A stretch of 64,000 nucleotides of DNA, from the IMG/VR virus record IMGVR_UViG_2596583600_000002, positions 14,752 to 78,751 of that record. The stretch is one strand, 5' to 3'. The translations under genes and the position numbers were made by a program. This document shows, piece by piece, positions 1 through 64,000 of the stretch. Positions within the stretch are counted from its first letter, which is position 1. Each line of letters starts with the position of its first letter. The notes beneath the pieces were generated by a model. That model had not been told where the DNA came from, made no database searches, and saw only the letters and a program-made list of their open reading frames with translations. The stretch is from a virus. Its lineage: Duplodnaviria > Caudoviricetes.

Positions 1-57
1 GCGGGCATATCCTCGCCCCACGCGACGGCCGCGCGTTCGAGGTTCGTTGCGCTAACA

Positions 58-660
58 TTAAGAGACATGGTGAATCTCCGCGGCTAAAAATTTTTGGGTC
101 GGAGACAGGGGGAAGCGTTCACCGCTGTTGCGGTCGATGAGGGCCACCACGGTGCGGCGGCGGTCATATTCGACCGATGGGTGTTTCGAGCCGGATGGAC
201 GGCCCAGCCTCCAGTGCGGCTGTTCGCCATCGCCGCGATCTGTGCGGACGAGATAGCCAGCGCGCGTGAGCTGGTTGAGGAAGTTCCGTGCGGGTCTGCG
301 ATCGACGCTGGCGGCCATGCAGAGTTCGACAAGGTCAAATGATCGCATCACGCGGATGGCCGACCAGATGCGCTGCCGCGTCGAGCGCGGTTTCGGTTCG
401 CGCGGGACCGCCCCCACGGTCGGCGGGTTGCGGAAGGCTTTCGCCTTCTGATGCATGATATAGCTCTCCGGTTTGTCGATCCGCTCAATCAGACCGGCCC
501 CGCGCCAGCGATTGAGCAGTTCAAGAATGTCGCCGAGCGGCAATGTCGGGCCGTCGCTGCACACAATGTCAGCGATGGACAGAGGAGCCTGGGCGAAGCG
601 AAGCAGGGTCCAGGCCGCCAGTTTCGGATTGTGCATGCGCGTGACGGTGACGAAGTTCAC
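58..660 (-). CDS. Mu-like early protein, probable tandem winged-helix DNA-binding protein
   Basis: 200-aa ORF downstream of MuB; RQRIWSAIRVMRSF..EL...NFLNQLTRAGYL is a wHTH-like pattern. Confidence 0.6.
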   Translation of the reverse strand: MNFVTVTRMHNPKLAAWTLLRFAQAPLSIADIVCSDGPTLPLGDILELLNRWRGAGLIERIDKPESYIMHQKAKAFRNPPTVGAVPREPKPRSTRQRIWSAIRVMRSFDLVELCMAASVDRRPARNFLNQLTRAGYLVRTDRGDGEQPHWRLGRPSGSKHPSVEYDRRRTVVALIDRNSGERFPLSPTQKFLAAEIHHVS

Positions 661-947
661 GGACGGCCCCCGCGATCCAGCGCATGAGCCAGCTCACCCG
701 CGATGTGGACCATCCGATCCTTTTCTCGGACCTCATCGGGTGAGGCCGTTCCGTGCATGGCGCGTCCGCAGAGATGGAGCGCCTCGCCTGCGATCTTGCG
801 ATGCAGGATCGTCATGTCTTCGCGGCTCAGTATCAGGGCGAAGATTTCTTCGCCGCGTTGCTCGGCTTCACGAAGAGCCTTGCCCAGGTCGCGTTCGAGC
901 TTTGCCTTGACCGGCGGCTGCATCGGGTTGGGAAACCGGGCCGTCAT
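657..947 (-). CDS. hypothetical phage protein
   Basis: ATGA overlap with the MuB stop and 4-nt overlap with the next gene. Confidence 0.6.
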   Translation of the reverse strand: MTARFPNPMQPPVKAKLERDLGKALREAEQRGEEIFALILSREDMTILHRKIAGEALHLCGRAMHGTASPDEVREKDRMVHIAGELAHALDRGGRP

Positions 948-1759
948 GCGATTTCCCTCCGACGGACGGGAACGTCGCCATTCGCCACCGGGCGGCTGCC
1001 CCACCATGCGGCGTCGACTTCGGCCACGCCTTCTTCAGCGGCGAGGCGCTGGGCCGCGCGCAGGTTCGTGACGATGCGGCGGGTGATGCCCTTGCAGCGC
1101 TGCCGGAACATGTCGGCAAGATCGTCGGCGACGGCCACCCTTGTGCAATAATGGTCCCTCAACTTGAGAGTGTCGGCCGGGGAGGCCGGTTGTGCGGGGG
1201 TGGCGATCAGGATGCGGTTATCGAACCGCTCCCATTCCTTCAGCTTCACCGGCAGCGCTTCTTCCCCGATCATCAGGATGGGGATCGACGTCGCGTCGTG
1301 AATGTCGCGGATGATCTCGACCGAGCGTTTCTGGACCAGATGGTCCATTTCGTCGATGATGATGGGGCGCGGTTCGTGGTTGAGTTGGTCTATGACCTGC
1401 CGCAGCAACCGGGCCACGGTTCGTTCCGGGCGGGTGATGCCCAGTTCTTCAGCCAGGGCTTCGAGCAATGAGCGTTGCGACCAGACAGACTGGGCGACGA
1501 CATAGGCCGCCCCGGTGCGCGCCGCCGTGAAGGCGGCCGCGACCGTCTTGCCGTATCCGGAAAAGCCATAGAACAGGCCCATGCGGGGGGCTTCCTGCCC
1601 GGCGTCCTGACAGTCCAGCATGGTGCGGAGCGCCAGCGCCATATTGGTCAACTGGGCGCGCCCGGCGGGCGTATCTCCCAAATCAAGCCGTGGCTGGGTG
1701 GCAAAGTGGTTCATCGGCGTTTCCTCCGTTGTGAATGGCTGTTGAAAGGCGGTTGTCAT
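944..1759 (-). CDS. MuB-like DNA transposition AAA+ ATPase
   Basis: Walker A GFSGYGKT, Walker B IIIDEMD, ILMIGEE; coupled to the transposase. Confidence 0.9.
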   Translation of the reverse strand: MTTAFQQPFTTEETPMNHFATQPRLDLGDTPAGRAQLTNMALALRTMLDCQDAGQEAPRMGLFYGFSGYGKTVAAAFTAARTGAAYVVAQSVWSQRSLLEALAEELGITRPERTVARLLRQVIDQLNHEPRPIIIDEMDHLVQKRSVEIIRDIHDATSIPILMIGEEALPVKLKEWERFDNRILIATPAQPASPADTLKLRDHYCTRVAVADDLADMFRQRCKGITRRIVTNLRAAQRLAAEEGVAEVDAAWWGSRPVANGDVPVRRREIA

Positions 1760-3573
1760 GCGAACCCCCGGCGGCGCTGGGCCGGGGCGGGCGACGGTGC
1801 GCCGAAATCGGCGGCAATCATTTTCTCCGCCCGATATTCGGACGTGGTGGCATAGAGGCGCGCCCGACGAAGGGCTTCCGGATCGACCGTTTCGCCGCGC
1901 TCGGCCGCGAAGATGAGCGCGTCGGCTTCCGCCATCTTCTCGGCGGGCGTTCTCGTGGCGCGGGAAGGTGCCGTGGCCGTCCGGGCCAGCGCCTCTTCCA
2001 GCCGCGCCTGATCCGGCACCGAAGGCGATGGCGCGGTGGCGATGCTGTCCATGGCGGGCGTGGATGCGGGGCGCGATGGCATCGGCAGATGAGCCAGCTT
2101 GCCCGCCCGCTCCGCCTCGTCCCGCAGCACGGTGTCCATGGCCTTCTCGACGGAGAAGGATGCCTTTTTCTTGCGAAGCTCGACGCGCTGGGCGTTGATG
2201 AGGTTGGCCATTTCGCGGCGGGCGGCGAGTGCCATTTCCCGCTGGGAGAAGCCCGCGCGCTCGACGTTCACGGCGGTGTCGATATATTCGCCCGCTTCGT
2301 CAAAGACGTAGAGCGCGCCAAGGTCGCCCTCGTCCCAGCGCAGCATGACCTGTTTGCCCATGAACGGAACCAGCGTGTCGGCCCAATAGCGGCCATTCTT
2401 CCACCGAACGCCGCGCTTGGTCACCATGGACGGGCCGATCACCGCGCTGAAGGCGATCTTGAGGATGCTTTCAGGCGGGGCGGAGCGCGCCGGTTCGGGG
2501 GAGCGCTGCCATTTTTCCATCGGCGGCATGCCGATCATGCTGTGCCTGCGCTGGTGATAGGTGCCGTCTACCCACGCATCCAGAATGCGTTGCAGCTCGG
2601 CGCTGTCGATCCCGGCCTCTATGACGGCCCGGCCCTTCTCCTTCTTCGCACGGGCGCGAAGTTGCTGCGCCTGCGCGACGTTATGACCAAGGAAGCCCTT
2701 GAGCATGGAGGCGCGCTCGCGGTTGAACGTGCCGAACACCCGCTCGATATGCGGCTTGTCCTCCGGGTGGCCGGGGAGGCAGGGGTCCAGTTTGATGCCG
2801 ACCGCGTCCAGCGACGCGATGATGGACGCGTTGATGAAGCCGGAGCCGTGATCGACCTTGAGGATCGCAGGCATCGCCCCCCATGCCAGCATGGTTGTCA
2901 CCAGCATCTGGCGCACGGACTGGGCGCTTTCGCTTTCCACCACCATGAACCGGGCGCGGCGCGACCAGCGGTCGATGATGCCGAGGATGGCCTTGCGGCC
3001 GTCGGTGCACATCACGTCCGCCTTGGTCGTGTCGATCTCCCACATTTCGTGGGCGTAGGAGACGGTCGCATCCATGCGGCCGAGCGCCGGGCGATACATG
3101 GACTTGAATTTGTCCGGATCGCGTTCTGCCGTGAGCAGGACTTTATGTTCTTTCTCGACGCGACGCATGTAGCGCTTCAGCGTTGGGAGGGACGGAAGAT
3201 TTGCGAACTCGGCTTGCAAAAGTTCCATGACGCGCGTGGATGCATGCTTGTGGTCGGCGAGGATGACCAGGACGGCGTCCGCGACGTCGGGGTGACGGTC
3301 GAACCAGTCGCCCTTGGGGCGGCCGACGGAACGGGTGACGGAAAGGTTGGCGGGCGCAGTCCCGTCGCGGAGTCCATCCTGAGCGGATTTGGGCAGGTGC
3401 AATATGCTGAAGAAGCGAGCCTCGCCCCCACGCACCACCCGTGTCTCATATGCCCAGCCTTCAAGGTCGGCGCGGATCAGGACGCCCCTTTTCGTGGTCG
3501 GAAGACCGGGCAGGCGGAGGTCGGCGATTTCCTGCGCGCTCAGATATGCGGCTGGCCCCCCGATGACCGTCAT
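1756..3573 (-). CDS. MuA-like DDE transposase
   Basis: N-terminal Mu HTH (LPGLPTTKRGV...W...GG), WEIDTT, KVDHGSGF, KPHIERVFGT, Mu C-terminal domain. Confidence 0.95.
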   Translation of the reverse strand: MTVIGGPAAYLSAQEIADLRLPGLPTTKRGVLIRADLEGWAYETRVVRGGEARFFSILHLPKSAQDGLRDGTAPANLSVTRSVGRPKGDWFDRHPDVADAVLVILADHKHASTRVMELLQAEFANLPSLPTLKRYMRRVEKEHKVLLTAERDPDKFKSMYRPALGRMDATVSYAHEMWEIDTTKADVMCTDGRKAILGIIDRWSRRARFMVVESESAQSVRQMLVTTMLAWGAMPAILKVDHGSGFINASIIASLDAVGIKLDPCLPGHPEDKPHIERVFGTFNRERASMLKGFLGHNVAQAQQLRARAKKEKGRAVIEAGIDSAELQRILDAWVDGTYHQRRHSMIGMPPMEKWQRSPEPARSAPPESILKIAFSAVIGPSMVTKRGVRWKNGRYWADTLVPFMGKQVMLRWDEGDLGALYVFDEAGEYIDTAVNVERAGFSQREMALAARREMANLINAQRVELRKKKASFSVEKAMDTVLRDEAERAGKLAHLPMPSRPASTPAMDSIATAPSPSVPDQARLEEALARTATAPSRATRTPAEKMAEADALIFAAERGETVDPEALRRARLYATTSEYRAEKMIAADFGAPSPAPAQRRRGFA

Positions 3574-3712
3574 GAACCGCCTCCGGGATTGATGTCGGAT
3601 TGATGTTGAACGGAAGGCGCTGAAAACCGTGCCATTTTGGTCCGGCGTTCATTTTTTCGGGGGCGAACGTAGAGCAAACAAGACTCGGCCCGGCGCGTAT
3701 GATAGGCAGCGA

Positions 3713-3967
3713 TCATGCCGCGTCGCTCCGGCTTGTCATTGACAGGCGTGTGCCTGTCTTTCCGTAACGCGAGGGCCAGATGGTTTTGGGATGTGTGCCG
3801 AGGAAGTCCGCAATGATCTTCTCAGCTTTGGCTGACACGCGCGCGTGGAGAGCGAGCGACATTTGCTGGCGCGACATGCCGTTGCAGCGGCCCAGCGCTG
3901 CTAGGGTGGACCCAGCCTTGCGAACCGCTGCCTTTATGTCCTCGGGGTGCATGTCGCTTGATTGCAC
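3713..3967 (-). CDS. ner: Ner-like transcriptional regulator (start GTG 3967 or ATG 3952)
   Basis: MHPEDIKAAVRKAGSTLAAL...EKIIADFLG..PKTIWPSRY is the Ner/SfsB signature; divergent from the repressor. Confidence 0.88.
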   Translation of the reverse strand: MQSSDMHPEDIKAAVRKAGSTLAALGRCNGMSRQQMSLALHARVSAKAEKIIADFLGTHPKTIWPSRYGKTGTRLSMTSRSDAA

Positions 3968-4002
3968 GTCACTTCTCTCTCTGGCTGTCTGTTGACATGC
4001 AT

Positions 4003-4043
4003 AATGACAGGTAAAATGACAGGTCAAGAGAAAAATGATAGGT
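4003..4043. promoter_or_regulatory. operator-like direct repeats AATGA(C/T)AGGT x3 over the divergent ner/repressor promoters
   Basis: copies at 4003, 4015 and 4034; TTGACC on the minus strand overlaps them. Confidence 0.55.
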
Positions 4044-4705
4044 CTCGTGTTGTCGGCTGGTCTCCCGACGCCGCTTTGCGCCTTAAGCAGGCGGTCAAAT
4101 CCTTTGGAAGTCAGGCGTCTGTCGCGGAAATGGCCGGGCTTTCGCGGCCTTCACTGGTAGAGATTTTGGCGGCGCGCTCCGTACCCACCAACCAGACGCT
4201 GGAAAGCCTCTGCCGAGTGCTGGGCGTCAAGGAAGACGATATTGTGCAGGGAGCGGCCCTAAGGACAGAGCATGGCAACATGGCTTTCGTTCCGCTTCAT
4301 GACGTGCTGGTGTCGGCCGGTTATGGCGCAAGCGCCGTCGAAGCTGGCGAGTCGCCGGAGCATCTCGGTTTCCCAAGCGGATGGCTCCGTCGACAATTTG
4401 GCGATCCCCAAAATCTTCGCGTGGTTCAGGTTAAGGGCGACAGCATGTTTCCCACGCTGGGGGATGGCGATCTGGTGATGATCGACCTGTCCCGACGCGA
4501 ACCTGTCGACGGGATTTTCGTTTTGCGGCTCGATGAGCAGTTGATGGTCAAGCGGGTGCTTTTCCCGACTGCTCGACGCATCCTGGTGACGAGTGACAAC
4601 CGGGATTATGAACGGTGGGACCGCATGATCGATCTCGAAAACGGTGCGACGAGGGATGGATTTAAATTGATCGGCCGCGTGGTGTGGGCAGGCAAGGCGA
4701 TCTAA
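4016..4705 (+). CDS. CI-like repressor, HTH plus S24 autopeptidase (start uncertain, 4004/4016)
   Basis: XRE HTH, SAGYG cleavage site, VKGDSMFPTL, LMVKRV, IGRVVW. Confidence 0.92.
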   Translation: MTGQEKNDRSRVVGWSPDAALRLKQAVKSFGSQASVAEMAGLSRPSLVEILAARSVPTNQTLESLCRVLGVKEDDIVQGAALRTEHGNMAFVPLHDVLVSAGYGASAVEAGESPEHLGFPSGWLRRQFGDPQNLRVVQVKGDSMFPTLGDGDLVMIDLSRREPVDGIFVLRLDEQLMVKRVLFPTARRILVTSDNRDYERWDRMIDLENGATRDGFKLIGRVVWAGKAI

Positions 4706-4720
4706 CGACGAGGGGGGTAA

Positions 4721-5215
4721 ATGACCAAGGCACGACCAGATGGTTCTGGGCAGATTACCGGAGCATGGGTGCTATTGCTGCTAGGCATGCTCGTTTCTGT
4801 GGTCGGTATATTCAGAGATGTAAGCACTTATCCTAGCATTGATTTAGCGGATTTGGCGGCCAAATGGATGATGATCTATGTTGGCGGCGCAATGATCACC
4901 ATATCTTTCTTCCTGTTTTTGGCGGGGTGGATCATCCGTGCGATTTGGTTTCTTCCCGGTCGCGATGATGCTGTTTTGGTGAGCAATGGCCTCCAGCCGC
5001 TGGGGGAGGATGGCGAGCAACCCACGATCCTTTCGGAAGAGCCGGGGCGGCCGATGAATTTCCGCACTGCTTTTCTGATCATTGGGGGGATGCTCCTGCT
5101 GCTTGGCGTTGTCGTTTCCTATGGTGAATACAAACGACAGGCTGTCTCAACGGAATATGAGGCCGTTGGCGCGAACACCAGCAATGCAATTATCGAGAAC
5201 ATCATCGGAAACTGA
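4721..5215 (+). CDS. accessory membrane protein (about 3 TM)
   Basis: GAGGGGG RBS; three hydrophobic segments; follows the repressor. Confidence 0.7.
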   Translation: MTKARPDGSGQITGAWVLLLLGMLVSVVGIFRDVSTYPSIDLADLAAKWMMIYVGGAMITISFFLFLAGWIIRAIWFLPGRDDAVLVSNGLQPLGEDGEQPTILSEEPGRPMNFRTAFLIIGGMLLLLGVVVSYGEYKRQAVSTEYEAVGANTSNAIIENIIGN

Positions 5216-5227
5216 ATCCTGTCATAT

Positions 5228-5242
5228 GTTCCTCTTTTGTTC
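5228..5242. promoter_or_regulatory. alphaproteobacterial LexA box GTTC-N7-GTTC
   Basis: GTTC CTCTTTT GTTC, intergenic. Confidence 0.8.
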
Positions 5243-5283
5243 TATATGTTCTCCATCGACCGAGTCGCGGATGGAGGCATCTG

Positions 5284-5616
5284 GTGCGTTGGCAATTTCG
5301 CATGTTCAATCAGCCTGCGGGGCCGCGGCGGAACAGCCAGTCGGCTGCGTGGGCTGATGCCTCAAGGGCCGGGCATGTGCAGATCGACCAGTGGGACCGT
5401 CATTTTCTGACGGTGCCCGCCAATGTCATCTGCGATCCTTTCGGGCGATTGGATCAGGAGAAAGATGATGAAACATTTCAAGCCCGATGCAACTACAGCC
5501 AGGCCCAATTTCGCGAGGTGGTTGCTGGCGCAGCAGAAGAGAGACGACCAGATCGGCGAACTGGCGAAGGCCGCGCGCCGCGATCCAAGATTTCCGATCG
5601 AAGGGTGCGTCGCTGA
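5284..5616 (+). CDS. hypothetical protein behind the LexA box
   Basis: GGAGG RBS plus GTG start; 3' half overlaps the next gene, so the true end is uncertain. Confidence 0.4.
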   Translation: MRWQFRMFNQPAGPRRNSQSAAWADASRAGHVQIDQWDRHFLTVPANVICDPFGRLDQEKDDETFQARCNYSQAQFREVVAGAAEERRPDRRTGEGRAPRSKISDRRVRR

Positions 5617-5704
5617 CGTCGGCACCAGGCTGAACAAGCTGGAGGCGGACCCCGACATGCATTGCGCCCTTGAGGACGCGGAGCTGGAATGGTTGTCCTA
5701 TTGA
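5468..5704 (+). CDS. YozE SAM-like family protein
   Basis: FARWLLAQQKRDDQIGELAKAARRDPRFP motif; CAGGAG RBS. Confidence 0.72.
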   Translation: MKHFKPDATTARPNFARWLLAQQKRDDQIGELAKAARRDPRFPIEGCVADVGTRLNKLEADPDMHCALEDAELEWLSY

Positions 5705-6000
5705 TGCGCCGGATGCCGCGACAGGAATTGCTGGAACGGTTTGTCAGCGCCTTGCGGGAGGAGCCAGAGTTCAGAACAAGGCATTCGCGCGAGTTGCTGG
5801 CGGTCGGCCAGCGCGCCAATCAGGTCGCCTCCCGGCTTGCGGCTCTGATTGATAACGGCAGCTTCATGGTGATCTGTGCTGACCCCATAAATGCTCATGG
5901 AGCGCCGGGGCGATGGGGAGCCGACGAGCCTGATCCGGCTGGTCCGCCGCGTTCGGCCCATAATATGTTGGCGGCCCCACCGCCGCGTCGAGAAATGTGA
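5704..6000 (+). CDS. hypothetical protein
   Basis: TGATG coupling to the upstream gene. Confidence 0.45.
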   Translation: MRRMPRQELLERFVSALREEPEFRTRHSRELLAVGQRANQVASRLAALIDNGSFMVICADPINAHGAPGRWGADEPDPAGPPRSAHNMLAAPPPRREM

Positions 6001-6159
6001 GGCGATTTTAAGGCCGTATGGCGCACGATTGGCCCGTGGGCGGGGTTGATGCCTCAAACGGCGTCAACCCCCATGGGCATCGTGCCCACGGGCAATTAGG
6101 GGCTATTCCCTTCCGCCTCTTCCGTGCCAACATGCGCGAGAGGCGAAAGAGGCTTGGCG

Positions 6160-6309
6160 ATGCTCAATGAATGGTCGGATCGGCAACCGGATGCACCAGC
6201 CTCGCCCTGGGCGCGGATGGCGGATGGTTCCATCATCGCGATCGTCTCTATCGGCACCTTGATTTTCCTGCTGGCCGGACTGAGCGGCCTTGTCGGCCTG
6301 ATTTGGTGA
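6160..6309 (+). CDS. small single-TM protein
   Basis: GAGG RBS; C-terminal hydrophobic helix. Confidence 0.5.
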   Translation: MLNEWSDRQPDAPASPWARMADGSIIAIVSIGTLIFLLAGLSGLVGLIW

Positions 6310-6374
6310 AGTGGCCTTGCAATATCGTTCCTGTGCTGCGATCTGGCGAATAGGCCGCAGCCAATAGCCATGCG

Positions 6375-6394
6375 TGTCCCTGCAGGGACATCAA
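6375..6394 (+). promoter_or_regulatory. putative late-activator site TGTCC-N6-GGACATCAA, head operon
   Basis: perfect 16-bp palindrome; second copy at 22872 with identical 37-nt spacing to ATG. Confidence 0.65.
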
Positions 6395-6427
6395 TCGCGT
6401 TCCGGCCGCCCCGCTATCCGGTGGGGC

Positions 6428-7402
6428 ATGGATCAGACACCCCCTTCCATCCGCATAGCGCGAACGGGCACCTTCAAATCGAATGAGGGTGTCGATGTGC
6501 ATTTTGGCCCGTCGAAACTGGCTGAGATCGCCGCCGCCTATGATCCGGCATCCGATCCGGCCCCGCTCGTCATCGGCCATCCGCAACTGGATCATCCGGC
6601 CTATGGCTGGGTGGAGAGCCTGACGGTCGAGGATGGCGAACTGATCGCCACGCCGTCGGACATCGAGCCGAGCTTTGCCGAAGCCGTCCGCAAGCGCCGA
6701 TACGCCAAGGTTTCGCCCCGTTTTTATACGCCGGGCCATCCCGGCAACCCCAAGCCCGGCACTTGGTATCTCAAGCATATCGGGTTCCTGGGCGCACATG
6801 CGCCCGGCATTAAGGGACTGGGCACCGTCGCCTTCTCCGAAGGCGATGATCAGGGCGTCGCCACTTTTGAATTTTCCAACAGCAAGGATGCATCCATGAA
6901 CAAAGACGCCCTTGAGGCGAGCTTTGCCGAGCGCGAAACCGCGCTTGGCGAGCGCGAGCGGACGCTCAATGAGCGCGAGCAGAACATCGGACAGCGGGAG
7001 GAGGCACAGCGCGTCGCAGCCACCAAGGCGCTGCATGAAGGCAATGTCAGCTTTGCCGAGGGCATGGTTGCCGACCTGAAGCTGGCTCCGGCCGGAAGGG
7101 GATTGCTGGTCGGCGTCCTTGACCATCTGGATACGACTGGCGTCGTCAGTTTCGGCGAGGCAGGCGATATGACGCCTGCGGGTGCGCTCAAGAAGCTGCT
7201 GTCTTCGGCGGCCCCACTTCTCGATCTTGGCGAGCGCGGCAAAAAGCCTGCCGAGCAGCAGCCCTATGTCAGCTTCGCCGCGCCCGATGGTTATGAGGTC
7301 GACCCCGACAAGGCCGATCTTCATGCCCGCGCCACCCGCATCCAGCAGGAGCATCCTGAATTGAGCTGGATGCAGGCCGTGGCCCGCGCCCAGGCGGGCT
7401 GA
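6428..7402 (+). CDS. Mu gpI-like prohead protease/scaffold
   Basis: APLVIGHP..DHPAYGWV, YAKVSPRFY, YLKHIGFLGAHAPGIKGL. Confidence 0.88.
   Translation: MDQTPPSIRIARTGTFKSNEGVDVHFGPSKLAEIAAAYDPASDPAPLVIGHPQLDHPAYGWVESLTVEDGELIATPSDIEPSFAEAVRKRRYAKVSPRFYTPGHPGNPKPGTWYLKHIGFLGAHAPGIKGLGTVAFSEGDDQGVATFEFSNSKDASMNKDALEASFAERETALGERERTLNEREQNIGQREEAQRVAATKALHEGNVSFAEGMVADLKLAPAGRGLLVGVLDHLDTTGVVSFGEAGDMTPAGALKKLLSSAAPLLDLGERGKKPAEQQPYVSFAAPDGYEVDPDKADLHARATRIQQEHPELSWMQAVARAQAG
6896..7402 (+). CDS. probable internal in-frame scaffold (Mu gpZ-like)
   Basis: AAGGA RBS before in-frame ATG AAC AAA, followed by a coiled coil; matches the Mu I/Z arrangement. Confidence 0.55.
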   Translation: MNKDALEASFAERETALGERERTLNEREQNIGQREEAQRVAATKALHEGNVSFAEGMVADLKLAPAGRGLLVGVLDHLDTTGVVSFGEAGDMTPAGALKKLLSSAAPLLDLGERGKKPAEQQPYVSFAAPDGYEVDPDKADLHARATRIQQEHPELSWMQAVARAQAG

Positions 7403-7438
7403 TCTTCGCTCCTACGCACTCTTTCCACTAGGTGAAAT

Positions 7439-7774
7439 ATGCAGAAAACCGTCATTTTTTCCATGTCGCAGATCGCCACGGCGGCCGTCGCGACGGCGCG
7501 CTTCGTGGGCATGCTGACCGGCGCGCATTGTGCGGCCGCTGCCAAGGCGCTTGGCGTTTCCCAATATGCGGCCGCGAGCGGCGAGGCGTTCGCCGTCGAC
7601 GTGCTGGGTACGACGATCGTCGAAGCCGGTGGCGCGATCGCCGCCAAGGGGCCGGTCAAATCCGATGCTAACGGCAAGGCCATCGCTCAGGCCGGTGCTG
7701 GTGAAATCCTTGGGTATGCGGTCACGGCCGCGACGGCCGACGGGCAGAAGATCGAAATTCTCCTCACTCTATAA
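7439..7774 (+). CDS. capsid cement/decoration protein (DUF2190-like)
   Basis: Ala/Gly-rich, VEAGGAIA.G..VKSDANGKA; lies between protease and capsid. Confidence 0.75.
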   Translation: MQKTVIFSMSQIATAAVATARFVGMLTGAHCAAAAKALGVSQYAAASGEAFAVDVLGTTIVEAGGAIAAKGPVKSDANGKAIAQAGAGEILGYAVTAATADGQKIEILLTL

Positions 7775-7879
7775 CGAGCGGGCGGCGATGACGGCCGCCC
7801 GAGCACTGCCCATGGGAGGCGGCCTGACGTCCAGGCGGCGCAACGGCCTCCCAACCGCTTCAACGAAAGGTTTATTTCC

Positions 7880-8809
7880 ATGTCCATGAACAGTGCCCAG
7901 GCGCGCGTCCTCGATCCGATTCTTACTCAGCACGCGCGCGGCTATACCAACGCCGAATTTGTCGGCCATGCGCTCTTTCCTGTGGTCACCATGCCTACCC
8001 GCGCCGCCAAGCGGATCGAGTTTGACCGCTCGTCCTTCCGTCGCCGCCGCACCCGCCGCGCGCCCGGCGCGCCCATCGCCGCGCTGGAATTCGGCTATGA
8101 AGGGAAGCCGGTTGCCCTGCATCAAGAAGCCCTTTCGGCCGTCACGCCGATCGAGCATCAGCAGGAAGCGGGGGCTGTGCCTGGCATCGACCTTCAGCAG
8201 GTCGGCGTCGATACCGTGCTGGCCGTCATCGCGATGGAAAAGGAAATCCAGCAGGCGGAAGTCGCGCGCAATGCTGCCAGCTATGCTGCGACGAACAAGG
8301 ATGCGCTCGCTGGCGCGGAAAAATGGTCCGATCCCGACAGTGATCCCAAAGCGCAGGTCTATGATGCGAAGGAAGTGATCCGCAAGCGCATTGGTCGCCG
8401 TCCCAATACGTTGGTGCTTGGCGGTGGCCTCACCAGCGCGCTGGGCAAGCACCCGCTCATCACCGCGCATTTCCGGCCGACCAATGCCGCCGCGATCTCG
8501 CTGGCGATGCTGGCCTCCTATTTCGACGTGGAGAGCGTCGTGTCAGGCGATGCGATCTACGACCAGGCCGATGGAACCACGGTCGATGTCTGGGGCGGTG
8601 ATGCGATCCTGGCATGGGTGGCTCCGGCCGGTCAGCGCCAGATGCCGCTTCCCAGCTATGGCTACACCTATCAGCTTCAGGGCCATCCCCTGGTCGAGCA
8701 GGCGCGCTTCGACGCCGATATCCGTAGCTGGAAGAACGACTGCCTCGACGAATTCTCGGCCGAGCTCGTCGGCGCCGACGCGGGCTTCCTGTTTCAGGAC
8801 GCTCTCTGA
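7880..8809 (+). CDS. major capsid protein
   Basis: DPILTQHARGY.N.EFVG..LFP.V, IGRRPNTLV, PSYGYTY, GADAGFLF. Confidence 0.88.
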   Translation: MSMNSAQARVLDPILTQHARGYTNAEFVGHALFPVVTMPTRAAKRIEFDRSSFRRRRTRRAPGAPIAALEFGYEGKPVALHQEALSAVTPIEHQQEAGAVPGIDLQQVGVDTVLAVIAMEKEIQQAEVARNAASYAATNKDALAGAEKWSDPDSDPKAQVYDAKEVIRKRIGRRPNTLVLGGGLTSALGKHPLITAHFRPTNAAAISLAMLASYFDVESVVSGDAIYDQADGTTVDVWGGDAILAWVAPAGQRQMPLPSYGYTYQLQGHPLVEQARFDADIRSWKNDCLDEFSAELVGADAGFLFQDAL

Positions 8810-8832
8810 TCAGAGCGCCTTTTCGGGCGGGG

Positions 8833-8860
8833 GCGCTGCACTGCTCCCGCCCATTTCCTT
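8833..8860 (+). terminator. possible terminator hairpin after the capsid gene (approximate bounds 8825-8860)
   Basis: GGGCGGGGGCG...TGCTCCCGCCC followed by ATTTCCTTT. Confidence 0.4.
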
Positions 8861-8874
8861 TGCTGGAGTCCATC

Positions 8875-9453
8875 ATGCAAAATTATCTCACGAAATCGCA
8901 GGTCCGTGGTCTGCGGGAAAAGCCGATCAGGGCTGGTGAAGTATTCACGGCTGATCCGCGATTCGTGGTTCGTCTCGTGGAGATCGGGGCGCTCGAAGCC
9001 ACCGATCTGTCCGCAACGGTCGATCTGGAAGAGGCGGATGACATTTTTCCCAGGGACCATTACGACCCTGGCACCGGCATCCCTTTGGTTGCTGTCAATG
9101 ATCGCGATGCGCTCCTGACCGCGATCGCGGATTTGGGCGGTATCGTTTTCTTCCCCGGCTCTGGCTTGCCTGATCTTGCCGCGCAGGCGCTGGTCGATTT
9201 TTCCAATGATGATCTGTTCGTCGAATTGGATGTCCGCATCGGTGAGGGGCGTCTGACGCTGGACGATGTGCTTTTGCGTTTTGCGCGGCCTGCCGTTGAC
9301 GATCAACAGGTTGCGCCGCCTGCTGGTGAGACAATCCAGTCGGGACAGGATGGCGCAGAGGGGACGGATAGCGGCACCCCGGCCGTGTCTGATCCCGCCC
9401 CCTCCAAGGCCGCGCCTGCATCGACCCGCAAGGGCAAGACGGCGGGCAAGTAG
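8875..9453 (+). CDS. hypothetical virion-associated protein
   Basis: GGAG RBS; lies between capsid and adaptor genes. Confidence 0.6.
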   Translation: MQNYLTKSQVRGLREKPIRAGEVFTADPRFVVRLVEIGALEATDLSATVDLEEADDIFPRDHYDPGTGIPLVAVNDRDALLTAIADLGGIVFFPGSGLPDLAAQALVDFSNDDLFVELDVRIGEGRLTLDDVLLRFARPAVDDQQVAPPAGETIQSGQDGAEGTDSGTPAVSDPAPSKAAPASTRKGKTAGK

Positions 9454-9458
9454 GTTTC

Positions 9459-10184
9459 ATGCCGCTTGAAACGATCCTGAAACAGCCTTCCGAAACGCTG
9501 CGCCGGTCGGTCACCTTCAATGGGGTGTCGACGATCACGGCGCTGCATTCGGTCGAGGCGGAGGCCAGGGGGATGGTCTCCGGTGCCGCAGCGCTGGATG
9601 TCACGCCCACGCTGTTTGCCGGTGCACTGACGCTCGCCATATCCGGGGGGACGGATGGCGAGCGTTACCTTGTCACAGCCATTGCCGACGACGCGGAAGG
9701 CGCGCGGGCGGAAACGGAGCTGGAGATCGTCGTCATAGACGCGGCCTGGGCGATGCCGGACGGGGGCGCACCCTATCTCACCATTGCCGAATTCGTCGAC
9801 CGCTTCGGCCTGCCGGAAGTCGTGGCGATGACCGATGGCGACGGACGCGGCCGAATCGATCGGGCGTTGTTGGTGGCTGCCCTGGTCAGCGGGCAGTCCG
9901 TCGCGGATGCGCATATTGCCGCGCGTTATGCCGTGCCGCTTCAGGATATCCCGCTGATCGTCAAGAAGATCGTGGGCGATCTGGCGCGGGCCGAACTGTA
10001 TCCGCGCGGTGCGCCGGATGGCGTTTCCGACCAGGCGAAGCAATCGCTGCGCATGCTGGAGCGCATCCAGTCCGGCGCGATGCCGATCCCGGCCGGAACG
10101 CCCCCGGCCGACGCGCTGAGCGACAATCCGGTCCTGATTTCTCCGGGCTATCGCGCCTATCCCGACGGGCTGAAAGGCTACTGA
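9459..10184 (+). CDS. head-tail adaptor (Mu gp36/DUF1320-like) with an extra N-terminal domain
   Basis: C-terminal PYLTIAEFVDRFG..E...ADAHIAARY.VPL...GDLARAELY; N-terminal KQPSE...GGTDGERYLVT. Confidence 0.78.
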   Translation: MPLETILKQPSETLRRSVTFNGVSTITALHSVEAEARGMVSGAAALDVTPTLFAGALTLAISGGTDGERYLVTAIADDAEGARAETELEIVVIDAAWAMPDGGAPYLTIAEFVDRFGLPEVVAMTDGDGRGRIDRALLVAALVSGQSVADAHIAARYAVPLQDIPLIVKKIVGDLARAELYPRGAPDGVSDQAKQSLRMLERIQSGAMPIPAGTPPADALSDNPVLISPGYRAYPDGLKGY

Positions 10185-10714
10185 TGGGCGCGGGTTTCGA
10201 TCTCTCCGTCCAGTTGGACGACGCGGCGCTGGACGCGGCGCTGTCGCAGGCCATCAAGGATGGTGCGGACCTGCGGCGGCCCATGGGCGAGATTGCCGAA
10301 GAATGGCTGGAACATGTCCGTGCCCGTTTTCAGGAAGAACGCGATCCCATGGGTGTTCCGTGGATGAAACGCCGCCTCGATCCCAATGCGCCGATCAATG
10401 TGAAAGATGCCAGCCGCAAGCTCCTGCATCTGACGGGTGATCTGGAGCGGGTCATAGTGCCCGAATTCGGATCGGACTTCGCGCAGATCGGCGTCCAGAA
10501 GACGGCTGGCCCCGCTCGCTATGCCCGCATTCATAATGAGGGCGGGACGATCCGGCCGCGCAAGGCCGGGGCGCTTTCCTTTGGCGGGCGGATTGTTTCG
10601 CAGGTGGTCATGCCGAAGCGCCAATATGTCGGTTTCGGCGATGCGGAGCGGCGTTCGGTCATGGAAATTCTGACCGACTTTGTCCGCGATCTGTTCGGGA
10701 AGCCTGCGGCATGA
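10184..10714 (+). CDS. virion morphogenesis protein (Mu gpG-like)
   Basis: RFQEERDPMG.PW, YARIHNEGG, MPKRQYVGF. Confidence 0.85.
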   Translation: MGAGFDLSVQLDDAALDAALSQAIKDGADLRRPMGEIAEEWLEHVRARFQEERDPMGVPWMKRRLDPNAPINVKDASRKLLHLTGDLERVIVPEFGSDFAQIGVQKTAGPARYARIHNEGGTIRPRKAGALSFGGRIVSQVVMPKRQYVGFGDAERRSVMEILTDFVRDLFGKPAA

Positions 10715-11127
10715 TGGCGCAACAACCTATTGTCGACCGCTTGAAGCAGTCGGGCCTGAAGCCGGTGGAAGGCGCGCTGGAATTTGCAGGGCTGACGGAA
10801 GCGCCGCGCGTCACCCCCAGCTATTTCGTGGTGCCCGAGCGCGAGGCGGCGCAGCCCAACCGCATGAGCGGCGTGATCGACCAGAAGGTGACGGAGACCT
10901 TCTCCGTGGTGATGATCATCGGTTCCGCTCGGCGGGCAGAGACGGTTTCTGAGGGGTTGAAGCGCAGTGCCGATCAGGTTGTCGATGCATTGGTCGGGTG
11001 GCGTCATCCCGAAGCGTCGGGGCCATGCGAATTCAGCGGCGGCCGCTTGGTGTCCGTGGAGGGACAGCAGGTGATCTGGGCGCTGTCCTTTACGGCTTCT
11101 CGTCACATCAGGAAGGAAAGTCAATGA
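10711..11127 (+). CDS. tail terminator-like protein
   Basis: VEGALEFA, SYFVVPERE, ALVGW.HP; position in tail module. Confidence 0.7.
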   Translation: MMAQQPIVDRLKQSGLKPVEGALEFAGLTEAPRVTPSYFVVPEREAAQPNRMSGVIDQKVTETFSVVMIIGSARRAETVSEGLKRSADQVVDALVGWRHPEASGPCEFSGGRLVSVEGQQVIWALSFTASRHIRKESQ

Positions 11128-11441
11128 GCGGCCGGACAGCCAGCAGCACACAGGACAAGCCGACGAATCCGCGCCCGGTGGACGCGGCCGGTCGTCAGTT
11201 GGATCAATGGGGCCTGCCCTTCAGCGGCCCGGCCCGCGTTCGTCATTTGCGTAAACTGGGCAAGCCCGATCCGAACATCAATCCCGCCGCCTGGACGCCG
11301 GAGCCGTCGGATGAGGGCAGGCTGTCGATGGGCAAGGGCAAATCGAATGGTGCGCCGGAGGCCAGGTCCTCTGCTGGTGCCGGAGCGGCGCAGGCCGCCC
11401 CGGTCGCGCCGGGCGTCGTGACGGAGAAGAATAATGGTTGA
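11124..11441 (+). CDS. hypothetical protein
   Basis: AAGGA RBS; overlaps both neighbours. Confidence 0.55.
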   Translation: MSGRTASSTQDKPTNPRPVDAAGRQLDQWGLPFSGPARVRHLRKLGKPDPNINPAAWTPEPSDEGRLSMGKGKSNGAPEARSSAGAGAAQAAPVAPGVVTEKNNG

Positions 11442-12372
11442 TTGGGTGGCTGTCGTTCTCGCCAAGAAGGAAGTAACCTACGGCGTCGATAGTGCGCCGA
11501 CGGTCGCAGCCAATGGCATCCTGACCCGCAATTATTCGGGCAAGCCGGTGGATATGGACCGGATCGAGCGCAATCTTGATCAGCGTGTCTTCGGTGCGCT
11601 GGCGAGCGTTCCCAGCAACGAGCGGCGCACGGTCAGCTATGAGGTGGAGATCGCGGGGTCTGGCGATGCCGGGACCGCGCCCGCGTGGATGGAGTTGCTG
11701 GAAGCCTGCGGCATGGCTGCGCCGGTCGTCACCGCCGACGTGGATGCGGTGCAGGATTTTGCCGCACCCGGCACCGTCGGCTCGTCCATCAGCCAATATG
11801 ATTTCATGAGCGATCAGCGCCGCAAGGCCGTGGGCGTGGTGGGCAATTTCACCATGGATTTCACGGCCGGGGCCTACCCCTTCTTCGGCTTCAATTGGAT
11901 GGGCCTGGTCCCGGCCGCCACGCCGTTCGACAAGAGCGCGCCCGGTGCGGTCGATGTCAGCCGCTGGCAACAGGCGGTCGAGGTCAACATCGACAATAGC
12001 GAAATGCTGCTCGATGGGCATAGCTGCATCGTGCGATCATGGCGGGCGGATGCGGGCGTCACGACCGCGATGCGCAATCTTGTCGGCAAGCGTTATGTGC
12101 GGCGCGGCAATCACAGCTTCACGTCGACCGCCGTGATCGAAGCGCCCGACATCCAGACGAAGGACTTCATCCAGTCGCTTCGCACGGGATCGCTGCTGCC
12201 ATGGTCGCTGGACCATGGCGTGACGGCTGGAAACATCATCGGGCTGGAGAGCGCCAAGGTCCAGATCACGGACATCACCGAAAGCAATGAGGACGACACC
12301 CTCATGTGGACGGTGGCGATGACGCACACGGTCGAGGGCGGATCGGCCGACCTCACCATTACCGCGAAATAA
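11434..12372 (+). CDS. tail tube (major tail) protein
   Basis: LAKKEVTYG.D..P, EIAGSG.AGTAPAW..LLEACG; no sheath gene seen. Confidence 0.8.
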   Translation: MVDWVAVVLAKKEVTYGVDSAPTVAANGILTRNYSGKPVDMDRIERNLDQRVFGALASVPSNERRTVSYEVEIAGSGDAGTAPAWMELLEACGMAAPVVTADVDAVQDFAAPGTVGSSISQYDFMSDQRRKAVGVVGNFTMDFTAGAYPFFGFNWMGLVPAATPFDKSAPGAVDVSRWQQAVEVNIDNSEMLLDGHSCIVRSWRADAGVTTAMRNLVGKRYVRRGNHSFTSTAVIEAPDIQTKDFIQSLRTGSLLPWSLDHGVTAGNIIGLESAKVQITDITESNEDDTLMWTVAMTHTVEGGSADLTITAK

Positions 12373-12486
12373 CACCCGAGGGGGCTTTGACGCCCCGCTG
12401 GCGTCCGGGCTGGCGGGGAAGAGCCGGATAACGGGAAGGGCACTGCCGCGACAACGGTCCTTTCCACCCAGTTGAAGGATCATTTC

Positions 12487-12891
12487 ATGTTCAAGGTTAT
12501 TTCCGAAACCCTCGTCTGGTGGCCGGTGCTTTTCCCCGGCGTGACGGAAGATGGCAAAGTCATCGAGAACAAGATCGAGATGCGCTTCGTCATCCTGGAC
12601 GAGGACGCCATTGACGATTTCACCCGTGCCACCGCCATCATAGTGGGAGCGCCGGTAGATGAAGATGCGGGCGCCGCTGATGTAGACCGCACTCCCAGCA
12701 TCCTCATGCAGCGCGCCCTGGAACCGATCGTGCGCGACTGGCGCTTGGTTGCGGCGGCCAATGGCGAACCGCTCGCATTCAATCCCGATAATTTCCGCGC
12801 GTTGCTGCGGGTTCCCAACGTCTTTCGCGAAATCCTTGGCGCATATGCCGCCTGCCGCGCCGGTCGCGCGGAGACCCGCAAGGGAAACTGA
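12487..12891 (+). CDS. tail assembly chaperone G
   Basis: between tube and tape measure; ends G GGA AAC TGA. Confidence 0.8.
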   Translation: MFKVISETLVWWPVLFPGVTEDGKVIENKIEMRFVILDEDAIDDFTRATAIIVGAPVDEDAGAADVDRTPSILMQRALEPIVRDWRLVAAANGEPLAFNPDNFRALLRVPNVFREILGAYAACRAGRAETRKGN

Positions 12892-13247
12892 AAGCCGCCG
12901 CGCGCGCCTGGGCCAGCGGGCGCGGCGGCGCTACCCGGAGGAACGACGATCCCATGACCCGCTCCGCCATCATGCCGAAATGGATGCTGGATCGACTCGC
13001 GGGCACGGTCGAGCGACCGGGGGAAATCGAGCTTGCGCCGGACGAGGCGCTGTCGTTCAGTCTCTTTGCCGCGCTCGGCACCCAGTGGGAGCGCCATGCC
13101 ATGACGGGTCTCCGCCTGGGCATCTCCTATCCCGCCATCCCGGTCACCGCGCAGATGCTCGACATCGCGATGACGCCCGTCGTCTTTCAGGACATCCGCA
13201 TCATGGAACGCGCCGCGCTGGATGAATTTGCGAGGGCGGCCCGGTGA
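12882..13247 (+). CDS. tail chaperone GT extension via -1 frameshift (DUF1799-like)
   Basis: -1 frame is open from slippery GGGAAAC to 13247; LGTQW...GISYPA...IRIMERAAL. Confidence 0.8.
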   Translation, partial: GKLKAAARAWASGRGGATRRNDDPMTRSAIMPKWMLDRLAGTVERPGEIELAPDEALSFSLFAALGTQWERHAMTGLRLGISYPAIPVTAQMLDIAMTPVVFQDIRIMERAALDEFARAAR

Positions 13248-16200
13248 GCGACATTGTCGTTGGCGTCCGGCTTACCGCCGACGGGTCCGGCCTGGTCGGG
13301 CAAATCAAGGTCTCGAAGACGGCGCTGCAGGAGCTGCGCGGCGCGGAGAAGGGCGCGGCCGAGGGCGCGCGCGATCTGGCGCAGGCGTCGGAACAGGCTG
13401 CCAAGGCGCAGATGCAATCTGCCCAGGCGGCGCGGCAGGCGTCGGGCGCGTCCGCCGCACTGACGAAGAATGTAGGCCTGCAGCGCGCAGGCTGGCAGCA
13501 GGTCGGGTTTCAGCTTCAGGACGTCTCCATTCAATATTCGATGGGGACGCGGCTCAGCCAGATTTTCGCGATGCAGTCGGGCCAGTTGGCATCGGCCATC
13601 GCCATGATCGCGCAGAGCGCCGAGGGAGGCAAAGGCAAGCTGGCGGGATTTGCCAGTTTTCTCGCTGGGCCATGGGGCATCGCGATCGGCGTGGCTGTGT
13701 CCGTGGGCACGGCGTTGGCGTCGACTTTGATGGATACGGCGAAGGCGTCGGACCTAGCCAAGGCTGGGGCCAGTGGTCTCGCCGATGCCCAATCGGTGCT
13801 TGGCGAGATTTTCGACCTGACATCGGGAAAGATCAAATCTCAGAATGATCTTCTGGTCGCCAACGCCCGATTGATGGCCATCAATCTGCGATCCGAAGCT
13901 CTGGCTCAGCGAACGTCTTCACGCGATACGTTCGCCAGTTCGGACGAAATGTCGTGGAGCCAGCGCGCGCGCGGCTATGCCAGCATATTGTTGCCGGGGA
14001 GCCTCGGCCGTGCAGTAGCGGGCGATTATTACGGAGCGCGAGACAACCAGTCTGTGTTGGGCGGGCTGGATGCCGAGCGCGCTAATATCTCGGCCATTAA
14101 GGACGATCGGCAACGTGAAGTCGCGATTTCCCGCTTTATGGACCGGATCGAAGGCACGGATTTCTCCGGGCTAAAGGTCGATCGCGATGCCTATTTGAAG
14201 GCGTTTATCGACGACCTTTCGGCAACCTCAAAGGAGGTCATGGCTGCGAAGATCGACGAGTCGCTCAATACCGGCCGGCTCGCCGATGAATTGAAACGGT
14301 CCGACAACAGCAAGCCCAAGAAAGACAACAGCGCGGCAAAGGCGGCCCGTGAGGCCGAACGCCTCGCACAGTTCAGCGAGCGCGCGGCCGAGGCGGTGGC
14401 GCGTCTCGATGACAGCTACAATACCGCGCCCCGCGATATCGACCGCGCCCGCCAGTCCACCGCGCAGCTCGACGCGATTATCCGCGACGTCAACAAGCGG
14501 CTGGAAAATGGCAAGAACCTCACGGCGGCTCAGCGCAACGAGCTGAACCGTATCAAGGATGACGCCGAACGGCTGAAGCCGGTCATCCAGCAGAGCCTTG
14601 TCCGTCCTATCCTCGACATGCTGGACGGTCAGGGCCGCCAGATCGAACTGGGGCGATTGCAGTTGGCGGGCCGTCAGGCAGATGCCGAGGCGCTTCAGCT
14701 CACATGGTCGATGATGGACAAGCTGGGCGTCGAGAGCGAGGAGCAGCTTGCCATCGAACTGGCGAAGCGCGGCGTCACGCAGGATCAGGTCCGCGCGCTT
14801 TACGGCAATCTGGAAGCCCTCCGCCAGCAGACGCGCGAAATGCGCGTCCAGCAGCAAATCCAGCAGACGTGGCTGTCGTCCGTTCAGGATATGCGGGAAA
14901 ATGTCCGCCTCACCATGGAGGATTTGCGGAAGGAAGGGCCGAAGGCGGTCGGCGATTTCTTCAAGCGCAGCATGGATGTGGTGGACCGGCTGTTCTCGGA
15001 ACTGGTGACCGAAAAGCTGTTCGGCGATTTCTTCCGCGATCTGGAGGATCAGATCACCGGCAAGGACAAGGTCAGCAAGGCGGGGGACAGGCTGGCGGTT
15101 GAGGTCGGCAGGGCGGCGGCCGAGATGAAAACCGCGTCGTCGCATATTGCTGACCTCGGAAAGGCAGCGGCGTCTGCGGCCGGTAATCTGGCCGGTTCTG
15201 GCGGCGGGGGTGGCGTCGCGGGCGTGGCCCTTGGAACGGTCGACGCGGATATCACTGTCACCGCCAACCCGCTGAGGGTGCTGAAGAGCGGGTTCAAGGA
15301 AGGCTTCGAAGAGGTTTTCGACGATCTTAAGTCCGGCCTGGACAAGACGTTCAGCAACATCTTCGGCGACAAGGGCATCTTCAGCGAGTCGCTCGGCAAG
15401 ACACTTGGGCAGGCGTTCGGCCATGGTGCGCTGGGCGGTGCCGCCGGGAGCCTCGTCACCGGGATGTTCGGCATTCAGGGCAGCAGCACGGGCGGGATGC
15501 TGGGCGGCGCGCTGGGCGGCGCGCTCGGCAAGGAACTGCTGGGCGGCCTTGGCAGCTTCGCCGGGCCATTGGGGTCCATCATCGGCGGAACGCTGGGTTC
15601 GGTCGTCGGCGGCCTGCTCAAGAAAACCAAATATGGCACGGCGGTCGTTACGGGCGGCGGCGAGGACGATGTTTCCGTCGCGGGAAACAGCAGCAGCCGC
15701 AAGCAGGCGTCGATCGGCCTTGCCAGTTCGATCCAGGATACGCTCAGCCAGATCGCGGAGGAGTTCGACGCGTCGGTGGGATCGTTCAACACGTCGATCG
15801 GTGTGTACAAGAAGAAGTACCGCGTCTCCACCACCGGCTATCAGGGCAAGCTCAATTTCAGCGGAGCGTCGGCGAACGGCCTCTATAATTTCGACGACGA
15901 CGAAGCCGGGGCCATCGCCTTCGGCACGCTGGATGCCATCCGCGACGGCGGCATCAAGGGCATGTCGGACGCGATCCGCAAGGCGTTCAACAGCAGTGAC
16001 GATCTGGACAAGGCATTGCAGGAAGCGATGAAGGTCCGCGAGGTCGAAACGATCCTGGGCGGCCTTGGCACGGCGCTGGAAAGCCAGTTCAAGGACTTTG
16101 AGCGCCAGGCGAGGGAACGCGTCCGGATCGCCCGCGAATATGGCTTCGACGTGGTCGCGATCGAGAAGAAGAACGCGGAGGATCGCGCCAGGCTGGTCGA

Positions 16201-16678
16201 CCAGATTTTGGCCGACCGCATCGGATCGCTGCAATCGCTGCTCGACAACATGAAATATGGCGACCTGTTCGAAGGCTCGCTCGCCGATCAGCGGCAGGCG
16301 CTGCTGGCGCAGGTCGCGCAGGCGAGGACGGCGGCCGAGGCTGGCGATGAAGGCGCTGCCGACCGGCTTGCCAACCTGTCGCGCCAGTTGGTCGAACTGT
16401 CGCGCGATGCGTTCGGCACGGCCGGGGCGGAATATGCGTCCGATCGCGACAGTGTAATCGGCACGGCCGAGGCGGTCATCAAGGCGGAGAATGAGCGGAT
16501 CAAGGCCGCGCAGGATGCCGCGACCAAGCAGACCGAAGCGACCCAGGCGGTGGCGGACAACACGGCGGCGGCGAACGACAAGCTGGACGCCATGGTCCGC
16601 GCGCTCAAGGATTTGGGCGTCAACTGGGGCAGCGGCAGTATCGGGGCCAACCTCAACACCTCGCTGGTGGCGCGATGA
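13244..16678 (+). CDS. tail tape measure protein
   Basis: 1144 aa, Ala-rich helical; QVGFQLQDVSIQ...Q.FAMQ, FLAGPWG. Confidence 0.9.
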   Translation: MSDIVVGVRLTADGSGLVGQIKVSKTALQELRGAEKGAAEGARDLAQASEQAAKAQMQSAQAARQASGASAALTKNVGLQRAGWQQVGFQLQDVSIQYSMGTRLSQIFAMQSGQLASAIAMIAQSAEGGKGKLAGFASFLAGPWGIAIGVAVSVGTALASTLMDTAKASDLAKAGASGLADAQSVLGEIFDLTSGKIKSQNDLLVANARLMAINLRSEALAQRTSSRDTFASSDEMSWSQRARGYASILLPGSLGRAVAGDYYGARDNQSVLGGLDAERANISAIKDDRQREVAISRFMDRIEGTDFSGLKVDRDAYLKAFIDDLSATSKEVMAAKIDESLNTGRLADELKRSDNSKPKKDNSAAKAAREAERLAQFSERAAEAVARLDDSYNTAPRDIDRARQSTAQLDAIIRDVNKRLENGKNLTAAQRNELNRIKDDAERLKPVIQQSLVRPILDMLDGQGRQIELGRLQLAGRQADAEALQLTWSMMDKLGVESEEQLAIELAKRGVTQDQVRALYGNLEALRQQTREMRVQQQIQQTWLSSVQDMRENVRLTMEDLRKEGPKAVGDFFKRSMDVVDRLFSELVTEKLFGDFFRDLEDQITGKDKVSKAGDRLAVEVGRAAAEMKTASSHIADLGKAAASAAGNLAGSGGGGGVAGVALGTVDADITVTANPLRVLKSGFKEGFEEVFDDLKSGLDKTFSNIFGDKGIFSESLGKTLGQAFGHGALGGAAGSLVTGMFGIQGSSTGGMLGGALGGALGKELLGGLGSFAGPLGSIIGGTLGSVVGGLLKKTKYGTAVVTGGGEDDVSVAGNSSSRKQASIGLASSIQDTLSQIAEEFDASVGSFNTSIGVYKKKYRVSTTGYQGKLNFSGASANGLYNFDDDEAGAIAFGTLDAIRDGGIKGMSDAIRKAFNSSDDLDKALQEAMKVREVETILGGLGTALESQFKDFERQARERVRIAREYGFDVVAIEKKNAEDRARLVDQILADRIGSLQSLLDNMKYGDLFEGSLADQRQALLAQVAQARTAAEAGDEGAADRLANLSRQLVELSRDAFGTAGAEYASDRDSVIGTAEAVIKAENERIKAAQDAATKQTEATQAVADNTAAANDKLDAMVRALKDLGVNWGSGSIGANLNTSLVAR

Positions 16679-19600
16679 GCGTCGTCGTCCGCATCCGTGC
16701 ATGGCCGCGCGTAGCGGCGACCGGCGCGCCCGTCGCCCTGTTCCTTGCGGGCGGCGGGAATGATGCGCCCTATCATGACGGGGCGAACCACTATCAGGCC
16801 GGTGTCGTCGCCGATCCGCGCTTTGAGGCGTCCCTGTCCTTCACCGATGAAAGCTGGGCGGCCCGCGCGATCCCGCAGGCCAGCGCCATCGGCTGGATGC
16901 CCGACAATCCCGCGCGACTCGACGGCATGGCCGCCTATTACTGGCGCGACGCCGCGATCGAGATCGACCGGATCAAGGATGGCGTCGTCACCCGCCGCCT
17001 GACCGGCACGATCGCGGAGGCGACCGTGGCTGAGGGCCGTCTGGTCATCACCTGCGCGGACCTGTCGCAGCGCCTGGACAAGGCCATCGCCACCGCCACC
17101 TTCGCCGGGACGGGCGGCATCGAGGGCGGCGATTTCGCCATCGGCCGGGTCAAGCGGCGCAACTTTGGCCTGGTCTGGAACATCGAAGGGCGGCTGCTCG
17201 ACAAGGCCAACAATATCTATGAGTTCGGCGATCCGGCCTTTGCCCTTCAGGGCTGCACCGCGCTGCGGGACAAGGGGCGCGCCGGAACGCTGGCCATCCT
17301 CGGCTGGCAGGGCAGCATGGCCGCGACCTTCGCTGCCTTGCAGGCGTCCGTGCCGGTGCGGGGCGGCGGCGTGTTCGCACCTTCCATCGCCTGCGCCAAA
17401 TGGTGGACCCAGCCATCCGGCCCGCTCACCGCCGACCTGAAGGGCGAAGCGGCAGGCTATTCGGAGAATGTGGTCGGGGTCGCCGCGCAGCTGCTCGATC
17501 GCGCGAACGGTCCTGCGATCGCCAATCAGGCGGCGGCGCAGGCATTCCGCACCGGCCCGGCCGGGCTGCACATCGGCGACGCCAATGAAAGCATGGCGGC
17601 CGCGCTGGACCGGCTGCTCCAGAAAGTGACGCTGATCTGGACGCTCCAGCCGACCGGCGAAGTCGTGATCCGCGAATGGACCTTCACCGGCCCGGTCGAA
17701 AGCCTGAACGCCATCTTCATCGGTCGTGAAAGGACGCTGCAACCCGTCCACACGCGCAAGGTCGGCTATCGCAAGAATGAGCGCGAGCATGGCGACGGGG
17801 AGATTTCCATCGCGGTGCTGGCCGGGGACGTCGTCTATGAGGACGGGACGACTAGCGAGGCAATGAAGCCCGCCGAGCCGGGTGCGACCAACAGCGCCGA
17901 TCCTTCGTCGGCCTTTGGACCGGGCAAGACGGTCCAGGATGTCCTCACCGAAGTGAACGGCAAGATTGAGGGCATCCTCAATCCTCCCGACATGCCCGGC
18001 ATCCCGACGCTGGGCAGCCGCATGAAGATGGGGCCGGATCAGACGCAGCTTGTCACCCTGCGGGCGTCCTGGACGGCGGCCATCAGCCCGGATGTTTCGG
18101 GCTATGTCGTGCGGGTGCAACAGGACGGTTTCGACTGGATCGAATATCTGGTCGGACCGGGCGAAAGCACATGGGAAGGCCCCGTCAGCGCCCATACACT
18201 CTACCGCGTCCAGATTGCTTCCTTCGACTGGCAGAACAACCGTTCCTCCTTCACGCTGCCGATCCAGTCGATCACGACGGCGCGCGATACGACCGCGCCG
18301 GGTCTGCCGACAGGCATCACGGCAGCGGCTTCCCTCACGTCCATCTTCGTCGAGGCGACCGCGCCTGCCGACGCCGATCTGGATGCTGTCGAGATCTGGG
18401 AGAATGCCACCAGCGACACGGGGACGCGGACGCTGCTGACCGTGGTCAAGGCGCGGCCGGGGCAGACCGTCGCCTATGCTCGCTCTGGTCTCGGTTCCAA
18501 TGTCACGCGCTATTACTGGATGCGGGCGGTCGATACCTCCGGCAACTTGTCGGGCTTCACTGCCGTGGCCTCCGCCACCACGCCCCGCGCCGTCGCCAAT
18601 GATATCGCCGATGGAATCATCAGCAACCAGAAGCTGTTCAATGGCCTTGCGGCGGTTGAAACCGTCGCGGCGCTTCCCTCGACCGGCAATTTCCGTGGCC
18701 GCACCATCATGCTCCAGACCGATGGCAAGCTCTATCGCTGGAACTCGACGGCGACGACGGGCACGGCAAACTGGTCGGCTGCGGTGGCGACAGGCGACCT
18801 GACCGGCCAGATCATCTCGACCCAGATCACGGATAACGCGATCACGACGCCCAAGATCGCGACCGGGGCCGTCACGGCCAATGAAATCGCAGGCGGGACG
18901 ATCACGGGCAACAAGATCGTGGCGGGCACTATCAGCGGTTCCCTCATCGCCGCCAACGCCATCACGGCATCGAAAATGCTCATCGGCGACACCTCAAACA
19001 TGGTGCCCGACCCATCGTGCAATGATCTCGACGCATGGACAGTGGACGGAAGCACCATATCCATCGTCGCGACCGGTTTTGCTGTTGCTGGCCAAAACCG
19101 TTTGTCCACTCCGGCGCAGACAGGTTTTGCCCATATCAAAACCGCAGCGATGGATGTCGAACCGGGGGCGTCCTATTACGGGAAAACATGGTCCGGGCCG
19201 GAAACCGGCGTCTCCATCAATGTCTTCACGCGCGTCGAATGGTATGCATTGAACGCCGCAGGGGTCGAGACATATCTCTCCGCCTCGAACATTTCCGCCT
19301 CGACCGCGACAACCGCTCTCCGCACGGTCGATGGCATTGTCACCGCGCCCGCCACCGCCCGACGGGCCAGACTGGTGGCGGGGCGGGACAGCGGAAATAA
19401 CTCCAATTTCACAGCCGCGAACTTCATTTTCCGGAAGGCGTCTTCGGGCGAACTGATCGTGGATGGCGCGATCCTCGCTCAGCATCTTTCGGCCAGCAGC
19501 GTGACGGCCAACGCCATTTCGGCTGGCGCTGTGATCGCTGACAAGATCGCGGCAAACGCGGTCACGACGGCGAAGATCAACACGGGGGCGGTCACTGCCA

Positions 19601-20805
19601 ACGAGATCGCCGCCAATGCCGTGACGACAGCGAAGATCAACACCGGAGCTGTCACGGCCAATGAAATCGCGTCGAACGCGGTCACCGCGCAGAAGGTCGC
19701 GGCCAACGCCATCACTGGCGACAAGATCGACGCGAACACCGTAACGGCCCGCAACATCATCGTCGCGGACCTGTCCAATCTGGTCATCAACAACTGGACT
19801 GGCGGCGATCTGGAAGGCTGGACGTGGGCCAGCACTCCCATTCTCGAATATAATACGTCGGCCGCCACGACGGCGGCGGGCATCGCCGGGTATGTGGTGC
19901 GGTTTGACCATTCGGCCGAGAATATCCGATCGACACAGGCGTCCTGTTCGGCCGGGGAAAAATTCTATTTCGAAATATATGTCTTCCGTTCGACTGCCCT
20001 GGGCGCTCCGAATAGCAACACGCTCCTCCAGGCGCGGTTCGAGGTCGATGACGGCAGCGGTGGAACTACGGCATTCTATGTGACGCTCGCGTCGCTGTCG
20101 CCTACCCAGCAATGGATTAAGGCGGCGGGCGTTGCGGAGGCTCCCGCCAATGCGAAAACTGTGTCGCTGTGGGTCAGGCCCTTGTCTCAAGCCTCTCCCG
20201 TTGGTCGCGTCTATCTCGGCCGCCCGGTCCTTCGCCGAGCCGCCAGCGCCGAGCTGATCGTCAATGGGGCCATCACTGCGGACAAGATGGCGGCCAACAG
20301 CATCACGGCTGCAAACGGCGCTATCCAAGATCTGACGGTCCAGACGCTCAAGATCGCCAATCAGGCGGTCAACACGGTCGTATCCACCTTTACGGCCGCG
20401 CAGATCGCCACGACGAAAGCAAACGATGGTTGGGTGACCGCGCAAACGGCGAGCGTCACCACGATTGGCGCTGCCATGAACATCACGATGTCGGCAGCCT
20501 TCAATTTCGTCGGAGACTTTTACGGCGCGAATGGCCTCAGCGACAAAGTAGAGTTTCGCGCTTTGCGTGACGGGAATGTCATTTGGGGGCCGGTGGCATT
20601 TACAGGCGCAGCCTTCTTCAATGGCCTGTTCACGACTGTACTGGGATCAGGGGTCTGCACGTTCACCGTTGGCGACGTGCCCAGCGTTGGTGCGCACACC
20701 TATCAACTCCAGTTTCGAACTGTGCAGGCGCCCGGAGAAAGCGGCACCCTGCGGCAGGCGTTTGCGACCAACCGCGGAATTTTCATCCAGGAGATCAAGA
20801 AGTGA
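16675..20805 (+). CDS. tail tip / host-specificity protein (hub, FN3-like domains, 10-aa repeats, CBM-like domains)
   Basis: DTTAPG.PTG...YYWMRAVDTSGNLS FN3 pattern; repeated AVTxxKIxxG units. Confidence 0.78.
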   Translation: MSVVVRIRAWPRVAATGAPVALFLAGGGNDAPYHDGANHYQAGVVADPRFEASLSFTDESWAARAIPQASAIGWMPDNPARLDGMAAYYWRDAAIEIDRIKDGVVTRRLTGTIAEATVAEGRLVITCADLSQRLDKAIATATFAGTGGIEGGDFAIGRVKRRNFGLVWNIEGRLLDKANNIYEFGDPAFALQGCTALRDKGRAGTLAILGWQGSMAATFAALQASVPVRGGGVFAPSIACAKWWTQPSGPLTADLKGEAAGYSENVVGVAAQLLDRANGPAIANQAAAQAFRTGPAGLHIGDANESMAAALDRLLQKVTLIWTLQPTGEVVIREWTFTGPVESLNAIFIGRERTLQPVHTRKVGYRKNEREHGDGEISIAVLAGDVVYEDGTTSEAMKPAEPGATNSADPSSAFGPGKTVQDVLTEVNGKIEGILNPPDMPGIPTLGSRMKMGPDQTQLVTLRASWTAAISPDVSGYVVRVQQDGFDWIEYLVGPGESTWEGPVSAHTLYRVQIASFDWQNNRSSFTLPIQSITTARDTTAPGLPTGITAAASLTSIFVEATAPADADLDAVEIWENATSDTGTRTLLTVVKARPGQTVAYARSGLGSNVTRYYWMRAVDTSGNLSGFTAVASATTPRAVANDIADGIISNQKLFNGLAAVETVAALPSTGNFRGRTIMLQTDGKLYRWNSTATTGTANWSAAVATGDLTGQIISTQITDNAITTPKIATGAVTANEIAGGTITGNKIVAGTISGSLIAANAITASKMLIGDTSNMVPDPSCNDLDAWTVDGSTISIVATGFAVAGQNRLSTPAQTGFAHIKTAAMDVEPGASYYGKTWSGPETGVSINVFTRVEWYALNAAGVETYLSASNISASTATTALRTVDGIVTAPATARRARLVAGRDSGNNSNFTAANFIFRKASSGELIVDGAILAQHLSASSVTANAISAGAVIADKIAANAVTTAKINTGAVTANEIAANAVTTAKINTGAVTANEIASNAVTAQKVAANAITGDKIDANTVTARNIIVADLSNLVINNWTGGDLEGWTWASTPILEYNTSAATTAAGIAGYVVRFDHSAENIRSTQASCSAGEKFYFEIYVFRSTALGAPNSNTLLQARFEVDDGSGGTTAFYVTLASLSPTQQWIKAAGVAEAPANAKTVSLWVRPLSQASPVGRVYLGRPVLRRAASAELIVNGAITADKMAANSITAANGAIQDLTVQTLKIANQAVNTVVSTFTAAQIATTKANDGWVTAQTASVTTIGAAMNITMSAAFNFVGDFYGANGLSDKVEFRALRDGNVIWGPVAFTGAAFFNGLFTTVLGSGVCTFTVGDVPSVGAHTYQLQFRTVQAPGESGTLRQAFATNRGIFIQEIKK
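19558..19677 (+). repeat. 60-bp tandem coding repeat (AVTTAKINTGAVTANEIAxN x2)
   Basis: near-identical peptides with many synonymous differences. Confidence 0.8.
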
Positions 20806-20996
20806 AAAAGACGAGCGTTATGCCTTTCCTTAGCGTCGCCGCTCTCGCCATGGCTGGATGCGCGACCACCGCGCCGCCTTATTCCAGGAACGAAGTGCCC
20901 GAAGGTTTGCGACACAAGAATGCCCTGCGATCGACCATCACGGTCGATCACGGGGCGGGCGAATGGCTGGTTTTCTGTCCGCGCGGTGAGTGCTGA
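20802..20996 (+). CDS. small lipoprotein
   Basis: GTGA overlap; MKKTSVMPFLSVAALAMAG-C lipobox. Confidence 0.65.
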   Translation: MKKTSVMPFLSVAALAMAGCATTAPPYSRNEVPEGLRHKNALRSTITVDHGAGEWLVFCPRGEC

Positions 20997-21487
20997 TGGA
21001 TCATTACGCGATCTTTGACGACAGCGGAGCCGTCCTCAGGGAAGTTGTCTGTTATGCCGATCAGATCGGCATCCAACTCGCGTCCGGCGAAAGCGCTCTA
21101 CCATTGGCTCGACACCTCGACCAGTCCCGGCAGTGGAAGGTGGTGGGCGGCAGGCTGGTCGAAAGACCAGCGGCAACCGGCGCAGGCGTTCCAGCGACAG
21201 ACGCCGAACTGTGGATGGAAACCAGACTGCAGCTCAATCAGGCGCTGATGGCTGGCTATCCATCCAGTTACGGCCCGATAGACCTCCGCCCCGGTGCGAA
21301 ACAAGCCATGCTGACGGCCATTGCCCTTGGACGGGGACTCGACCTGATCCTGCTCGACAATAGAATTGTGTCCCTGAACGCGGATCAACTGGCGGCGCTC
21401 GGGGGAGAAGCATTCGCCTGGGAGCAAGCGCGCGTCATGGAAGCGCAGAACCTCCGCCCATCCTCACTCTCGATTGAAAGGATTTGA
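20996..21487 (+). CDS. tail-associated hypothetical protein
   Basis: TGATG coupling; 163 aa. Confidence 0.6.
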   Translation: MDHYAIFDDSGAVLREVVCYADQIGIQLASGESALPLARHLDQSRQWKVVGGRLVERPAATGAGVPATDAELWMETRLQLNQALMAGYPSSYGPIDLRPGAKQAMLTAIALGRGLDLILLDNRIVSLNADQLAALGGEAFAWEQARVMEAQNLRPSSLSIERI

Positions 21488-21488
21488 A

Positions 21489-21755
21489 ATGACCGAACCC
21501 ACCATGGACCTGCCCGCCGCTTATGACATCGTGCAGACCGCTGAAAAGGCCGTCGCGGCCAGCGTGGTCGAGAAAATCGAAACTTTCCGTGCTGACATCG
21601 AAGCACTTGCTGCGTCGCTGCCTCCGCAGGCGGGCAACAGCCATGTCATGCGGCAGATGGGAAACATCACCAGTTACCTGTTCAGCTTCGACAGCATCAG
21701 GGATGCGCTGAACGCCAACTATGGCCTGCTGGCCCAGCCTGAGGGTGAAGTCTGA
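21489..21755 (+). CDS. hypothetical protein
   Basis: AAGGA RBS. Confidence 0.6.
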   Translation: MTEPTMDLPAAYDIVQTAEKAVAASVVEKIETFRADIEALAASLPPQAGNSHVMRQMGNITSYLFSFDSIRDALNANYGLLAQPEGEV

Positions 21756-21759
21756 CCCC

Positions 21760-22122
21760 ATGAACGTCGATGCTGATTTCCGGGCATGGCTTCAGTCGCC
21801 CAACCTGATCGCGGTCGCCAGTTCGGCCGCGCTGGAAACGGCGTGGGGCGAACTGGCGGCGGTTGCGGAGAGCGTATCGGCGCTGGCGAACAAGGCCGAC
21901 GCGGACGCCGAGGCTGCGCGGCAGATCAACCTGTTCGGCGCTCCGATGGTAGTGGAAGTGCTTCAGGTCGATGGCCTCAGGATCGATCTGTTCGCGCGGC
22001 CGGTAACGCTCACCGCTGCGCGCGCTGGCTATACGGCTGGCGCAACCGTCTTCGTCCTGGGGGCGAAGGAACTGGATCAGGTGGAGCGCACGAACCTGAC
22101 CGTCTTGAGGAAACTGGCATGA
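21760..22122 (+). CDS. putative minor tail protein
   Basis: GAGG RBS; coupled to the next gene. Confidence 0.6.
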   Translation: MNVDADFRAWLQSPNLIAVASSAALETAWGELAAVAESVSALANKADADAEAARQINLFGAPMVVEVLQVDGLRIDLFARPVTLTAARAGYTAGATVFVLGAKELDQVERTNLTVLRKLA

Positions 22123-22871
22123 GCGGCGTCCTGATCATCAAGCCGCTGCCGATCGCGGCGGTGCCGACCGTCACGGGCACGGGCGCGGCCAATCTACTCA
22201 CCGTCGATCCCAATGAGGCGTGGATCGCTTCCGGCACCGGCCCTCGTAACATAGATGTCGACATGGGATCAGAGGTGACGGTCGACAGCTTCTACTTGGG
22301 TTATACCAATGCAGATGGAGCCGCTCTCTGGCGCATTGATCGAGCGACCGGCCCCGGCACGGGACTGGTCACTGTCAAGGCTGCTGGCCCGATGCGCGCG
22401 GCCGACAGCGAAGGGCCGCGTCATCATTGCTTCGCCCGCCTCGCCGCGCCGGTCGTCAGCCGCTATTTCCGCCTCGTCGTCAACCATCCCGGCCCTGCAT
22501 CCCTCTATGCGGGTGCGCTGGTGATCGGGCTGGCATTCGAGAAGCATCGGGAACGCAATGGTGGTCGTGGACTGCTGGACACAGGGGTGCGGCAGGATTT
22601 GCCCAGCGGTGGCTTCGGGATCGGCGATGGCGTCGTGAAGGCCCAGTTCAGCTTTTCGTTCATCGACCTGTCCGCAGCCGAACTGCGGCGACTTTGGTCG
22701 ATCAATAAGGATCGCGGGCTTCGCAGGCCGGTGGTGATCGTCGAGGACGCCGACCTCACGGCTGGGCTGAATGAGGCGATCCACTATGGCACTTTCGATC
22801 GGTTCCAGCCATATGAGGGAACCGACGCCGACGAGACGCGGTGGTCATGCTCACATATCGAATGGGCATGA
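22119..22871 (+). CDS. putative minor tail protein
   Basis: GAGG RBS, ATGA overlap; beta-sandwich-like ANLL...W...SRYFRL. Confidence 0.6.
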   Translation: MSGVLIIKPLPIAAVPTVTGTGAANLLTVDPNEAWIASGTGPRNIDVDMGSEVTVDSFYLGYTNADGAALWRIDRATGPGTGLVTVKAAGPMRAADSEGPRHHCFARLAAPVVSRYFRLVVNHPGPASLYAGALVIGLAFEKHRERNGGRGLLDTGVRQDLPSGGFGIGDGVVKAQFSFSFIDLSAAELRRLWSINKDRGLRRPVVIVEDADLTAGLNEAIHYGTFDRFQPYEGTDADETRWSCSHIEWA

Positions 22872-22891
22872 TGTCCGTGGGGGGACATCAA
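22872..22891 (+). promoter_or_regulatory. putative late-activator site TGTCC-N6-GGACATCAA, lysis operon
   Basis: same arms and same spacing to ATG as the 6375 copy. Confidence 0.65.
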
Positions 22892-22924
22892 GGCCGCCTG
22901 CTGTTTCCGGCCATCCCGTTCCCC

Positions 22925-23473
22925 ATGGCCGCTTCGTTCTCCAAGAAAACCCTCGCCGCCCTGATGGGCAGCGCCGCCGTTGCCGGGGCGCTCACCGCCG
23001 ACATCGCGCGATGGGAGGGCAAGAAGAATGTCGGCTATCTCGACCTCGCGAAAATCCCGACCAAATGCTTCGGCGATACCAGCGATGTGATCGTCGGGAA
23101 GTTCTATAGCGATGCGGAATGCGCCGCTGGCCTTGACCGGCAGGCCACTGTTCATGTCGAGGGTGTCCTGCGTTGCGCTCCGGGCCTTGCCAGCCAGCCG
23201 CAGCTTCTCCGCGCGTCTGGGTCGATGGCCTATAATATCGGCGTGGCGGGCTGGTGTGGGTCGACCGCCGCATCGCGTTTCAAGGTCGGTGACTGGGTGG
23301 GCGGATGCCTCGCCATCGGGCCGTATTTCACGGTCCTTCGCAAGGACGGGTCGACGGTCGTCACCAGCGGCTTCATCAACGCCCGCGTCAACGGCAAGCT
23401 GCAGCCGGTCGACGGCCTGATCTTCCGCCGCACCTATGAGATGACCGTTTGCCTTCGGGGGTTGATCGCATGA
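22925..23473 (+). CDS. GH24 phage lysozyme, SAR-like N-terminus
   Basis: WEG...Y.D...IPTKCFGDT catalytic E-D-T pattern, AYNIG, GL..RR..E...C. Confidence 0.9.
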   Translation: MAASFSKKTLAALMGSAAVAGALTADIARWEGKKNVGYLDLAKIPTKCFGDTSDVIVGKFYSDAECAAGLDRQATVHVEGVLRCAPGLASQPQLLRASGSMAYNIGVAGWCGSTAASRFKVGDWVGGCLAIGPYFTVLRKDGSTVVTSGFINARVNGKLQPVDGLIFRRTYEMTVCLRGLIA

Positions 23474-24063
23474 TCGCCACCGCGATCCGCTTGACCGGCT
23501 GGGTGCGGGGCGCGCTGCGCTGGATGGCGGATCATCCCGACATCCTGTTGCTGGCCTTCCTCGCCGCCGTGTGCGTCGTGCGCGGCAATGCGCTGAATGA
23601 CGCGCGACAGGAGATCGACCGGCAACGCAACATCGCTGCCCAGTGGAAGGGTGACTTTCTCGCGCAGCGTCAGGAGATGCGGAAGTTCGCGGGCATGGTT
23701 CGCGAGGCGGGCGTGCAGGCGGCGAAGGACGACGCGGCCAATCGGAAACGGGTCGAGCAGCTATGGTCGACCAAGCTGGAGCAGCAGTCCCATGAATATC
23801 AGTCGTCTCTTGCCGCTGCCTTTGCTGGCGTTGATCGCCGCTTGCGGGGCGGATCGGCCGAAGGTGGAAACAGCGCTGCCGGTGGTTGCGGCGAAGCGCA
23901 ACTGCCCCGCCTTTCCGCCATGCCCGAAGGGGCTTTGCCAGCCGGTGGAGCGGGTGTCATTTCACGAGCCGACGCCCTGATCTGCATCGGCAATACCGTG
24001 CGCCTTGAGGCGCTGATCGCGGCATGGAATGGTGCCGCTTCGATCGACGTGAACGGGCATTAA
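23470..24063 (+). CDS. Rz-like inner-membrane spanin
   Basis: N-terminal TM plus coiled coil after the endolysin. Confidence 0.75.
   Translation: MIATAIRLTGWVRGALRWMADHPDILLLAFLAAVCVVRGNALNDARQEIDRQRNIAAQWKGDFLAQRQEMRKFAGMVREAGVQAAKDDAANRKRVEQLWSTKLEQQSHEYQSSLAAAFAGVDRRLRGGSAEGGNSAAGGCGEAQLPRLSAMPEGALPAGGAGVISRADALICIGNTVRLEALIAAWNGAASIDVNGH
23792..23980 (+). CDS. Rz1-like outer-membrane spanin nested in Rz (+1 frame)
   Basis: MNISRLLPLPLLALIAA-C lipobox; Pro/Cys-rich. Confidence 0.75.
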   Translation: MNISRLLPLPLLALIAACGADRPKVETALPVVAAKRNCPAFPPCPKGLCQPVERVSFHEPTP

Positions 24064-24117
24064 AAAAGGCGCTTTGAAGCGCCCTTGCAATAGCCCTGAT
24101 TGGCTCTTTCTCATCGT

Positions 24118-24207
24118 AATTTTTTTCGTGAATTTCTGACGCGAATTTCTGTCGCAGCACAGTAATTTTTGACCCGAATTTTTGACCCGAATTTTTGACC
24201 CGCTACA
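24118..24207. repeat. prophage right end: 3 degenerate plus 3 perfect 13-bp repeats (AATTTTTGACCCG), then CTACA
   Basis: perfect copies at 24164, 24177, 24190; degenerate copies at 24118, 24131, 24144; terminal CA. Confidence 0.8.
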
Positions 24208-24217
24208 CCGAAATCGA

Positions 24218-24538
24218 GTGACAGGAAATTGCTCAGGCGATCCGCTGCCTCGCCTGCTGGGGCAATTGCTGGAGCGCGCGGGACCGGACACAGCCGTCCT
24301 GCGCGCGGCCAGCCGCCCCTGGGTCAGCGCCCTGTTTCAGGGGAGGCGGCATATCATCGTCCTTGCGCTGGAGGGCGCAGACGCATCGCTGCGCGCCGCG
24401 TGTTTCGCGGAAGGGATTGAAGAGGCGCAATGGAGCCTCAATCGGCATTTCGTCGCCGACATCGCGATAGATGATCGGCGGCCCACGGAAAATGGCGTGG
24501 AAATCGAGCTTTCGGCCCTGACGATCGAGGATTGGTAA
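24218..24538 (+). CDS. host conserved hypothetical protein, possibly 5'-truncated by the prophage
   Basis: SRPW.SA.F.G.RH...H.VADI...ELSALTIEDW; frame is open back into the phage end. Confidence 0.65.
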   Translation: MTGNCSGDPLPRLLGQLLERAGPDTAVLRAASRPWVSALFQGRRHIIVLALEGADASLRAACFAEGIEEAQWSLNRHFVADIAIDDRRPTENGVEIELSALTIEDW

Positions 24539-24558
24539 GGACGGCGATGGCGGGCCGT

Positions 24559-25515
24559 TCAGCCCGCCCGCCCAGCCATCGTCCGCAGGGTTCCCAGTGC
24601 ATCGCGCAAGGCGGCGTCGATATCTTCCACCACAGCATCGCGCACGGGCACGGCGGCGGCGACAGGCATGTCCGCGATGACCCGGTGCGATCCAGCCGCG
24701 TCCCTGACGCGAGCGCGTTCCGCAAGGCCCCGTTCCAGCCGCGCGGTCAATTCGGTGATCGACAGCCGCTCTATGGAGGAAACCGGCGTCGTTTCCGCCG
24801 GACAGAAAATGACCGGCTCTTCCTGCGCTTCGGCCACGGCAAAAGACCCGGTTTCTTCAGCCGGTTCTTCGGAAAAATCCGCTTCCTCCATCGGAACCGC
24901 GCCGCCGGAAAGCGGCAGCCCGCCCGATTCGGGCAGTTCCTCCCCCGACAATGGTTCGGACCCGTTCGGCAAGGTCAGGCCGAGAGCCCCCGCCTCCTGC
25001 GCGAGGGCTTGGGCGTCTTCCTCCACCTCCACCGGCCGGGACGTCTTGTTCCGCCCGAAAATGTCGAGACCGTCAAAATCGCGGCTGGCGAAGATCGGCG
25101 CGCGCGCGGGCGCGTCCGGATGCGCGTCGGCGCGGCGCAACACAGGCTCGCCGAAGCGATCCGAAGAACGCTCCCTTCTCCGCGCGAAAGCCGTCAGCCT
25201 GGATAATGCAAAACCCATTTTACCTGCTCCCCGGACGCCATCGGAGCGTCCTTCATGTTCCAGGGCCAGAAGCCGCCCTTCGCGGCGCATGACCCCAATG
25301 ATTCCTATCGCCATCAGCGCCGCGAACAGCGCCAGCCCCAACCGGGCCGTCATGCCCAGAGGCGGCGCGGCGGCCGGCAGGATTTCCGAAACGCCGGTGG
25401 AGGCGATCAATGTTTCCACCAGCCCGACCGGCATCGACAGCATGGCGAGCGCCGCCCCGCCACCGCCCAGCGCCGCCAGCGCCACGGCCTTATTCCGGTT
25501 TCTGTACCGACCCAT
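24559..25515 (-). CDS. host membrane-anchored hypothetical protein
   Basis: two TM segments with PAAAPPLG.TAR, RRADAHPDAPAR.PI.A, DAALRDALGTLR. Confidence 0.8.
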   Translation of the reverse strand: MGRYRNRNKAVALAALGGGGAALAMLSMPVGLVETLIASTGVSEILPAAAPPLGMTARLGLALFAALMAIGIIGVMRREGRLLALEHEGRSDGVRGAGKMGFALSRLTAFARRRERSSDRFGEPVLRRADAHPDAPARAPIFASRDFDGLDIFGRNKTSRPVEVEEDAQALAQEAGALGLTLPNGSEPLSGEELPESGGLPLSGGAVPMEEADFSEEPAEETGSFAVAEAQEEPVIFCPAETTPVSSIERLSITELTARLERGLAERARVRDAAGSHRVIADMPVAAAVPVRDAVVEDIDAALRDALGTLRTMAGRAG

Positions 25516-25532
25516 CTTTCAACAGCCTCCGG

Positions 25533-26762
25533 TCACGCCGCCGCCCGCGCGTCCGGCACGGTGTTCAACAGGCGCTGATAAACAGGTTCGTAGCGCAGGA
25601 TGTTCGACGCCCAGTTCCGCTCCCGCTCGACAAAGGCGCGAGCGGTCGCCCGCCGCTCGTCCCAGAACTGGCGGTCGGCGAACATGCCGGACAGCGCGGC
25701 GGCGATGGCCGCCGGATCGTCGGGCGCGAACAGGGTGCCGGTGACGCCGTCCTCGATCAACTCGCGATGGCCGCCGACGCTGGAGGCAGCGACCAGCCTT
25801 CCCTGCGCCATGGCTTCCAGCGGCTTGAGCGGCGTCACCAGATCGGTGAGGCGCATCGCCTTGCGCGGATAGGCGAGAACATCGACCTGCGCGTAATAAT
25901 CCTCGACCTGGATATGCGGCACGCGGCCCGCGAACAGGATATGATCGGCGAAGGGCGATGCCGTGGCCCGGTCGCGCAGCGCCTGTTCGCAGGGACCTCC
26001 CCCCACGAGCAGCAGCTTCGCCCTGGGCCGCGTCCGCACGAGGCGGGGCATGGCGGCGATCAGGTCGTCCAGCCCTTCATAATCGTAGAAGCTGCCGATG
26101 AAACCGACGACATCGGCGCCTTCCAGGCCCAGCTTCGCCGTCAGCGCGGGATCGCGGGCGACGGGCGTGCCGAACTGGTCCATGTCGACGCCATTGGGCG
26201 AAACGATGATCTTCCGCGCGTCGATCCCGCGCGCGATCATGTCGTGCCGCAGCCCTTCGCAGATCACGGCGACCGCGTCGGCGCTTCGCACGGCATGGGT
26301 TTCGAGCTGGCGTGTCAGCCAATAGCGGGGACTGCCTTGCGTCCCGGTGCCGTTACCGACCGCCGCATCCTCCCAGAAAGCGCGAATCTCATAGACGAGG
26401 GGAATGCCATGCCGGCGCGCGACCCGCTGGGCGGCGATGGCGTTCAGCACCGGCGAATGGGCGTGGATGATATCCGGGCGCCAGTCCTGCACCAGCGCCT
26501 CCATCGCGTCGGCATGGGCCGAAATGTCCCGCCACTCGCGCAACAGGGCATTGCCGGTCGCCGCCTTCCCCGGTGTGCGATGAAAGCGCAGCCCGTCCAC
26601 GAGCTGTTCCCGCGGCCCCGGCGCGGCGTGGCGGTGGCCGGTGATGCCCCGCACGTCCCAGCCCTTCGCCATCTGCGCCCGTAAGATGGCGCGCGTGCGG
26701 AAGGTATAGCCGCTCTGCAAGGGCAGGCTGTGGTCGAGCACATGAAGAATACGCGTCGTCAT
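25533..26762 (-). CDS. GT4 glycosyltransferase, PEP-CTERM/exosortase A-associated (TIGR04063-like)
   Basis: RILHVLDHSLPLQSGYTFRT, YEIRAFWEDA, VTPLKPLEAMAQG. Confidence 0.9.
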   Translation of the reverse strand: MTTRILHVLDHSLPLQSGYTFRTRAILRAQMAKGWDVRGITGHRHAAPGPREQLVDGLRFHRTPGKAATGNALLREWRDISAHADAMEALVQDWRPDIIHAHSPVLNAIAAQRVARRHGIPLVYEIRAFWEDAAVGNGTGTQGSPRYWLTRQLETHAVRSADAVAVICEGLRHDMIARGIDARKIIVSPNGVDMDQFGTPVARDPALTAKLGLEGADVVGFIGSFYDYEGLDDLIAAMPRLVRTRPRAKLLLVGGGPCEQALRDRATASPFADHILFAGRVPHIQVEDYYAQVDVLAYPRKAMRLTDLVTPLKPLEAMAQGRLVAASSVGGHRELIEDGVTGTLFAPDDPAAIAAALSGMFADRQFWDERRATARAFVERERNWASNILRYEPVYQRLLNTVPDARAAA

Positions 26763-26787
26763 GACCTGAATGTCTGGCAGAAATTGT

Positions 26788-26803
26788 TTAACGGCCCGTC
26801 AAC
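26788..26803. promoter_or_regulatory. CtrA-like box / -35 region upstream of the glycosyltransferase
   Basis: TTAA-N7-TCAAC, one mismatch to TTAA-N7-TTAAC. Confidence 0.3.
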
Positions 26804-26835
26804 CTCAAGCACGCAATTGCGCGCCAAATCGGGAT

Positions 26836-26854
26836 AGTTTGAAGGAGTTTGAAG
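26836..26854. repeat. AGTTTGAAG x2, candidate integrase arm-type sites
   Basis: direct repeat with 10-bp period next to the integrase stop. Confidence 0.4.
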
Positions 26855-26856
26855 AT

Positions 26857-27867
26857 TCACTTCCCGTTCCTCTGCCATTTCAGGATAGCCGTTCTGCCTA
26901 GTTTTGATTGCGACCGGCGCTTGGCGTAATGTTCCACCATCTGGAGAGATTGTCCGCTGATGGCGGCTGTCTCGGCGGCGCTGCATCCAGCTTCGAGAAG
27001 GGCATTCACGGCGTTCTTGCGTAGGCCGTGCGGCACGACCTTCACGCCTAGCTCTGCACAAAATGCCTGAATGTCAGTCCGCAGCCGGTCGATCCGGTAT
27101 TTCGTCGGTTCCTTGCCAAGGATGGTGGAGAGGCTGCGAGGGTGGCGGTCCAGTTCCTTCGACAGTTCGGTATGGATTGGTATCTCCAGAGGCTTGCCGG
27201 TCTTCTCCTGCGTCATGATGATGCGGTCACCGTCAATGTCCCGCCACCGCATCGAAGCGACGTCGCCGATCCTTTGCGCGGTGTAGTAGAGTAGGTGCAC
27301 CGCCAGCCTTACTTCGCCATCTGCTTTCAGCGCGGCATCCAGAATATGCTCCGGCCATGGTTGATGCTCGCCCACTTCCATCGGATCTATGTCGGTGAAT
27401 GGGTTGTTCGTGATATGCCCGCGCTTACGGCCCCAGCTATATGCTGCGCTGGACGCTTTCATGACCATGTTGGCGGCGGCGGGCTTGTCCGCCATCTTGT
27501 CGAGCATCAGGACGATATCCTTACGCTCCACCCTCTGGGCCGGTGCTGAACCCAGTTTATCGACAAGCTCAGTCTGATAGATTCGATAGATGCGCTGGGT
27601 AGCGACGGCGAGCTTCTCGAATTGCGCGCTGGCCTGATATAGATCGACCAGCTTTGCGACGGTCAGTTCAATGGCCACATTCTCCCGGCGGCTACGATGT
27701 CCCAACATGGCCGCATAGGTCGCACCGAAAGCGCGGTCTTTCGGATCAGGAAGGCGCTTCCATATGCGCTTGCCGTTCTCGTCCACCTGCCCGGTGTCGA
27801 AATAATAATAGAAGCGACCCTTCGCTTTGGTCCGCTTCACATACTGGATGGTCCTAGCCGTTGGCAT
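26857..27867 (-). CDS. int: tyrosine recombinase / phage integrase
   Basis: TAQRIGD, QEKTG, HGLRKN, EHY catalytic residues. Confidence 0.93.
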   Translation of the reverse strand: MPTARTIQYVKRTKAKGRFYYYFDTGQVDENGKRIWKRLPDPKDRAFGATYAAMLGHRSRRENVAIELTVAKLVDLYQASAQFEKLAVATQRIYRIYQTELVDKLGSAPAQRVERKDIVLMLDKMADKPAAANMVMKASSAAYSWGRKRGHITNNPFTDIDPMEVGEHQPWPEHILDAALKADGEVRLAVHLLYYTAQRIGDVASMRWRDIDGDRIIMTQEKTGKPLEIPIHTELSKELDRHPRSLSTILGKEPTKYRIDRLRTDIQAFCAELGVKVVPHGLRKNAVNALLEAGCSAAETAAISGQSLQMVEHYAKRRSQSKLGRTAILKWQRNGK

Positions 27868-28099
27868 ACAGCTTCGTCCCTTTGCGCCAGTCGTCGGCGG
27901 ACTCGCCCTCACCTGTCAGGCGCTCCATATAGGTGTCGATTTCGGCGCGGCTCCAATGCAGGCCATTGCCCAGCATGACGGGATGCGGCAGGCGGCCAGA
28001 AGCAATCTCGCGCTCAAACTCTGCTGCGGACAGGTCGAGATAGGCGCAGGCGGTCGCCCGCTTGAGCATCCGTGGCCAGAATGGAACGTGCGCCCCCAT
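27854..28099 (-). CDS. AlpA-like excisionase
   Basis: ACAYLDLS...F...GRLP.P...W; overlaps the integrase start. Confidence 0.75.
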   Translation of the reverse strand: MGAHVPFWPRMLKRATACAYLDLSAAEFEREIASGRLPHPVMLGNGLHWSRAEIDTYMERLTGEGESADDWRKGTKLYANG

Positions 28100-28516
28100 T
28101 CACCCCTCCCCAATGGCTGCTGAGAGCATGGCGTCATACGCGGCCTGAATATCAAGCCAGTCCTGTGGGTTCATGGTCATGGCCTGTGTCGAATGGCTGG
28201 AGCCATCGGCGAAATGGACTTCCGCATAGTCCTGCCCATCGTGGACGCGGATCGGCATGATCTTCGCCAAGGCCTCCGCCAACGCCTCGGCGTGACGTTC
28301 CAACGCAGCGATGGTCGCGCCGTCTGCCGTGATCCGGTTCGCTGCCTGATCCAATAGTTCGGCCATGTCCATATCCGGCTTCGGCTTGTGGATCATGCGT
28401 CCGCCATCATCGGCCACGACATATTCGGTCGGCGGGTTCACGGCGTGGCGCGCCTCGATACGCAGGCATTCGACAAGATCGCGCGGGATTTGATAGTCTT
28501 GTAAAGTAGTCATCAT
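28100..28516 (-). CDS. hypothetical phage protein
   Basis: coupled gene in the leftward early operon. Confidence 0.6.
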   Translation of the reverse strand: MMTTLQDYQIPRDLVECLRIEARHAVNPPTEYVVADDGGRMIHKPKPDMDMAELLDQAANRITADGATIAALERHAEALAEALAKIMPIRVHDGQDYAEVHFADGSSHSTQAMTMNPQDWLDIQAAYDAMLSAAIGEG

Positions 28517-28935
28517 GATTTCCTTTCGCGCCGCGAAACAATGCCAATCATGTCGTGGGGGTCGATAAAATGGGATGCGCCATTATGCGACAGTGGATAA
28601 AACCCTGACATAAATGCCCCATGGTCCTCGCTCCATATTATGTCATAGAAGAACGTATCATCTTCACACGGCGGGCGCTCAACACCTATGATTAGGCGAT
28701 CTTTCGGCGCATATCGCAGCCGCTTCGGCGTGATCCGCTTCACAAGTTTATTATATGCCCGGACTGCTCGATTGCGCTCCAACTTTAACCGTGCAATCTC
28801 GGCAACCTGCTGATTCAGCTTGTCCAATGCCTCGCGCGCTGTCCCCGCGTCGGCAAGGTCAATATCCGGTTCGGACCAGTTCGCGATCCATTCAAGCCGC
28901 TCTTCCAGCGTGCGTGGGTCATGCGCGTTGGTCAT
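28513..28935 (-). CDS. hypothetical phage protein
   Basis: ATGA overlaps. Confidence 0.6.
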   Translation of the reverse strand: MTNAHDPRTLEERLEWIANWSEPDIDLADAGTAREALDKLNQQVAEIARLKLERNRAVRAYNKLVKRITPKRLRYAPKDRLIIGVERPPCEDDTFFYDIIWSEDHGAFMSGFYPLSHNGASHFIDPHDMIGIVSRRERKS

Positions 28936-29348
28936 GGCTGTGTATCCTTGCGTGGTTCTGGCGAATATCGAACGCCGTCATCGAACGGGATGAACGCCCA
29001 TTTGCGGATACGCTCGCCATCATCGCTGAACCGAACGTAGATCGTCGGACGCTCGCTATCTTCCAACGGGCTGACAGGCGGATAAAGACATTTGCTCAGA
29101 CAGCCGCATCCCTCGTCGCCGCATGATCCGCAGACAGGGCAATAGATCGGCGGCTCATTCTGCTCCATCCGCATCCACTGCTCTGTCCGCTTCTCGGCGG
29201 TATCCCGGTGGCGAGCGAAGGCTTGGACCGGGATGCTTTGGTCACATTTCCCAGACCGAATTTCAGGTGCGGTTAGAAGGCCCCATAGGTCCGCCGCCGC
29301 GTCCCTGTCTTCTTGCGTCACGCTGAAATATGGATGTTCATGGGTCAT
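28932..29348 (-). CDS. hypothetical phage protein with Cys cluster
   Basis: CPVCGSCGDEGCGC; ATGA overlaps. Confidence 0.6.
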   Translation of the reverse strand: MTHEHPYFSVTQEDRDAAADLWGLLTAPEIRSGKCDQSIPVQAFARHRDTAEKRTEQWMRMEQNEPPIYCPVCGSCGDEGCGCLSKCLYPPVSPLEDSERPTIYVRFSDDGERIRKWAFIPFDDGVRYSPEPRKDTQP

Positions 29349-29638
29349 CGGAACAACTCCACGCCATTGGCCTGCGCGGCTGGCTTGATAACCTTCCGCG
29401 CGAACTCATGGACAACCTGGCTCACGATATAGGAGGGACTGTGCTCGTCTATTTCACCATCGTCCGATGCCAGCCATTTATGCGCCGTGCCGAGGTTCGT
29501 CGCCTCCCAGTAAATGTCGTGGATTGCCTTTAGAGCGCGGTCTATCGCGGCGAAGGCTTCGTCCACCTCGCGCTCTGATATTATATCGCCGTCCTCATCA
29601 TACATGTGGCGGCGGAGCCGTTCGATAGCGTCAATCAT
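29345..29638 (-). CDS. hypothetical phage protein
   Basis: GAGG RBS; ATGA overlaps. Confidence 0.6.
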   Translation of the reverse strand: MIDAIERLRRHMYDEDGDIISEREVDEAFAAIDRALKAIHDIYWEATNLGTAHKWLASDDGEIDEHSPSYIVSQVVHEFARKVIKPAAQANGVELFR

Positions 29639-29811
29639 TTCCTCGCCTCCTTCGCACAAGGCACAATGCCCGCCCTACCTGGATCGGAGCGGCACACAGC
29701 GCAATCGCAGGGATCGTCCGCATAGAGTGGCGCGCACTCGTCACAGATACCGCTATGGTTGCGAGCATCTTTCCCGCACTCTCCGCAAGTAGTGAAGAAC
29801 GCGCGCTTCAT
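29635..29811 (-). CDS. small Cys-rich (Zn-finger-like) protein
   Basis: CGEC...CDEC...CDCAVC; ATGA overlaps. Confidence 0.55.
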   Translation of the reverse strand: MKRAFFTTCGECGKDARNHSGICDECAPLYADDPCDCAVCRSDPGRAGIVPCAKEARK

Positions 29812-30002
29812 TTCGGCGGCTCCGGGAGCGGCATCCAGTGCGAAACATCTTCCTTCTGCCAAGCACCACACTGGAGCGTATAGAAATGCTGGAACAGATT
29901 GTCCCAGAATCCGGCATCAACAACCTGCTCATCGCTGGAGAATAGAAGGACGGCTTCTTCCACATCGTCCCCCAGCGTCTCTATCGGTTGCCATTCACTC
30001 AT
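29808..30002 (-). CDS. DUF551-like protein
   Basis: MSEWQPIET...SHWMPLPEPP. Confidence 0.8.
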   Translation of the reverse strand: MSEWQPIETLGDDVEEAVLLFSSDEQVVDAGFWDNLFQHFYTLQCGAWQKEDVSHWMPLPEPPK

Positions 30003-30189
30003 ATGTCACCTGATCTTTCCGCCCATACTGGCGAACGCTGGTAGCTGTGCCCACAGATCGGCGGACGCGAAGGTCAGGCAGCCAGATCGGCTTGGACCTG
30101 TCGCCACGGATGTGCAGTTGGCCCCAATAGTCAGGCCCCTTCTCGGGCTGCGCTGACAGGGACGGGGCGCGGGTGTGGATGCGGGTCAT
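29995..30189 (-). CDS. hypothetical phage protein
   Basis: GGAG RBS; ATGA overlap. Confidence 0.5.
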   Translation of the reverse strand: MTRIHTRAPSLSAQPEKGPDYWGQLHIRGDRSKPIWLPDLRVRRSVGTATSVRQYGRKDQVTYE

Positions 30190-30404
30190 GCAGAATCTCC
30201 GGCGCGGGCCCGAACGCGGCGCGAAAGCCGGTAGAGTTTCGCTGCCAAATAACGAGCCTGCCAAGGAGTCATCGAGCGAACGTGGAAATTTCCGTCGATG
30301 TAGATATTCTGCTCGCCCTCCCATATCGTGAGAGAGGTTGCGCTATTATCACGGGTTTCACGACATGCGATCCCGTGACGCTCTCGGACTGCATCATCTG
30401 TCAT
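30186..30404 (-). CDS. hypothetical phage protein
   Basis: AAGGA RBS. Confidence 0.55.
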   Translation of the reverse strand: MTDDAVRERHGIACRETRDNSATSLTIWEGEQNIYIDGNFHVRSMTPWQARYLAAKLYRLSRRVRARAGDSA

Positions 30405-30465
30405 CTAATCCTTACCGGGACGCTATCAGCCTAGGCCGTCGCGTCCCGGCTCCCTTCGTTGGAAA

Positions 30466-30678
30466 TCAGTTACCGTCGCCCTTCCGCTCAGCGGCTTCAC
30501 GCTTGCGGCGGGCGTTGGCCTCCATGAGAGGCGCGATCCGGCGATTGTGGGATGCGGCCAGTTCGGCGCGGGCTTCGTCACGCTGGCGCTTGAAATGCAT
30601 GGCGGTCTGTTCAAGCGCGCGAACGTCTGCGCTGAATCCTTTCACAATCGCGTCGTGCTTTGATTTACGAATGAACAT
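30466..30678 (-). CDS. hypothetical coiled-coil protein
   Basis: GGGAG RBS. Confidence 0.6.
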   Translation of the reverse strand: MFIRKSKHDAIVKGFSADVRALEQTAMHFKRQRDEARAELAASHNRRIAPLMEANARRKREAAERKGDGN

Positions 30679-30702
30679 GGGTTCTCTCCCTGCTATGCTG
30701 CC

Positions 30703-31191
30703 TCAGAACGGAACTTCATCGTCAAGATCGTCGTCGAATGACGAGGGTCGACCGGACGATGAACCGCCGCCGAAGCCATCCTGATTGCTGTGCGTTGAGC
30801 CTCCCCAGCCATCATTGCCGCTGGATCGGCCACCGTCAGACTTGGCGCCGTCGAGCATGGTCAGCACCGCGCGAGGCCCGCTCAGCACAACCTCGGTTGT
30901 GTAGCGATCGTTGCCCGATTGATCCTGCCATTTGCGGGTGCGAAGCTGGCCTTCGATGTAGATTTTGCTGCCCTTGCGAAGATACTTCTCCGCCACTCCG
31001 ACGAGGCCATCGGACTGAATTGACACACTGTGCCATTCCGTCCGCTCCTTCTTCTCGCCGGTCTGCTTATCCTTCCAGCTTTCGGATGTAGCGATGCGAA
31101 GGTTGGCGATCTTGCCACCGTTCTGGAAGGATTTCACCTCCACGTCCGCGCCAAGGTTGCCGATCAGGCATACTTTGTTGAGGGAGGCCAT
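30703..31191 (-). CDS. ssb: single-stranded DNA-binding protein
   Basis: [30 protein letters not shown]-terminal DDEVPF. Confidence 0.97.
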
Positions 31192-31853
31192 CAGAACTCC
31201 ACCTCGTCCGTCTCTGCATTGAAGCCCTCACCCATGTCGCTTTCCGGCCTTCCTTCGCGCGCGAAGTTGGAGGCGCGGGCCTGAGACGCGGCTATGACCA
31301 GTTCATGCAGTTCGGGCCGCTTCTGCTTCAGTTCATCCAGGCGCTGGGCCAGTGGCTGCTCGAACGCCTGCAAATCCTCCATGGAGGTGAACGCCTCGAC
31401 CTTGGCGATGTAGTCAGCGGCCCATTTTGCCGCGCGGTCTTCTGCGGGCTTGGGCTGATCGACGTTAAGCGGCTTGATCGTCGCCATCACCTTCTTGCCC
31501 TTGGTGGCAGTCAGGGCGATCACCATTTCCCGCTCGATATGCGTCATGTGACTGATGCGAATGCCGCCCACCTTCATACCGCCCCAAGTCACATTGGGAT
31601 CGCAGAACAGCTTGACCGACCGGCCAGCATAAGCCTTCGCATCCGGCCCCCAGGCCGCGACCAGAACGCGGGACATGGATTTGCAGGGCCGCCATGGCTT
31701 GTTGTTGTCGCCCTCGAAATAGATCGAGACGGGCTGCTCAGTGCCGGGACGGATGCTGACATCGCGGATCGTGATGACGCGCGGGCCAGCAAGTAGATCA
31801 TCGGCGTTGATCTGGTCGGATTTCGGCACAATGACCGCGCTCATGTCATTCAC
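31191..31853 (-). CDS. putative recombination / single-strand annealing protein
   Basis: [29 protein letters not shown]; lies between exonuclease and ssb. Confidence 0.6.
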
Positions 31854-32560
31854 GAGAACATCTCCTGTTCAATTCTGCGTTCAGTGGGGATCACAACCGG
31901 CATGGCCGCCAGCGTGTCATGATATTGGCGGGCGCGTTCTTCGATGCGCGATTCGAAAGAGGCCGCAGCGGCCACAATCGCGTCCTGAATTTCGGCGTTC
32001 GGATAGACGCGCTTCACGAACATCGGCAGGCCGCCGCTATAGGATACGAAGTCGATCCACTCGCGTTCAGACACCAGAAGCCCGGTCTGCAATTGCAGCG
32101 TGAACTCGTCCGGGACTTCATTTTCGGCGATGGTCTGGATCTGGTATTTCGCACGGCGGCTCTTGCACTCGATCAGACCATCATCGCCGACAAGTCCATC
32201 GGGGCTGTAGCCGATGGTGAATCCCCATTTGTCGTTCGTGATGAAACCGACTTCCGTGACCGGCGCGAAATGCTTCGAATATTGCAGCCGCGCCTCGATC
32301 TCGTCATCGCGACCGCGCAGCATGTCGTCACTCACATAATGCGGTTCGACATAATCCGTGATCCGCTGGGCCAGCAGTTCGAATAGATGCGTCCGTTCCT
32401 TGTCGTTGCTGGCATATTTCAGCGTCTTGGCGGTCAGGATATGTTTGATCTCGCTCGCGCACAGGATGCCGAGGCGCTGCGCCAGCCATTCGTCCGTGCC
32501 CTGGATGAGTTCGGCGTGATATACGGGGCCAGTGGCCCCTATCTGCGAAACCGCGTTCAC
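31850..32560 (-). CDS. YqaJ / lambda-type exonuclease
   Basis: QGTDEWL..R.G, GYSPDGLVG..GLIECK, QLQTGL. Confidence 0.9.
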   Translation of the reverse strand: MNAVSQIGATGPVYHAELIQGTDEWLAQRLGILCASEIKHILTAKTLKYASNDKERTHLFELLAQRITDYVEPHYVSDDMLRGRDDEIEARLQYSKHFAPVTEVGFITNDKWGFTIGYSPDGLVGDDGLIECKSRRAKYQIQTIAENEVPDEFTLQLQTGLLVSEREWIDFVSYSGGLPMFVKRVYPNAEIQDAIVAAAASFESRIEERARQYHDTLAAMPVVIPTERRIEQEMFS

Positions 32561-32694
32561 AACCCACCTCCAAGCACCATCCCAATGAACAGGGCGCAGA
32601 GAAGCAGAGACGCCTTATCGAAGGCGGTAAGCGGGATGCAGATGTGGCCTTCGGGGGCGGCCAGGGCTGCGTGGGCTTTGTGGAGGGTGGTCAT
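32557..32694 (-). CDS. 45-aa single-TM peptide, paralog of 33568-33708
   Basis: hand translation MTTLHKAHAALAAPEGHICIPLTAFDKASLLLCALFIGMVLGGGL; overlaps both neighbours. Confidence 0.65.
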   Translation of the reverse strand: MTTLHKAHAALAAPEGHICIPLTAFDKASLLLCALFIGMVLGGGL

Positions 32695-32963
32695 CGACGT
32701 AACTCCATCTTTTGCTGAAAGGCGGCGCGATGCTGCTCATCCATGGTCACGGGCGGCTCGCCCTCGCACATGTCGGAGAAGGCGTCGGCGGCCGCGTCGT
32801 CCATCTCGTCCTGCGTCATGGGGCGCCAGCCGTGGCCGCAGCATGTTTCGCACTCGACCTCATAGATGCCGGGTCCAAGGCGAGGCTGACGCTTCATGGT
32901 GAAGCCGCTGCCGTCGCAGTCGGTGCATTCCACATCGGGAGCGAAGCCGCTGAGATAGTCCAT
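32691..32963 (-). CDS. small protein with DnaJ-type CxxCxGxG repeats
   Basis: CTDCDGSG...CETCCGHG. Confidence 0.65.
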   Translation of the reverse strand: MDYLSGFAPDVECTDCDGSGFTMKRQPRLGPGIYEVECETCCGHGWRPMTQDEMDDAAADAFSDMCEGEPPVTMDEQHRAAFQQKMELRR

Positions 32964-32967
32964 CGCC

Positions 32968-33321
32968 CTACCCCTTCACCGGCAGAGCATCGACCGCATC
33001 ACGGAAGGACGCAGGGGCAGCATCATGCTCTTTTATCAGAGCGATTACCGCGTTCTTCACTTCCGCAGCGGTCTTGAGAACCTTCTGCTGCTCCTTGGCC
33101 TTTTCGACCTGGACGAACATATCGGCTATGGCGGCTTCGAGAGTGTCGCCATTACCATGGCAACTAATATCCCGAACAACATCACCCTTCGGCCAGTAGC
33201 AAGATGCGCCCCAATTCCTGAGGCCATGGGTGCCGGGCGTGTAAACCGTCAAGCCGGGTACGCCCTGAATGGAAGCGAGAAAATCCTGCGCGACCTGCGC
33301 CTTGTCGTTGGTATCAACCAT
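32968..33321 (-). CDS. hypothetical phage protein
   Basis: GGGAG RBS. Confidence 0.6.
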   Translation of the reverse strand: MVDTNDKAQVAQDFLASIQGVPGLTVYTPGTHGLRNWGASCYWPKGDVVRDISCHGNGDTLEAAIADMFVQVEKAKEQQKVLKTAAEVKNAVIALIKEHDAAPASFRDAVDALPVKG

Positions 33322-33571
33322 GTTCAATCTCCCTCAACTGCCGACGAAGGCGCGGCAGGGCTAAAAGTGCGCTCATGGAGCGTTCGAATTGCTGCACCTG
33401 GCTGCGCGGAAGTGGATTGCTCAGGCGGCTGAACTTGCGGGTTTCTTCCTGCGTGGCGGCAAGCTGACGAGCGATCTCGTCTTTCCGCTCCAGCCGCTGG
33501 CGATCTTCCCGATCCGCGACGTGCTGGCAGTGATTGCCGTCGAAATAGCTGGCCTCAGAGTAGAGGGTCAC
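33314..33571 (-). CDS. hypothetical phage protein
   Basis: GTG start overlapping the upstream stop, GGAGG RBS. Confidence 0.55.
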   Translation of the reverse strand: MTLYSEASYFDGNHCQHVADREDRQRLERKDEIARQLAATQEETRKFSRLSNPLPRSQVQQFERSMSALLALPRLRRQLREIEHG

Positions 33572-33708
33572 AGTCCCAACCCTCCCAGGATCATCCCGAT
33601 CACCAGCGAGCACAGCGAGAGCGTGACAGTCTCCGTCACCGTAAGGCGGATGCTGGACCAGCCGTCGGGGTCGGTCAGGGCGGATAGGGCCTGGTGGAAG
33701 GTGGTCAT
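33568..33708 (-). CDS. 46-aa single-TM peptide
   Basis: GGAGG RBS; MTTFHQALSALTDPDGWSSIRLTVTETVTLSLCSLVIGMILGGLGL. Confidence 0.7.
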   Translation of the reverse strand: MTTFHQALSALTDPDGWSSIRLTVTETVTLSLCSLVIGMILGGLGL

Positions 33709-33755
33709 AAAACCTCCATATTCCTCGCCCCGGTGAGGACCGGGGTCCGGGGGCG

Positions 33756-33926
33756 TTAGAAATTCCAGGGGGTGGCACCCATGCCCTTCGCGACAGCGCG
33801 GGCTTCACGCTTGCTGATGACGTGGATCGTCTCGACATGCTCGCGCTGGCCGTTGCTGATGCGAACGATGTCCAGCACGGGGGCCTTGGCGCGGGTGCCT
33901 GTGTAAAATTCTGCTGCGAGGGTCAT
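33756..33926 (-). CDS. 56-aa first gene of the leftward operon
   Basis: GGAG RBS; MTLAAEFYTGTRAKAPVLDIVR...GATPWNF. Confidence 0.65.
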   Translation of the reverse strand: MTLAAEFYTGTRAKAPVLDIVRISNGQREHVETIHVISKREARAVAKGMGATPWNF

Positions 33927-33967
33927 CTTCATCTCCGTCTCAGGCCCGATTGCCTTTCGATGGAGGT

Positions 33968-34022
33968 GTTATAGGTTGGTTTAATCCAACCCGTCAAGAG
34001 AAAAGGTTGGGTCGGTCCAACT
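33968..34022 (-). promoter_or_regulatory. PL-like promoter with two operators GGTTGG-N6-CCAAC(C/T)
   Basis: operators at 33974-33991 and 34005-34022; minus strand reads TTGACG-operator-TATAAC. Confidence 0.8.
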
Positions 34023-34351
34023 TTCTTCTCCCCCGCCCGCGAATCACCTGCTGGCGGCGGAGAAGCAGGACGGGCCGGGGGATTTGGGAATGCGCTGACG
34101 GGCGAGGCGCTTAAGCTGGGCGGGAGCGGGAATAAGAAAGGGCAGCGCGACCGGGGAACCCCAATCCAGACGCTGCCCTTATCGACGTCCGGCGATCAAC
34201 CCGGACGGCCTTGCAAGTAAGGTCTTCAAGACGCGGCCAGCGCGAAGCTACGACCAAAGAGACGGCCTAACCGCGTAATGATTGATGCTATACGTCCTGA
34301 AGCCCGCCATGTCCAATCCGTCCAATGCGAATCGGTTATGCCTCGATACCG

Positions 34352-34597
34352 TTATTCTGCGACCCGAAGGTAGAGTGACACTCCGCCTTTCACTGGCCCG
34401 GTGGTTTCGACTACCGGGCCGTTTTTTTGGGCAGCCGAAAGCCATTGAGCGAGGTGGATCGCTACCTGGGGGTGTATCCACGTCCCACGGTGCTCATTGG
34501 CACCAGCCGTAATGGATTGCACAATGAGGTCCCTGCTAATCTGCAGGGACCCCTCCAATTCCGCTTTTGTTGAGATGATCAGCGCCGACGACTGCAA
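34352..34597 (-). pseudogene. KilA-N domain remnant
   Basis: EHRGTWIHPQVAIHLAQWLS, the C-terminal KilA-N motif; N-terminal half and start context missing. Confidence 0.65.
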
Positions 34598-34615
34598 GGG
34601 AGAGGTTGCGGTGCA

Positions 34616-34957
34616 CTACCCTGCGGCGAGAATACCGAGCTTGGACAAGACTGTAAGCACAGCGATCACTAAGGCTGCGCCACCACTGACTGCGGTCACA
34701 ATGAAACCTTTTCCCGCCATGGTCGCCTTGATAACAGCGATATCGGCTGGCATCGGCTCAGTGCGCGCGTCGATCCTGTCCACCTGCTTTACCAGATGGG
34801 CAACGTCAGATTCCAACTTGGCGACACGCGCATCCATGCCTCCAGATGTGCCATCTCCGCCGCCAGATTTCAAGGCTTCCATCTGACGGTGAAGCTCGTT
34901 GTTGGCCGCCGTTAGTTCGCGATCCGCCGCATCGAAGGGGTATAGATTGCCCATCAT
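34616..34957 (-). CDS. accessory protein, coiled coil plus C-terminal TM
   Basis: GGGDGTSGGMDARVAKLE...hydrophobic tail. Confidence 0.65.
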   Translation of the reverse strand: MMGNLYPFDAADRELTAANNELHRQMEALKSGGGDGTSGGMDARVAKLESDVAHLVKQVDRIDARTEPMPADIAVIKATMAGKGFIVTAVSGGAALVIAVLTVLSKLGILAAG

Positions 34958-35172
34958 TCTTCCTTACCGCCGATTTCATCAATCGCTGATGACAATGCTT
35001 TCATCGCATCAAAATATCGATTCAACTCAGCATAAGCGGCCTGATCTTCACCGTTAAGAATGCGGGCTTGGATCGCACTAAGGGCATTGGCGACCCCCAT
35101 GAATCTTATTCCCAATTTGATTACATCACCCTTGGTTGCGGGTTCTGCCCAGGCGGAAAATCCATCGCTCAT
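34954..35172 (-). CDS. accessory hypothetical protein
   Basis: GGAGG RBS; coupled to the next gene. Confidence 0.6.
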   Translation of the reverse strand: MSDGFSAWAEPATKGDVIKLGIRFMGVANALSAIQARILNGEDQAAYAELNRYFDAMKALSSAIDEIGGKEE

Positions 35173-35302
35173 CAATGCCTCCGCGCCGACCAGATGAACC
35201 GGCCAAAAATAGTCTTAATCATCGTCCTGCCAGCCTTTCATCCACAGCTATTCCGCCCCTCCCCGGCTGTGATCTTTCCTATTTGTTCACCCCTCCATAT
35301 GA

Positions 35303-35317
35303 GAACAGATGCAGAAC
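35303..35317. promoter_or_regulatory. LexA box GAAC-N7-GAAC
   Basis: GAAC AGATGCA GAAC. Confidence 0.75.
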
Positions 35318-35635
35318 ATCGAATCGGAGACGGGAAGGATGGACAGACGAACGGAGCCGATTTTGGCTGAGCCTGCTTGTGGGGCGGGGTGTGAAATCTG
35401 CTTTGTGGAATGCGCCGCTCTGCTCAATTTAATTGCTCGGCTTCGCCGCCAGCATGAGATGCTTCTGCGGGAATTGAGCCTGCGGCCTCACGGCTCCGGT
35501 TATGAAGATCTATCATATCTCGAAGAGCATCTGGAAACTGCACAGCGAGCTTTCGAGCGCGTCCGTCCTCGTATGGATCGATCCCCACCGAGTTCAGCAG
35601 CAGACCAAATGTTGCTGTCAGCACGGATGCATTAG
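35309..35635 (+). CDS. SOS-boxed Cys-motif ORF antisense to the repressor 3' end (candidate antirepressor; start may be 35339)
   Basis: CGAGCEICFVEC plus coiled coil; LexA box at its 5' end. Confidence 0.5.
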   Translation: MQNIESETGRMDRRTEPILAEPACGAGCEICFVECAALLNLIARLRRQHEMLLRELSLRPHGSGYEDLSYLEEHLETAQRAFERVRPRMDRSPPSSAADQMLLSARMH

Positions 35636-35864
35636 GGAGCGCCGTTGAAGCTCCGGGCAGAAGGTCGCAGACGCTTATCTCAAGCGCATTGGCAAGGCGC
35701 GTCAGGGTGGACAGCTTAATGTCCCTCCCGTCCTCCAATATCTCCTTTACCAAAGATTTGCTCTTGCCCACCTGTTGAGAGAGCGTCGTTGGAGCAATGC
35801 CCTTTCGCGCGATTTCACGAGCAAGCGCATCCCTTACAAAACTGAAATCATAGTCCGTCGCCAT
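35424..35864 (-). CDS. XRE-family phage repressor without an S24 domain
   Basis: HTH TTLSQQVGKSKSLVKEIL...IKLSTLTRLANAL; 146 aa; divergent from Cro. Confidence 0.8.
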   Translation of the reverse strand: MATDYDFSFVRDALAREIARKGIAPTTLSQQVGKSKSLVKEILEDGRDIKLSTLTRLANALEISVCDLLPGASTALPNASVLTATFGLLLNSVGIDPYEDGRARKLAVQFPDALRDMIDLHNRSREAAGSIPAEASHAGGEAEQLN

Positions 35865-35917
35865 GGGGCCTTTTTCCCACGGGTTGGACGTATCTGGATA
35901 GGTCCGCGCAATCCAAC

Positions 35918-35947
35918 TTGACGGGTTGGGTCTATCCAACCTATAAG
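35918..35947 (+). promoter_or_regulatory. PR-like promoter with the operator between -35 and -10
   Basis: TTGACG GGTTGGGTCTATCCAACC TATAAG. Confidence 0.8.
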
Positions 35948-35954
35948 ATGGCTC

Positions 35955-36158
35955 ATGGCTGATCTTATTCACGACATCGAAGCGTTCTGTGCAAAGCAGA
36001 AAATGTCTCCATGGCAATTCGGCCTGCTGGCGCTCAACGATAAGCCCTTTGTGAAGCAGGTTCGGAATGGTCGGCGGGTATGGCCCGACACCGAGGCAAA
36101 AATCCGCCACTTCATGGCCACCTACCGCCCCGCCAAGACCGAGGAGCGCGCAGCATGA
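35955..36158 (+). CDS. Cro-like regulator
   Basis: LIHDIEAFC...MSPWQFG..ALND..FV..VR.GR...DTEAKIRHFM. Confidence 0.8.
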   Translation: MADLIHDIEAFCAKQKMSPWQFGLLALNDKPFVKQVRNGRRVWPDTEAKIRHFMATYRPAKTEERAA

Positions 36159-36200
36159 GCGGGGATATTCTCGCGGCCAACAGCGCCATCATGGCTGATG

Positions 36201-36470
36201 TCATCCGCTTTCTCCGCGCCAATTCTTCCGAGCGTATTCGCGCAGTTCGGCAAGCACGGGAGAATATCGAATTTCGAGCACGTCTCGAAAATAGTCCTGC
36301 GCCGCACTCTCGCCGGGAGCGCTGAAATGGTAAGTGAGGCTGTTAGCGAAATCGTCAACGTCCTTTGGGCTTGCCAAGCCCCGGTTGACGAGCACCCGCA
36401 TTGCGTTTGTTCCGGCTGTGAGGCCAGCAAGCGCCATCGCAGTAACGGCGGTAACCACTTCATCATCCAT
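36201..36470 (-). CDS. counter-oriented hypothetical protein in the rightward operon
   Basis: AAGGAG RBS; 89 aa MDDEVVTAVT... Confidence 0.6.
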   Translation of the reverse strand: MDDEVVTAVTAMALAGLTAGTNAMRVLVNRGLASPKDVDDFANSLTYHFSAPGESAAQDYFRDVLEIRYSPVLAELREYARKNWRGESG

Positions 36471-36598
36471 CCCGAATCTCCTTCGGGAGGCACGATAGCA
36501 TGAGCGCGCCCTATCGCATCCGCCACCCCTTCCAGCCTCTCGCCACCCTCGCCTTCTGGTGGGGCATCCTCCGCATGTTCGTGACGGGGAGGGCGTAG

Positions 36599-36898
36599 AT
36601 GGCCCACATCTGGAAAGCTGGCGATCTGGCACGGTGCGTCATTGATGACGACTGCCCTATCTTCCCAACCAGCAGCCGCCGGGTAAAGGGCGCTGTTTAT
36701 CGTGTAATGGACGTGAAGACCATCAACGATGTCTACGGCAACCCGGTGGTCGGATTGAAGATGGATCGGCACAATCCGGTTCATCCGGTCACCGGCAAGA
36801 AAGGCTATAGCAGCCACATTTGCTTCCGTCCCATCCTCCCCGCTGAACCTGCCTTCACCGAAGCCATGCGCCACCTGCGCCCCAAGGTGGAGGCATAG
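36599..36898 (+). CDS. hypothetical phage protein
   Basis: GGAGG RBS; WKAGDLARCV. Confidence 0.65.
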   Translation: MAHIWKAGDLARCVIDDDCPIFPTSSRRVKGAVYRVMDVKTINDVYGNPVVGLKMDRHNPVHPVTGKKGYSSHICFRPILPAEPAFTEAMRHLRPKVEA

Positions 36899-37087
36899 AT
36901 GCGCCCGGATCGCACTTCCGAAGAGGAACGCGACTTCCTCCGCTATTACGCCCGCGTACTGCTGCGTGAGGCAAAGGCGCGTCGTGGGACTGCGTTCGCG
37001 CACATTCTCATGGCTGGTGCCGCTCGCGCCCGCCGCGAAGCTATGTCCATCCGTCCGGCTCAGGCCGATCTGTTCGGAGGGATATAG
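36899..37087 (+). CDS. hypothetical phage protein
   Basis: GGAGG RBS; ends QADLF. Confidence 0.6.
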   Translation: MRPDRTSEEERDFLRYYARVLLREAKARRGTAFAHILMAGAARARREAMSIRPAQADLFGGI

Positions 37088-37319
37088 GCGATGCAGCACC
37101 CTTCGCGCGGCCTCACCGAGTGTGATTTCACCGCCGATGACATCGCGGTCATGGCTGAACGCCGGTTCGGCTGGGAAGATGCTTCCTGCGCCACGCTCGC
37201 GCTGATCTTCGGCACCACGCCGCAGCATGTCGCGGCCCTCACCAATTCCTTCCGCACCGGGCACGGCCACAATCCGGCCCGGTGCGGTTCTGATTTCCTT
37301 TCTTGCCATGAGGTTATCC

Positions 37320-37991
37320 ATGGAATCCGTTAAACTTGGTCCAATCAGCAAAGCGATAAAATCTGGCAAAACTTATCTGGATTATGTCGAAGAGTGTCGC
37401 CATCGCCGTGCTCAAAAGCCACGTGCCAGGGCGTTCAAGCCTAGAGGGGCTTATCGCAAACGGTCGCATCCTGTCCTGATTTCGGTCTGCAAAGGCATCG
37501 CAACCTTCGAGGCCAACGCCCAAAGACAATTCATAGTGGATGTAACCGACATCCCATTGGTTTCCAGATTGGGAGTTTTTTCGGACGGCATTCGGCTGAT
37601 TGTCAAAGTCGGCGATCGCCGGACCATGTTGGCCCGCATACTGCTTGACGCTCCCGCAAGCTCTTGGGTTGATCACATAAATGGCGACCCGACAGACAAT
37701 CGCCGCGACAATCTCAGGCTGTGCAATCCCCAACAAAATGCGAGGAATATGGGCGTTCGTCGTGACATTGGCAGCCTTCAATCGCGATTCAAAGGCGTGT
37801 GCCGGATTGGTAAAAAATGGCGGGCTTACATCTACTTGAACAAGAGACAGGCGCACCTTGGTACCTTCGCCGATGAGGTGATGGCAGCGCGCGCCTATGA
37901 CGCAGCAGCGAGAGCCCACTTCGGCTCCTTCTGCTGCGTGAACTTCCCTGAAAATGGCGAACAATCTGCACATCGTGGGGAGGATAAGTAA
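37320..37991 (+). CDS. HNH endonuclease with AP2 domain
   Basis: VDHINGDPTDNRRDNLR.C...N..N, SRFKGV...KWRAYI...HLGTF...AARAYD. Confidence 0.9.
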   Translation: MESVKLGPISKAIKSGKTYLDYVEECRHRRAQKPRARAFKPRGAYRKRSHPVLISVCKGIATFEANAQRQFIVDVTDIPLVSRLGVFSDGIRLIVKVGDRRTMLARILLDAPASSWVDHINGDPTDNRRDNLRLCNPQQNARNMGVRRDIGSLQSRFKGVCRIGKKWRAYIYLNKRQAHLGTFADEVMAARAYDAAARAHFGSFCCVNFPENGEQSAHRGEDK

Positions 37992-38488
37992 TGTTGCGAA
38001 GCAGCAATGTCTTGCCGCGCCCAATCGCGCTCACACAAACTTCTATGCAGAACGCGGTCGCCAGCATCGTGAAGGGCATCCAGTCCGACACTGGTGAAAG
38101 CGATCAGGATACGGCGGATCGCCTTGGCGTTTCGGCGGGCACCATCGCCAATGCGCGCAATGGCAAGGCGTCTTTGTCCATGCTGACGGTCATGAAGATC
38201 GGTGAGGTCTATGGCCTCGAACGTCTCGCGCCCCTGTTCCACCTGATCGGCGGCAAGCTGGCTCCAGAGGCGGCGGTCTGCACGTCCGATCGCGACCTGC
38301 CTATCGGAGCGGCGCGAGGGCAAATGTTCCTTGCCGAGGCGCTGGCGGACAACCGGATTGACGATACCGAACTGGCGAAGGGCGCGGAGGATATCGAAGC
38401 GGCGGGTCAAGTGTTCGATGCTCTGCGCTATCGGCTGAATGTCCTGCGCGCGTCGGGGATCATCGTTACTCGCATGGGAGGGCGGTGA
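37991..38488 (+). CDS. CII-like HTH regulator
   Basis: DTADRLGVSAGTIANARN; ALADNRIDDTE. Confidence 0.6.
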   Translation: MLRSSNVLPRPIALTQTSMQNAVASIVKGIQSDTGESDQDTADRLGVSAGTIANARNGKASLSMLTVMKIGEVYGLERLAPLFHLIGGKLAPEAAVCTSDRDLPIGAARGQMFLAEALADNRIDDTELAKGAEDIEAAGQVFDALRYRLNVLRASGIIVTRMGGR

Positions 38489-38670
38489 TGAACACGGAAA
38501 CCGCGCTCAAGGAAGCCGGACGGAAGGCGGGCGGCGACCGCCCTCCCATCACGGCGCAGGAACAGGACCGCATCGTGGAGATGCTGCGCACCATGCCCAT
38601 AGCCGATGTGCGGAGGCAATCGCGCCGCCCCTATTCGACGCTTTGTAAGATTGCGAGGGTGGCGCTGTGA
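38488..38670 (+). CDS. small HTH-like protein
   Basis: GGAGG RBS; coupled to the upstream gene. Confidence 0.5.
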   Translation: MNTETALKEAGRKAGGDRPPITAQEQDRIVEMLRTMPIADVRRQSRRPYSTLCKIARVAL

Positions 38671-38797
38671 GTATCCTGACCCTCACCCGCGATATGGCGG
38701 TCAATCCGGCCCTGTTCGACCTCACCCTACATGTCTGGCGCAACCGGATGCGCGCCACTGTGACGAAACGCGACCAGGCAGGGAGGTTTTCCCGGTG

Positions 38798-38992
38798 ATG
38801 AGACAACGCATCCAGAAAAACGACGCCATCACCGTTGCGGCGGCGCGGTCGCAATTGAAGCTGCTGCTCGCCAATGCCCGGTCGCTGGACAATCTGACGC
38901 CCGAGATACTGGTGCGGTCCTACCGCGTTCCCTTGCGCGAAATTGAATATGAACTGGTCATGGAACGCCAACGCCGGGAGGCGCGAGGCTGA
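38798..38992 (+). CDS. hypothetical phage protein
   Basis: GGAGG RBS; TGATG coupling to the next gene. Confidence 0.55.
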   Translation: MRQRIQKNDAITVAAARSQLKLLLANARSLDNLTPEILVRSYRVPLREIEYELVMERQRREARG

Positions 38993-39351
38993 TGGCGCAG
39001 AGCGAAATCCAGATTCAAACATTGTTTCGCAGCCGGGCGCGCATCCTGTGTCCAGGCGTCGCCATAGTCGCTGTGCCCAATGCCGCGAAACGCTCGCGTT
39101 GGGCTGCGACGCAGGTGAAGCGTGAAGGGCTGGCGACAGGTTTCCCCGACCTCATTTGCTTCTGGTTCGGTGGCGGGGTGGCGGCAATCGAGTTCAAGAG
39201 CGCCAAGGGCCGCCTGACTGAAAACCAGTCGGAATGGATCGAGCGGCTCAACGACATGAGCATCCCGGCAACCGTCGCGCGCGATCCTGACGCCGCGCTG
39301 GAGTTTCTGCGCGGACAGGGCGCGCCGTTCATTGGAAGGATTTCAGCATGA
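38992..39351 (+). CDS. VRR-NUC nuclease
   Basis: AVPN...EGLATGFPDL...IEFKSAKGRLTENQ. Confidence 0.88.
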   Translation: MAQSEIQIQTLFRSRARILCPGVAIVAVPNAAKRSRWAATQVKREGLATGFPDLICFWFGGGVAAIEFKSAKGRLTENQSEWIERLNDMSIPATVARDPDAALEFLRGQGAPFIGRISA

Positions 39352-39602
39352 CAGGCGTTGGCCACAATTCGAACGCAACCGATGATCGCCTGCGGCTCCT
39401 GATGGAGCGGATCGACCGCCTCGAAGAGGAAAAGAAAGGTATCAGCGATGACATCCGCGATGTTTACGCGGAAGCGAAGGGCGTCGGCTATGACACCAAG
39501 ATCATGCGCGCCGTCCGGTCCCGCGCGAAGATGGGTGAAAATGGCCGCGAAGAATATGACGCGCTGGTCGCGGCCTATGAAGCTGCATTGGGCGTCGCAT
39601 AG
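39348..39602 (+). CDS. DUF2312 / GapR-like DNA-binding protein
   Basis: DRLRLLMERIDRLEEEKKGISDDIRDVYAEAKGVGYD. Confidence 0.9.
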   Translation: MTGVGHNSNATDDRLRLLMERIDRLEEEKKGISDDIRDVYAEAKGVGYDTKIMRAVRSRAKMGENGREEYDALVAAYEAALGVA

Positions 39603-39604
39603 CC

Positions 39605-40483
39605 GTGAGTGTCCACGAAGCGATATCAGACTTTCTCGCATTCATGCGCGCGGAAGGCGTCTCCCCGGACGATGCCACTGCGTTCATTGGCGATGTCACG
39701 TCTGGCGAGGTGGTCCGTTTCGATTGCGTGGGCGAACGGCGCGGCAGCAAGAATGGATGGGCGAAGCTCTATCTCGACGCCCGCCCCGCAGGCGCTTTCG
39801 GCAATTGGAAGCAGGGGATCAACCGCCGCTGGTCTTCTGGCGCGGCCAATGAGCTATCTCCGCAGGAGCGGGCGTCCCTGCGCCGCGAATGGGACGACAA
39901 GAAGGCCGAGCGAGAGGCGATCCGCAGGGAGGCGCAATTCGGTGCGGGACGGGATGCCGGGCACATCTGGGGCAATGCTGAGGCGGCGTCTCCTGCCCAT
40001 CCCTATGTCCAGCGCAAGCGAATAGATCCGGCACCGCTGCGCCAGACCGGCAGCGACCTCCTGATCCCGATGTTTGATGATGAAGGGCGTCTTTGGAATG
40101 TGCAGCGTATCCTTCCTGACGGGAAAAAGCTCTTCCTCAAGGAAGCGCGGATTGACGGGCTGTTCACCATCATCGGCTCTTTCGCCGGCCATCGGGAAGC
40201 GGTGATCGGTGAGGGATATGCAACCCTGGACGCTGTGCACCAGTCGACCAGCCTTCCTTGTATTGTTGCCTTCAACACGTCCAACCTACCCAAGGTCGCA
40301 CGGATATGGGCGGCGCGAAGGCCGGACCTGAATTTCATTCTCTTTGCCGATGACGACGAGGCCACGGCGCAGAAAATATTGGCAGAGCGCGGGATCTACA
40401 AAAATCCCGGCATCGAAGCGGCAGAGGCCGTTGCAACCGAAATCGGCGCTAAAGTCGCCTACCCGCTCGGAAGGGCCGCATGA
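39605..40483 (+). CDS. Toprim-domain DNA primase
   Basis: GAFGNWK, HPYVQRK, LLIPM...VQRI.PDG.K, IGEGYAT, FADDD. Confidence 0.85.
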   Translation: MSVHEAISDFLAFMRAEGVSPDDATAFIGDVTSGEVVRFDCVGERRGSKNGWAKLYLDARPAGAFGNWKQGINRRWSSGAANELSPQERASLRREWDDKKAEREAIRREAQFGAGRDAGHIWGNAEAASPAHPYVQRKRIDPAPLRQTGSDLLIPMFDDEGRLWNVQRILPDGKKLFLKEARIDGLFTIIGSFAGHREAVIGEGYATLDAVHQSTSLPCIVAFNTSNLPKVARIWAARRPDLNFILFADDDEATAQKILAERGIYKNPGIEAAEAVATEIGAKVAYPLGRAA

Positions 40484-41793
40484 GCGTGGCAGAAAACAGG
40501 GACGCGAACGACGACTTTCTGCAATTTGGCGCGGAATCGATCCGTGCTGCCATAGCTGGCGCGCGCGACACATTGCCGCCATTCGCCCCCTATGCCGAAG
40601 AGGCCGATCCGGACGACGAGGCTCTGCCGGGCGTTCACAGCCCGCACGAATGGTCAGGCAAGACGCCGCCCGTCCGTGAGTTCATCATACCCGGCTGGAT
40701 TGTGCGCGGATCGTGCGGCCTGCTCAGCGGGCAAGAGGGCGTCGGTAAATCCCTGATCGCGCAGCAGATGGCCACATGCGCCGCTGTCGGCCGTAAATTC
40801 CTTGGCCTTGATATCGCCCATTGTCCGGTGATCTATATCACTTGCGAAGACCCCGCAGATGAGTTGTGGCGGCGGCAGGAAGATATCAACAAGTCGCTCG
40901 GCATCAGCATGGCGGACCTGGACGGCCAGTTGCTTCTTGTCTCCCTGAAAGGCCAGATCGGCAACGAACTCGCCGTATTCGACCAGCAGGGCCGGTTGTC
41001 GGTCTCGGCGCGCTACCGGCAAATCGAGAAGCTGGCACTGTCGTTCAATGCGGGCCTGCTGTTCCTCGACAACGCGGCGCACCTTTTCACCGGCAACGAG
41101 AATGCCCGCCATGACGTTGCGGCCTTCCTTGGCCTGCTGGAGCGTCTGTCAGAGGCGATGTCAGGCGCGGTTGTGCTGCTCGCCCACCCCAACAAGCAGC
41201 ATGCTCAGGGGGCCAAGCAGGGCAACGAATATAGCGGCTCCACAGGCTGGAGTGCGCATGTCCGCAACCGGCTGTTTCTCGACTGGGCCGAAAAAACCGA
41301 GGACGGTGATTTCATCGGCGACGATGGGCGCGTCCTGCGGAAGTCCAAGGCGAACTATGGCAAGAAAGGAGAGGAAATCTACTTCCGGTGGCATGAGTGG
41401 GCGTTCGTCCGCGACGATGACCTGCCGACCTCTACCCGCGATGAATTGCGCGAGGTGAGCCGGGCCAACCATGAGAATGAAGCATTCCTGATGTGCCTGA
41501 AGCAGCGCAACAGTGAAAAACGCCCCGTGTCTGAACAGCCAGCATCACGAACCTACGCACCGAAAGTCTTCGAAACCATGCCTGAAGCGCGTGGCTGCAC
41601 GAAGGAGCAACTGACGGCGGCGATGGACCGGCTGTTCCGGATCGAGGCTATCGAGCGTCGTTTTCTGTGGGTCGATAAGGGGGAAGGCAAGCCGCGATTT
41701 GGCCTCGCTGAGGTAGCAAAACGAACCGATTTGGTTTCCGCTGACCTCCCGCCGACCTCCCCTGATTTTCCGCTGACCTCGGAGGAAAACTAA
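40480..41793 (+). CDS. RepA-type (AAA_25) replicative helicase
   Basis: GQEGVGKS, LFLDN, LLAHPNK, YSGSTGW, KANYG. Confidence 0.88.
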   Translation: MSVAENRDANDDFLQFGAESIRAAIAGARDTLPPFAPYAEEADPDDEALPGVHSPHEWSGKTPPVREFIIPGWIVRGSCGLLSGQEGVGKSLIAQQMATCAAVGRKFLGLDIAHCPVIYITCEDPADELWRRQEDINKSLGISMADLDGQLLLVSLKGQIGNELAVFDQQGRLSVSARYRQIEKLALSFNAGLLFLDNAAHLFTGNENARHDVAAFLGLLERLSEAMSGAVVLLAHPNKQHAQGAKQGNEYSGSTGWSAHVRNRLFLDWAEKTEDGDFIGDDGRVLRKSKANYGKKGEEIYFRWHEWAFVRDDDLPTSTRDELREVSRANHENEAFLMCLKQRNSEKRPVSEQPASRTYAPKVFETMPEARGCTKEQLTAAMDRLFRIEAIERRFLWVDKGEGKPRFGLAEVAKRTDLVSADLPPTSPDFPLTSEEN

Positions 41794-41913
41794 GAAAATG
41801 CTTATTTTTCAAACCGCTGACCTAAAACAGGCAATTCCCGCTGACCTCCCGCCGACGTACCGCCGACGTACCGCTGACCTCCCGCCGACCTCCCCCTCCC
41901 CCTATAGGGGGAG
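41738..41913. repeat. iteron array CCGC(T/C)GAC(C/G)T x9 plus palindrome; putative replication origin
   Basis: copies at 41738, 41749, 41770, 41814, 41838, 41849, 41860, 41871, 41882; CTCCCCCTATAGGGGGAG follows. Confidence 0.7.
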
Positions 41914-42175
41914 TTCCTTGGGGTCACTCCCCTCTGGGGGAACAAGCCTCACCCATAACAACCTCCGCACCCTAGCCCGCGAACGCTGGGAGCAGGCCAC
42001 GGCCTATCGCGTCGGGATCATCGCTGGTGAGTTAGGCGTGGTGATGGTCAACCCATATCGCGGCAGGCAGGCAGCGCATTACCGGCAGGGACTTCGACGG
42101 GGCAAAGCACGACCCGCAAGCCTCAGCCCGCGAGCGGCGGGGAATATGAGGTTAATTTCTCAGGAGTGAGGGAGG

Positions 42176-42832
42176 GTGGTGATGAGAGAGATTGAGCGCA
42201 GCCGGGGCAGACCGCCAGTGGCGCGGGCAAGGGTGCTGAACTACTGGCGTAAGCATGGGCCTTGCAGCATCGGGAAAATGATGCGTTTGACTGGCCTGGA
42301 AAGGTCGCAGATCAAACGCATCCTGTTGCAGGAAAGTGGAGGATTTGATAGGGTTTTGCGCATGGAATTGACGGATTCAGAGCGATCTAAGTTTCAGGAT
42401 AAAGTGGACAAGGCCCCTGGCCATGGACCTGATGGAAATTGTTGGATTTGGACTGGCTCATTTGGAGAATCCGGCTACCCCCGATGCTCGGTTGGGGGGC
42501 GCGCGTTTCAGGCGAGCCATATCGCCCTTGCGATAGAGGGTAATCCTCGTCCAGAAGGGTTGTTGGCGCTTCATTCATGCGACCACAAGCCATGTGTTAA
42601 TCCGGCGCATCTTCGCTGGGGAACGGATAGCGAGAACCAGCGGGACCATTTCGAGCGGGGCCAGCGTGGCGCGCATTGGCTGCCTGAGCGCGTTGTCCAT
42701 GAAATACACCAGAGCGGCGAACGGAATATCGACATCGCGCGTAGACTGGGTCTTTCTCCATCAGCCATCTGCAATATCCGCAAAGGGCGCTACCACAGGC
42801 ATATTTTTGAGCAATATTGCCTCGTGCCTTAA
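42176..42832 (+). CDS. HTH-HNH endonuclease fusion
   Basis: N-terminal GRPP...HTH; CWIWTG, LHSCDHKPCVNPAHL..GT..EN..D; C-terminal HTH. Confidence 0.8.
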   Translation: MVMREIERSRGRPPVARARVLNYWRKHGPCSIGKMMRLTGLERSQIKRILLQESGGFDRVLRMELTDSERSKFQDKVDKAPGHGPDGNCWIWTGSFGESGYPRCSVGGRAFQASHIALAIEGNPRPEGLLALHSCDHKPCVNPAHLRWGTDSENQRDHFERGQRGAHWLPERVVHEIHQSGERNIDIARRLGLSPSAICNIRKGRYHRHIFEQYCLVP

Positions 42833-42861
42833 CTTAACCGCATGCTGTAACTGGTTGGCCC

Positions 42862-43305
42862 ATGTCCGTGGGCCGCCCTTCGTCGTTCAAGCCAGAGTTT
42901 GTTGAGCAAGCTCGAAAGCTGGCTCAACTTGGGGCAACAGACCGTGAAGCCGCCGAATTTTTCGAAGTCGCGGAAAGCACGCTCTACCTCTGGAAGCATG
43001 TGCATCCTAATTTTTCGGAGGCCTTAAAGGTCGGCAAGGAAGCGGCTGACAATCGGGTTGAGCAATCGCTATATCGCAAAGCTACCGGATACAGCTTCGA
43101 TAGCGAAAAAGTGTTCCAGAACGCGGGCGAGATCATCCGCGCTCCAGTTGTTGAGCATATCCCGCCATCGGATACCGCTGCAATATTCTGGCTAAAGAAC
43201 CGCCGCCCTGATGCATGGCGCGATAAGCAGGATGTCGTCCACGATGTAACGGACAGCATGGCGGATGCGATCATCAGCGCGCGCAAGCGGTCGGGCCTGT
43301 CATGA
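42862..43305 (+). CDS. terminase small subunit
   Basis: GRPS.F..E, LGATD.E.A.FF.V, PSDTAAIFWLKNRRP..WRDK. Confidence 0.88.
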   Translation: MSVGRPSSFKPEFVEQARKLAQLGATDREAAEFFEVAESTLYLWKHVHPNFSEALKVGKEAADNRVEQSLYRKATGYSFDSEKVFQNAGEIIRAPVVEHIPPSDTAAIFWLKNRRPDAWRDKQDVVHDVTDSMADAIISARKRSGLS

Positions 43306-44774
43306 CGCCAGCGGACAAGATGCTCGCGGAGGACATGGCCGCATTTTACAGCGACCCTCTAGCGTTCGTCTACTATGCCTTTTCGTGGGGCGAAGGCGAG
43401 CTTGAGAAATGGGATGGCCCTGACGAGTGGCAGACCGAGTTCCTGACAGAGCTTCGTGACGCGATCCGCAAGCGCGAAGAGGGTGACGTTATCAAGATGG
43501 CCGTGAAGTCGGGGCGCGGCCCCGGCAAGAGCGCGGTCATCGCGTGGCTGGTGCTATGGCTGATGTCCACGCGGCCCAATTTCTCTGGCGTCGTCACCGC
43601 CAACACGGGCGATCAGCTTGATACCAAGACATGGCGCGAAGTGGCGCTGTGGTGGAACAGGGCGATCAATCGTCACTGGTTCGAGTGGACCGCGACGAAG
43701 ATCGTCCATGTCGAGCAGCCCGAAACGTGGAAGGTCGTGGCGCAGAAGTGGAGCGAGCATAAGCCCGACGCCTTTGGCGGCCTGCATAATGGCGGGCGCG
43801 GACAATGCACGATCATGGATGAGGGATCAGGCATCCCGGAAAGCATCTTCTCGGTTGCCGAGGCCACGAACACCGACCCTGACAGCTTCCTCTTCACCTT
43901 CGGCAACCCGATGAAGAAGGCGAGCTATTTCTATCAGATATTCACGCGCTTTCGCCATCGCTGGCTGACCATGACGGTGGACACGCGCCGCGCCAAGGCC
44001 GCGAACCAGAAGCAGATCGCCGACATGATCGAGGACTGGGGCCTCAGCAGCGATCATGTCCGCGTCAATGTGCTGGGTGAGTTTCCAGAGACGGACGCGG
44101 ACACGCTGATCCCGCTGCACCTGATGGAGAGCGCAGCCCGGCGTGAGGTGGATAAGGCCGCGATCAATGCGGTCAGGCCGATATGGGGCCTTGATCCCGC
44201 CCGCTTTGGCGATGACCGCACCGCGCTGGCGAAAAGGCGGGGCCGCGCTCTGCTGGAGCCTGTGCAGTCCTGGCGCAATCTCGACACCATGCAGACCGCT
44301 GGGCGGGTCAAGGCGCTCTATGACGAGACGCCGCCTGCTGAGCAGCCTTCGCATATCGTGGTCGATACCATCGGGATCGGATCCGGCGTGGCGGATCGCA
44401 TGCGGGAGATGGGCCTGCCGGTGTTCATGCTGAACGTGTCGGAGCGCCCCAGCGTGGACGGCAAATTCGCCAAGCTGCGCGATGAACTGTGGTGGAAGGC
44501 GCGTCAGTGGTTCGAGGGGCTGGACGTGCAGATGACCGACGCGGCCCTCATGGGCGAAATGGCGGACATTCTCTACGGCTACACGTCGAACGGACAGATC
44601 AAGATCGAAGGCAAAAAGGACACGAAGGAGCGCCTTGGCCGCTCGCCTGACCTTGCAGACGCCTTCATCGGGACATTCGCGGTTCACCCGGTTCAGGTGG
44701 AGCAGACATTTGATCGCTACGAGCGCGCGCGGCGCAGGGCGATGTCATCGGGAGCATCGGCATGGGCGGCGTAA
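43302..44774 (+). CDS. terminase large subunit
   Basis: SGRGPGKS, IMDEGSGI, FGNP, GLDPARFGDD, SPDLADA. Confidence 0.93.
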   Translation: MTPADKMLAEDMAAFYSDPLAFVYYAFSWGEGELEKWDGPDEWQTEFLTELRDAIRKREEGDVIKMAVKSGRGPGKSAVIAWLVLWLMSTRPNFSGVVTANTGDQLDTKTWREVALWWNRAINRHWFEWTATKIVHVEQPETWKVVAQKWSEHKPDAFGGLHNGGRGQCTIMDEGSGIPESIFSVAEATNTDPDSFLFTFGNPMKKASYFYQIFTRFRHRWLTMTVDTRRAKAANQKQIADMIEDWGLSSDHVRVNVLGEFPETDADTLIPLHLMESAARREVDKAAINAVRPIWGLDPARFGDDRTALAKRRGRALLEPVQSWRNLDTMQTAGRVKALYDETPPAEQPSHIVVDTIGIGSGVADRMREMGLPVFMLNVSERPSVDGKFAKLRDELWWKARQWFEGLDVQMTDAALMGEMADILYGYTSNGQIKIEGKKDTKERLGRSPDLADAFIGTFAVHPVQVEQTFDRYERARRRAMSSGASAWAA

Positions 44775-45002
44775 ATGGCTGACGAAACAGACTGGAACGC
44801 GCTCAGGCAGCGTTGTGCGGACAATGCAACCGAACTGGTTCTGCGCGTCGAGACGATGGACGGTGAATATCGCTTCTCGCTCGCGGCTGTGGATCGTGAC
44901 GGCAAGATCATGTGGGACAATCGGGCCAACGATGAGGGCCATGCGCCGCAGCATATCGTCACGCAGCTTGTCACGTCTGCGCTGGAAAGGTGGTGGGTGT
45001 AA
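44775..45002 (+). CDS. hypothetical protein
   Basis: fills the terL-portal gap exactly. Confidence 0.55.
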   Translation: MADETDWNALRQRCADNATELVLRVETMDGEYRFSLAAVDRDGKIMWDNRANDEGHAPQHIVTQLVTSALERWWV

Positions 45003-47008
45003 TGGCTGACGTTATCGAACCCGCCCGCGCGCCTGATGAAGCGCAGCCCACCGGCCCGGAGGTGGATCAGGAGATATTCCCGCGCCTCAAGGAATGGACG
45101 AAATCGTCCCTCGACCACCTGTCCGAATGGCGCAAGGAGGCGGAGGCCGCGCAGGAGTTCTATGCGGGGCACCAGTGGAGCGATGATGAAAAGCGGCTCT
45201 TTGAGGATGATGGCCGGATCGCGCCCATCTTCAACCTGACCGCCGTCAACATCGATGTGGTGTGCGGCCTTGAGGTCAATAACCGTCAGGACGTGAAATA
45301 TCTGCCGCGCACGGAAGGTGATGTTCAGGTCAATGAGCTTCTGTCCTCGGCCGCCATGTGGGTGCGCGATCAGGCGCAGGCGGAGGATGAGGAAAGCAAT
45401 GCGTTCAGGGACGCGGTGATAACCGGCCTTGGCGTCACGGAGACCCGCACCGCCAACCGCCTGATATCCGTTGATCGCCGCGATCCGACCGAATGCTTCT
45501 ATGACAAGTCATCGAGCAAGACCAACCTTGTAGATCGGCGCTTTGGCGGTCGCGTGATCATGATGGACACAGACGAGGCGGTCGCGTTCTTCGGTGATCG
45601 TTACACTGCCTTCGAGATCAACGCGAAGTGGGCGTCGTTCGGGCTGAACCAGTCGAAAAAGGGTGAGGAGCGCCTTGACTATCCGACCGAGCAGATGGGG
45701 CCGACCGACAATAGCGACACGATCCCCAAGAAGGTCTGCGTCGTGGAAATCGAATGGTTCGATTGGGTTGGGACGGAGAAGGTCTATTATCAGGCGTTCC
45801 TTGGCGCGTCGTCCATCCTGGAGCAGAACCCGCTCAAGGAATGGGCCTATAACTGGATCACCGGCAAATATGACGCGAAGAAGCGCCGCTGGTACGGCCT
45901 GATCCGGGCGTTCAAAGACCCGCAGAAGTTCATCAATAAGATGATTTCGGTCGGTACGCATATCCTCGCGAGCAACGCCAAGGGTGGCCTGCTTTACGAG
46001 CGCGGCGTGTTTGTCGATCAGCGGGCAGCGGAACGTGACTGGTCGAACCCGCAGAAGAATGTGGAGGTCGCGGAAGGCGCGCTTGCCTCTGGTCGCATCC
46101 AGCCGCGCACCGCCCCCGCCTTCCCCGCCGCGATTTCGCAGCTTCTGGACTTCGCGCTGGCGATCTTCAATCGCGTGACGGGTATCAACGCGGAAATCCT
46201 CGGCACGACCGACCGCGACCAGCCCGCCAGCCTTGAGGCGCAGCGCAGGCAGTCGGCGGTCACGATCCTCGCCACGCTGTTCGACAGCAAGCGCCGCTAT
46301 CACAAGGAGCAGGGTAAGACGCTGCTGCAACTGATGAAGGGCCTGCCGCCTGAAACGCTGGTGCGCATCACGGTGGATGAGCCGCCGCAGATGCCAATGC
46401 CGCCAGTGCCTCCGGGGACGCCTCCTGATCAGCAGATCGCGATGATGGAGCAATATGCGCAGGCGATGGGCCAGCAACAGCAGCAGGCCCAGCAGGAGCG
46501 TTATGTGCGGCTGGCGCTGATCCAGCAGGCGTTCGCGGACGACACGATAGAGTTTGACGTGATCGTGGACGAAGCGCCGTCCAGCCCGAACCAGCAGCAG
46601 GAGGTCATCGCCAAGATCGCGATGATGGCGCAGCACGGGATGCAGTTGCCGCCACAGGCGCAGGCCATCGTGGTCAAGAGCATCGGCCTTCCCGCCACCA
46701 TCGCCGACGAGATCGCACAGGCCATGACGGGTTCCGATCCGCAGGTCGAGCAGCTTCAACAGCAATTGCAGCAGGGCGCGCAGATTCTCCAGCAGGCGCA
46801 GGCGGAGAATGAGCAGCTAAAGACCGATCGGTCGATTGATCAGCAGAAAGCCCAGACCGACCAGTTCAAGGCCCAGACCGACCGCATGAAGGCGCAGGCC
46901 GACATTGTGGCGCAAACAGGCGGCGTCCCTGTCCTCGACTATCTCGCGGCGCTCGAATCCAAGGTGGACCAGATCGGTTCCGCCGTCCTCCACATGCAAC
47001 AACCCTGA
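45002..47008 (+). CDS. P22-like portal protein
   Basis: FYAGHQW, GLIRAFKDPQ..IN, EFDVIVDEAPSSPNQ; Gln-rich barrel. Confidence 0.88.
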   Translation: MADVIEPARAPDEAQPTGPEVDQEIFPRLKEWTKSSLDHLSEWRKEAEAAQEFYAGHQWSDDEKRLFEDDGRIAPIFNLTAVNIDVVCGLEVNNRQDVKYLPRTEGDVQVNELLSSAAMWVRDQAQAEDEESNAFRDAVITGLGVTETRTANRLISVDRRDPTECFYDKSSSKTNLVDRRFGGRVIMMDTDEAVAFFGDRYTAFEINAKWASFGLNQSKKGEERLDYPTEQMGPTDNSDTIPKKVCVVEIEWFDWVGTEKVYYQAFLGASSILEQNPLKEWAYNWITGKYDAKKRRWYGLIRAFKDPQKFINKMISVGTHILASNAKGGLLYERGVFVDQRAAERDWSNPQKNVEVAEGALASGRIQPRTAPAFPAAISQLLDFALAIFNRVTGINAEILGTTDRDQPASLEAQRRQSAVTILATLFDSKRRYHKEQGKTLLQLMKGLPPETLVRITVDEPPQMPMPPVPPGTPPDQQIAMMEQYAQAMGQQQQQAQQERYVRLALIQQAFADDTIEFDVIVDEAPSSPNQQQEVIAKIAMMAQHGMQLPPQAQAIVVKSIGLPATIADEIAQAMTGSDPQVEQLQQQLQQGAQILQQAQAENEQLKTDRSIDQQKAQTDQFKAQTDRMKAQADIVAQTGGVPVLDYLAALESKVDQIGSAVLHMQQP

Positions 47009-47025
47009 CCAGACAGGAGAATATC

Positions 47026-47880
47026 ATGAACAACGAAGAACTGATGCCGATGGACCAGATGGAGGGGGCAGAACATACGCCCGCGTCTGAGACGGTCCAT
47101 GATCCCGCGCCGCAGAGTGAGCGCGCCCGCGATGAATCCGGGCGGTTCGCGCCCAAGGATGGCGAGGGGCCGCGCGGCGCGCCCAATGACGAGATTGCCC
47201 GCCGCCGCTACGCGCAGGAGCGGGACGAGGCGCGCAAGGATGCAGAGGAAGCGCGGGCGGCTCACGCGGCCCTCCAGAAGCGCCTTGATGACATGGCGAC
47301 ACTGGCGAAGGGCGACGATCCCGCCGCGCCCAAGGAGCCTGTAGACCCGCTGCAACCTGTTCTGGAGAAGTTGGAGACGTTCGAAAAGCGCTTCTCCGAT
47401 CAGGACGAGGCCAAGCAGGCGGAGGAAACGCACCGTCAGGTTCTGGCCTATTCCGATCAGGACGAGGCGAAGTTCCGGGAGAAGGCCCCGGATTTCCAGC
47501 AGGCCGCCGAGCATTATATCCTCAGCCGCATGAACGAAATGAAGGTGCTGGGTGTCGATCAGCAGCGCGCGGAGGCGCTTCTGGCGCAAGAGGCGAACCA
47601 GTTGCTTTACCGCTGCGCGCAGGAAGGCCGGTCAGCGGCGGAATCCCTTTATGCGATGGCGCAGGCCCGTGGCTATGTGTCGGGCGCAGCAGGCCAGCGC
47701 CCTGCCCCCGCCAGTCCGCAGCCGCAGAACTTTGGCGGTCGCTCGCTTGGTTCCGGTCAGGGGCCAGCAGGCGGCGCGGTCACGGCGGCGCAGATCGCAG
47801 CGATGAGCGAGGACGACTATATGGCCTTCCGCTCCACGCCAGAAGGAAAGCGGGCCATTTCGCGGGCCATGGGGGCCTGA
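47026..47880 (+). CDS. scaffolding protein
   Basis: RDESGRFA, coiled coil; lies between portal and capsid. Confidence 0.75.
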   Translation: MNNEELMPMDQMEGAEHTPASETVHDPAPQSERARDESGRFAPKDGEGPRGAPNDEIARRRYAQERDEARKDAEEARAAHAALQKRLDDMATLAKGDDPAAPKEPVDPLQPVLEKLETFEKRFSDQDEAKQAEETHRQVLAYSDQDEAKFREKAPDFQQAAEHYILSRMNEMKVLGVDQQRAEALLAQEANQLLYRCAQEGRSAAESLYAMAQARGYVSGAAGQRPAPASPQPQNFGGRSLGSGQGPAGGAVTAAQIAAMSEDDYMAFRSTPEGKRAISRAMGA

Positions 47881-47916
47881 CTATTGCCTTTCGCGAAAGA
47901 ATGAATCATGATTGTT

Positions 47917-48112
47917 GAGGGCTGGGACTATTCCGGCCCTCACGCCCACAAGGCGAAGGCGCGGACGGCCTGAACGGTCCCTCGGCATCCCCGACCGGAG
48001 AGGGGAAGGCGCGGACTGCCTCAAGTGTCCCTCGCACGCTCCCGGCGAATGGGGGTTCGCACCAGCCAAGCGAAGCGGCTGACCGAACTCAACCCCATTC
48101 GGGAGCCATCCC
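47917..48112 (+). ncRNA. candidate structured cis-regulatory RNA leader of the capsid gene
   Basis: hairpin, five H-type pseudoknot-like units, and an alternative SD-occluding stem. Confidence 0.55.
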
Positions 48113-49201
48113 ATGTCATACACTGAATTTCCATCGGGCCACCCGCTCAGCCCGACCATCTGGGAGCGGGAACTTTACGCCGAAGCGATCCAGCAGACCT
48201 ATGTCTGGTCCTTCATGGGCAGCAGCAACAATTCGCTGCTGGTCCGCAAGGATGATTTCGCGACCAAGGCGGGTGACAAGCTCATTCTGGGCCTCCGCAC
48301 CCAACTTACCGGGCGCGGGACCACGGGCGACGACACGTTGCACGGCAATGAGGAATCGCTGGTCACCCAGAATGATCAGTTCGTGATCAACCAGCTTCGC
48401 CATGCTGTCATCTCCAAGGGTCGCATGTCCGAACAGCGCGTCATGTTCAACATGCGCACCGAAGCGAAGGAAGGTCTGACCGACTGGTTCGCCAACCGTT
48501 TCGATACATGGTTCTTCAACCAGATCGGCGGCGCGACCTATCAGACGGACACGGCCTATACCGGCTTCAACTCTGTCGCGGCGGTCGATGCGAACCATAT
48601 CCTGCGTCCGAACACCAAGACCACCGATGAATCGCTGACCACGGGCGATGAATTGAACCTCACCCAGATCGACCGGCTGGTCGCGCGCCTTCGTCAGGGG
48701 TCGTTCGCCTCGACCGGCGTGATGCCGATCCGTCCGATCAAGATCAAGGGCGGCAATTACTATGTCCTGTTCGTCCACCCCAATCAGGTGGTGGGCCTTC
48801 GGTCGCAAACGTCGAACGCACAGTGGGCCGATTTGCAGCGCGCCCATATTCAGGGTGGCTTGACGGATATTCCGCTCATCACGGGCGGCGATTTCGTCGG
48901 GATCTACAACGGCGTGGTCATTCACCAGTCGGAGAAGGTGCCGATGGGCGTCAACTCCACTTCGGGCGCGGCTGTCACCAATGCCCGACGCGCGGTCCTG
49001 TGCGGCGCTCAGGCGGCCATGTTCGGCATCGGTGGCGACACGCCGGACGACAACAAGAAGTTCAAGTGGATCGAAGAGCGTTTTGACTATGAGAACCAGC
49101 TTGGCGTCTCTGGCTACACCATCGCCGGGTTGAAGGCGTCGGCGTTCAACAGCGCCCGCTTCGGCACCTTCATCCTTCCCACTTACGCACCGCTGGTCTG
49201 A
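48113..49201 (+). CDS. major capsid protein (N4-gp56/DUF4043-like)
   Basis: GD..L.GNEESL...INQLRHAV, YVLFVHPNQ, GIYNGVVIH, RAVLCGAQA. Confidence 0.9.
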   Translation: MSYTEFPSGHPLSPTIWERELYAEAIQQTYVWSFMGSSNNSLLVRKDDFATKAGDKLILGLRTQLTGRGTTGDDTLHGNEESLVTQNDQFVINQLRHAVISKGRMSEQRVMFNMRTEAKEGLTDWFANRFDTWFFNQIGGATYQTDTAYTGFNSVAAVDANHILRPNTKTTDESLTTGDELNLTQIDRLVARLRQGSFASTGVMPIRPIKIKGGNYYVLFVHPNQVVGLRSQTSNAQWADLQRAHIQGGLTDIPLITGGDFVGIYNGVVIHQSEKVPMGVNSTSGAAVTNARRAVLCGAQAAMFGIGGDTPDDNKKFKWIEERFDYENQLGVSGYTIAGLKASAFNSARFGTFILPTYAPLV

Positions 49202-49211
49202 GGAGGATCAT

Positions 49212-49616
49212 ATGGGAATCGCACGTCAACTTGAGACACAGCAGACCCACTATCTCCGCAAGGACGTGGCCTATGACACTGTTGGCATCGCCAGCGGCGT
49301 TCTGATCGGCACCGTCCCCAAGGGGTCAAAAGTCACTGGCGTCCACGTCTATATCGACACGGCGTTCAACGCGGCCACGACCAACGTCCTGACCGCAGGA
49401 ACGACCGGGACCGGCACCAACCTGATCGCGGCAAGCGACGTGACCGAAGGGACGGCGGGTTATTACGCGCCCGCCGATGGCACCAATCAGGCGCGGGGAC
49501 TGGCATTCGCGGCCGATACCGATCTGTTCGTGTCCTACACGCAGACCGGTGCCGCAGCGACCGCAGGGGCCGCCACGGTCATCGTGGAATATGTCCCTCA
49601 GAGCAATGGAGGCTGA
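49212..49616 (+). CDS. head decoration protein
   Basis: IG.VPKGS...TAFNAATTNVL..G...TAGAATVIVEY. Confidence 0.65.
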   Translation: MGIARQLETQQTHYLRKDVAYDTVGIASGVLIGTVPKGSKVTGVHVYIDTAFNAATTNVLTAGTTGTGTNLIAASDVTEGTAGYYAPADGTNQARGLAFAADTDLFVSYTQTGAAATAGAATVIVEYVPQSNGG

Positions 49617-49618
49617 CC

Positions 49619-49969
49619 ATGGCGAAGGTGATTATGACGACGCCTCCGGGCGCGGCTTATGAATATGCCGAAGTGCAGGGCGGAACCAGCATGAGCCATG
49701 CTGAAATCGCAGCGCTGCTTGACGAATATGTCGAGAAGCACGGCCTCTATCCGGTGGAGACGGTCTATGACGGCGAATCCCCGCGTCACAAATATGGGCG
49801 CTACAAACCCACGCAAACCGCCACCGAACAGCCCGCCGCCCCGTCGAATGACGAGATTGCGAGCATGCGCAGCGAGATCGAGGAGCTTAAAGCCCTCCTT
49901 ACCGCCGCCACCGAACCTTTGGACGCGAAGGCTGATCCCGACGCGGACGAGAAGGCGAAGAAAGCATGA
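49619..49969 (+). CDS. hypothetical virion-region protein
   Basis: GGAGG RBS. Confidence 0.6.
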   Translation: MAKVIMTTPPGAAYEYAEVQGGTSMSHAEIAALLDEYVEKHGLYPVETVYDGESPRHKYGRYKPTQTATEQPAAPSNDEIASMRSEIEELKALLTAATEPLDAKADPDADEKAKKA

Positions 49970-50595
49970 CGTTGGGGGCGATCAGTGACCGCATTGCGGA
50001 TGAACTGGTTCGCCCCGACTTGCGCGCGTCCCACGTCCCCCTTTCCGTGAAAGACGCGATCAGGGAGGCCGCGAACTATCGTTTCTGGTTTAACGAGGTT
50101 CGCGGCCTTTCTTTCAACACCGTGGCCGATCAGGATTTCTACGATCAGGCCGCCCTCCCCGATCTGGCATGGCTGTCCCGCGTTGATGCGCTGTGGATCG
50201 TGGTCAATGGCCAGCGCCGCAACCTCACGCTTGTGAACGCCCTTGCCGTCAACGACTGGAAGGATGGCGACACGATATTGACGGGCGAACCGTGCCATTA
50301 TGCGCGCTATGGCGATGGCTTCCTGCTGTGGATGGTCCCGCGCGATGTCTGGCCAGTTTATATCGACGGCACGACGCGCTTTTCTGAATTGACGGCCGAT
50401 AGCGACAGCAATGCCTATCTGACAGAAGGCGAGCGCTACATCCGCGCGCTCGCCAAGGCGAACCTTCTGGAAAATGTGGTCCGCGACTTCGCGCAGGCGG
50501 ATCGGCAATGGCAGGTGGCTGAACGGGAGAAGCGTAATCTTCTCATGGAAACCGCCAACCGCATTTCCACGAACCGGCTGGCGGCCTGCCTGTGA
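49966..50595 (+). CDS. head-tail adaptor (tail tubular A-like)
   Basis: RIADEL.R.DL...RFWFNE; position in operon. Confidence 0.7.
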   Translation: MTLGAISDRIADELVRPDLRASHVPLSVKDAIREAANYRFWFNEVRGLSFNTVADQDFYDQAALPDLAWLSRVDALWIVVNGQRRNLTLVNALAVNDWKDGDTILTGEPCHYARYGDGFLLWMVPRDVWPVYIDGTTRFSELTADSDSNAYLTEGERYIRALAKANLLENVVRDFAQADRQWQVAEREKRNLLMETANRISTNRLAACL

Positions 50596-52055
50596 CGCAG
50601 CCGATCCCCATCCCCTTCGGCCCATGGGAGCCTGATCGCGCTTCCTTCGACAGCGGCGCGCTGACTGAGGCGGCCAATGTCGTGCCGGTGGCAGGCGGAT
50701 ATGGGCCTACCTATGGTTTCGAGCCGCGCGCCGCATCCCTGACACCGCCCATCGCGGGAGCCATGGTGATCAGCAATGACCGCGTGAGCCAGTATATCTA
50801 TGCCGGTTCCGGCCAGAACATCTATGTCAGCACGAACGGCGCGGCCTTCGCCTCGGTCTATGCGACCACTGGCCTTTCAGCCCCGAACCGCTGGCAGTTC
50901 GCCCGCTTCGTCGGAAAGGCTATCGGCGTTCATCCGCAAAAGGCTCCTGTGGGCGGAGACATTGGCTCAGCCATGACGCCGCTTGCCGGTTCGCCGCCGC
51001 TCGCGCGCGTTGCCGGGGTTGTGGGCAACTTCCTTGTCCTTGGCGATCTGGATGACGGCATCGACGGTCCGCGCCCCAATCGCGTCCGCTGGTCGGGCTT
51101 CCGCAACCCCGGCACATGGGGCACGAATATCGGGACGCAGGCGGATTTCAACGACATGCCGGACGAAGGTGGCATTGTCGAAGGTGTCATTGGCCGTGAG
51201 TTCGGCACGGTATTCCAGCGCTACATGATTTCGCGCATGACCTATATCGGCCCGCCCGCCGTGTTTCAGTTCGATGTGGTGGAGAAGAAGCGCGGAGCTA
51301 TCGCCCCCGGCGCGATCATCGACGCGGGTCTGCTCGCCGCCTTCATCGCGGACGATGGCTTTTTCCTGTGGGACGGGACCAGTTCCACGCCCATCGGCGC
51401 ACAGCGGGTCAATGAATATTTCCGCAAACGGATCAGCCCCGGCACGGAGGGGCGTATCACGGGCATGTTCGATCCGCTCGATCAGACGGTATCATGGGCC
51501 TATTGCACGGATGACAGCGGCCTCCTTACCGAGCGCCTGACCTATTCGCTGATCGAAAACCGCTGGACGTTCTCCGATCTGCGGGGTCACTGGTTTATGT
51601 CCGGCTTCGACATCGGCTATACGCTGGAGCAACTTGACCAGTTCGGCCCGCTCGACACGCTTCCTTTCAGTCTTGATGATCCGAAACTTCTGGGTGGCCA
51701 GCCAAGGGCCGTAGGGTTCGACGCCAGCGGCAATTATGGCGCATTGAACGGCGGCGTTCTGGAGGCTCGCTTTGAAACGGGCGACTGGCAGGCGGCACCC
51801 GGATCGCGCGCCTTCGTCAACGCCGTCCGTCCCATGGTGGACGCGCAGACCGTAACCTGCGCCGCAGGGACGCGCCAACAGGTGCTGCACGATCCCATTT
51901 CGTGGACACCCGATTGCGCGCAGGCGACGGACGGGCGCTGCCCCATGCGGGCGTCGGGGCGATATGTCCGCGCCAGAACGAATATCCCGGCCGGTCAATC
52001 ATGGACGCGCGCAACCGGGATCGAGGTCCATGCATCAGCGGAGGGCCTGCGATGA
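50592..52055 (+). CDS. tail nozzle / DNA stabilisation protein (tubular B-like)
   Basis: PFGPWEPD, RVRWSG, beta-propeller-like; position in operon. Confidence 0.72.
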   Translation: MTQPIPIPFGPWEPDRASFDSGALTEAANVVPVAGGYGPTYGFEPRAASLTPPIAGAMVISNDRVSQYIYAGSGQNIYVSTNGAAFASVYATTGLSAPNRWQFARFVGKAIGVHPQKAPVGGDIGSAMTPLAGSPPLARVAGVVGNFLVLGDLDDGIDGPRPNRVRWSGFRNPGTWGTNIGTQADFNDMPDEGGIVEGVIGREFGTVFQRYMISRMTYIGPPAVFQFDVVEKKRGAIAPGAIIDAGLLAAFIADDGFFLWDGTSSTPIGAQRVNEYFRKRISPGTEGRITGMFDPLDQTVSWAYCTDDSGLLTERLTYSLIENRWTFSDLRGHWFMSGFDIGYTLEQLDQFGPLDTLPFSLDDPKLLGGQPRAVGFDASGNYGALNGGVLEARFETGDWQAAPGSRAFVNAVRPMVDAQTVTCAAGTRQQVLHDPISWTPDCAQATDGRCPMRASGRYVRARTNIPAGQSWTRATGIEVHASAEGLR

Positions 52056-53011
52056 AATATATGTTCCTCGCCAACCCGGCCAAGGTCATCGACTGGGCAA
52101 GGACGCTGGTGGATTCGCTCAACCGCAGGGAAAGCGCGTTCGGCAGCATGGCCGATCAGAGCGCCGGGGCGGTGGACATCACGGGCGGGAACGCGGTGTT
52201 CAACAATTTCGGCATCGTCATCGCAAATGACCCCTATGTCGCCCGCTATTCAAACGCGGCCAGCAGCGGCGCGGGGGTTCTTCTGCGCCGCGCGCGCGGG
52301 TCGGTTGCAGCGCCCGCTGCTGTCCTGAACGGGGATATTCTTGGCGGCATCTACATGGCGGGTTTTAACAGCGCCTCCAGCGGCTTTGGCGTCAATACAG
52401 CGGCCTTCTACGCCTATGCGATGGAGGATTACACCGCAGCCGGGCATGGATCAGAGGCGGCGGTCGGTACGACATCCATAGGTGGATCGGGACGGATAAC
52501 CCGCGTCCGCATCGGTCAGGACGGCCTCTATCCGGGCGGCAACAATCTTTATCCTCTCGGCAACGCCTCCGCCCGCTGGACCCAGCTTTATGCAGTGTCC
52601 GGCACGATCAACACGTCCGATGCGCGTTCCAAGCAGGACATCGAGCCAATTCCCGACGCATGGCTGGACGCGTGGGGCGATGTGGACTGGCGGCGGTACA
52701 GGTTCATCGACGCTGTGCAGGCCAAGGGCGAGGATGCCCGCTGGCACATCGGACTGATCGCGCAGGCCGTGCGGGACGCCTTCGCGGTGCGCGGGCTGGA
52801 TGGGCAGGCGATTGGGCTGCTTTGCTATGACGAGTGGGACGCTCAGGCGGAGAAGCTCGACACGGACGGCAGCGTTCTGCGCGAGGCACGGGACGCAGGG
52901 GACCGCTGGGGCCTTCGCTATGACGAGTGTCAGGCGATGGAGGCCGCATGGCAGCGCCGCGAACTGGCGCGCCTGTCCGACCGGCTTCAAGCACTGGAGG
53001 CTGGACTGTGA
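52052..53011 (+). CDS. tail fibre/needle with S74 intramolecular chaperone
   Basis: INTSDARSKQDI, WHIGLIAQ, GLRYDEC, coiled-coil end. Confidence 0.85.
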   Translation: MKYMFLANPAKVIDWARTLVDSLNRRESAFGSMADQSAGAVDITGGNAVFNNFGIVIANDPYVARYSNAASSGAGVLLRRARGSVAAPAAVLNGDILGGIYMAGFNSASSGFGVNTAAFYAYAMEDYTAAGHGSEAAVGTTSIGGSGRITRVRIGQDGLYPGGNNLYPLGNASARWTQLYAVSGTINTSDARSKQDIEPIPDAWLDAWGDVDWRRYRFIDAVQAKGEDARWHIGLIAQAVRDAFAVRGLDGQAIGLLCYDEWDAQAEKLDTDGSVLREARDAGDRWGLRYDECQAMEAAWQRRELARLSDRLQALEAGL

Positions 53012-53472
53012 TCTTCGGCGCGCTTCGCCCTCCCCTCGCGCATGTCGCCCCCATGGTGGCGCAGTGCATCGCCGCGTCCGTGGCAGACGATCCGCTGGAA
53101 AGTCTCGATGAGGTGATGGCGGGGATCGAGGATGGCTCGCTTGTCGCATGGGTCGCGACCGAAGGGGAACGGCTGCACAGCGTGACCGTGGTGGAGATTC
53201 TGGAAGGCGGCAAGGGGCGGCAATGCTTCATCCGCCATTGTGCCCGCGCGGACGGCGGTTCGCATCTGCGCGACTGGCTCGGCTTCCTGCCTGTCATCGA
53301 AGATTGGGCGGCTTCTCAGGGCTGCATGTCCATCGAACTGATCGGCCGCGCCGGTTGGGAGCGTGTGCTGCCCGATTTCCAGAAGAAGGCCGTGCTGTTG
53401 CGGAAGGTGCTGCCCCATCATCCGCAGAACATGAACCACTGGTCAGCCATGACCAGCGCTGCGAACCGATAG
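53008..53472 (+). CDS. GNAT-like protein
   Basis: IEDWAASQGC.SIELIGRAGWERVL. Confidence 0.6.
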   Translation: MIFGALRPPLAHVAPMVAQCIAASVADDPLESLDEVMAGIEDGSLVAWVATEGERLHSVTVVEILEGGKGRQCFIRHCARADGGSHLRDWLGFLPVIEDWAASQGCMSIELIGRAGWERVLPDFQKKAVLLRKVLPHHPQNMNHWSAMTSAANR

Positions 53473-53481
53473 GAGGTCGCC

Positions 53482-54858
53482 ATTTCTTCGAAAAAGAAAA
53501 CCACGACGAAAGCGACGACAACCAACAGTCTGCCCGACTGGCTGACCAGCCCGTTTCAGCAGGCCACGCAGCGCGCCACGGCACTTTCGCAGCAGCCCGC
53601 CATCGGCTCAGGTACGCAGGCGGTCATTAACCGCACATTGTCCGACTCGGCGGCGGGCGCAGGCGCGGCGAACGACAACATCAATCTGATGCGTAATTTC
53701 GCCAACGGCAATTTCGGGAGCAACGCCACTGCGCTAACCGGCGCGGCGAATGGCGATTTTCTGGCGTCCAATCCGTTCACGGCCAACGGCCAGTTGAACA
53801 CCGATTATATCAACCAGAGCGGGCTAAACGCGACAGCGGCGGGCGGCGGGTTCGCCAATAATCCCTTCACCGCAAATGGCGGTTTCGACGCGGATTTCCT
53901 GCGCCAGATTGGCCTTTCCGGCATGGCCGAGAATGGCGGCCTCAACACCGGCTATATCGACAACAGCCTGCTCAACCGCACGGCGGCGGGCGACTTCCTG
54001 ACAGCCGACAGCAACCCTTATATCCGCGACGTCGCCCAAAGAGGGGCGGACTCGGCGCAGGCGGCGATCAACGCGCAATTCGGCGCGGCGGGGCGCTCGA
54101 ACGGTTCGGGTCTTTACGCTCAGCTATTCGGCCAGGGCATTTCGGACGCCTCGAACAGCGTCTATGCCCAGAATTACGCCAATGAGCGGCAGTTGCAGCA
54201 AGCGGCGCAAAACAGCCTTCTGGGAGCCAACCAGAGTGCGCAGGAGAACGCACTGGCCCGCCAGCTATCGGCGCAGAACTCGATGCTGGGTGCGCGCGAG
54301 AACGCCTACGGACGCCAGCAGACGGCCTATGAAAGCGAGGCGCAGCGGCAGCAGGCAGCGCAGAACAGCTTGCTTGGCGCGAACCAGACGGCGCGGGAAA
54401 ACGCCCTGTCGCGGCAGATGTCGTCCTATGACGCGGAACGCCAGCGGCAGCAGGCGGCGGCGGGCGGGCTGCTGAACACACAGCTTGCCGGGGCCGGTCA
54501 AATCCCCTCGCTGATTTCCTCCATGATCGCGTCCAATCAGGCGGGCCTCTCCGCAGGCCAGTATCAGGACAACGCCGATATGGAGCGGCTGCGGCAATAT
54601 ACCTCGATCCTGTCCGGCCTGTCGTCGCCCTACGGTATTCAGGACCAGAACTCGACCACCACGACCAAGAGCAGCGGCCTTGGCTCTGTGCTGGGGACCG
54701 TTGCGTCGCTTGGCAGCGCCATCGCGGCCCCCTTCACGGGCGGGGCGAGCCTGTTGGGCGGCGCGGCGGGAGGCGCAGGCGCAATCATGGGCGGCGGGTT
54801 CAACAGCGCTTTGGGCGGCATGGCGACCGGCGCGCTTCCGCAATGGCTGGGGAAATAA
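53482..54858 (+). CDS. DNA ejection protein with probable ATT start
   Basis: AGGAGG 5 nt before ATT TCT TCG AAA; G/N/Q/A-rich; SNPY, QF..AGR.GSG. Confidence 0.75.
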   Translation: MSSKKKTTTKATTTNSLPDWLTSPFQQATQRATALSQQPAIGSGTQAVINRTLSDSAAGAGAANDNINLMRNFANGNFGSNATALTGAANGDFLASNPFTANGQLNTDYINQSGLNATAAGGGFANNPFTANGGFDADFLRQIGLSGMAENGGLNTGYIDNSLLNRTAAGDFLTADSNPYIRDVAQRGADSAQAAINAQFGAAGRSNGSGLYAQLFGQGISDASNSVYAQNYANERQLQQAAQNSLLGANQSAQENALARQLSAQNSMLGARENAYGRQQTAYESEAQRQQAAQNSLLGANQTARENALSRQMSSYDAERQRQQAAAGGLLNTQLAGAGQIPSLISSMIASNQAGLSAGQYQDNADMERLRQYTSILSGLSSPYGIQDQNSTTTTKSSGLGSVLGTVASLGSAIAAPFTGGASLLGGAAGGAGAIMGGGFNSALGGMATGALPQWLGK

Positions 54859-54860
54859 CA

Positions 54861-55373
54861 ATGGCAGGCATCCTCTCCAAGATCGCGGGCGGCATTAACA
54901 AGTTCAGCGATGAACTGATCAACCCCACGTCCGCGCTGGGTCGCTTGGGCATGTTCCTGGGGGCCGCGTCCGGGTCCGATCTGGGGCAGGCGCAGATGAT
55001 GGCGGCGCAGGATGCGCGTTTGCGGCGGCGCGACATGTTCGATGACGAGGACCGCGATCTGGACCGGCAATATCGGCAGGCGCAGATTCAAAAGTTGCTC
55101 GCACCGCAGCAGCCCAACGACACCTATGAGCGCATCGTGGCGCGTCTGGGTCAGGGACAGGGCGACAGCTATTTGCGGACGCTGGCGGAAGGGCCGCCGA
55201 TCGCGGTTGATGTGCAGCAGGCCGATGGGTCCACCGTCCGCCAATATATGCCGCGCGGGCAGTTCGGCGGGAATTTCATGCCGCCGCAGCCGCAAGCAGC
55301 GCCTCCGGGTGTAACCTTCACTCCGATTGATGGAGGTCCGACGCAACCCGCGTCGGGCGGCTTTCGGCGCTGA
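54861..55373 (+). CDS. second ejection/internal virion protein
   Basis: position in operon; Gly-rich N-terminus, YRQAQIQKL. Confidence 0.7.
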   Translation: MAGILSKIAGGINKFSDELINPTSALGRLGMFLGAASGSDLGQAQMMAAQDARLRRRDMFDDEDRDLDRQYRQAQIQKLLAPQQPNDTYERIVARLGQGQGDSYLRTLAEGPPIAVDVQQADGSTVRQYMPRGQFGGNFMPPQPQAAPPGVTFTPIDGGPTQPASGGFRR

Positions 55374-55374
55374 T

Positions 55375-55746
55375 ATGCTGAACGACATCACCATGAGCGC
55401 GGAGAGCGGTGGGCGCAGATACGGGCGCAATGGGGGGCTGTTGACCAGCATGGCGGGGGCCATGGGGGAAATGCAGGTCATGCCCGGAACGGCGCGCGAT
55501 CCCGGCTTTGGCGTCAGGCCATGGCAAGGCGGTGCGGATGATCTTGCCCGCGTCGGGAGGGATTATCGGGCCGCCATGCAGAAGCGTTATGGCGGCGAAC
55601 CGGACAAGATGTGGGCGGCTTATAACTGGGGACCGGGCAACCTCGACAAGGCCATCGCCAGTCACGGCCCCGGCTGGATGAACGCCGCGCCTGCTGAAAC
55701 GCGCAATTACATCGCCCGTAATCTTCGCGCCTTGGGAGGTCATTGA
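55375..55746 (+). CDS. SLT lytic transglycosylase domain (possibly reached by +1 frameshift)
   Basis: AESGG, GAMGEMQVMPGTA, AAYNWGPG, ETRNY. Confidence 0.88.
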   Translation: MLNDITMSAESGGRRYGRNGGLLTSMAGAMGEMQVMPGTARDPGFGVRPWQGGADDLARVGRDYRAAMQKRYGGEPDKMWAAYNWGPGNLDKAIASHGPGWMNAAPAETRNYIARNLRALGGH

Positions 55747-58601
55747 TGGCAACGCAGTATAGAGATGGCCAGCGGCTCCAAGGATCGGACGGCAACGTCT
55801 ATGTCGTTCGCAACGGCGTCCCGACGCTTGAGCAGGCCCAGTCCGTACCGGGCGGGATCGTGGTGAAGCCTGCCGATCCGACGCTTGGCAGTAAGGTTGC
55901 CAAGGCGGCGAATGACGCGGCGGCATCTGTCTTTGATCCCCAGCGAGCGGCCACGTCTACCGCCCAAGGGCAATATGACCTCCGCACACAGCCGACCAAG
56001 GACAATATCAACCTCACAGGCGATCTTGCAAAGCGCTACACTAGCGATCCGGCTGTAAAACAGTATGCAGCCGCGATCCAGAGTTACGCTCGCGCCGTTG
56101 GGGCCAAGGACACGCCTCAGGGCGACCTCAGCCTGATCTATGCTTATGCCAAGATCATGGACCCGGACAGCGTGGTTCGCGAGGGTGAGGCCGCTAGCGT
56201 TTCCAATTCTGATACACTGGCAGGACAGCTTGTTGCCCGGTATCGCAAGGAGCTTGGCGAGGGAGGGGTGTTCAGCGCCACAGCCCGCCAAAATCTCCTG
56301 CAAGAAATGCGCAACGCCATGGGCGCGCTCAACGCCAGTTATGTGCAGGCGCGACAGACATATGGCCAGATTGCCCAGCAGAACGGCCTTGATGAGAAAC
56401 AGGTCATCGGCCCCCATGCCGGACTGCCATTCTCGAAGCGCGAGGCCCGGATGCGGGGCACCTCCGAACCGCAGCGGGATTTCTATGGCAATGTCACCGA
56501 ACCGGCGCGACCTATTGGAGGCATTCCGGAACCGGACCAGATTGACCCTACTGGCGGCAATCCCCTTCTGTCGCCGCAGGATCGCGCCGAGATAGCGGCC
56601 AATGCCCGCTATATGACGCCTGAGAGCATGCAGGCGTGGTTCCGCGACCGGGGGCTTCAAATCTCCCCGGACGAGGCGCGCAGGAATTATGATTACTACT
56701 CGCGCGGCGGGTCGCAGGACGCTGCGGTCAATGCGCCGCAAGGCGAAGGGTCGCTGTTGGGGAGGTTGGCTGGATCAACGCCGGGGATGGCCGTAGGGGG
56801 CTATCTGAACGGCGCATTGATGGGCGGTATGGATGAGGTGGCAGCGGGCATCGGTTCCGCCATCAATGGAACGCCGTATTCGGAAAATTTGAGAGAGGCT
56901 AATGCGAAGAAGCAGGCAATCGCCTCCGATAGCCCTTTGGCGTATGGAACCGGTAACGTCATTGGCGGCATCACAGGTGCTATCGGACTAGGTGCCCTTG
57001 GCATTGGCTCGCGGTTGCCGATTTTGACCGATATTGGCCTTGGGGCACTTGGCGGCGCGCTGGAGGAAAATGATAACCGTTCGGGCGGCGCAGCGTTGGG
57101 TGGCGCTTTCGGTGGCGCTACGGGCGGCGTCCTGCGCGGCCTCGCCGCCCTCCCCGGTCGCCCCGCTGGCGTTGATCTTCCGATAGCCCAGAATGTCGAA
57201 CGGGCGGGCGTTGATAATGTGCGCGGGAGCCTGATGGAGGCTCGCGATCTGGGGATTCCCATGTCGCTGGCGGACACCAATTCGATCATGTCCACGCTGG
57301 CGGGGTCGGCCACGCGCCTTTCGCCACAGGCGGAGGAAATCGCCATCGGCAGCATGGTCCCGCGCGCCCGTGGCCAGATAGACCGCTTCGGCGAAGCCAT
57401 TGAGCGCGATCTGGGTCCACTGGCGAACCCGATGGAGCAGAGCGAAGCACTGTTGCAGAAGGCGCGCCGCGATGCCGCACCTCTCTATGAGCGCGCCTAT
57501 GAAATGCCCGTCATCGGCACATCTGATCTTGATGCCATCCTGAACACGCCATTCGGGCGGCAGGCTCTTGGTAAGGCGCGGAATATTGCCGCGAATGAAA
57601 GGCGCAGTCCAGAAGCAATGGGCCTCCGCATGGATGCCGATGGCAATGTCGTGCTGGAGCCGACTGTGCCCATGACGCTGACCAACGCGGGCAGCGAGGG
57701 CGGCAATGCTGTTCAGCAGATGGGCTACACCATGCAGGCGCTCGACCAGACCAAGCAGGGTATGGACGATGTGCTGGAGCAGTATCGTAACCCGGTAACA
57801 GGAAAACTCGACCTGACACCGGCTGGAGTGGCTGAAAACGGCGTCCGCGCAGACCTTCTCAATCAACTGGATGAACTCAATCCCACATATGCGGAAGCGC
57901 GCCGTGCCTATCAGGGGCCGATGGAACTGCGTGACGCGCTGGCGACGGGCCGCGATGCCGTGCGCCGGACGCCGCGTGAGGTGCAGGCTATCTCCGGTCG
58001 CATGTCGCCCGCAGAGCAGCAGCAGATGCAGCTTGGCTATCGCGTCGGCCTTGATGACCGCGCGAACGATATACGGTACAGCAGCAACCCGTTCGAAGGC
58101 GTCCTGGGACCGCCAGCCGCCGAACAGCGCCTGTCCGCAGTCTATGGCGATAACAACCCCGGTGTGACCCGGCTGCTGCGCCAGCGTGACATTGAACGCC
58201 AGCTTGCAGGTTCGACCAATGACGTTTTGGGCAACAGCAAGACAGCCAAGCGCATCCTTGCCGATGAGAGTTTCATGAACGGGATACCGGGCGGGATCAT
58301 CGACGTGGGGGCCGATCTGGCGACCGGCAATGCGCCTATCGGTTCAGCGTTGCGCGCCTTGGGGGCTGGGGCCTTGCGCGACCGTGCAAAAATGGGCGCC
58401 ATGCGCGGCGCTCAGCAGCGCGCGGACGAAATGGCCCCTATCCTGTTCAATACGGACACGCCTGCCGCGCTGGATACGCTGGACGAGATACTGGCGCGGA
58501 CTTCCGCCTATCGCAATCGCCAGCGGCTCTTGCAGCCTATCGCGGGAAGCACTGGCGGCGTGATCGGCGGCATGGTGCCGGGTTGGTTAAGTGGAAATTG
58601 A
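55746..58601 (+). CDS. large ejection/internal virion protein
   Basis: about 950 aa; KIMDPDSVVREGE, Gly-rich hydrophobic stretches, GNSKTA. Confidence 0.75.
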   Translation: MATQYRDGQRLQGSDGNVYVVRNGVPTLEQAQSVPGGIVVKPADPTLGSKVAKAANDAAASVFDPQRAATSTAQGQYDLRTQPTKDNINLTGDLAKRYTSDPAVKQYAAAIQSYARAVGAKDTPQGDLSLIYAYAKIMDPDSVVREGEAASVSNSDTLAGQLVARYRKELGEGGVFSATARQNLLQEMRNAMGALNASYVQARQTYGQIAQQNGLDEKQVIGPHAGLPFSKREARMRGTSEPQRDFYGNVTEPARPIGGIPEPDQIDPTGGNPLLSPQDRAEIAANARYMTPESMQAWFRDRGLQISPDEARRNYDYYSRGGSQDAAVNAPQGEGSLLGRLAGSTPGMAVGGYLNGALMGGMDEVAAGIGSAINGTPYSENLREANAKKQAIASDSPLAYGTGNVIGGITGAIGLGALGIGSRLPILTDIGLGALGGALEENDNRSGGAALGGAFGGATGGVLRGLAALPGRPAGVDLPIAQNVERAGVDNVRGSLMEARDLGIPMSLADTNSIMSTLAGSATRLSPQAEEIAIGSMVPRARGQIDRFGEAIERDLGPLANPMEQSEALLQKARRDAAPLYERAYEMPVIGTSDLDAILNTPFGRQALGKARNIAANERRSPEAMGLRMDADGNVVLEPTVPMTLTNAGSEGGNAVQQMGYTMQALDQTKQGMDDVLEQYRNPVTGKLDLTPAGVAENGVRADLLNQLDELNPTYAEARRAYQGPMELRDALATGRDAVRRTPREVQAISGRMSPAEQQQMQLGYRVGLDDRANDIRYSSNPFEGVLGPPAAEQRLSAVYGDNNPGVTRLLRQRDIERQLAGSTNDVLGNSKTAKRILADESFMNGIPGGIIDVGADLATGNAPIGSALRALGAGALRDRAKMGAMRGAQQRADEMAPILFNTDTPAALDTLDEILARTSAYRNRQRLLQPIAGSTGGVIGGMVPGWLSGN

Positions 58602-58826
58602 GGCGGCTATGTATAGAATGAGCAATAGCAGCGTTCCTAGGCCCCACGTCCATGCCACGCGCCTTTCCCAGCGCTTTAGCTTGCCGTCCGGCACCCAAAC
58701 GCCCTTTTGCAATTCCATGGGGATTTCGCGCCGGTTCGCTTTCCATAGGCGGTATCGGGCCAGCAGAAACGTGCCGATAGAAAGACCAAGGACGTTCAGG
58801 AATATATTGATGGTAGATTGGCTCAT
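58587..58826 (-). CDS. small 2-TM protein
   Basis: ATGA-coupled; two hydrophobic helices. Confidence 0.65.
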   Translation of the reverse strand: MSQSTINIFLNVLGLSIGTFLLARYRLWKANRREIPMELQKGVWVPDGKLKRWERRVAWTWGLGTLLLLILYIAASIST

Positions 58827-59065
58827 TGCTTGTCAGCCGGGTAAGAGGCAATCCAATCCGTCACTACAGTGGCACCCGGCTCTCCATTTCCGCCGATCAC
58901 AGAAACAGCACTATGGTCAACATTCCGCACGGTCGCGCAATGAACCGTACCGTCCCTTCCTGCCACGGAAACAGTGTCTCCAGCATTTGGTAGTTGCAGG
59001 AATTTATGCGCGCCCCAATTCACCTGTGACTTTAAACCATGCACAAATAGGGTGGCTTCAATCAT
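58823..59065 (-). CDS. small soluble hypothetical protein
   Basis: GGTGGGGG RBS; MIEATLFVHG... Confidence 0.6.
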   Translation of the reverse strand: MIEATLFVHGLKSQVNWGAHKFLQLPNAGDTVSVAGRDGTVHCATVRNVDHSAVSVIGGNGEPGATVVTDWIASYPADKQ

Positions 59066-59115
59066 ACCCCCACCCTTACCCGCTTTCCCCGCCGCTCTCA
59101 AGGCAGGGGAACCCG

Positions 59116-59244
59116 TCACCCACGCGCGTTGGGGTTGGCCTTGCGGTCGGCGTGGAGTTTGCGGCGCTCGTTCCAGAGATACAGGTAGAGGCCGCCAGCG
59201 ATGGAAGCGGCAATCGCGGGCACAGCGATATCGAAAATGGTCAT
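59116..59244 (-). CDS. 42-aa single-TM peptide
   Basis: GGAGG RBS; MTIFDIAVPAIAASIAGGLYLYLWNERRKLHADRKANPNARG. Confidence 0.6.
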   Translation of the reverse strand: MTIFDIAVPAIAASIAGGLYLYLWNERRKLHADRKANPNARG

Positions 59245-59456
59245 TCCGCGTCCTCCGAATCAAGCAGGTCGTTAATCTGCACAGACATCAACATAAGCAT
59301 GACAGCGGTTAAAATCCATGCCGCTATCGCCAGCGTGAATGTGTCATCGTTCCAGCGCAACAGCGTGGCGACCAGCAGGGCGATTCCTCCCGCGCCAAGA
59401 ATTGTCGATCCGCGCTTGATTTTCTCGTTCCAACGAACGGTCCGCATGTCCTTCAT
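59241..59456 (-). CDS. small 2-TM protein
   Basis: GGGGGA RBS; two hydrophobic helices. Confidence 0.65.
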   Translation of the reverse strand: MKDMRTVRWNEKIKRGSTILGAGGIALLVATLLRWNDDTFTLAIAAWILTAVMLMLMSVQINDLLDSEDAE

Positions 59457-59512
59457 GGACGATTCCCCCAAATTTTCACTTCTCCCGATAAACAGAAACC
59501 CGGAGCCGCGCC

Positions 59513-60547
59513 ATGTTTGATAACTGGTCCACCAACCCGGCCAGCAATACGCTGATCGACGGCATCAACTGGAGCGAGAACCAGTTGCCCAGCACTGTGA
59601 ACAACAGCGCGCGGCAGATGATGGCCGACCTCGCGACATGGCGGAACGGCATTTACGGCGGCAACAGGTTCGCCCTGCTGACCGGCGGGACGTTCACCGG
59701 GAACGTCACGGTCAACGCCACGTTCACCGCGACGAAGGTGCAGGTGGGGAGCGCCACGTTCGGTATGGATATCTCCGGCCAATTGCGGAGGGTCTATTTC
59801 GACACGGCAGGACAGAACCAGCTATCCTATAGCACCGGCACCAACCGTTTCATTTTCACGCAAGCGGGCGTTGACGTTCTGTACGTGAACAATGACGGCA
59901 GGCTATCCGGGCCGCTGGGCAGTTACTGGGCTACCAGTGATGCTGTGAACGCAGCAACTTTGTCGGGCCAGAACAGCGCATATTATCGCGACCTTGGCAA
60001 CTCCACAGGGACACTGCCCAACGCGCGCATATCCGGCGATTATAATGGCATCGGCCTGCTTACAACCGACAGAATACGACTTGTAAACGGGACCGTGCCG
60101 GACCCGACGACGACCAACCATGCTTTTCAGGTCGGCCGCGACTCCAACTTTAATATGCGTATCGGGTCGAGCCGCATACAAGGTGTGAACAACGGCGTTG
60201 CATCAGGAATACGGCTGCAAACCAGCGGCGGGGATATTGATTTCTTCAACAACAAGATCGCGTTCACCTTCGCCACAGGGAACATCACGACATCAGGCGA
60301 TGTTTCTGCCGCGAATGTCACTGCATCCGGGAAGGTGGCGGCCCCGCGTCTTGAAGTGGACAGCCCGTTCTACCTCACAGTGACGGCAGGAAACCCTGGC
60401 GTCGTTTTCGATCCGGGGGATTATATCCTTTTCAACCGCGCTCAGAACAAATTCTATTTTTATGTCGGCGGAACGGCGCAGGCGAGCATTGACGCGAGCG
60501 GCGTTCTTCGGGTGCGCGGCAATGTCATCGGGAACACCACGCCATGA
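59513..60547 (+). CDS. tail fibre protein
   Basis: N-terminal WST.PASN...GINW.E.Q.PSTVNNSARQMMA anchor; beta-rich; C-terminal GVLRVRGNV. Confidence 0.8.
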   Translation: MFDNWSTNPASNTLIDGINWSENQLPSTVNNSARQMMADLATWRNGIYGGNRFALLTGGTFTGNVTVNATFTATKVQVGSATFGMDISGQLRRVYFDTAGQNQLSYSTGTNRFIFTQAGVDVLYVNNDGRLSGPLGSYWATSDAVNAATLSGQNSAYYRDLGNSTGTLPNARISGDYNGIGLLTTDRIRLVNGTVPDPTTTNHAFQVGRDSNFNMRIGSSRIQGVNNGVASGIRLQTSGGDIDFFNNKIAFTFATGNITTSGDVSAANVTASGKVAAPRLEVDSPFYLTVTAGNPGVVFDPGDYILFNRAQNKFYFYVGGTAQASIDASGVLRVRGNVIGNTTP

Positions 60548-61008
60548 CGCTGCCATCATCCGGCCCGATCTCGCTCAACGATGTTTGGGCGGAATATGGG
60601 ATGCCCAACAATTCACGCTTTCCGCAAGACATATACGGCAAGCCGGGGGTGCCCGCGTCGGGACCTCTGGGGCTGTCGGATATGTACGGCAAATCAAACT
60701 GGCTGCTGACCAAGAGCGTGGACAGCCTGAACGTGTCCAGCGTGACAGGCGGCGCTTCTGGAGAGTGCACTTTCACGACGACACTGCCGTACACCAGTAT
60801 GTCCTATGCTGTTCTGTCCGGCACCGAGCCGCCCGTTGCCAGAAGGGCATGGACCGCGCCTACCGGAACAACCGGGAAATATACCATCAACAACCCCGCT
60901 GGTGGGGGGCAGTGGTCCTATCAATGGACCATACGTGTGACAGCCACGGCGGCCGGGCTTCCTGACCTTACCATCGACCTCAATTGCAATCTGGATAAGG
61001 AGCTATAG
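60544..61008 (+). CDS. tail-fibre tip adhesin-like protein
   Basis: MTLPSSGPISLNDV...SGPLGLSDMYGK N-terminus. Confidence 0.65.
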   Translation: MTLPSSGPISLNDVWAEYGMPNNSRFPQDIYGKPGVPASGPLGLSDMYGKSNWLLTKSVDSLNVSSVTGGASGECTFTTTLPYTSMSYAVLSGTEPPVARRAWTAPTGTTGKYTINNPAGGGQWSYQWTIRVTATAAGLPDLTIDLNCNLDKEL

Positions 61009-61012
61009 GGCC

Positions 61013-61303
61013 ATGACCTACATTCAACACGCGATCATGGCCCTTGTGGCTCAAGCCATCGTCGGTCTGCTCACTGGCGACTGGTGGGCTGGTGCCGCGC
61101 TGGCATCTGCCTATTTCATCGGGCGCGAGGTGTCGCAGGCTGAATATCGCTGGATCGAGCATTACGGCAACGGGCGGCGGGCGAACATGCCATGGTGGGG
61201 GCGCTTTGATCTGCGCGTCTGGCCCAAGGTCGATCAGTGGGCGGACTGGATCGGCCCGGTTGTGGTCACGGTGGTGGTTGCTGCCAGTGTCGGGGGCAAA
61301 TAA
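61013..61303 (+). CDS. membrane protein
   Basis: FIGREVSQAEYRWI...RANMPWWG; hydrophobic. Confidence 0.65.
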   Translation: MTYIQHAIMALVAQAIVGLLTGDWWAGAALASAYFIGREVSQAEYRWIEHYGNGRRANMPWWGRFDLRVWPKVDQWADWIGPVVVTVVVAASVGGK

Positions 61304-61659
61304 TGAACGAACCGCGTGAATTTCTCGTCTGGTGGGTGCTGAGCCTTGCCGCCGCCGCAACCGTGGCGGTGGGCCGGATCGGCTATTCCCTCTGGCGCAT
61401 CGGCCCGGACGAGCCTGACGATCCGGTGAAGCTGAAACACTGGCGCAGGCGGCGGCGCTGGCTGGTGCTGTCCGAACTGTCGGCGCTCCCTGCCTTCGCC
61501 ACTATCGCGGTTGCCGCCGTGGCGCACTGGGGCATGTCCCCTGTCACGGGCGTGCTGCTGGCCATGGGGATGGGCGGCGTCGGCTTCGCGATGCTTCTGG
61601 ACGCACTGCAATATCTGTTTCGCAAGCGGGTGGGCCTCCCTGAAGGAGAAGGCGCATGA
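61303..61659 (+). CDS. putative holin
   Basis: 3 TM segments upstream of the endolysin. Confidence 0.65.
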   Translation: MNEPREFLVWWVLSLAAAATVAVGRIGYSLWRIGPDEPDDPVKLKHWRRRRRWLVLSELSALPAFATIAVAAVAHWGMSPVTGVLLAMGMGGVGFAMLLDALQYLFRKRVGLPEGEGA

Positions 61660-61781
61660 GCAAGGAAGAACTGACGATCATTTTCATCGGCTCGATGCTG
61701 GCGGCCATATTCGGGCTGTGGCGGGCCTATGCGGCGCAGAAGCGGTGCGATGGACATAGGTGTGGGAGGATGAAGCCGTGA
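61656..61781 (+). CDS. 41-aa single-TM peptide
   Basis: AGGAG RBS; overlaps both neighbours. Confidence 0.5.
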   Translation: MSKEELTIIFIGSMLAAIFGLWRAYAAQKRCDGHRCGRMKP

Positions 61782-62359
61782 CCATTGACGCGAAGCTCCT
61801 GCAACGCCGCCTTGGTGTGGCGCAGGACGGCATCATAGGCCGTGATACGTGGCGGGCCGTGTTCGCCCGCTTCGGCGCGGACCCAACGAAAGCGCGCGCG
61901 CTCGCCATCGCCATGAACGTCTACGCGGCAACCTATGACATGATGACGCCGCTCAGGCTGTCCCACTTCTTTGCCCAGCTTGTCCATGAAAGCGGCTCGT
62001 TCCGTTATATGGAGGAAATCGCCTCCGGAGCCGCCTATGAAGGACGGAAAGACCTCGGCAATGTCGTCGCGGGGGACGGCAAGCGGTATAAGGGGCGCGG
62101 TCCCTTGCAGATAACCGGGCGGGCCAATTACCAGCGCTTCGGGCGGCTGATCGGGATCGACATCGAGGACAGCCCGGAACTGGCGGCGCACCCCTCCATC
62201 GGCCTGCATCTGGCGCTGGAATATTGGCGCGACCGCAAGTTGAACGCGATGGCTGACCGCGATGACGTGGTGGCTGTCACCAAGGCGGTGAACGGCGGCA
62301 GCAATGGCCTGTCGGATCGGATGGCGCAACTGTCCAAAGCGAAGGGGTTGTTCGCATGA
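61778..62359 (+). CDS. GH19 endolysin with peptidoglycan-binding N-terminus
   Basis: LQRRLGV..DGIIG..T; FAQLVHESG, YKGRGPLQITGRANY, VNGG.NGL.DR. Confidence 0.92.
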   Translation: MTIDAKLLQRRLGVAQDGIIGRDTWRAVFARFGADPTKARALAIAMNVYAATYDMMTPLRLSHFFAQLVHESGSFRYMEEIASGAAYEGRKDLGNVVAGDGKRYKGRGPLQITGRANYQRFGRLIGIDIEDSPELAAHPSIGLHLALEYWRDRKLNAMADRDDVVAVTKAVNGGSNGLSDRMAQLSKAKGLFA

Positions 62360-62457
62360 TCGGTTTCATCGCGGGCCTGTTCACTGGCTGCGTTGTGGTG
62401 ATCACGCTGCTGGTGATCCTGGCTTATCGGATATGGCGCAAGGAGATCGACCTATGA
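62356..62457 (+). CDS. 33-aa single-TM peptide
   Basis: ATGA overlaps at both ends; MIGFIAGLFTGCVVVITLLVILAYRIWRKEIDL. Confidence 0.55.
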   Translation: MIGFIAGLFTGCVVVITLLVILAYRIWRKEIDL

Positions 62458-62954
62458 TCGCCGCCATCGCCTTTGTCCGCCAGCACTGGAAGCTGGTTCT
62501 CGGCGCTGGCCTGCTTCTCCTGCTGATCGTCCAGACGTTCCGATTGCAGGCCACAGAAGCCAGCCTGAGCGCGGAGAAGGCCGGAAGGCAGTCCGACCGC
62601 GCCGCCTATGCCCAAGCGCAGGCAGAGGCCACCAGCGCGGCCCTGAGCGCCAAGATCGAGAAGGAAGCCGAATATGCCGAGAAAGCCGATGAGGCTGATG
62701 CCCGCTATGCTGATTTGTCTCAGCAGTATCGCGCTGCCGTCATGCACTACCAAGCCGCTCAGCGTCAGGCCGGAAGCGCCGATCTGCCCCAGCCCGCCGA
62801 CGCCGCCGAAAGCGGCAACCGATCCGGTGGAAGTGCCATCGTTTCTGTCGGCTCCATCCTGATACCGGAGGCGGACGCCTTCATATGCGCTGGGAACACG
62901 GCGCGGCTGGAGGCGGTCAGGGCGTGGGCGGTTGGGCTTCAGGCTGATCGGTAG
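62454..62954 (+). CDS. Rz-like inner-membrane spanin
   Basis: AAGGAG RBS; TM plus coiled coil. Confidence 0.75.
   Translation: MIAAIAFVRQHWKLVLGAGLLLLLIVQTFRLQATEASLSAEKAGRQSDRAAYAQAQAEATSAALSAKIEKEAEYAEKADEADARYADLSQQYRAAVMHYQAAQRQAGSADLPQPADAAESGNRSGGSAIVSVGSILIPEADAFICAGNTARLEAVRAWAVGLQADR
62698..62862 (+). CDS. Rz1-like outer-membrane spanin nested in Rz
   Basis: MPAMLICLSSIALPS-C lipobox-like; Pro-rich. Confidence 0.6.
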   Translation: MPAMLICLSSIALPSCTTKPLSVRPEAPICPSPPTPPKAATDPVEVPSFLSAPS

Positions 62955-63076
62955 GCGGCCCGTGGGGTGACCAGAACGGATGCATCCGGTCACTGACGCT
63001 CCCGCCCTAGTCTATGGTTTCAACGCCTTGGGCGGCTTCCGGGTCCGTCTATACCTCTAATGAACCAGACACCACA

Positions 63077-63268
63077 TCACCCCTGATCCGCAATACACCT
63101 ATCGAGATACTCCCCCAGCCGTCTGGCCTGATCGCTGAACCCTTCCTCCCGCAGCGCCTCCATCACCTCCCATACCTCCATCGGATGCGTGTGGACGCCC
63201 TGCTGCAACCGCTTCATCAGTTGGCTATACTCCTGAGAGAGCGGGTTGGATTCCTTGAGCCACGTCAC
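63077..63268 (-). CDS. SOS-boxed hypothetical protein
   Basis: 63-aa helical ORF immediately behind a LexA box. Confidence 0.6.
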   Translation of the reverse strand: MTWLKESNPLSQEYSQLMKRLQQGVHTHPMEVWEVMEALREEGFSDQARRLGEYLDRCIADQG

Positions 63269-63275
63269 GGCCCAT

Positions 63276-63290
63276 GTTCGCGCTTCGTTC
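63276..63290. promoter_or_regulatory. LexA box GTTC-N7-GTTC
   Basis: GTTC GCGCTTC GTTC; TTGACC just upstream on the minus strand. Confidence 0.7.
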
Positions 63291-63416
63291 GCGAGTCGGT
63301 CAAGGCTCGAAAAGCCCCCTCACCATATCCACTGTCCCCACGAGCGTGAGAAAGCCGATCAGCAGGGCGGTGGAGAGGAAGAGGCGGTCTTTGAGGGGCA
63401 TGAGGTGGTCTACCGT

Positions 63417-63680
63417 TTACCCCTCCCCCTTCGATGCTTCAAGCTGGGAGAGGGCGGCGTCCACGATCTTGAATGCGTCGCCATACTGGCTCTGCTGTCC
63501 CGCGCTGGGGAGAAGCATGGCCCGCATGATCCTCAACGCCGCCACCGCCATATCCCGCTCTTTCGAGAGGGTGCGGATGGCTTGGGCGGCTTCCTGCATC
63601 AGAAAGGTGATGTTGGTTGTCTTTTTAGGATCGACCCTTGTTGGCCATGCTTCAAGCTGTAGGGTTAACCAGTCGCTCAT
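63417..63680 (-). CDS. hypothetical phage protein
   Basis: GGAGG RBS; ATGA overlap. Confidence 0.6.
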   Translation of the reverse strand: MSDWLTLQLEAWPTRVDPKKTTNITFLMQEAAQAIRTLSKERDMAVAALRIMRAMLLPSAGQQSQYGDAFKIVDAALSQLEASKGEG

Positions 63681-64000
63681 GCCTTGCCTCCGATCATCTG
63701 GCGGATGGCGGTGGCGATGGTTTCGGAGCAATCAAGCCATCCCGTTTCGTCCTCGCCGTATTGCTCGCCAATCGATATGGCTTTGACGGCCGCCTCCTTC
63801 AGCGCCTCATCCCTGACACGCTGCGTTATCTCGGCTTCGAACTTGGCGAAGGCTTGGACGCGTGGACTGTCATCGCAGAGACCATTGCGGACATTGATCG
63901 CCAAGATCATGCTTTCGCGCTGCTCATCAGGGGCCAGCCTATCACGGTAGGCGTCAAGCATCGCAGCGGCCGCTTCCCGCGCCTCTTTACTCACGTTCAT
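63677..64000 (-). CDS. hypothetical phage protein (at window edge)
   Basis: VSKEAREAAA...D.SPRVQAFAKF resembles the N-terminus of 28932-29348. Confidence 0.6.
   Translation of the reverse strand: MNVSKEAREAAAAMLDAYRDRLAPDEQRESMILAINVRNGLCDDSPRVQAFAKFEAEITQRVRDEALKEAAVKAISIGEQYGEDETGWLDCSETIATAIRQMIGGKA

Follow-up and report, generated by a model that had tools for sequence, protein, structure and literature searches.

A conserved, folded leader RNA before a prophage major capsid gene, with a candidate role as a bistable translational control element

Outside a few model phages, little is known of how tailed phages draw a very high and well-timed capsid output from a polycistronic late mRNA, and a long gap between two prophage late genes raises this question at a single locus. 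The window analysed here is a stretch of 64,000 nucleotides, and the region of interest is a late-gene block read from the + strand of a prophage inside a 4.84-Mb bacterial genome. In this block, a P22-like portal gene (44990-47008, +; PF16510, 1.3e-65) is followed by an ORF of 284 aa taken from the ORF list (47026-47880, +), which is scaffold-like only by its position between portal and capsid and matched no Pfam or PHROG family. Then comes the major capsid gene, encoding 362 aa (48113-49201, +; PF13252, 3.6e-59; phrog_334 major head protein, 5.2e-77), so that the element singled out in an earlier sequence-only reading does stand in front of a capsid gene, as that reading had it. The 284-aa ORF and the capsid gene are 232 nt apart (47881-48112); the other neighbouring genes are spaced by 18, 10 or 2 nt, or overlap. 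A second sizeable gap of about 215 nt (44775-44989) lies between a large-terminase-sized ORF and the first possible portal start.

What, then, is the 232-nt gap for? A coding role was rejected, as the two ORFs that it contains, of 56 aa (+) and 92 aa (-), matched nothing in a family search and the module-sized insertions and deletions of relatives are not multiples of three. The terminator scan returned no terminator-like site on the + strand of 47881-48112, and an intrinsic terminator or attenuator was likewise rejected, the G+C-rich hairpin of the gap having no U-tract. This hairpin has 10-nt arms (47916-47942, +), was detected both as inverted repeat I1 and by folding, and has strong but non-homologous G+C-rich counterparts at the same place in relatives, which suggests that all of them serve a structural purpose, for instance in processing or in protecting the end of the transcript. 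Weak promoter-like hexamers of low confidence, TTGCCT-N17-CATGAT (47884-47912, +), stand just past the upstream stop codon. They agree with the sigma-70 consensus at 8 of 12 positions and went unreported in a stricter scan, and hexamers that score at least 7/12 are present in 5 of 15 leaders. If this promoter were used, transcription would start near 47919 and the 47916-47942 hairpin would therefore sit at the 5' end of the transcript.

Downstream of that hairpin, five tandem units with the layout of H-type pseudoknots had been proposed, in which a first stem (S1) pairs an upstream strand with the loop of a local hairpin (S2). All of them lie exactly where they were placed (47957-48081), every stem being complementary as described, and the proposed sizes also hold, since each unit measures 24-25 nt with an L1 of 2 nt, an L2 of 0-2 nt and an L3 of 2-5 nt. 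A small hairpin, CGCC-CACAA-GGCG (47943-47955, +; local fold and direct repeat D1), precedes them and makes up, with unit 1, the first copy of a 50-nt repeat. Unit 1 (47957-47980, +) is a duplicate of the unit 3 module found in the window alone, as only the window has two such modules. Unit 2 (47982-48006, +; first noted as 47983-48006) is a covarying hairpin, UCCCC/GGGGA with the loop GACCGGAGA, and has UCGG/CCGG as its candidate S1. Unit 3 (48007-48030, +), of the form AGGC..GGAC..GCCU..GUCC, is an optional module present in 7 of 19 distinct leaders. Unit 4 (48032-48056, +) is the candidate switch module, with the S1 strand UCGC (48032-48035), an arm GCUCCC complementary to the Shine-Dalgarno sequence (anti-SD arm, 48038-48043), the loop GGCGAAU and an SD-mimic arm GGGGGU (48051-48056). 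Unit 5 (48057-48081, +), finally, is a covarying hairpin, CAGCC/GGCUG with the loop AAGCGAAGC, predicted to form the tip of a long alternative helix.

The rarity of this arrangement was measured by a blind search for H-type cores (S1 of 4 bp, S2 of 4 bp, short loops, non-overlapping units) against 1000 dinucleotide shuffles. Five non-overlapping units were recovered in 47957-48081, compared with 1.47 +/- 0.80 on average in shuffles, none of which reached five (0/1000); over the whole intergenic region, 11 of 1000 did so. With a G+C content of 67%, chance alone would give one or two such units. The five are not independent, because unit 3 repeats unit 1 (34 nt, 85% identical, spacing 50) and units 4 and 5 resemble each other (18 nt in common at 72%). 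Between units 1 and 3 the stems are kept, as the sequence-only reading had observed, and all differences among the three copies of the unit 1/3 type fall within the proposed loops. Tandem Repeats Finder reported no array in the region, and a tandem repeat array in that sense was rejected. A looser pattern built on the loop motif occurs 33 times in 128 kb, both strands counted, and three abutting copies of it exist only in the leader.

Is the gap maintained by selection on an RNA? Comparison with relatives identifies it as the 5' leader RNA of the prophage major capsid mRNA, conserved, folded and read from the + strand, which would act in cis. Close relatives of the capsid protein number 16 in viral contigs (83-89% amino acid identity), with more among the metagenome matches listed. 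Cultured phages all fall below 60% capsid identity, the best being a Paracoccus phage at 41%, and the 401 genomes of the host's order hold distant capsids only. The covariance model R1 matches the leader in 21 of the 22 close-clade sources, the sole miss (L043) having just 34 nt of upstream sequence, and gives 0 significant matches upstream of capsid genes in 21 distant sources. A total of 19 distinct leader versions were distinguished, and the 15 stretches returned by a leader pattern scan were all on contigs already known. The leader remains joined to the capsid gene even when other ORFs are inserted upstream. The junction between scaffold-like gene and capsid gene is an insertion hot spot, at which the leader stays with the capsid gene: HNH endonuclease genes lie there in cultured Paracoccus and Rhizobium phages (L109, 2708-3286; L110, 2798-3373) and extra ORFs in two metagenomic relatives (L004 and L010, upstream of position 3001).

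Leaders of relatives carry 3-4 units, and a second module of the unit 1/3 type exists only in the window. The repeated module was rightly read as an RNA element, which lies on the + strand, whereas the number of five is specific to the window and unit 1 is a local duplicate. The seven leaders with a unit 3 module are scattered on the capsid tree; they comprise the window clade, the L009 group and L066, and of the two loop variants known the window holds both in tandem. Elsewhere in the host genome no second copy of the leader was found. The unit 1/3 core was rejected as a genome-wide repeat, its 117+117 matches comparing with 124+128 for a reversed-pattern control. A trans-acting antisense partner was also rejected, the 18-nt perfect complement to 48070-48087 within a 445-aa ORF (G000 C57, 208834-208851; L094, 1501-1518) having an E value of 0.07 and being judged a chance match. 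The unit 5 motif occurs in at least 120 stretches of viral contigs, and among the new loci screened (L111-L188) a single one formed the hairpin, in an unrelated context. A match in Rfam would have removed the novelty of the element; the search of Rfam 15 gave nothing at the gathering threshold, and with E values up to 10 returned only mir-1538 (16.4 bits against 78) and P15 (13.5 against 70), both with E above 4 and both outside the array. The portions of the literature consulted held nothing on such a leader.

The best supported feature of the leader is its set of local hairpins. Strong covariation of the hairpins of units 2, 4 and 5 is well supported by the comparison of relatives, and these hairpins may be taken as solid. 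On alignment A2, 92.5% of the hairpin cells are paired and six pairs show two-sided changes, compared with 2.7 +/- 0.9 in shuffles, none of which reached six (0/500). In the local stem of unit 4 every cell is paired (100%) and two-sided changes affect 3 of 6 pairs; pairing in unit 5 is likewise 100%, with two-sided changes at 2-3 pairs; and in unit 2, on a model-fitted alignment, 96.9% of cells are paired and such changes are seen at 4 of 4 pairs. For unit 2 alone, the MAFFT alignment had its structural register off and was left out of the counts. The stem of unit 3 is 96.8% paired and never varies, the differences between copies being confined to loops. RNAalifold recovered the same three hairpins of units 2, 4 and 5. 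Intermediates in the stems include G-U and never A-C, from which it follows that the folding molecule is the + strand RNA.

If hairpins are all that the leader holds, the capsid message could be processed or stabilised by a plain hairpin array having neither functional pseudoknots nor switching. RNase III would then cut the long helix, or RNase E or RNase J would be stopped at the 5' hairpins, so that the capsid message would outlast the portal and scaffold message and be translated more. This is the rival that survives best, and it is nevertheless unlikely on our assessment. It draws on the feature with the firmest evidence, and the strong non-homologous G+C-rich hairpin placed before the array in the window and in relatives would suit it. 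The fate of this explanation depends on what is made of the pairings beyond the local hairpins, namely a helix hiding the ribosome-binding site and the S1 stems.

The SD of the capsid gene is GGGAG (48101-48105), 7 nt before the ATG at 48113. Unit 4 had been proposed to pair alternatively with 48091-48106 and thereby to hide it; the two segments are complementary, and the pairing is used in the minimum-energy fold. In this closed helix, whose 3' strand spans 48084-48106 (+), CGAAC (48084-48088) pairs with GUUCG (48055-48059), the middle part CCCCAUUC (48093-48100, +) with the loop and 3' arm of unit 4, and the SD part GGGAGC (48101-48106, +) with the anti-SD arm of unit 4. The fold of 47881-48130 that includes this pairing has a predicted energy of -104.2 kcal/mol, compared with -90.0 +/- 5.0 for shuffles (z = -2.84; 2 of 200 shuffles as good).

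The presence of this alternative long helix in relatives has moderate support from the predicted folds. Each of the 13 lineages has, at minimum energy, its real SD paired to an anti-SD arm from an upstream hairpin; in L003, the exception, the partner is unit 2, which hides the SD in about 22 bp of helix. The SD bases are nearly all paired in 10 of the 13. In the other three they are partly open, the unpaired probability reaching 0.98 in L066 and 0.61 in L058, and being 0.35 at the last SD base of the window. Among 14 rows, the pair between the unit 4 loop purine and its downstream partner is A-U in 3 and G-C in 9, and the change from A-U to G-C took place at least at two places on the capsid tree. 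Considered in a fixed register, on an alignment that had itself been fitted to the closed helix, this helix has 70-86% of its cells paired and shows two-sided changes at three pairs, and it is less well conserved than the local hairpins. The array-SD duplex has a better energy than 95% of shuffles in 9 of 13 lineages and is not significant in the other 4. Forced opening of SD and AUG would cost 6.1-16.6 kcal/mol across lineages. Under a uniform constraint, the capsid start of the window requires 10.8 kcal/mol, compared with 8.4 +/- 2.7 at 21 other gene starts in the window (maximum 15.9). The predicted cost of opening the ribosome-binding site is ordinary for this GC-rich prophage, and the predicted occlusion does not go beyond that of ordinary genes.

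Does the competing fold matter at all? The most telling observation comes from leaders unrelated in sequence. Three relatives with capsids 46-48% identical to that of the window (L024, about 2855-2994; L067, about 1360-1500; L229, around 1174-1195 on the reverse strand) carry a second leader family; R1 matched neither the L024 nor the L067 leader, and L229 was compared by eye only. The layout is shared, with tandem modules of about 25 nt of which the last contains an anti-SD arm and an SD-mimic arm. This last module has the form CCGU-ag-GCCUC-ACGG-ac-GGGGC, and the 5' part of its loop matches an upstream 4-mer. In the global fold of all three, the SD is paired to the anti-SD arm, while the loop and 3' arm find a complement downstream, around a tip hairpin. 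The loop strand of S1 shares two bases with the beginning of the competing helix, as it does in the window. The tip hairpin is wholly different among the three leaders and is not conserved. The duplex test gave z values of -2.3, -0.4 and -3.4, one of the three not being significant. Recurrence of this layout in an unrelated family lends independent support and is, as far as such comparison reaches, the strongest argument that both folds would matter. It is also what hairpins acting purely in processing leave unexplained.

Are the units true pseudoknots? The evidence on the S1 stems is divided. In unit 4, UCGC pairs with the loop sequence GCGR at 4 of 4 positions in 15 of 16 rows, and in L002 UCGG faces CCGG, a compensatory change on both sides. 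In unit 2, S1 is CGG/CCG in the window, L001 and L058 and CGC/GCG in 10 other rows, all 13 agreeing with their loop type; the CGG/CCG group counts as one event because it forms a single clade on the capsid tree. This makes two compensatory S1 events in total, one in unit 4 of L002 and one in unit 2 of the window clade, and these too are left unexplained by a processing array. L002 further retains AGG...CCU around a wholly different stem. In unit 5, S1 is fully paired (4/4) in 8 of 16 rows, has lost its first pair in 7 and counts as absent in the remaining one, L003 (2 of 4 pairs). In two more distant relatives with 45-46% capsid identity, L070 (about -77 from the capsid start) and L068 (about -85), single modules show the same topology and loop motif (GCGA-AG and GCG-UAGA) on entirely different stems.

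Formal tests give S1 no support, a point in favour of the processing array. On A2, 79.3% of S1 cells are paired, compared with 79.0 +/- 1.0 in shuffles (251 of 500 reach the observed value), and there are 2 two-sided changes against 2.3 expected. A flank-shuffle test of 15 hairpins likewise yielded no S1 excess (3.2 bp against a null of 2.8, with 3.3 in the downstream control). Counted as 4-bp stems, S1 beats the leader's own shuffles in 4 of 13 leaders (at most 4 of 300 shuffles reaching the observed count), and as 3-bp stems in 12 of 13 (at most 11 of 300), but the latter shuffles also destroy hairpins. Covariation, which the earlier reading had named as a way to check its units, thus bears out the hairpins of units 2, 4 and 5, whereas the S1 stems show no excess over shuffles. 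The loop lengths (L1 of 2, L2 of 0-2 and L3 of 2-5 nt) look feasible to borderline by rules of thumb. It may also be that S1 and S2 form in place of one another. On these comparisons, pseudoknots are unproven, and the chance that the units would form them is put slightly below an even one.

How might such a leader work? In the open state, local hairpins would form in the order of transcription, the anti-SD arm GCUCCC of unit 4 would pair with the SD-like arm GGGGGU, and the real SD would be left free. Pairing of UCGC with the loop sequence GCGA (4 bp) would then close unit 4 into an H-type pseudoknot and mask those loop bases from which the competing helix begins. In the closed state, the anti-SD arm would turn to GGGAGC, the loop and 3' arm of unit 4 to CCCCAUUC, and GUUCG to CGAAC, giving a long interrupted helix capped by unit 5 in which the ribosome-binding site would be buried. 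Both states would have to form in vivo; what the comparisons show is conservation of the leader, covariation of its hairpins, and recurrence and partial covariation of the closed helix. The SD switch is plausible, and a predicted function of the leader as a bistable translational control element of the capsid gene is, in our judgement, about evenly balanced between right and wrong. As regards what shifts the balance, folding during transcription, in which the pseudoknot would serve as a kinetic lock, would be the most likely trigger, and a phage protein or cleavage by RNase III would rank behind it; a trigger driven by structure is favoured because the two leader families share architecture and not sequence.

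This bistable reading meets a biological tension, as a site closed by default sits badly with the very high expression that a capsid gene needs. Processing by RNase III or protection by 5' hairpins would reconcile a buried SD with high capsid output, and the closed helix, an interrupted one of about 24 base pairs, would by the usual size rule be large enough for RNase III to act on. A bolder generalisation of the bistable reading would make the leader a member of a hitherto unrecognised class of translational regulators, carried by phages with this capsid type and built from tandem mini-pseudoknots, each locking an anti-SD arm and masking the toehold of an SD-hiding helix, with the array being read by an assembly protein (free capsid or scaffold) or serving as a folding timer. 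Capsid synthesis would thereby be coupled to the state of infection, and leaders unrelated in sequence would either have retained this logic or have arrived at it anew; taken as a whole, this is improbable, and a little more so than the processing array.

Binding of a phage protein by the modules comes next among the rivals and is less probable again. Unassembled capsid protein, scaffold or a late regulator would bind the modules cooperatively and tune capsid translation to assembly. A module period of 24-25 nt and loops better conserved than stems (GCG-N-AG type) would fit such sites, as would the same loop motif on different stems in L068 and L070, at 45-46% capsid identity. Autoregulation at the mRNA level is known for phage structural and DNA-binding genes, such as T4 gene 32 and the P22 scaffold gene, which lends this explanation precedent. 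However, the second family has the architecture without the loop sequences and so favours a mechanism based on structure, and no candidate protein was found. The weakest rival, very improbable, is a DNA-level element (promoter or operator repeats, or a packaging site) or a non-functional G+C-rich spacer left by duplication and insertions at a recombination hot spot. In its favour, the DNA palindrome TCGC-N9-GCGA recurs with a 25-bp spacing, weak promoter-like hexamers lie nearby, cultured relatives have HNH genes at this junction, and one or two pseudoknot-like units arise by chance. Against it, pairing is kept through G-U and never A-C, as befits a + strand RNA, stems differ between units and covary, unlike half-sites for one DNA-binding protein, five units appear in 0 of 1000 shuffles, and conservation of the leader contrasts with the turnover of what lies upstream of it.

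The bistable leader, if it operates as predicted, bears on the post-transcriptional control of capsid synthesis, for which leaders with competing folds, found in at least two unrelated sequence families before homologous capsid genes, are candidates. The leader is moreover a candidate new RNA family for databases, and the cultured relatives infecting Paracoccus and Rhizobium, which also have long structured leaders, are possible experimental systems.

Several known systems resemble parts of this leader. In phage lambda, the cIII mRNA has two folds that exclude each other. The ribosome-binding site is occluded in one of them, and a host factor, RNase III, shifts the balance. The likeness lies in alternative structures in the leader and start region of a phage mRNA, whereas cIII has neither tandem modules nor pseudoknot candidates nor an SD-mimic arm and is a lysogeny gene rather than a capsid gene. 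In the leader of phage T4 gene 32, a single H-type pseudoknot nucleates the cooperative binding of gp32 on an unstructured operator; here again an H-type pseudoknot of a phage 5' leader takes part in translational control, but no anti-SD/SD competition is involved. The maturation-gene leader of MS2 hides its SD at equilibrium by long-distance pairing, so that translation occurs only before that fold is reached. MS2 is, however, an RNA phage with a cloverleaf instead of an array of modules, and kinetic control of the present leader is something that we infer.

Among riboswitches, preQ1-I/II, SAM-II and guanidine-III are compact pseudoknots of 25-45 nt next to the SD and decide its accessibility. 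In these, a ligand draws the SD into the pseudoknot, whereas the pseudoknot here would hold the anti-SD and no ligand is indicated; none of the Rfam families matched the present leader, even at E values up to 10. Tandem small H-type pseudoknots are known from the upstream pseudoknot domain of tobamoviruses, which has this arrangement in common with the leader but belongs to the 3' untranslated region of a eukaryotic virus, a plant RNA virus, and has an unrelated role. ROSE elements and other SD-hiding RNA thermometers of Alphaproteobacteria are also multi-hairpin 5' leaders in which the last helix pairs with the SD, but no ROSE model matched and the closed helix predicted here would be far too stable for a switch that works by melting. 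Placed beside these systems, the leader RNA is new and uncatalogued, and it belongs to a general kind that is already known.

What the first reader, a model, noticed from the sequence alone, without database searches (positions are those of the whole stretch)
55332..55377. Candidate +1 frameshift signal (SD, hairpin, UUU-CGG) fusing an ejection protein to a lytic transglycosylase
Seen: ORF 54861 ends GGAGGT-CCGACGC-aaccc-GCGTCGG-GC-GGC-TTT-CGG-CGC-TGA. A +1 slip from TTT to TTC enters the open SLT frame (TTC GGC GCT GAT ATG). The SLT ATG at 55375 has no nearby SD, and the strong GGAGGT has no start codon at normal spacing. With the hairpin looped out, the SD lies about 3 nt from the UUU. Known: prfB uses an SD 3 nt upstream for +1 shifting, UUU-CGN is a +1 site in eukaryotic viruses, and podovirus ejection proteins often carry muralytic domains. 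Inference: two product forms, with and without SLT, made by a recoding element I do not recognise as described.
Basis: partly seen in the sequence, partly recalled or inferred. Interest (0 to 1): 0.75.

Follow-up and report, generated by a model that had tools for sequence, protein, structure and literature searches.

The report
Conserved +1 frameshift cassette in phage
A short, strongly conserved RNA signal at the end of a prophage ejection-protein gene most likely makes some ribosomes slip forward one base, so that a cell-wall-cutting enzyme is fused to that protein; this signal seems not to have been described before.

Summary
At 55332-55365 the window reads GGAGGT, a 7-bp hairpin with a 5-nt loop, GCGGC, then TTT_C. 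The 0-frame stop follows two codons later. An SLT domain is open in the +1 frame.

Pattern scans of viral contigs found the same 34-nt cassette in 45 distinct contexts, whose N-terminal proteins fall into 38 clusters at 50% identity.
- Without being required by the scan, GGAGGT was present in 19 of 19 hits and TTT(C/T) at fixed spacing in 40 of 40.
- The stem pairs in 301 of 301 cells, with compensatory changes at 3 of 7 pairs.
- In 43 of 45 contexts a wall-degrading-type domain (SLT, Peptidase_M15_3 or a third type) lies in +1.
- The 0-frame stop falls within five codons in 39 of 42.
- Four loci have no ATG/GTG/TTG before the catalytic motif.
- Relatives encode the same two domains as single ORFs.

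Best reading (0.8): a programmed +1 ribosomal frameshift at UUU_C, stimulated from the 5' side by a Shine-Dalgarno-like sequence plus a hairpin, giving a 170-aa and a 294-aa form. No protein evidence exists. Seven literature searches and Rfam found no description. This is a new variant of a known kind.

The parts
54861..55373 (+). Frame-0 ORF of the small internal-virion (ejection) protein, the short form of 170 aa. An in-frame ATG at 54843 would give 176 aa.
   Evidence: Homologs start at the residue matching 54861 and end 1-9 residues after the conserved Phe. No Pfam or PHROG family matches.
55332..55337 (+). Shine-Dalgarno-like GGAGGT, encoded as the rare Gly codons GGA GGT
   Evidence: Present in 19 of 19 hits of a scan that did not require it. 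GGA and GGT make up 13% and 14% of Gly codons in flanking ORFs. The same hexamer, 5 nt before an ATG, serves the next gene.
55338..55356 (+). Hairpin: 7-bp stem CCGACGC/GCGTCGG with 5-nt loop AACCC
   Evidence: Across 45 loci, 301 of 301 cells are paired and 3 of 7 pairs show changes on both sides; 0 of 500 shuffles reach the covariation score.
55357..55361 (+). 5-nt spacer GCGGC between the hairpin and the shift codon
   Evidence: The length is fixed at 5 nt in all 45 pattern-found contexts, and was not required in the 40-locus scan. The sequence varies.
55362..55365 (+). Proposed +1 shift site TTT_C (Phe tRNA re-pairs from UUU to UUC)
   Evidence: TTT in 40 of 40 loci of the scan with no constraint downstream of the hairpin. 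TTT is 16% of Phe codons in this prophage and 27% in the flanks of the loci. Nucleotide conservation ends exactly here.
55371..55373 (+). Frame-0 stop TGA, two codons after the shift codon
   Evidence: The stop falls within five codons in 39 of 42 loci, against 11.8% expected from the stop density of that frame.
55366..55746 (+). +1-frame continuation: 126 codons encoding an SLT lytic transglycosylase domain, then stop TGA at 55744-55746. Together with codons 54861-55364 this gives a 294-aa long form.
   Evidence: Pfam SLT at 31.6 bits against a cut-off of 21.3. PHROG 19855 at E 2.4e-33 matches from residue 14 of the 55330-start reading, which is next to the junction.
55375..55377 (+). ATG one base after the frame-0 stop: the rival start for a free-standing SLT protein
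   Evidence: No SD at normal spacing. The rival cannot be excluded from the window alone.
55735..58601 (+). Next gene: SD GGAGGT (55735-55740), ATG 55746 overlapping the SLT stop (TGATG), and a large internal-virion protein of about 951 aa
   Evidence: PHROG 5880 at E 2.1e-38.
61760..62359 (+). Separate endolysin gene of the prophage. This implies the SLT at 55366 is not the lysis enzyme.
   Evidence: PHROG 181 endolysin at E 6.7e-50.

Best explanation
The 34-nt cassette at 55332-55365 is a programmed +1 ribosomal frameshift signal in a podovirus-like prophage.

Ribosomes translating the small ejection-protein gene (from 54861) reach UUU at 55362.
- Some go on in frame and stop at TGA 55371, giving a 170-aa short form.
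- In others the P-site Phe-tRNA re-pairs from UUU to UUC. Reading then continues from 55366 through the SLT domain to 55743, giving a 294-aa long form that carries a wall-cutting enzyme into the virion.

Shown here:
- the cassette, its near-invariance, and the covarying stem;
- the fixed spacing and the use of rare codons;
- the constant +1 position of a swappable wall-degrading-type domain;
- selection for an early frame-0 stop;
- loci with no possible start codon;
- single-ORF fusions in relatives.

Inferred (about 0.5):
- GGAGGU pairs with the 16S anti-SD behind the ribosome.
- The hairpin, whose 3' arm ends 5 nt before the P-site codon, re-zips as it leaves the mRNA exit. This pulls the mRNA 5'-ward and favours a forward slip on UUU_Y whatever the A-site codon.
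- The ratio of the two forms sets how many ejection-protein copies are armed with the enzyme.
For: 1. A peptide-level degenerate scan found 7 of 7 viral loci carrying nearly the same DNA, third codon positions included.
2. A scan with a free stem interior gave 31 loci, of which 30 were real.
3. A scan without the SD gave 19 of 19 with GGAGGT.
4. A scan without any downstream constraint gave 40 of 40 with a 5-nt spacer followed by TTT(C/T).
5. The census gives 45 distinct contexts, in 38 N-domain clusters at 50% identity.
6. The stem is paired in 301 of 301 cells. Three of 7 pairs carry double changes (15 cells). Zero of 500 shuffles reach the score, and slid controls pair in 29-42% of cells.
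7. Three loci found by protein homology, not by DNA pattern, carry variant cassettes with +1 M15 domains. L079 has GGAGGA and a 6-bp stem. L101 has the first pair swapped to G-C. L102 is 3 nt shorter.
8. Of 42 downstream products scanned, 21 are SLT, 13 are Peptidase_M15_3 and 8 have no Pfam match. Seven of those 8 share a domain with PHROGs annotated endolysin, tape measure or injection transglycosylase (4 of the 7 scanned).
9. Of the 43 loci with the +1 arrangement, 4 have no ATG/GTG/TTG anywhere in the +1 ORF before the catalytic landmark, and 8 have none from codon -11 onward. L098, in another genus, has only 11 open +1 codons upstream and no start among them.
10. The frame-0 stop falls within five codons in 39 of 42, against 11.8% expected.
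11. The shift codon is TTT in 45 of 45, although TTT is 27% of flanking Phe codons.
12. P0025, P0042 and P0044 are single ORFs with the same N-domain plus M15 or SLT. L063 and L074 keep the cassette with the domain in frame 0.
13. Homologs without a wall-degrading-type domain (L081, L083) lack the cassette.
14. The covariance model R1 finds exactly one full-length site per locus in 642 kb.
15. A review states that UUU_Ynn is especially +1-prone in bacteria, and that 5' stem-loops stimulated +1 shifting in synthetic constructs (PMC5009743, passages).
Against: - There is no protein, ribosome-profiling or reporter evidence. No RNA run is available.
- In the window itself an ATG lies 1 nt after the frame-0 stop (55375) and another at 55330, so separate initiation is possible here. 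29 of 43 loci have some ATG/GTG/TTG between the shift site and my landmark, though the landmark was undefined in 11 loci.
- There is no conserved slow A-site codon. The commonest is CGC, an abundant Arg codon. Known bacterial +1 sites usually have a slow codon there.
- Most loci were found with patterns built from the cassette. Conservation of the required letters is therefore by construction, and covariation can be judged only at the 5 inner pairs of the set.
- The loci are related, so the binomial and shuffle figures overstate significance.
- GGAGG can also pair with CUUUC (folds), so its conservation need not mean anti-SD pairing.
Confidence: 0.8

Rival explanations
1. These are two ordinary genes. 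The SLT protein is made on its own, by termination-reinitiation at ATG 55375 (TGA-T-ATG) or from ATG 55330. The conserved cassette would be a coupling or ribosome-holding device, or would be unrelated to SLT expression.
For: - ATG 55375 lies 1 nt after the stop, and ATG 55330 and TTG 55327 are in the SLT frame.
- An NTG stands directly before GAG GTC at codon -11 in 8 of the 43 audited +1-arrangement loci (6 ATG, 1 GTG, 1 TTG).
- The early frame-0 stop would also suit reinitiation.
- Gene callers treat the N-protein as a separate ORF of 160-208 aa.
Against: - 4 of 43 loci have no canonical start in the +1 ORF before the catalytic motif, and 8 have none from codon -11 on. L098 is similar.
- There is no SD at normal spacing before 55375 or 55330.
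- In several SLT loci the Pfam match begins 2-14 residues after the junction Phe, leaving little or no room for a separate N-terminus.
- Single-ORF fusions exist.
- A free enzyme of about 12 kDa would have no evident route into the capsid (inference).
Confidence: 0.1
2. The cassette acts at the DNA or RNA level without recoding. It could be a conserved recombination joint for swapping enzyme modules, or a hairpin controlling mRNA stability or processing. The frame offset would be incidental.
For: - Conservation stops exactly at TTTC, and different enzyme types follow it.
- Close N-terminal sub-modules are joined to different enzymes, for example L046 to SLT and L052 to M15. This fits exchange at the cassette.
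Against: - A recombination joint does not explain the constant +1 offset (43 of 45), the invariant rare codons GGA GGT and TTT, the fixed spacing, the compensatory stem changes, or the selected early stop.
- The cassette has no T-run, so it does not look like a terminator.
- Exchange at the cassette is more likely a by-product of its conservation.
Confidence: 0.05
3. This is recoding of another type: a -2 shift, a short hop, or transcriptional slippage.
For: The downstream frame (+1, equivalent to -2) does not by itself tell these apart.
Against: - There is no homopolymer longer than TTT (or TTTT in 2 loci) for polymerase slippage.
- Re-pairing of Phe-tRNA two bases back, onto GCU or ACU, is not possible (sequence).
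- There are no matched take-off and landing codons.
Confidence: 0.03

Closest known systems
prfB (release factor 2) programmed +1 frameshift
   Same: A bacterial +1 shift by P-site slippage on an NUU_Y tetranucleotide, helped by an internal Shine-Dalgarno-like sequence pairing with 16S rRNA (PMC5009743 and PMC10885494, passages).
   Different: - prfB uses CUU_UGA, with a stop codon in the A site and the SD 3 nt upstream.
- Here the A-site codon is a sense codon in 43 of 45 loci and varies.
- The SD is 25 nt upstream, with a conserved covarying hairpin in between.
- The product is a virion protein, not an autoregulated factor.
UUU_Y +1-prone sites: Yersinia YopN-TyeA fusion, Mesorhizobium ICE activator, influenza PA-X UCC_UUU_CGU, amalgavirus UUU_CGN
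   Same: The same slippery tetranucleotide UUU_Y. Two neighbouring ORFs are fused into one protein (PMC5009743 passages; PMC5052127 and PMC4914553, abstracts in listings only).
   Different: None of these is described with an SD-plus-5'-hairpin stimulator. CGN is not conserved here.
5' stem-loops acting at the mRNA exit: T4 gene 60 bypass 5' stem-loop, and the SARS-CoV attenuator hairpin
   Same: A hairpin a few nucleotides 5' of the recoding site, proposed to pull mRNA as it re-forms. The attenuator stimulated +1 shifting in synthetic constructs (PMC5009743, passages).
   Different: Those are a bypass element and a -1 attenuator. A natural +1 site that depends on such a hairpin, joined to an SD, did not turn up in my searches.
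Listeria phages PSA, A118 and A500: +1 frameshifts in capsid and tail genes
   Same: Phage structural proteins that receive a C-terminal extension through a +1 shift, giving two forms (PMC5009743, passages).
   Different: The shift sites are CCC_UGA or CCC_UCC, with a 3' pseudoknot or a stop codon. The hosts are low-GC Gram-positives, and the extension is not an enzyme.
T7 gp16-type internal virion proteins with a wall-cutting (muralytic) domain, and the tail-chaperone G/GT -1 frameshift
   Same: - An ejection protein carrying an SLT domain. This rests on recalled knowledge plus a weak PHROG 342 match at E 7.9e-4.
- The logic of making two forms in a fixed ratio, as in G/GT (recalled).
   Different: - In T7 the domain is N-terminal and in frame.
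- G/GT is a -1 shift on a heptanucleotide.
- Here the enzyme is C-terminal, reached by a +1 shift, and interchangeable (SLT, M15 or a third domain).

Membership tests
Programmed ribosomal frameshift site (general criteria) | The slippery site is conserved at the same position in diverged homologs | tested here: met
   TTT(C/T) lies 5 nt after the hairpin in 45 of 45 contexts, including 40 of 40 in the scan that did not require it.
Programmed ribosomal frameshift site (general criteria) | A conserved stimulatory element, with covariation if it is structured | tested here: met
   GGAGGT in 19 of 19 hits when not required. The stem is 100% paired, with 3 of 7 pairs carrying compensatory changes. 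A further swap of the first pair is seen in L101.
Programmed ribosomal frameshift site (general criteria) | The downstream ORF lacks its own initiation signal | tested here: inconclusive
   Across the family, 4 of 43 loci have no start codon at all and 8 of 43 have none from codon -11 on. In the window itself ATG 55375 and ATG 55330 exist, but without an SD.
Programmed ribosomal frameshift site (general criteria) | The trans-frame protein is detected | not testable with these tools
   No proteome or RNA data are available, and no RNA holder was listed.
prfB-type +1 site | A stop codon in the A site at the shift (CUU_UGA) | tested here: not met
   The window has UUU_CGG. Only 2 of 45 loci have UUU_UAA or UUU_UGA.
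prfB-type +1 site | SD about 3 nt upstream of the shift codon | tested here: not met
   GGAGG ends 25 nt before UUU. The gap is 6 nt if the 7-bp hairpin is looped out.
UUU_Y +1-prone tetranucleotide (PMC5009743) | UUU followed by a pyrimidine | tested here: met
   TTTC in 43 and TTTT in 2 of 45 contexts.
SLT lytic transglycosylase domain (Pfam PF01464) | Score above the Pfam gathering cut-off | tested here: met
   31.6 bits against 21.3 for window:55363-55743. The E-S motif 13 residues after the junction was seen by eye; its catalytic role is recalled, not tested.
Any Rfam RNA family | A match to a curated covariance model | tested here: not met
   0 matches at E up to 10 over 55000-55800.
T7 gp16-like internal virion protein | Sequence homology and position among ejection-protein genes | tested here: inconclusive
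   Only the SLT part hits PHROG 342, weakly (E 7.9e-4). The position, after the tail genes and before a large virion protein, fits.

The most novel reading that the evidence does not exclude
This would be the first natural +1 frameshift signal driven wholly from the 5' side. An internal GGAGGU anchors the mRNA to the anti-SD, while an adjacent hairpin re-zips at the mRNA exit and pulls the message, forcing a forward slip on UUU_Y with no slow A-site codon. The 34-nt unit would be portable. A wide clade of uncultured podophages and prophages would use it to set the ratio of enzyme-armed to unarmed ejection proteins. It would also serve as the joint at which SLT, M15 and other wall-degrading domains are exchanged.
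Probability: 0.45. Interest if true: 0.9.

Novelty: new variant of a known kind. Interest (0 to 1): 0.85.

Why it matters
- Natural bacterial +1 frameshift signals are few and mostly depend on a slow or stop codon in the A site. A compact, sequence-defined cassette acting only from the 5' side would give a clean model for how SD pairing and co-translational refolding move the reading frame. It would also provide a small part for engineering fixed product ratios.
- For phage biology, it shows how a family of ejection proteins acquires interchangeable wall-degrading heads.
- For annotation, the small 'orphan' SLT and M15 ORFs in many viral contigs and prophages would be mis-called. They would be the C-terminal halves of trans-frame virion proteins.

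Tried and rejected
- **Single-protein locus searches.** Searching with the 176-aa protein found nothing in genome contigs or viral contigs. The 17-sequence alignment was too diverse for the tool.
- **Degenerate peptide pattern in genome contigs.** It gave 24 hits, none with the cassette, which I take as chance. L013 is a possible degenerate look-alike that I did not follow up.
- **L002 (G012).** This weak hit lies in an antisense open frame opposite ordinary genes and is spurious.
- **Class-level pattern search.** 15 of 401 genomes matched, but only G000 and G206 carry a hairpin. The reversed-pattern control matched about as often.
- **Family-level search with model R1.** 2 of 151 genomes matched.
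- **Isolated phages (INPHARED).** No record holds the cassette by blastn at E up to 10. tblastn with the N-domain found no match. Only 4 weak matches were found for the 952-aa protein.
- **Homology-based scans with A3.** Only 3 viral and 2 metagenome loci were returned, so the pattern-free sample is small.
- **Rfam.** No match.
- **RNA data.** No RNA holder was listed, and read laying was not used.
- **Literature.** Seven answered searches and passages of four papers turned up no description of this cassette. The tables of PRFect and of the podovirus structural-gene papers might list such cases.

Full report
**Observation.** The reported string is present exactly as described.
- GGAGGT lies at 55332-55337.
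- The stem arms CCGACGC (55338-55344) and GCGTCGG (55350-55356) flank the loop AACCC.
- Then follow GCGGC, TTT at 55362-55364, CGG, CGC and TGA at 55371-55373.
- Frame 0 is an ORF from 54843 or 54861 that ends ...GGPTQPASGGFRR.
- The +1 frame is open from 55315 to TGA at 55744-55746 and encodes an SLT domain (Pfam 31.6 bits against a cut-off of 21.3).

The composite pattern, with two mismatches allowed, occurs once in the window and never in 100 shuffles. It occurs once in the 4.84-Mb genome. GGAGGT alone (31 matches against 22.9 expected) and the hairpin alone (z -1.9 to -2.9) are not remarkable.

**Context.** The window holds a podovirus-like prophage.
- Its genes include primase/helicase (40480), large terminase (43302), portal (44990), major head protein (48113), a virion structural protein (50592) and a tail fibre (51902).
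- Three genes without Pfam families follow: 406 aa, 170 aa, and about 951 aa. The SLT ORF sits between the last two.
- A separate endolysin lies at 61760.
- The gene after SLT starts at ATG 55746, which overlaps the SLT stop, and is preceded by GGAGGT at a 5-nt spacing. GGAGGT is therefore what a working SD looks like in this phage.

**Comparative scans.** Protein homologs of the 170-aa protein are 160-208 aa long. All 15 full-length ones end 1-9 residues after a conserved Phe, even where the rest of the protein has diverged to about 40% identity.
- A scan degenerate at all third codon positions for PTQPASGGF found 7 viral loci. All 7 carried almost the same DNA, differing only in one loop base and two wobble bases.
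- A scan that left the 15 inner hairpin bases free gave 31 loci. Thirty were real. L050 has no hairpin and lies inside a long ORF.
- A scan without the SD gave 19 loci, all with GGAGGT.
- A scan with the SD and hairpin but nothing downstream gave 40 loci. All had a 5-nt spacer followed by TTT(C/T).

In total, 53 hits make 46 distinct contexts, of which 45 are real, the window included. Their N-terminal proteins form 38 clusters at 50% identity and 23 clusters at 40%.

**Structure.** All 301 cells of the 7-bp stem form standard pairs. Three of the 7 pairs show changes on both sides (A-U to G-C or U-A; C-G to G-C; G-C to C-G), in 15 cells. Zero of 500 shuffles reach the covariation score, and slid registers pair in only 29-42% of cells. 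The two outer pairs and the third were fixed by the patterns. However L101, found through protein homology, has the first pair swapped to G-C.

**What follows the cassette.**
- In 43 of 45 contexts the +1 frame from TTC encodes a domain of 81-129 aa (two loci are cut by the locus end).
- Of 42 products scanned, 21 are SLT, 13 are Peptidase_M15_3 and 8 have no Pfam match.
- Seven of those 8 share an 'NNPG..LRVPGS' domain. The 4 of them that I scanned match internal parts of PHROGs annotated endolysin, tape measure or injection transglycosylase.
- The frame-0 stop comes within five codons in 39 of 42 loci, against 11.8% expected from the stop density of that frame further on. The loci are related, so the p-value is overstated.
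- Of the 43 loci with the +1 arrangement, 4 (L009, L034, L041, L049) have no ATG/GTG/TTG anywhere in the +1 ORF before the catalytic landmark. Eight have none from codon -11 on.
- L098, from a genome of another genus in the same family, has only 11 open +1 codons upstream and no start among them.
- The shift codon is TTT in 45 of 45, though TTT is 27% of flanking Phe codons and 16% in this prophage. GGA and GGT are 13% and 14% of Gly codons.
- The frame-0 A-site codon varies (CGC 12, CCC 9, CTC 5, others fewer; a stop codon in 2).

**Fusions and pattern-free evidence.**
- In L063 and L074 the cassette is intact but the domain is in frame 0, and the +1 frame stops at once (TTC TAG). The two loci are related, so this counts as one event.
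- I read 12 of the 40 representative homologs. Three of them, P0025, P0042 and P0044, are single ORFs that combine the N-domain with Peptidase_M15_3 or SLT.
- Loci found by homology rather than by pattern carry variants of the cassette. L079, L080 and L082 have GGAGGA and a 6-bp stem. L101 is described above. L102 has GGAGGC, a 6-bp stem and a 3-nt spacer. Each has an M15 domain in +1.
- Homologs without a wall-degrading-type domain (L081, L083) have no cassette.
- Model R1 finds exactly one full-length site per locus in 642 kb and also picks up L101, which was not used to build it.

**Mechanism.**
- *Shown:* a conserved, structured 5' element ends at UUU_Y, with the frames arranged as a +1 shift requires.
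- *From established knowledge:* UUU_Ynn is especially +1-prone in bacteria. Internal SD sequences stimulate frameshifting. 5' stem-loops can stimulate +1 shifting in synthetic constructs and help drive T4 gene 60 bypassing (PMC5009743 passages; bioRxiv 10.1101/2020.04.16.045807, abstract).
- *Inferred:* with UUU in the P site, the 3' arm of the hairpin (6-12 nt upstream) is just leaving the ribosome. The 5' arm would be held nearby by GGAGGU paired to the anti-SD. Completion of the stem would pull the mRNA and favour re-pairing of Phe-tRNA on UUC.
- *Alternative role for GGAGG:* it could pair with CUUUC (folds). This cannot be excluded.
- *Predicted products in the window:* a 170-aa form (54861-55373) and a 294-aa form (codons 54861-55364 followed by 55366-55743).

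**Rivals.**
- Separate initiation or reinitiation remains possible for the window alone (ATG 55375). It fails as a general account, for the reasons given above.
- A pure recombination joint does not explain the frame, the codon choice, the spacing or the covariation. Module exchange at the cassette is, however, likely as a by-product.
- A -2 shift, a hop or transcriptional slippage lacks the needed sequence features.

**Comparison and novelty.** The site works like a +1 frameshift on UUU_Y. It is not a prfB-type site, because it has no A-site stop and no SD at 3 nt. No Rfam family matches. No isolated phage in the collection carries it. It is rare in genomes: 2 of 151 in the family sample and 2 real among 401 in the class sample. 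Seven literature searches and passages of PMC5009743, PMC10885494, PMC10386132 and PMC4819975 gave no description of it. Supplements could not be read.

**Verdict.** This is a new variant of a known kind. Confidence in +1 recoding is 0.8, and the mechanism details are about 0.5. The main gap is the absence of any protein-level evidence.

Noticed in passing
L063:4066-4392 and L074:504-857: The arrangement is reversed. The cassette is intact, but the 'NNPG' domain is in frame 0 and the +1 frame stops at once (TTC TAG). Here a +1 shift would make the short form rather than the long one. The two loci are related (at least 50% N-domain identity), so this is one event.
   Followed up: partly
window 55735-55748: The large virion-protein gene starts at ATG 55746, which overlaps the SLT-frame stop (TGATG). 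It has GGAGGT 5 nt upstream. Its translation may therefore be coupled to ribosomes that are in the SLT frame.
   Followed up: partly
L004, L006, L007, L043, L046, L048, L052, L053, L056 (just before the cassette); L107 and L108 (protein C-termini): The motif G-Y-R/K-F-K-G-G-N/D-P...W-E-x-V directly precedes the cassette in 9 loci. It also ends large virion proteins that carry an internal M15 domain or an N-terminal SLT domain. Its function is unknown.
   Followed up: no
L046 versus L052, and other pairs: Near-identical sub-modules before the cassette are joined to different enzyme types (SLT versus M15). This suggests that modules are exchanged by recombination at the conserved 34 nt.
   Followed up: partly
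window 55332-55366; L034, L041, L042, L101, L102: In minimum-energy folds GGAGG pairs with (C)CUUU(C) around the hairpin. The SD-like sequence and the shift site can therefore form the base of one longer helix.
   Followed up: partly
window 55330; L058, L065, L072, L073, L074: Asp before Gly-Gly is encoded as GAT, which is unusual at this GC content. That creates an ATG in the +1 frame directly before GAG GTC. L063 uses GAC at the same place.
   Followed up: no
window 53638-54858: A 406-aa protein rich in Gly, Asn, Ala and Gln, with internal repeats (AQNSLLGANQ...ENAL.RQ), lies upstream. It has no Pfam or PHROG match and is presumably another internal virion protein.
   Followed up: no
L013:6917-6943 (-): A stretch in a bacterial genome bin encodes PTQPASGGF and resembles a degenerate copy of the hairpin region. 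It has no GGAGGT and no wall-degrading-type domain in +1. It may be a remnant or a chance match.
   Followed up: no
L069 and L075: In two loci the shift site is TTT_T followed directly by a frame-0 stop (TAA or TGA). This is the classical form with a stop codon in the A site, attached to the same 5' cassette.
   Followed up: partly
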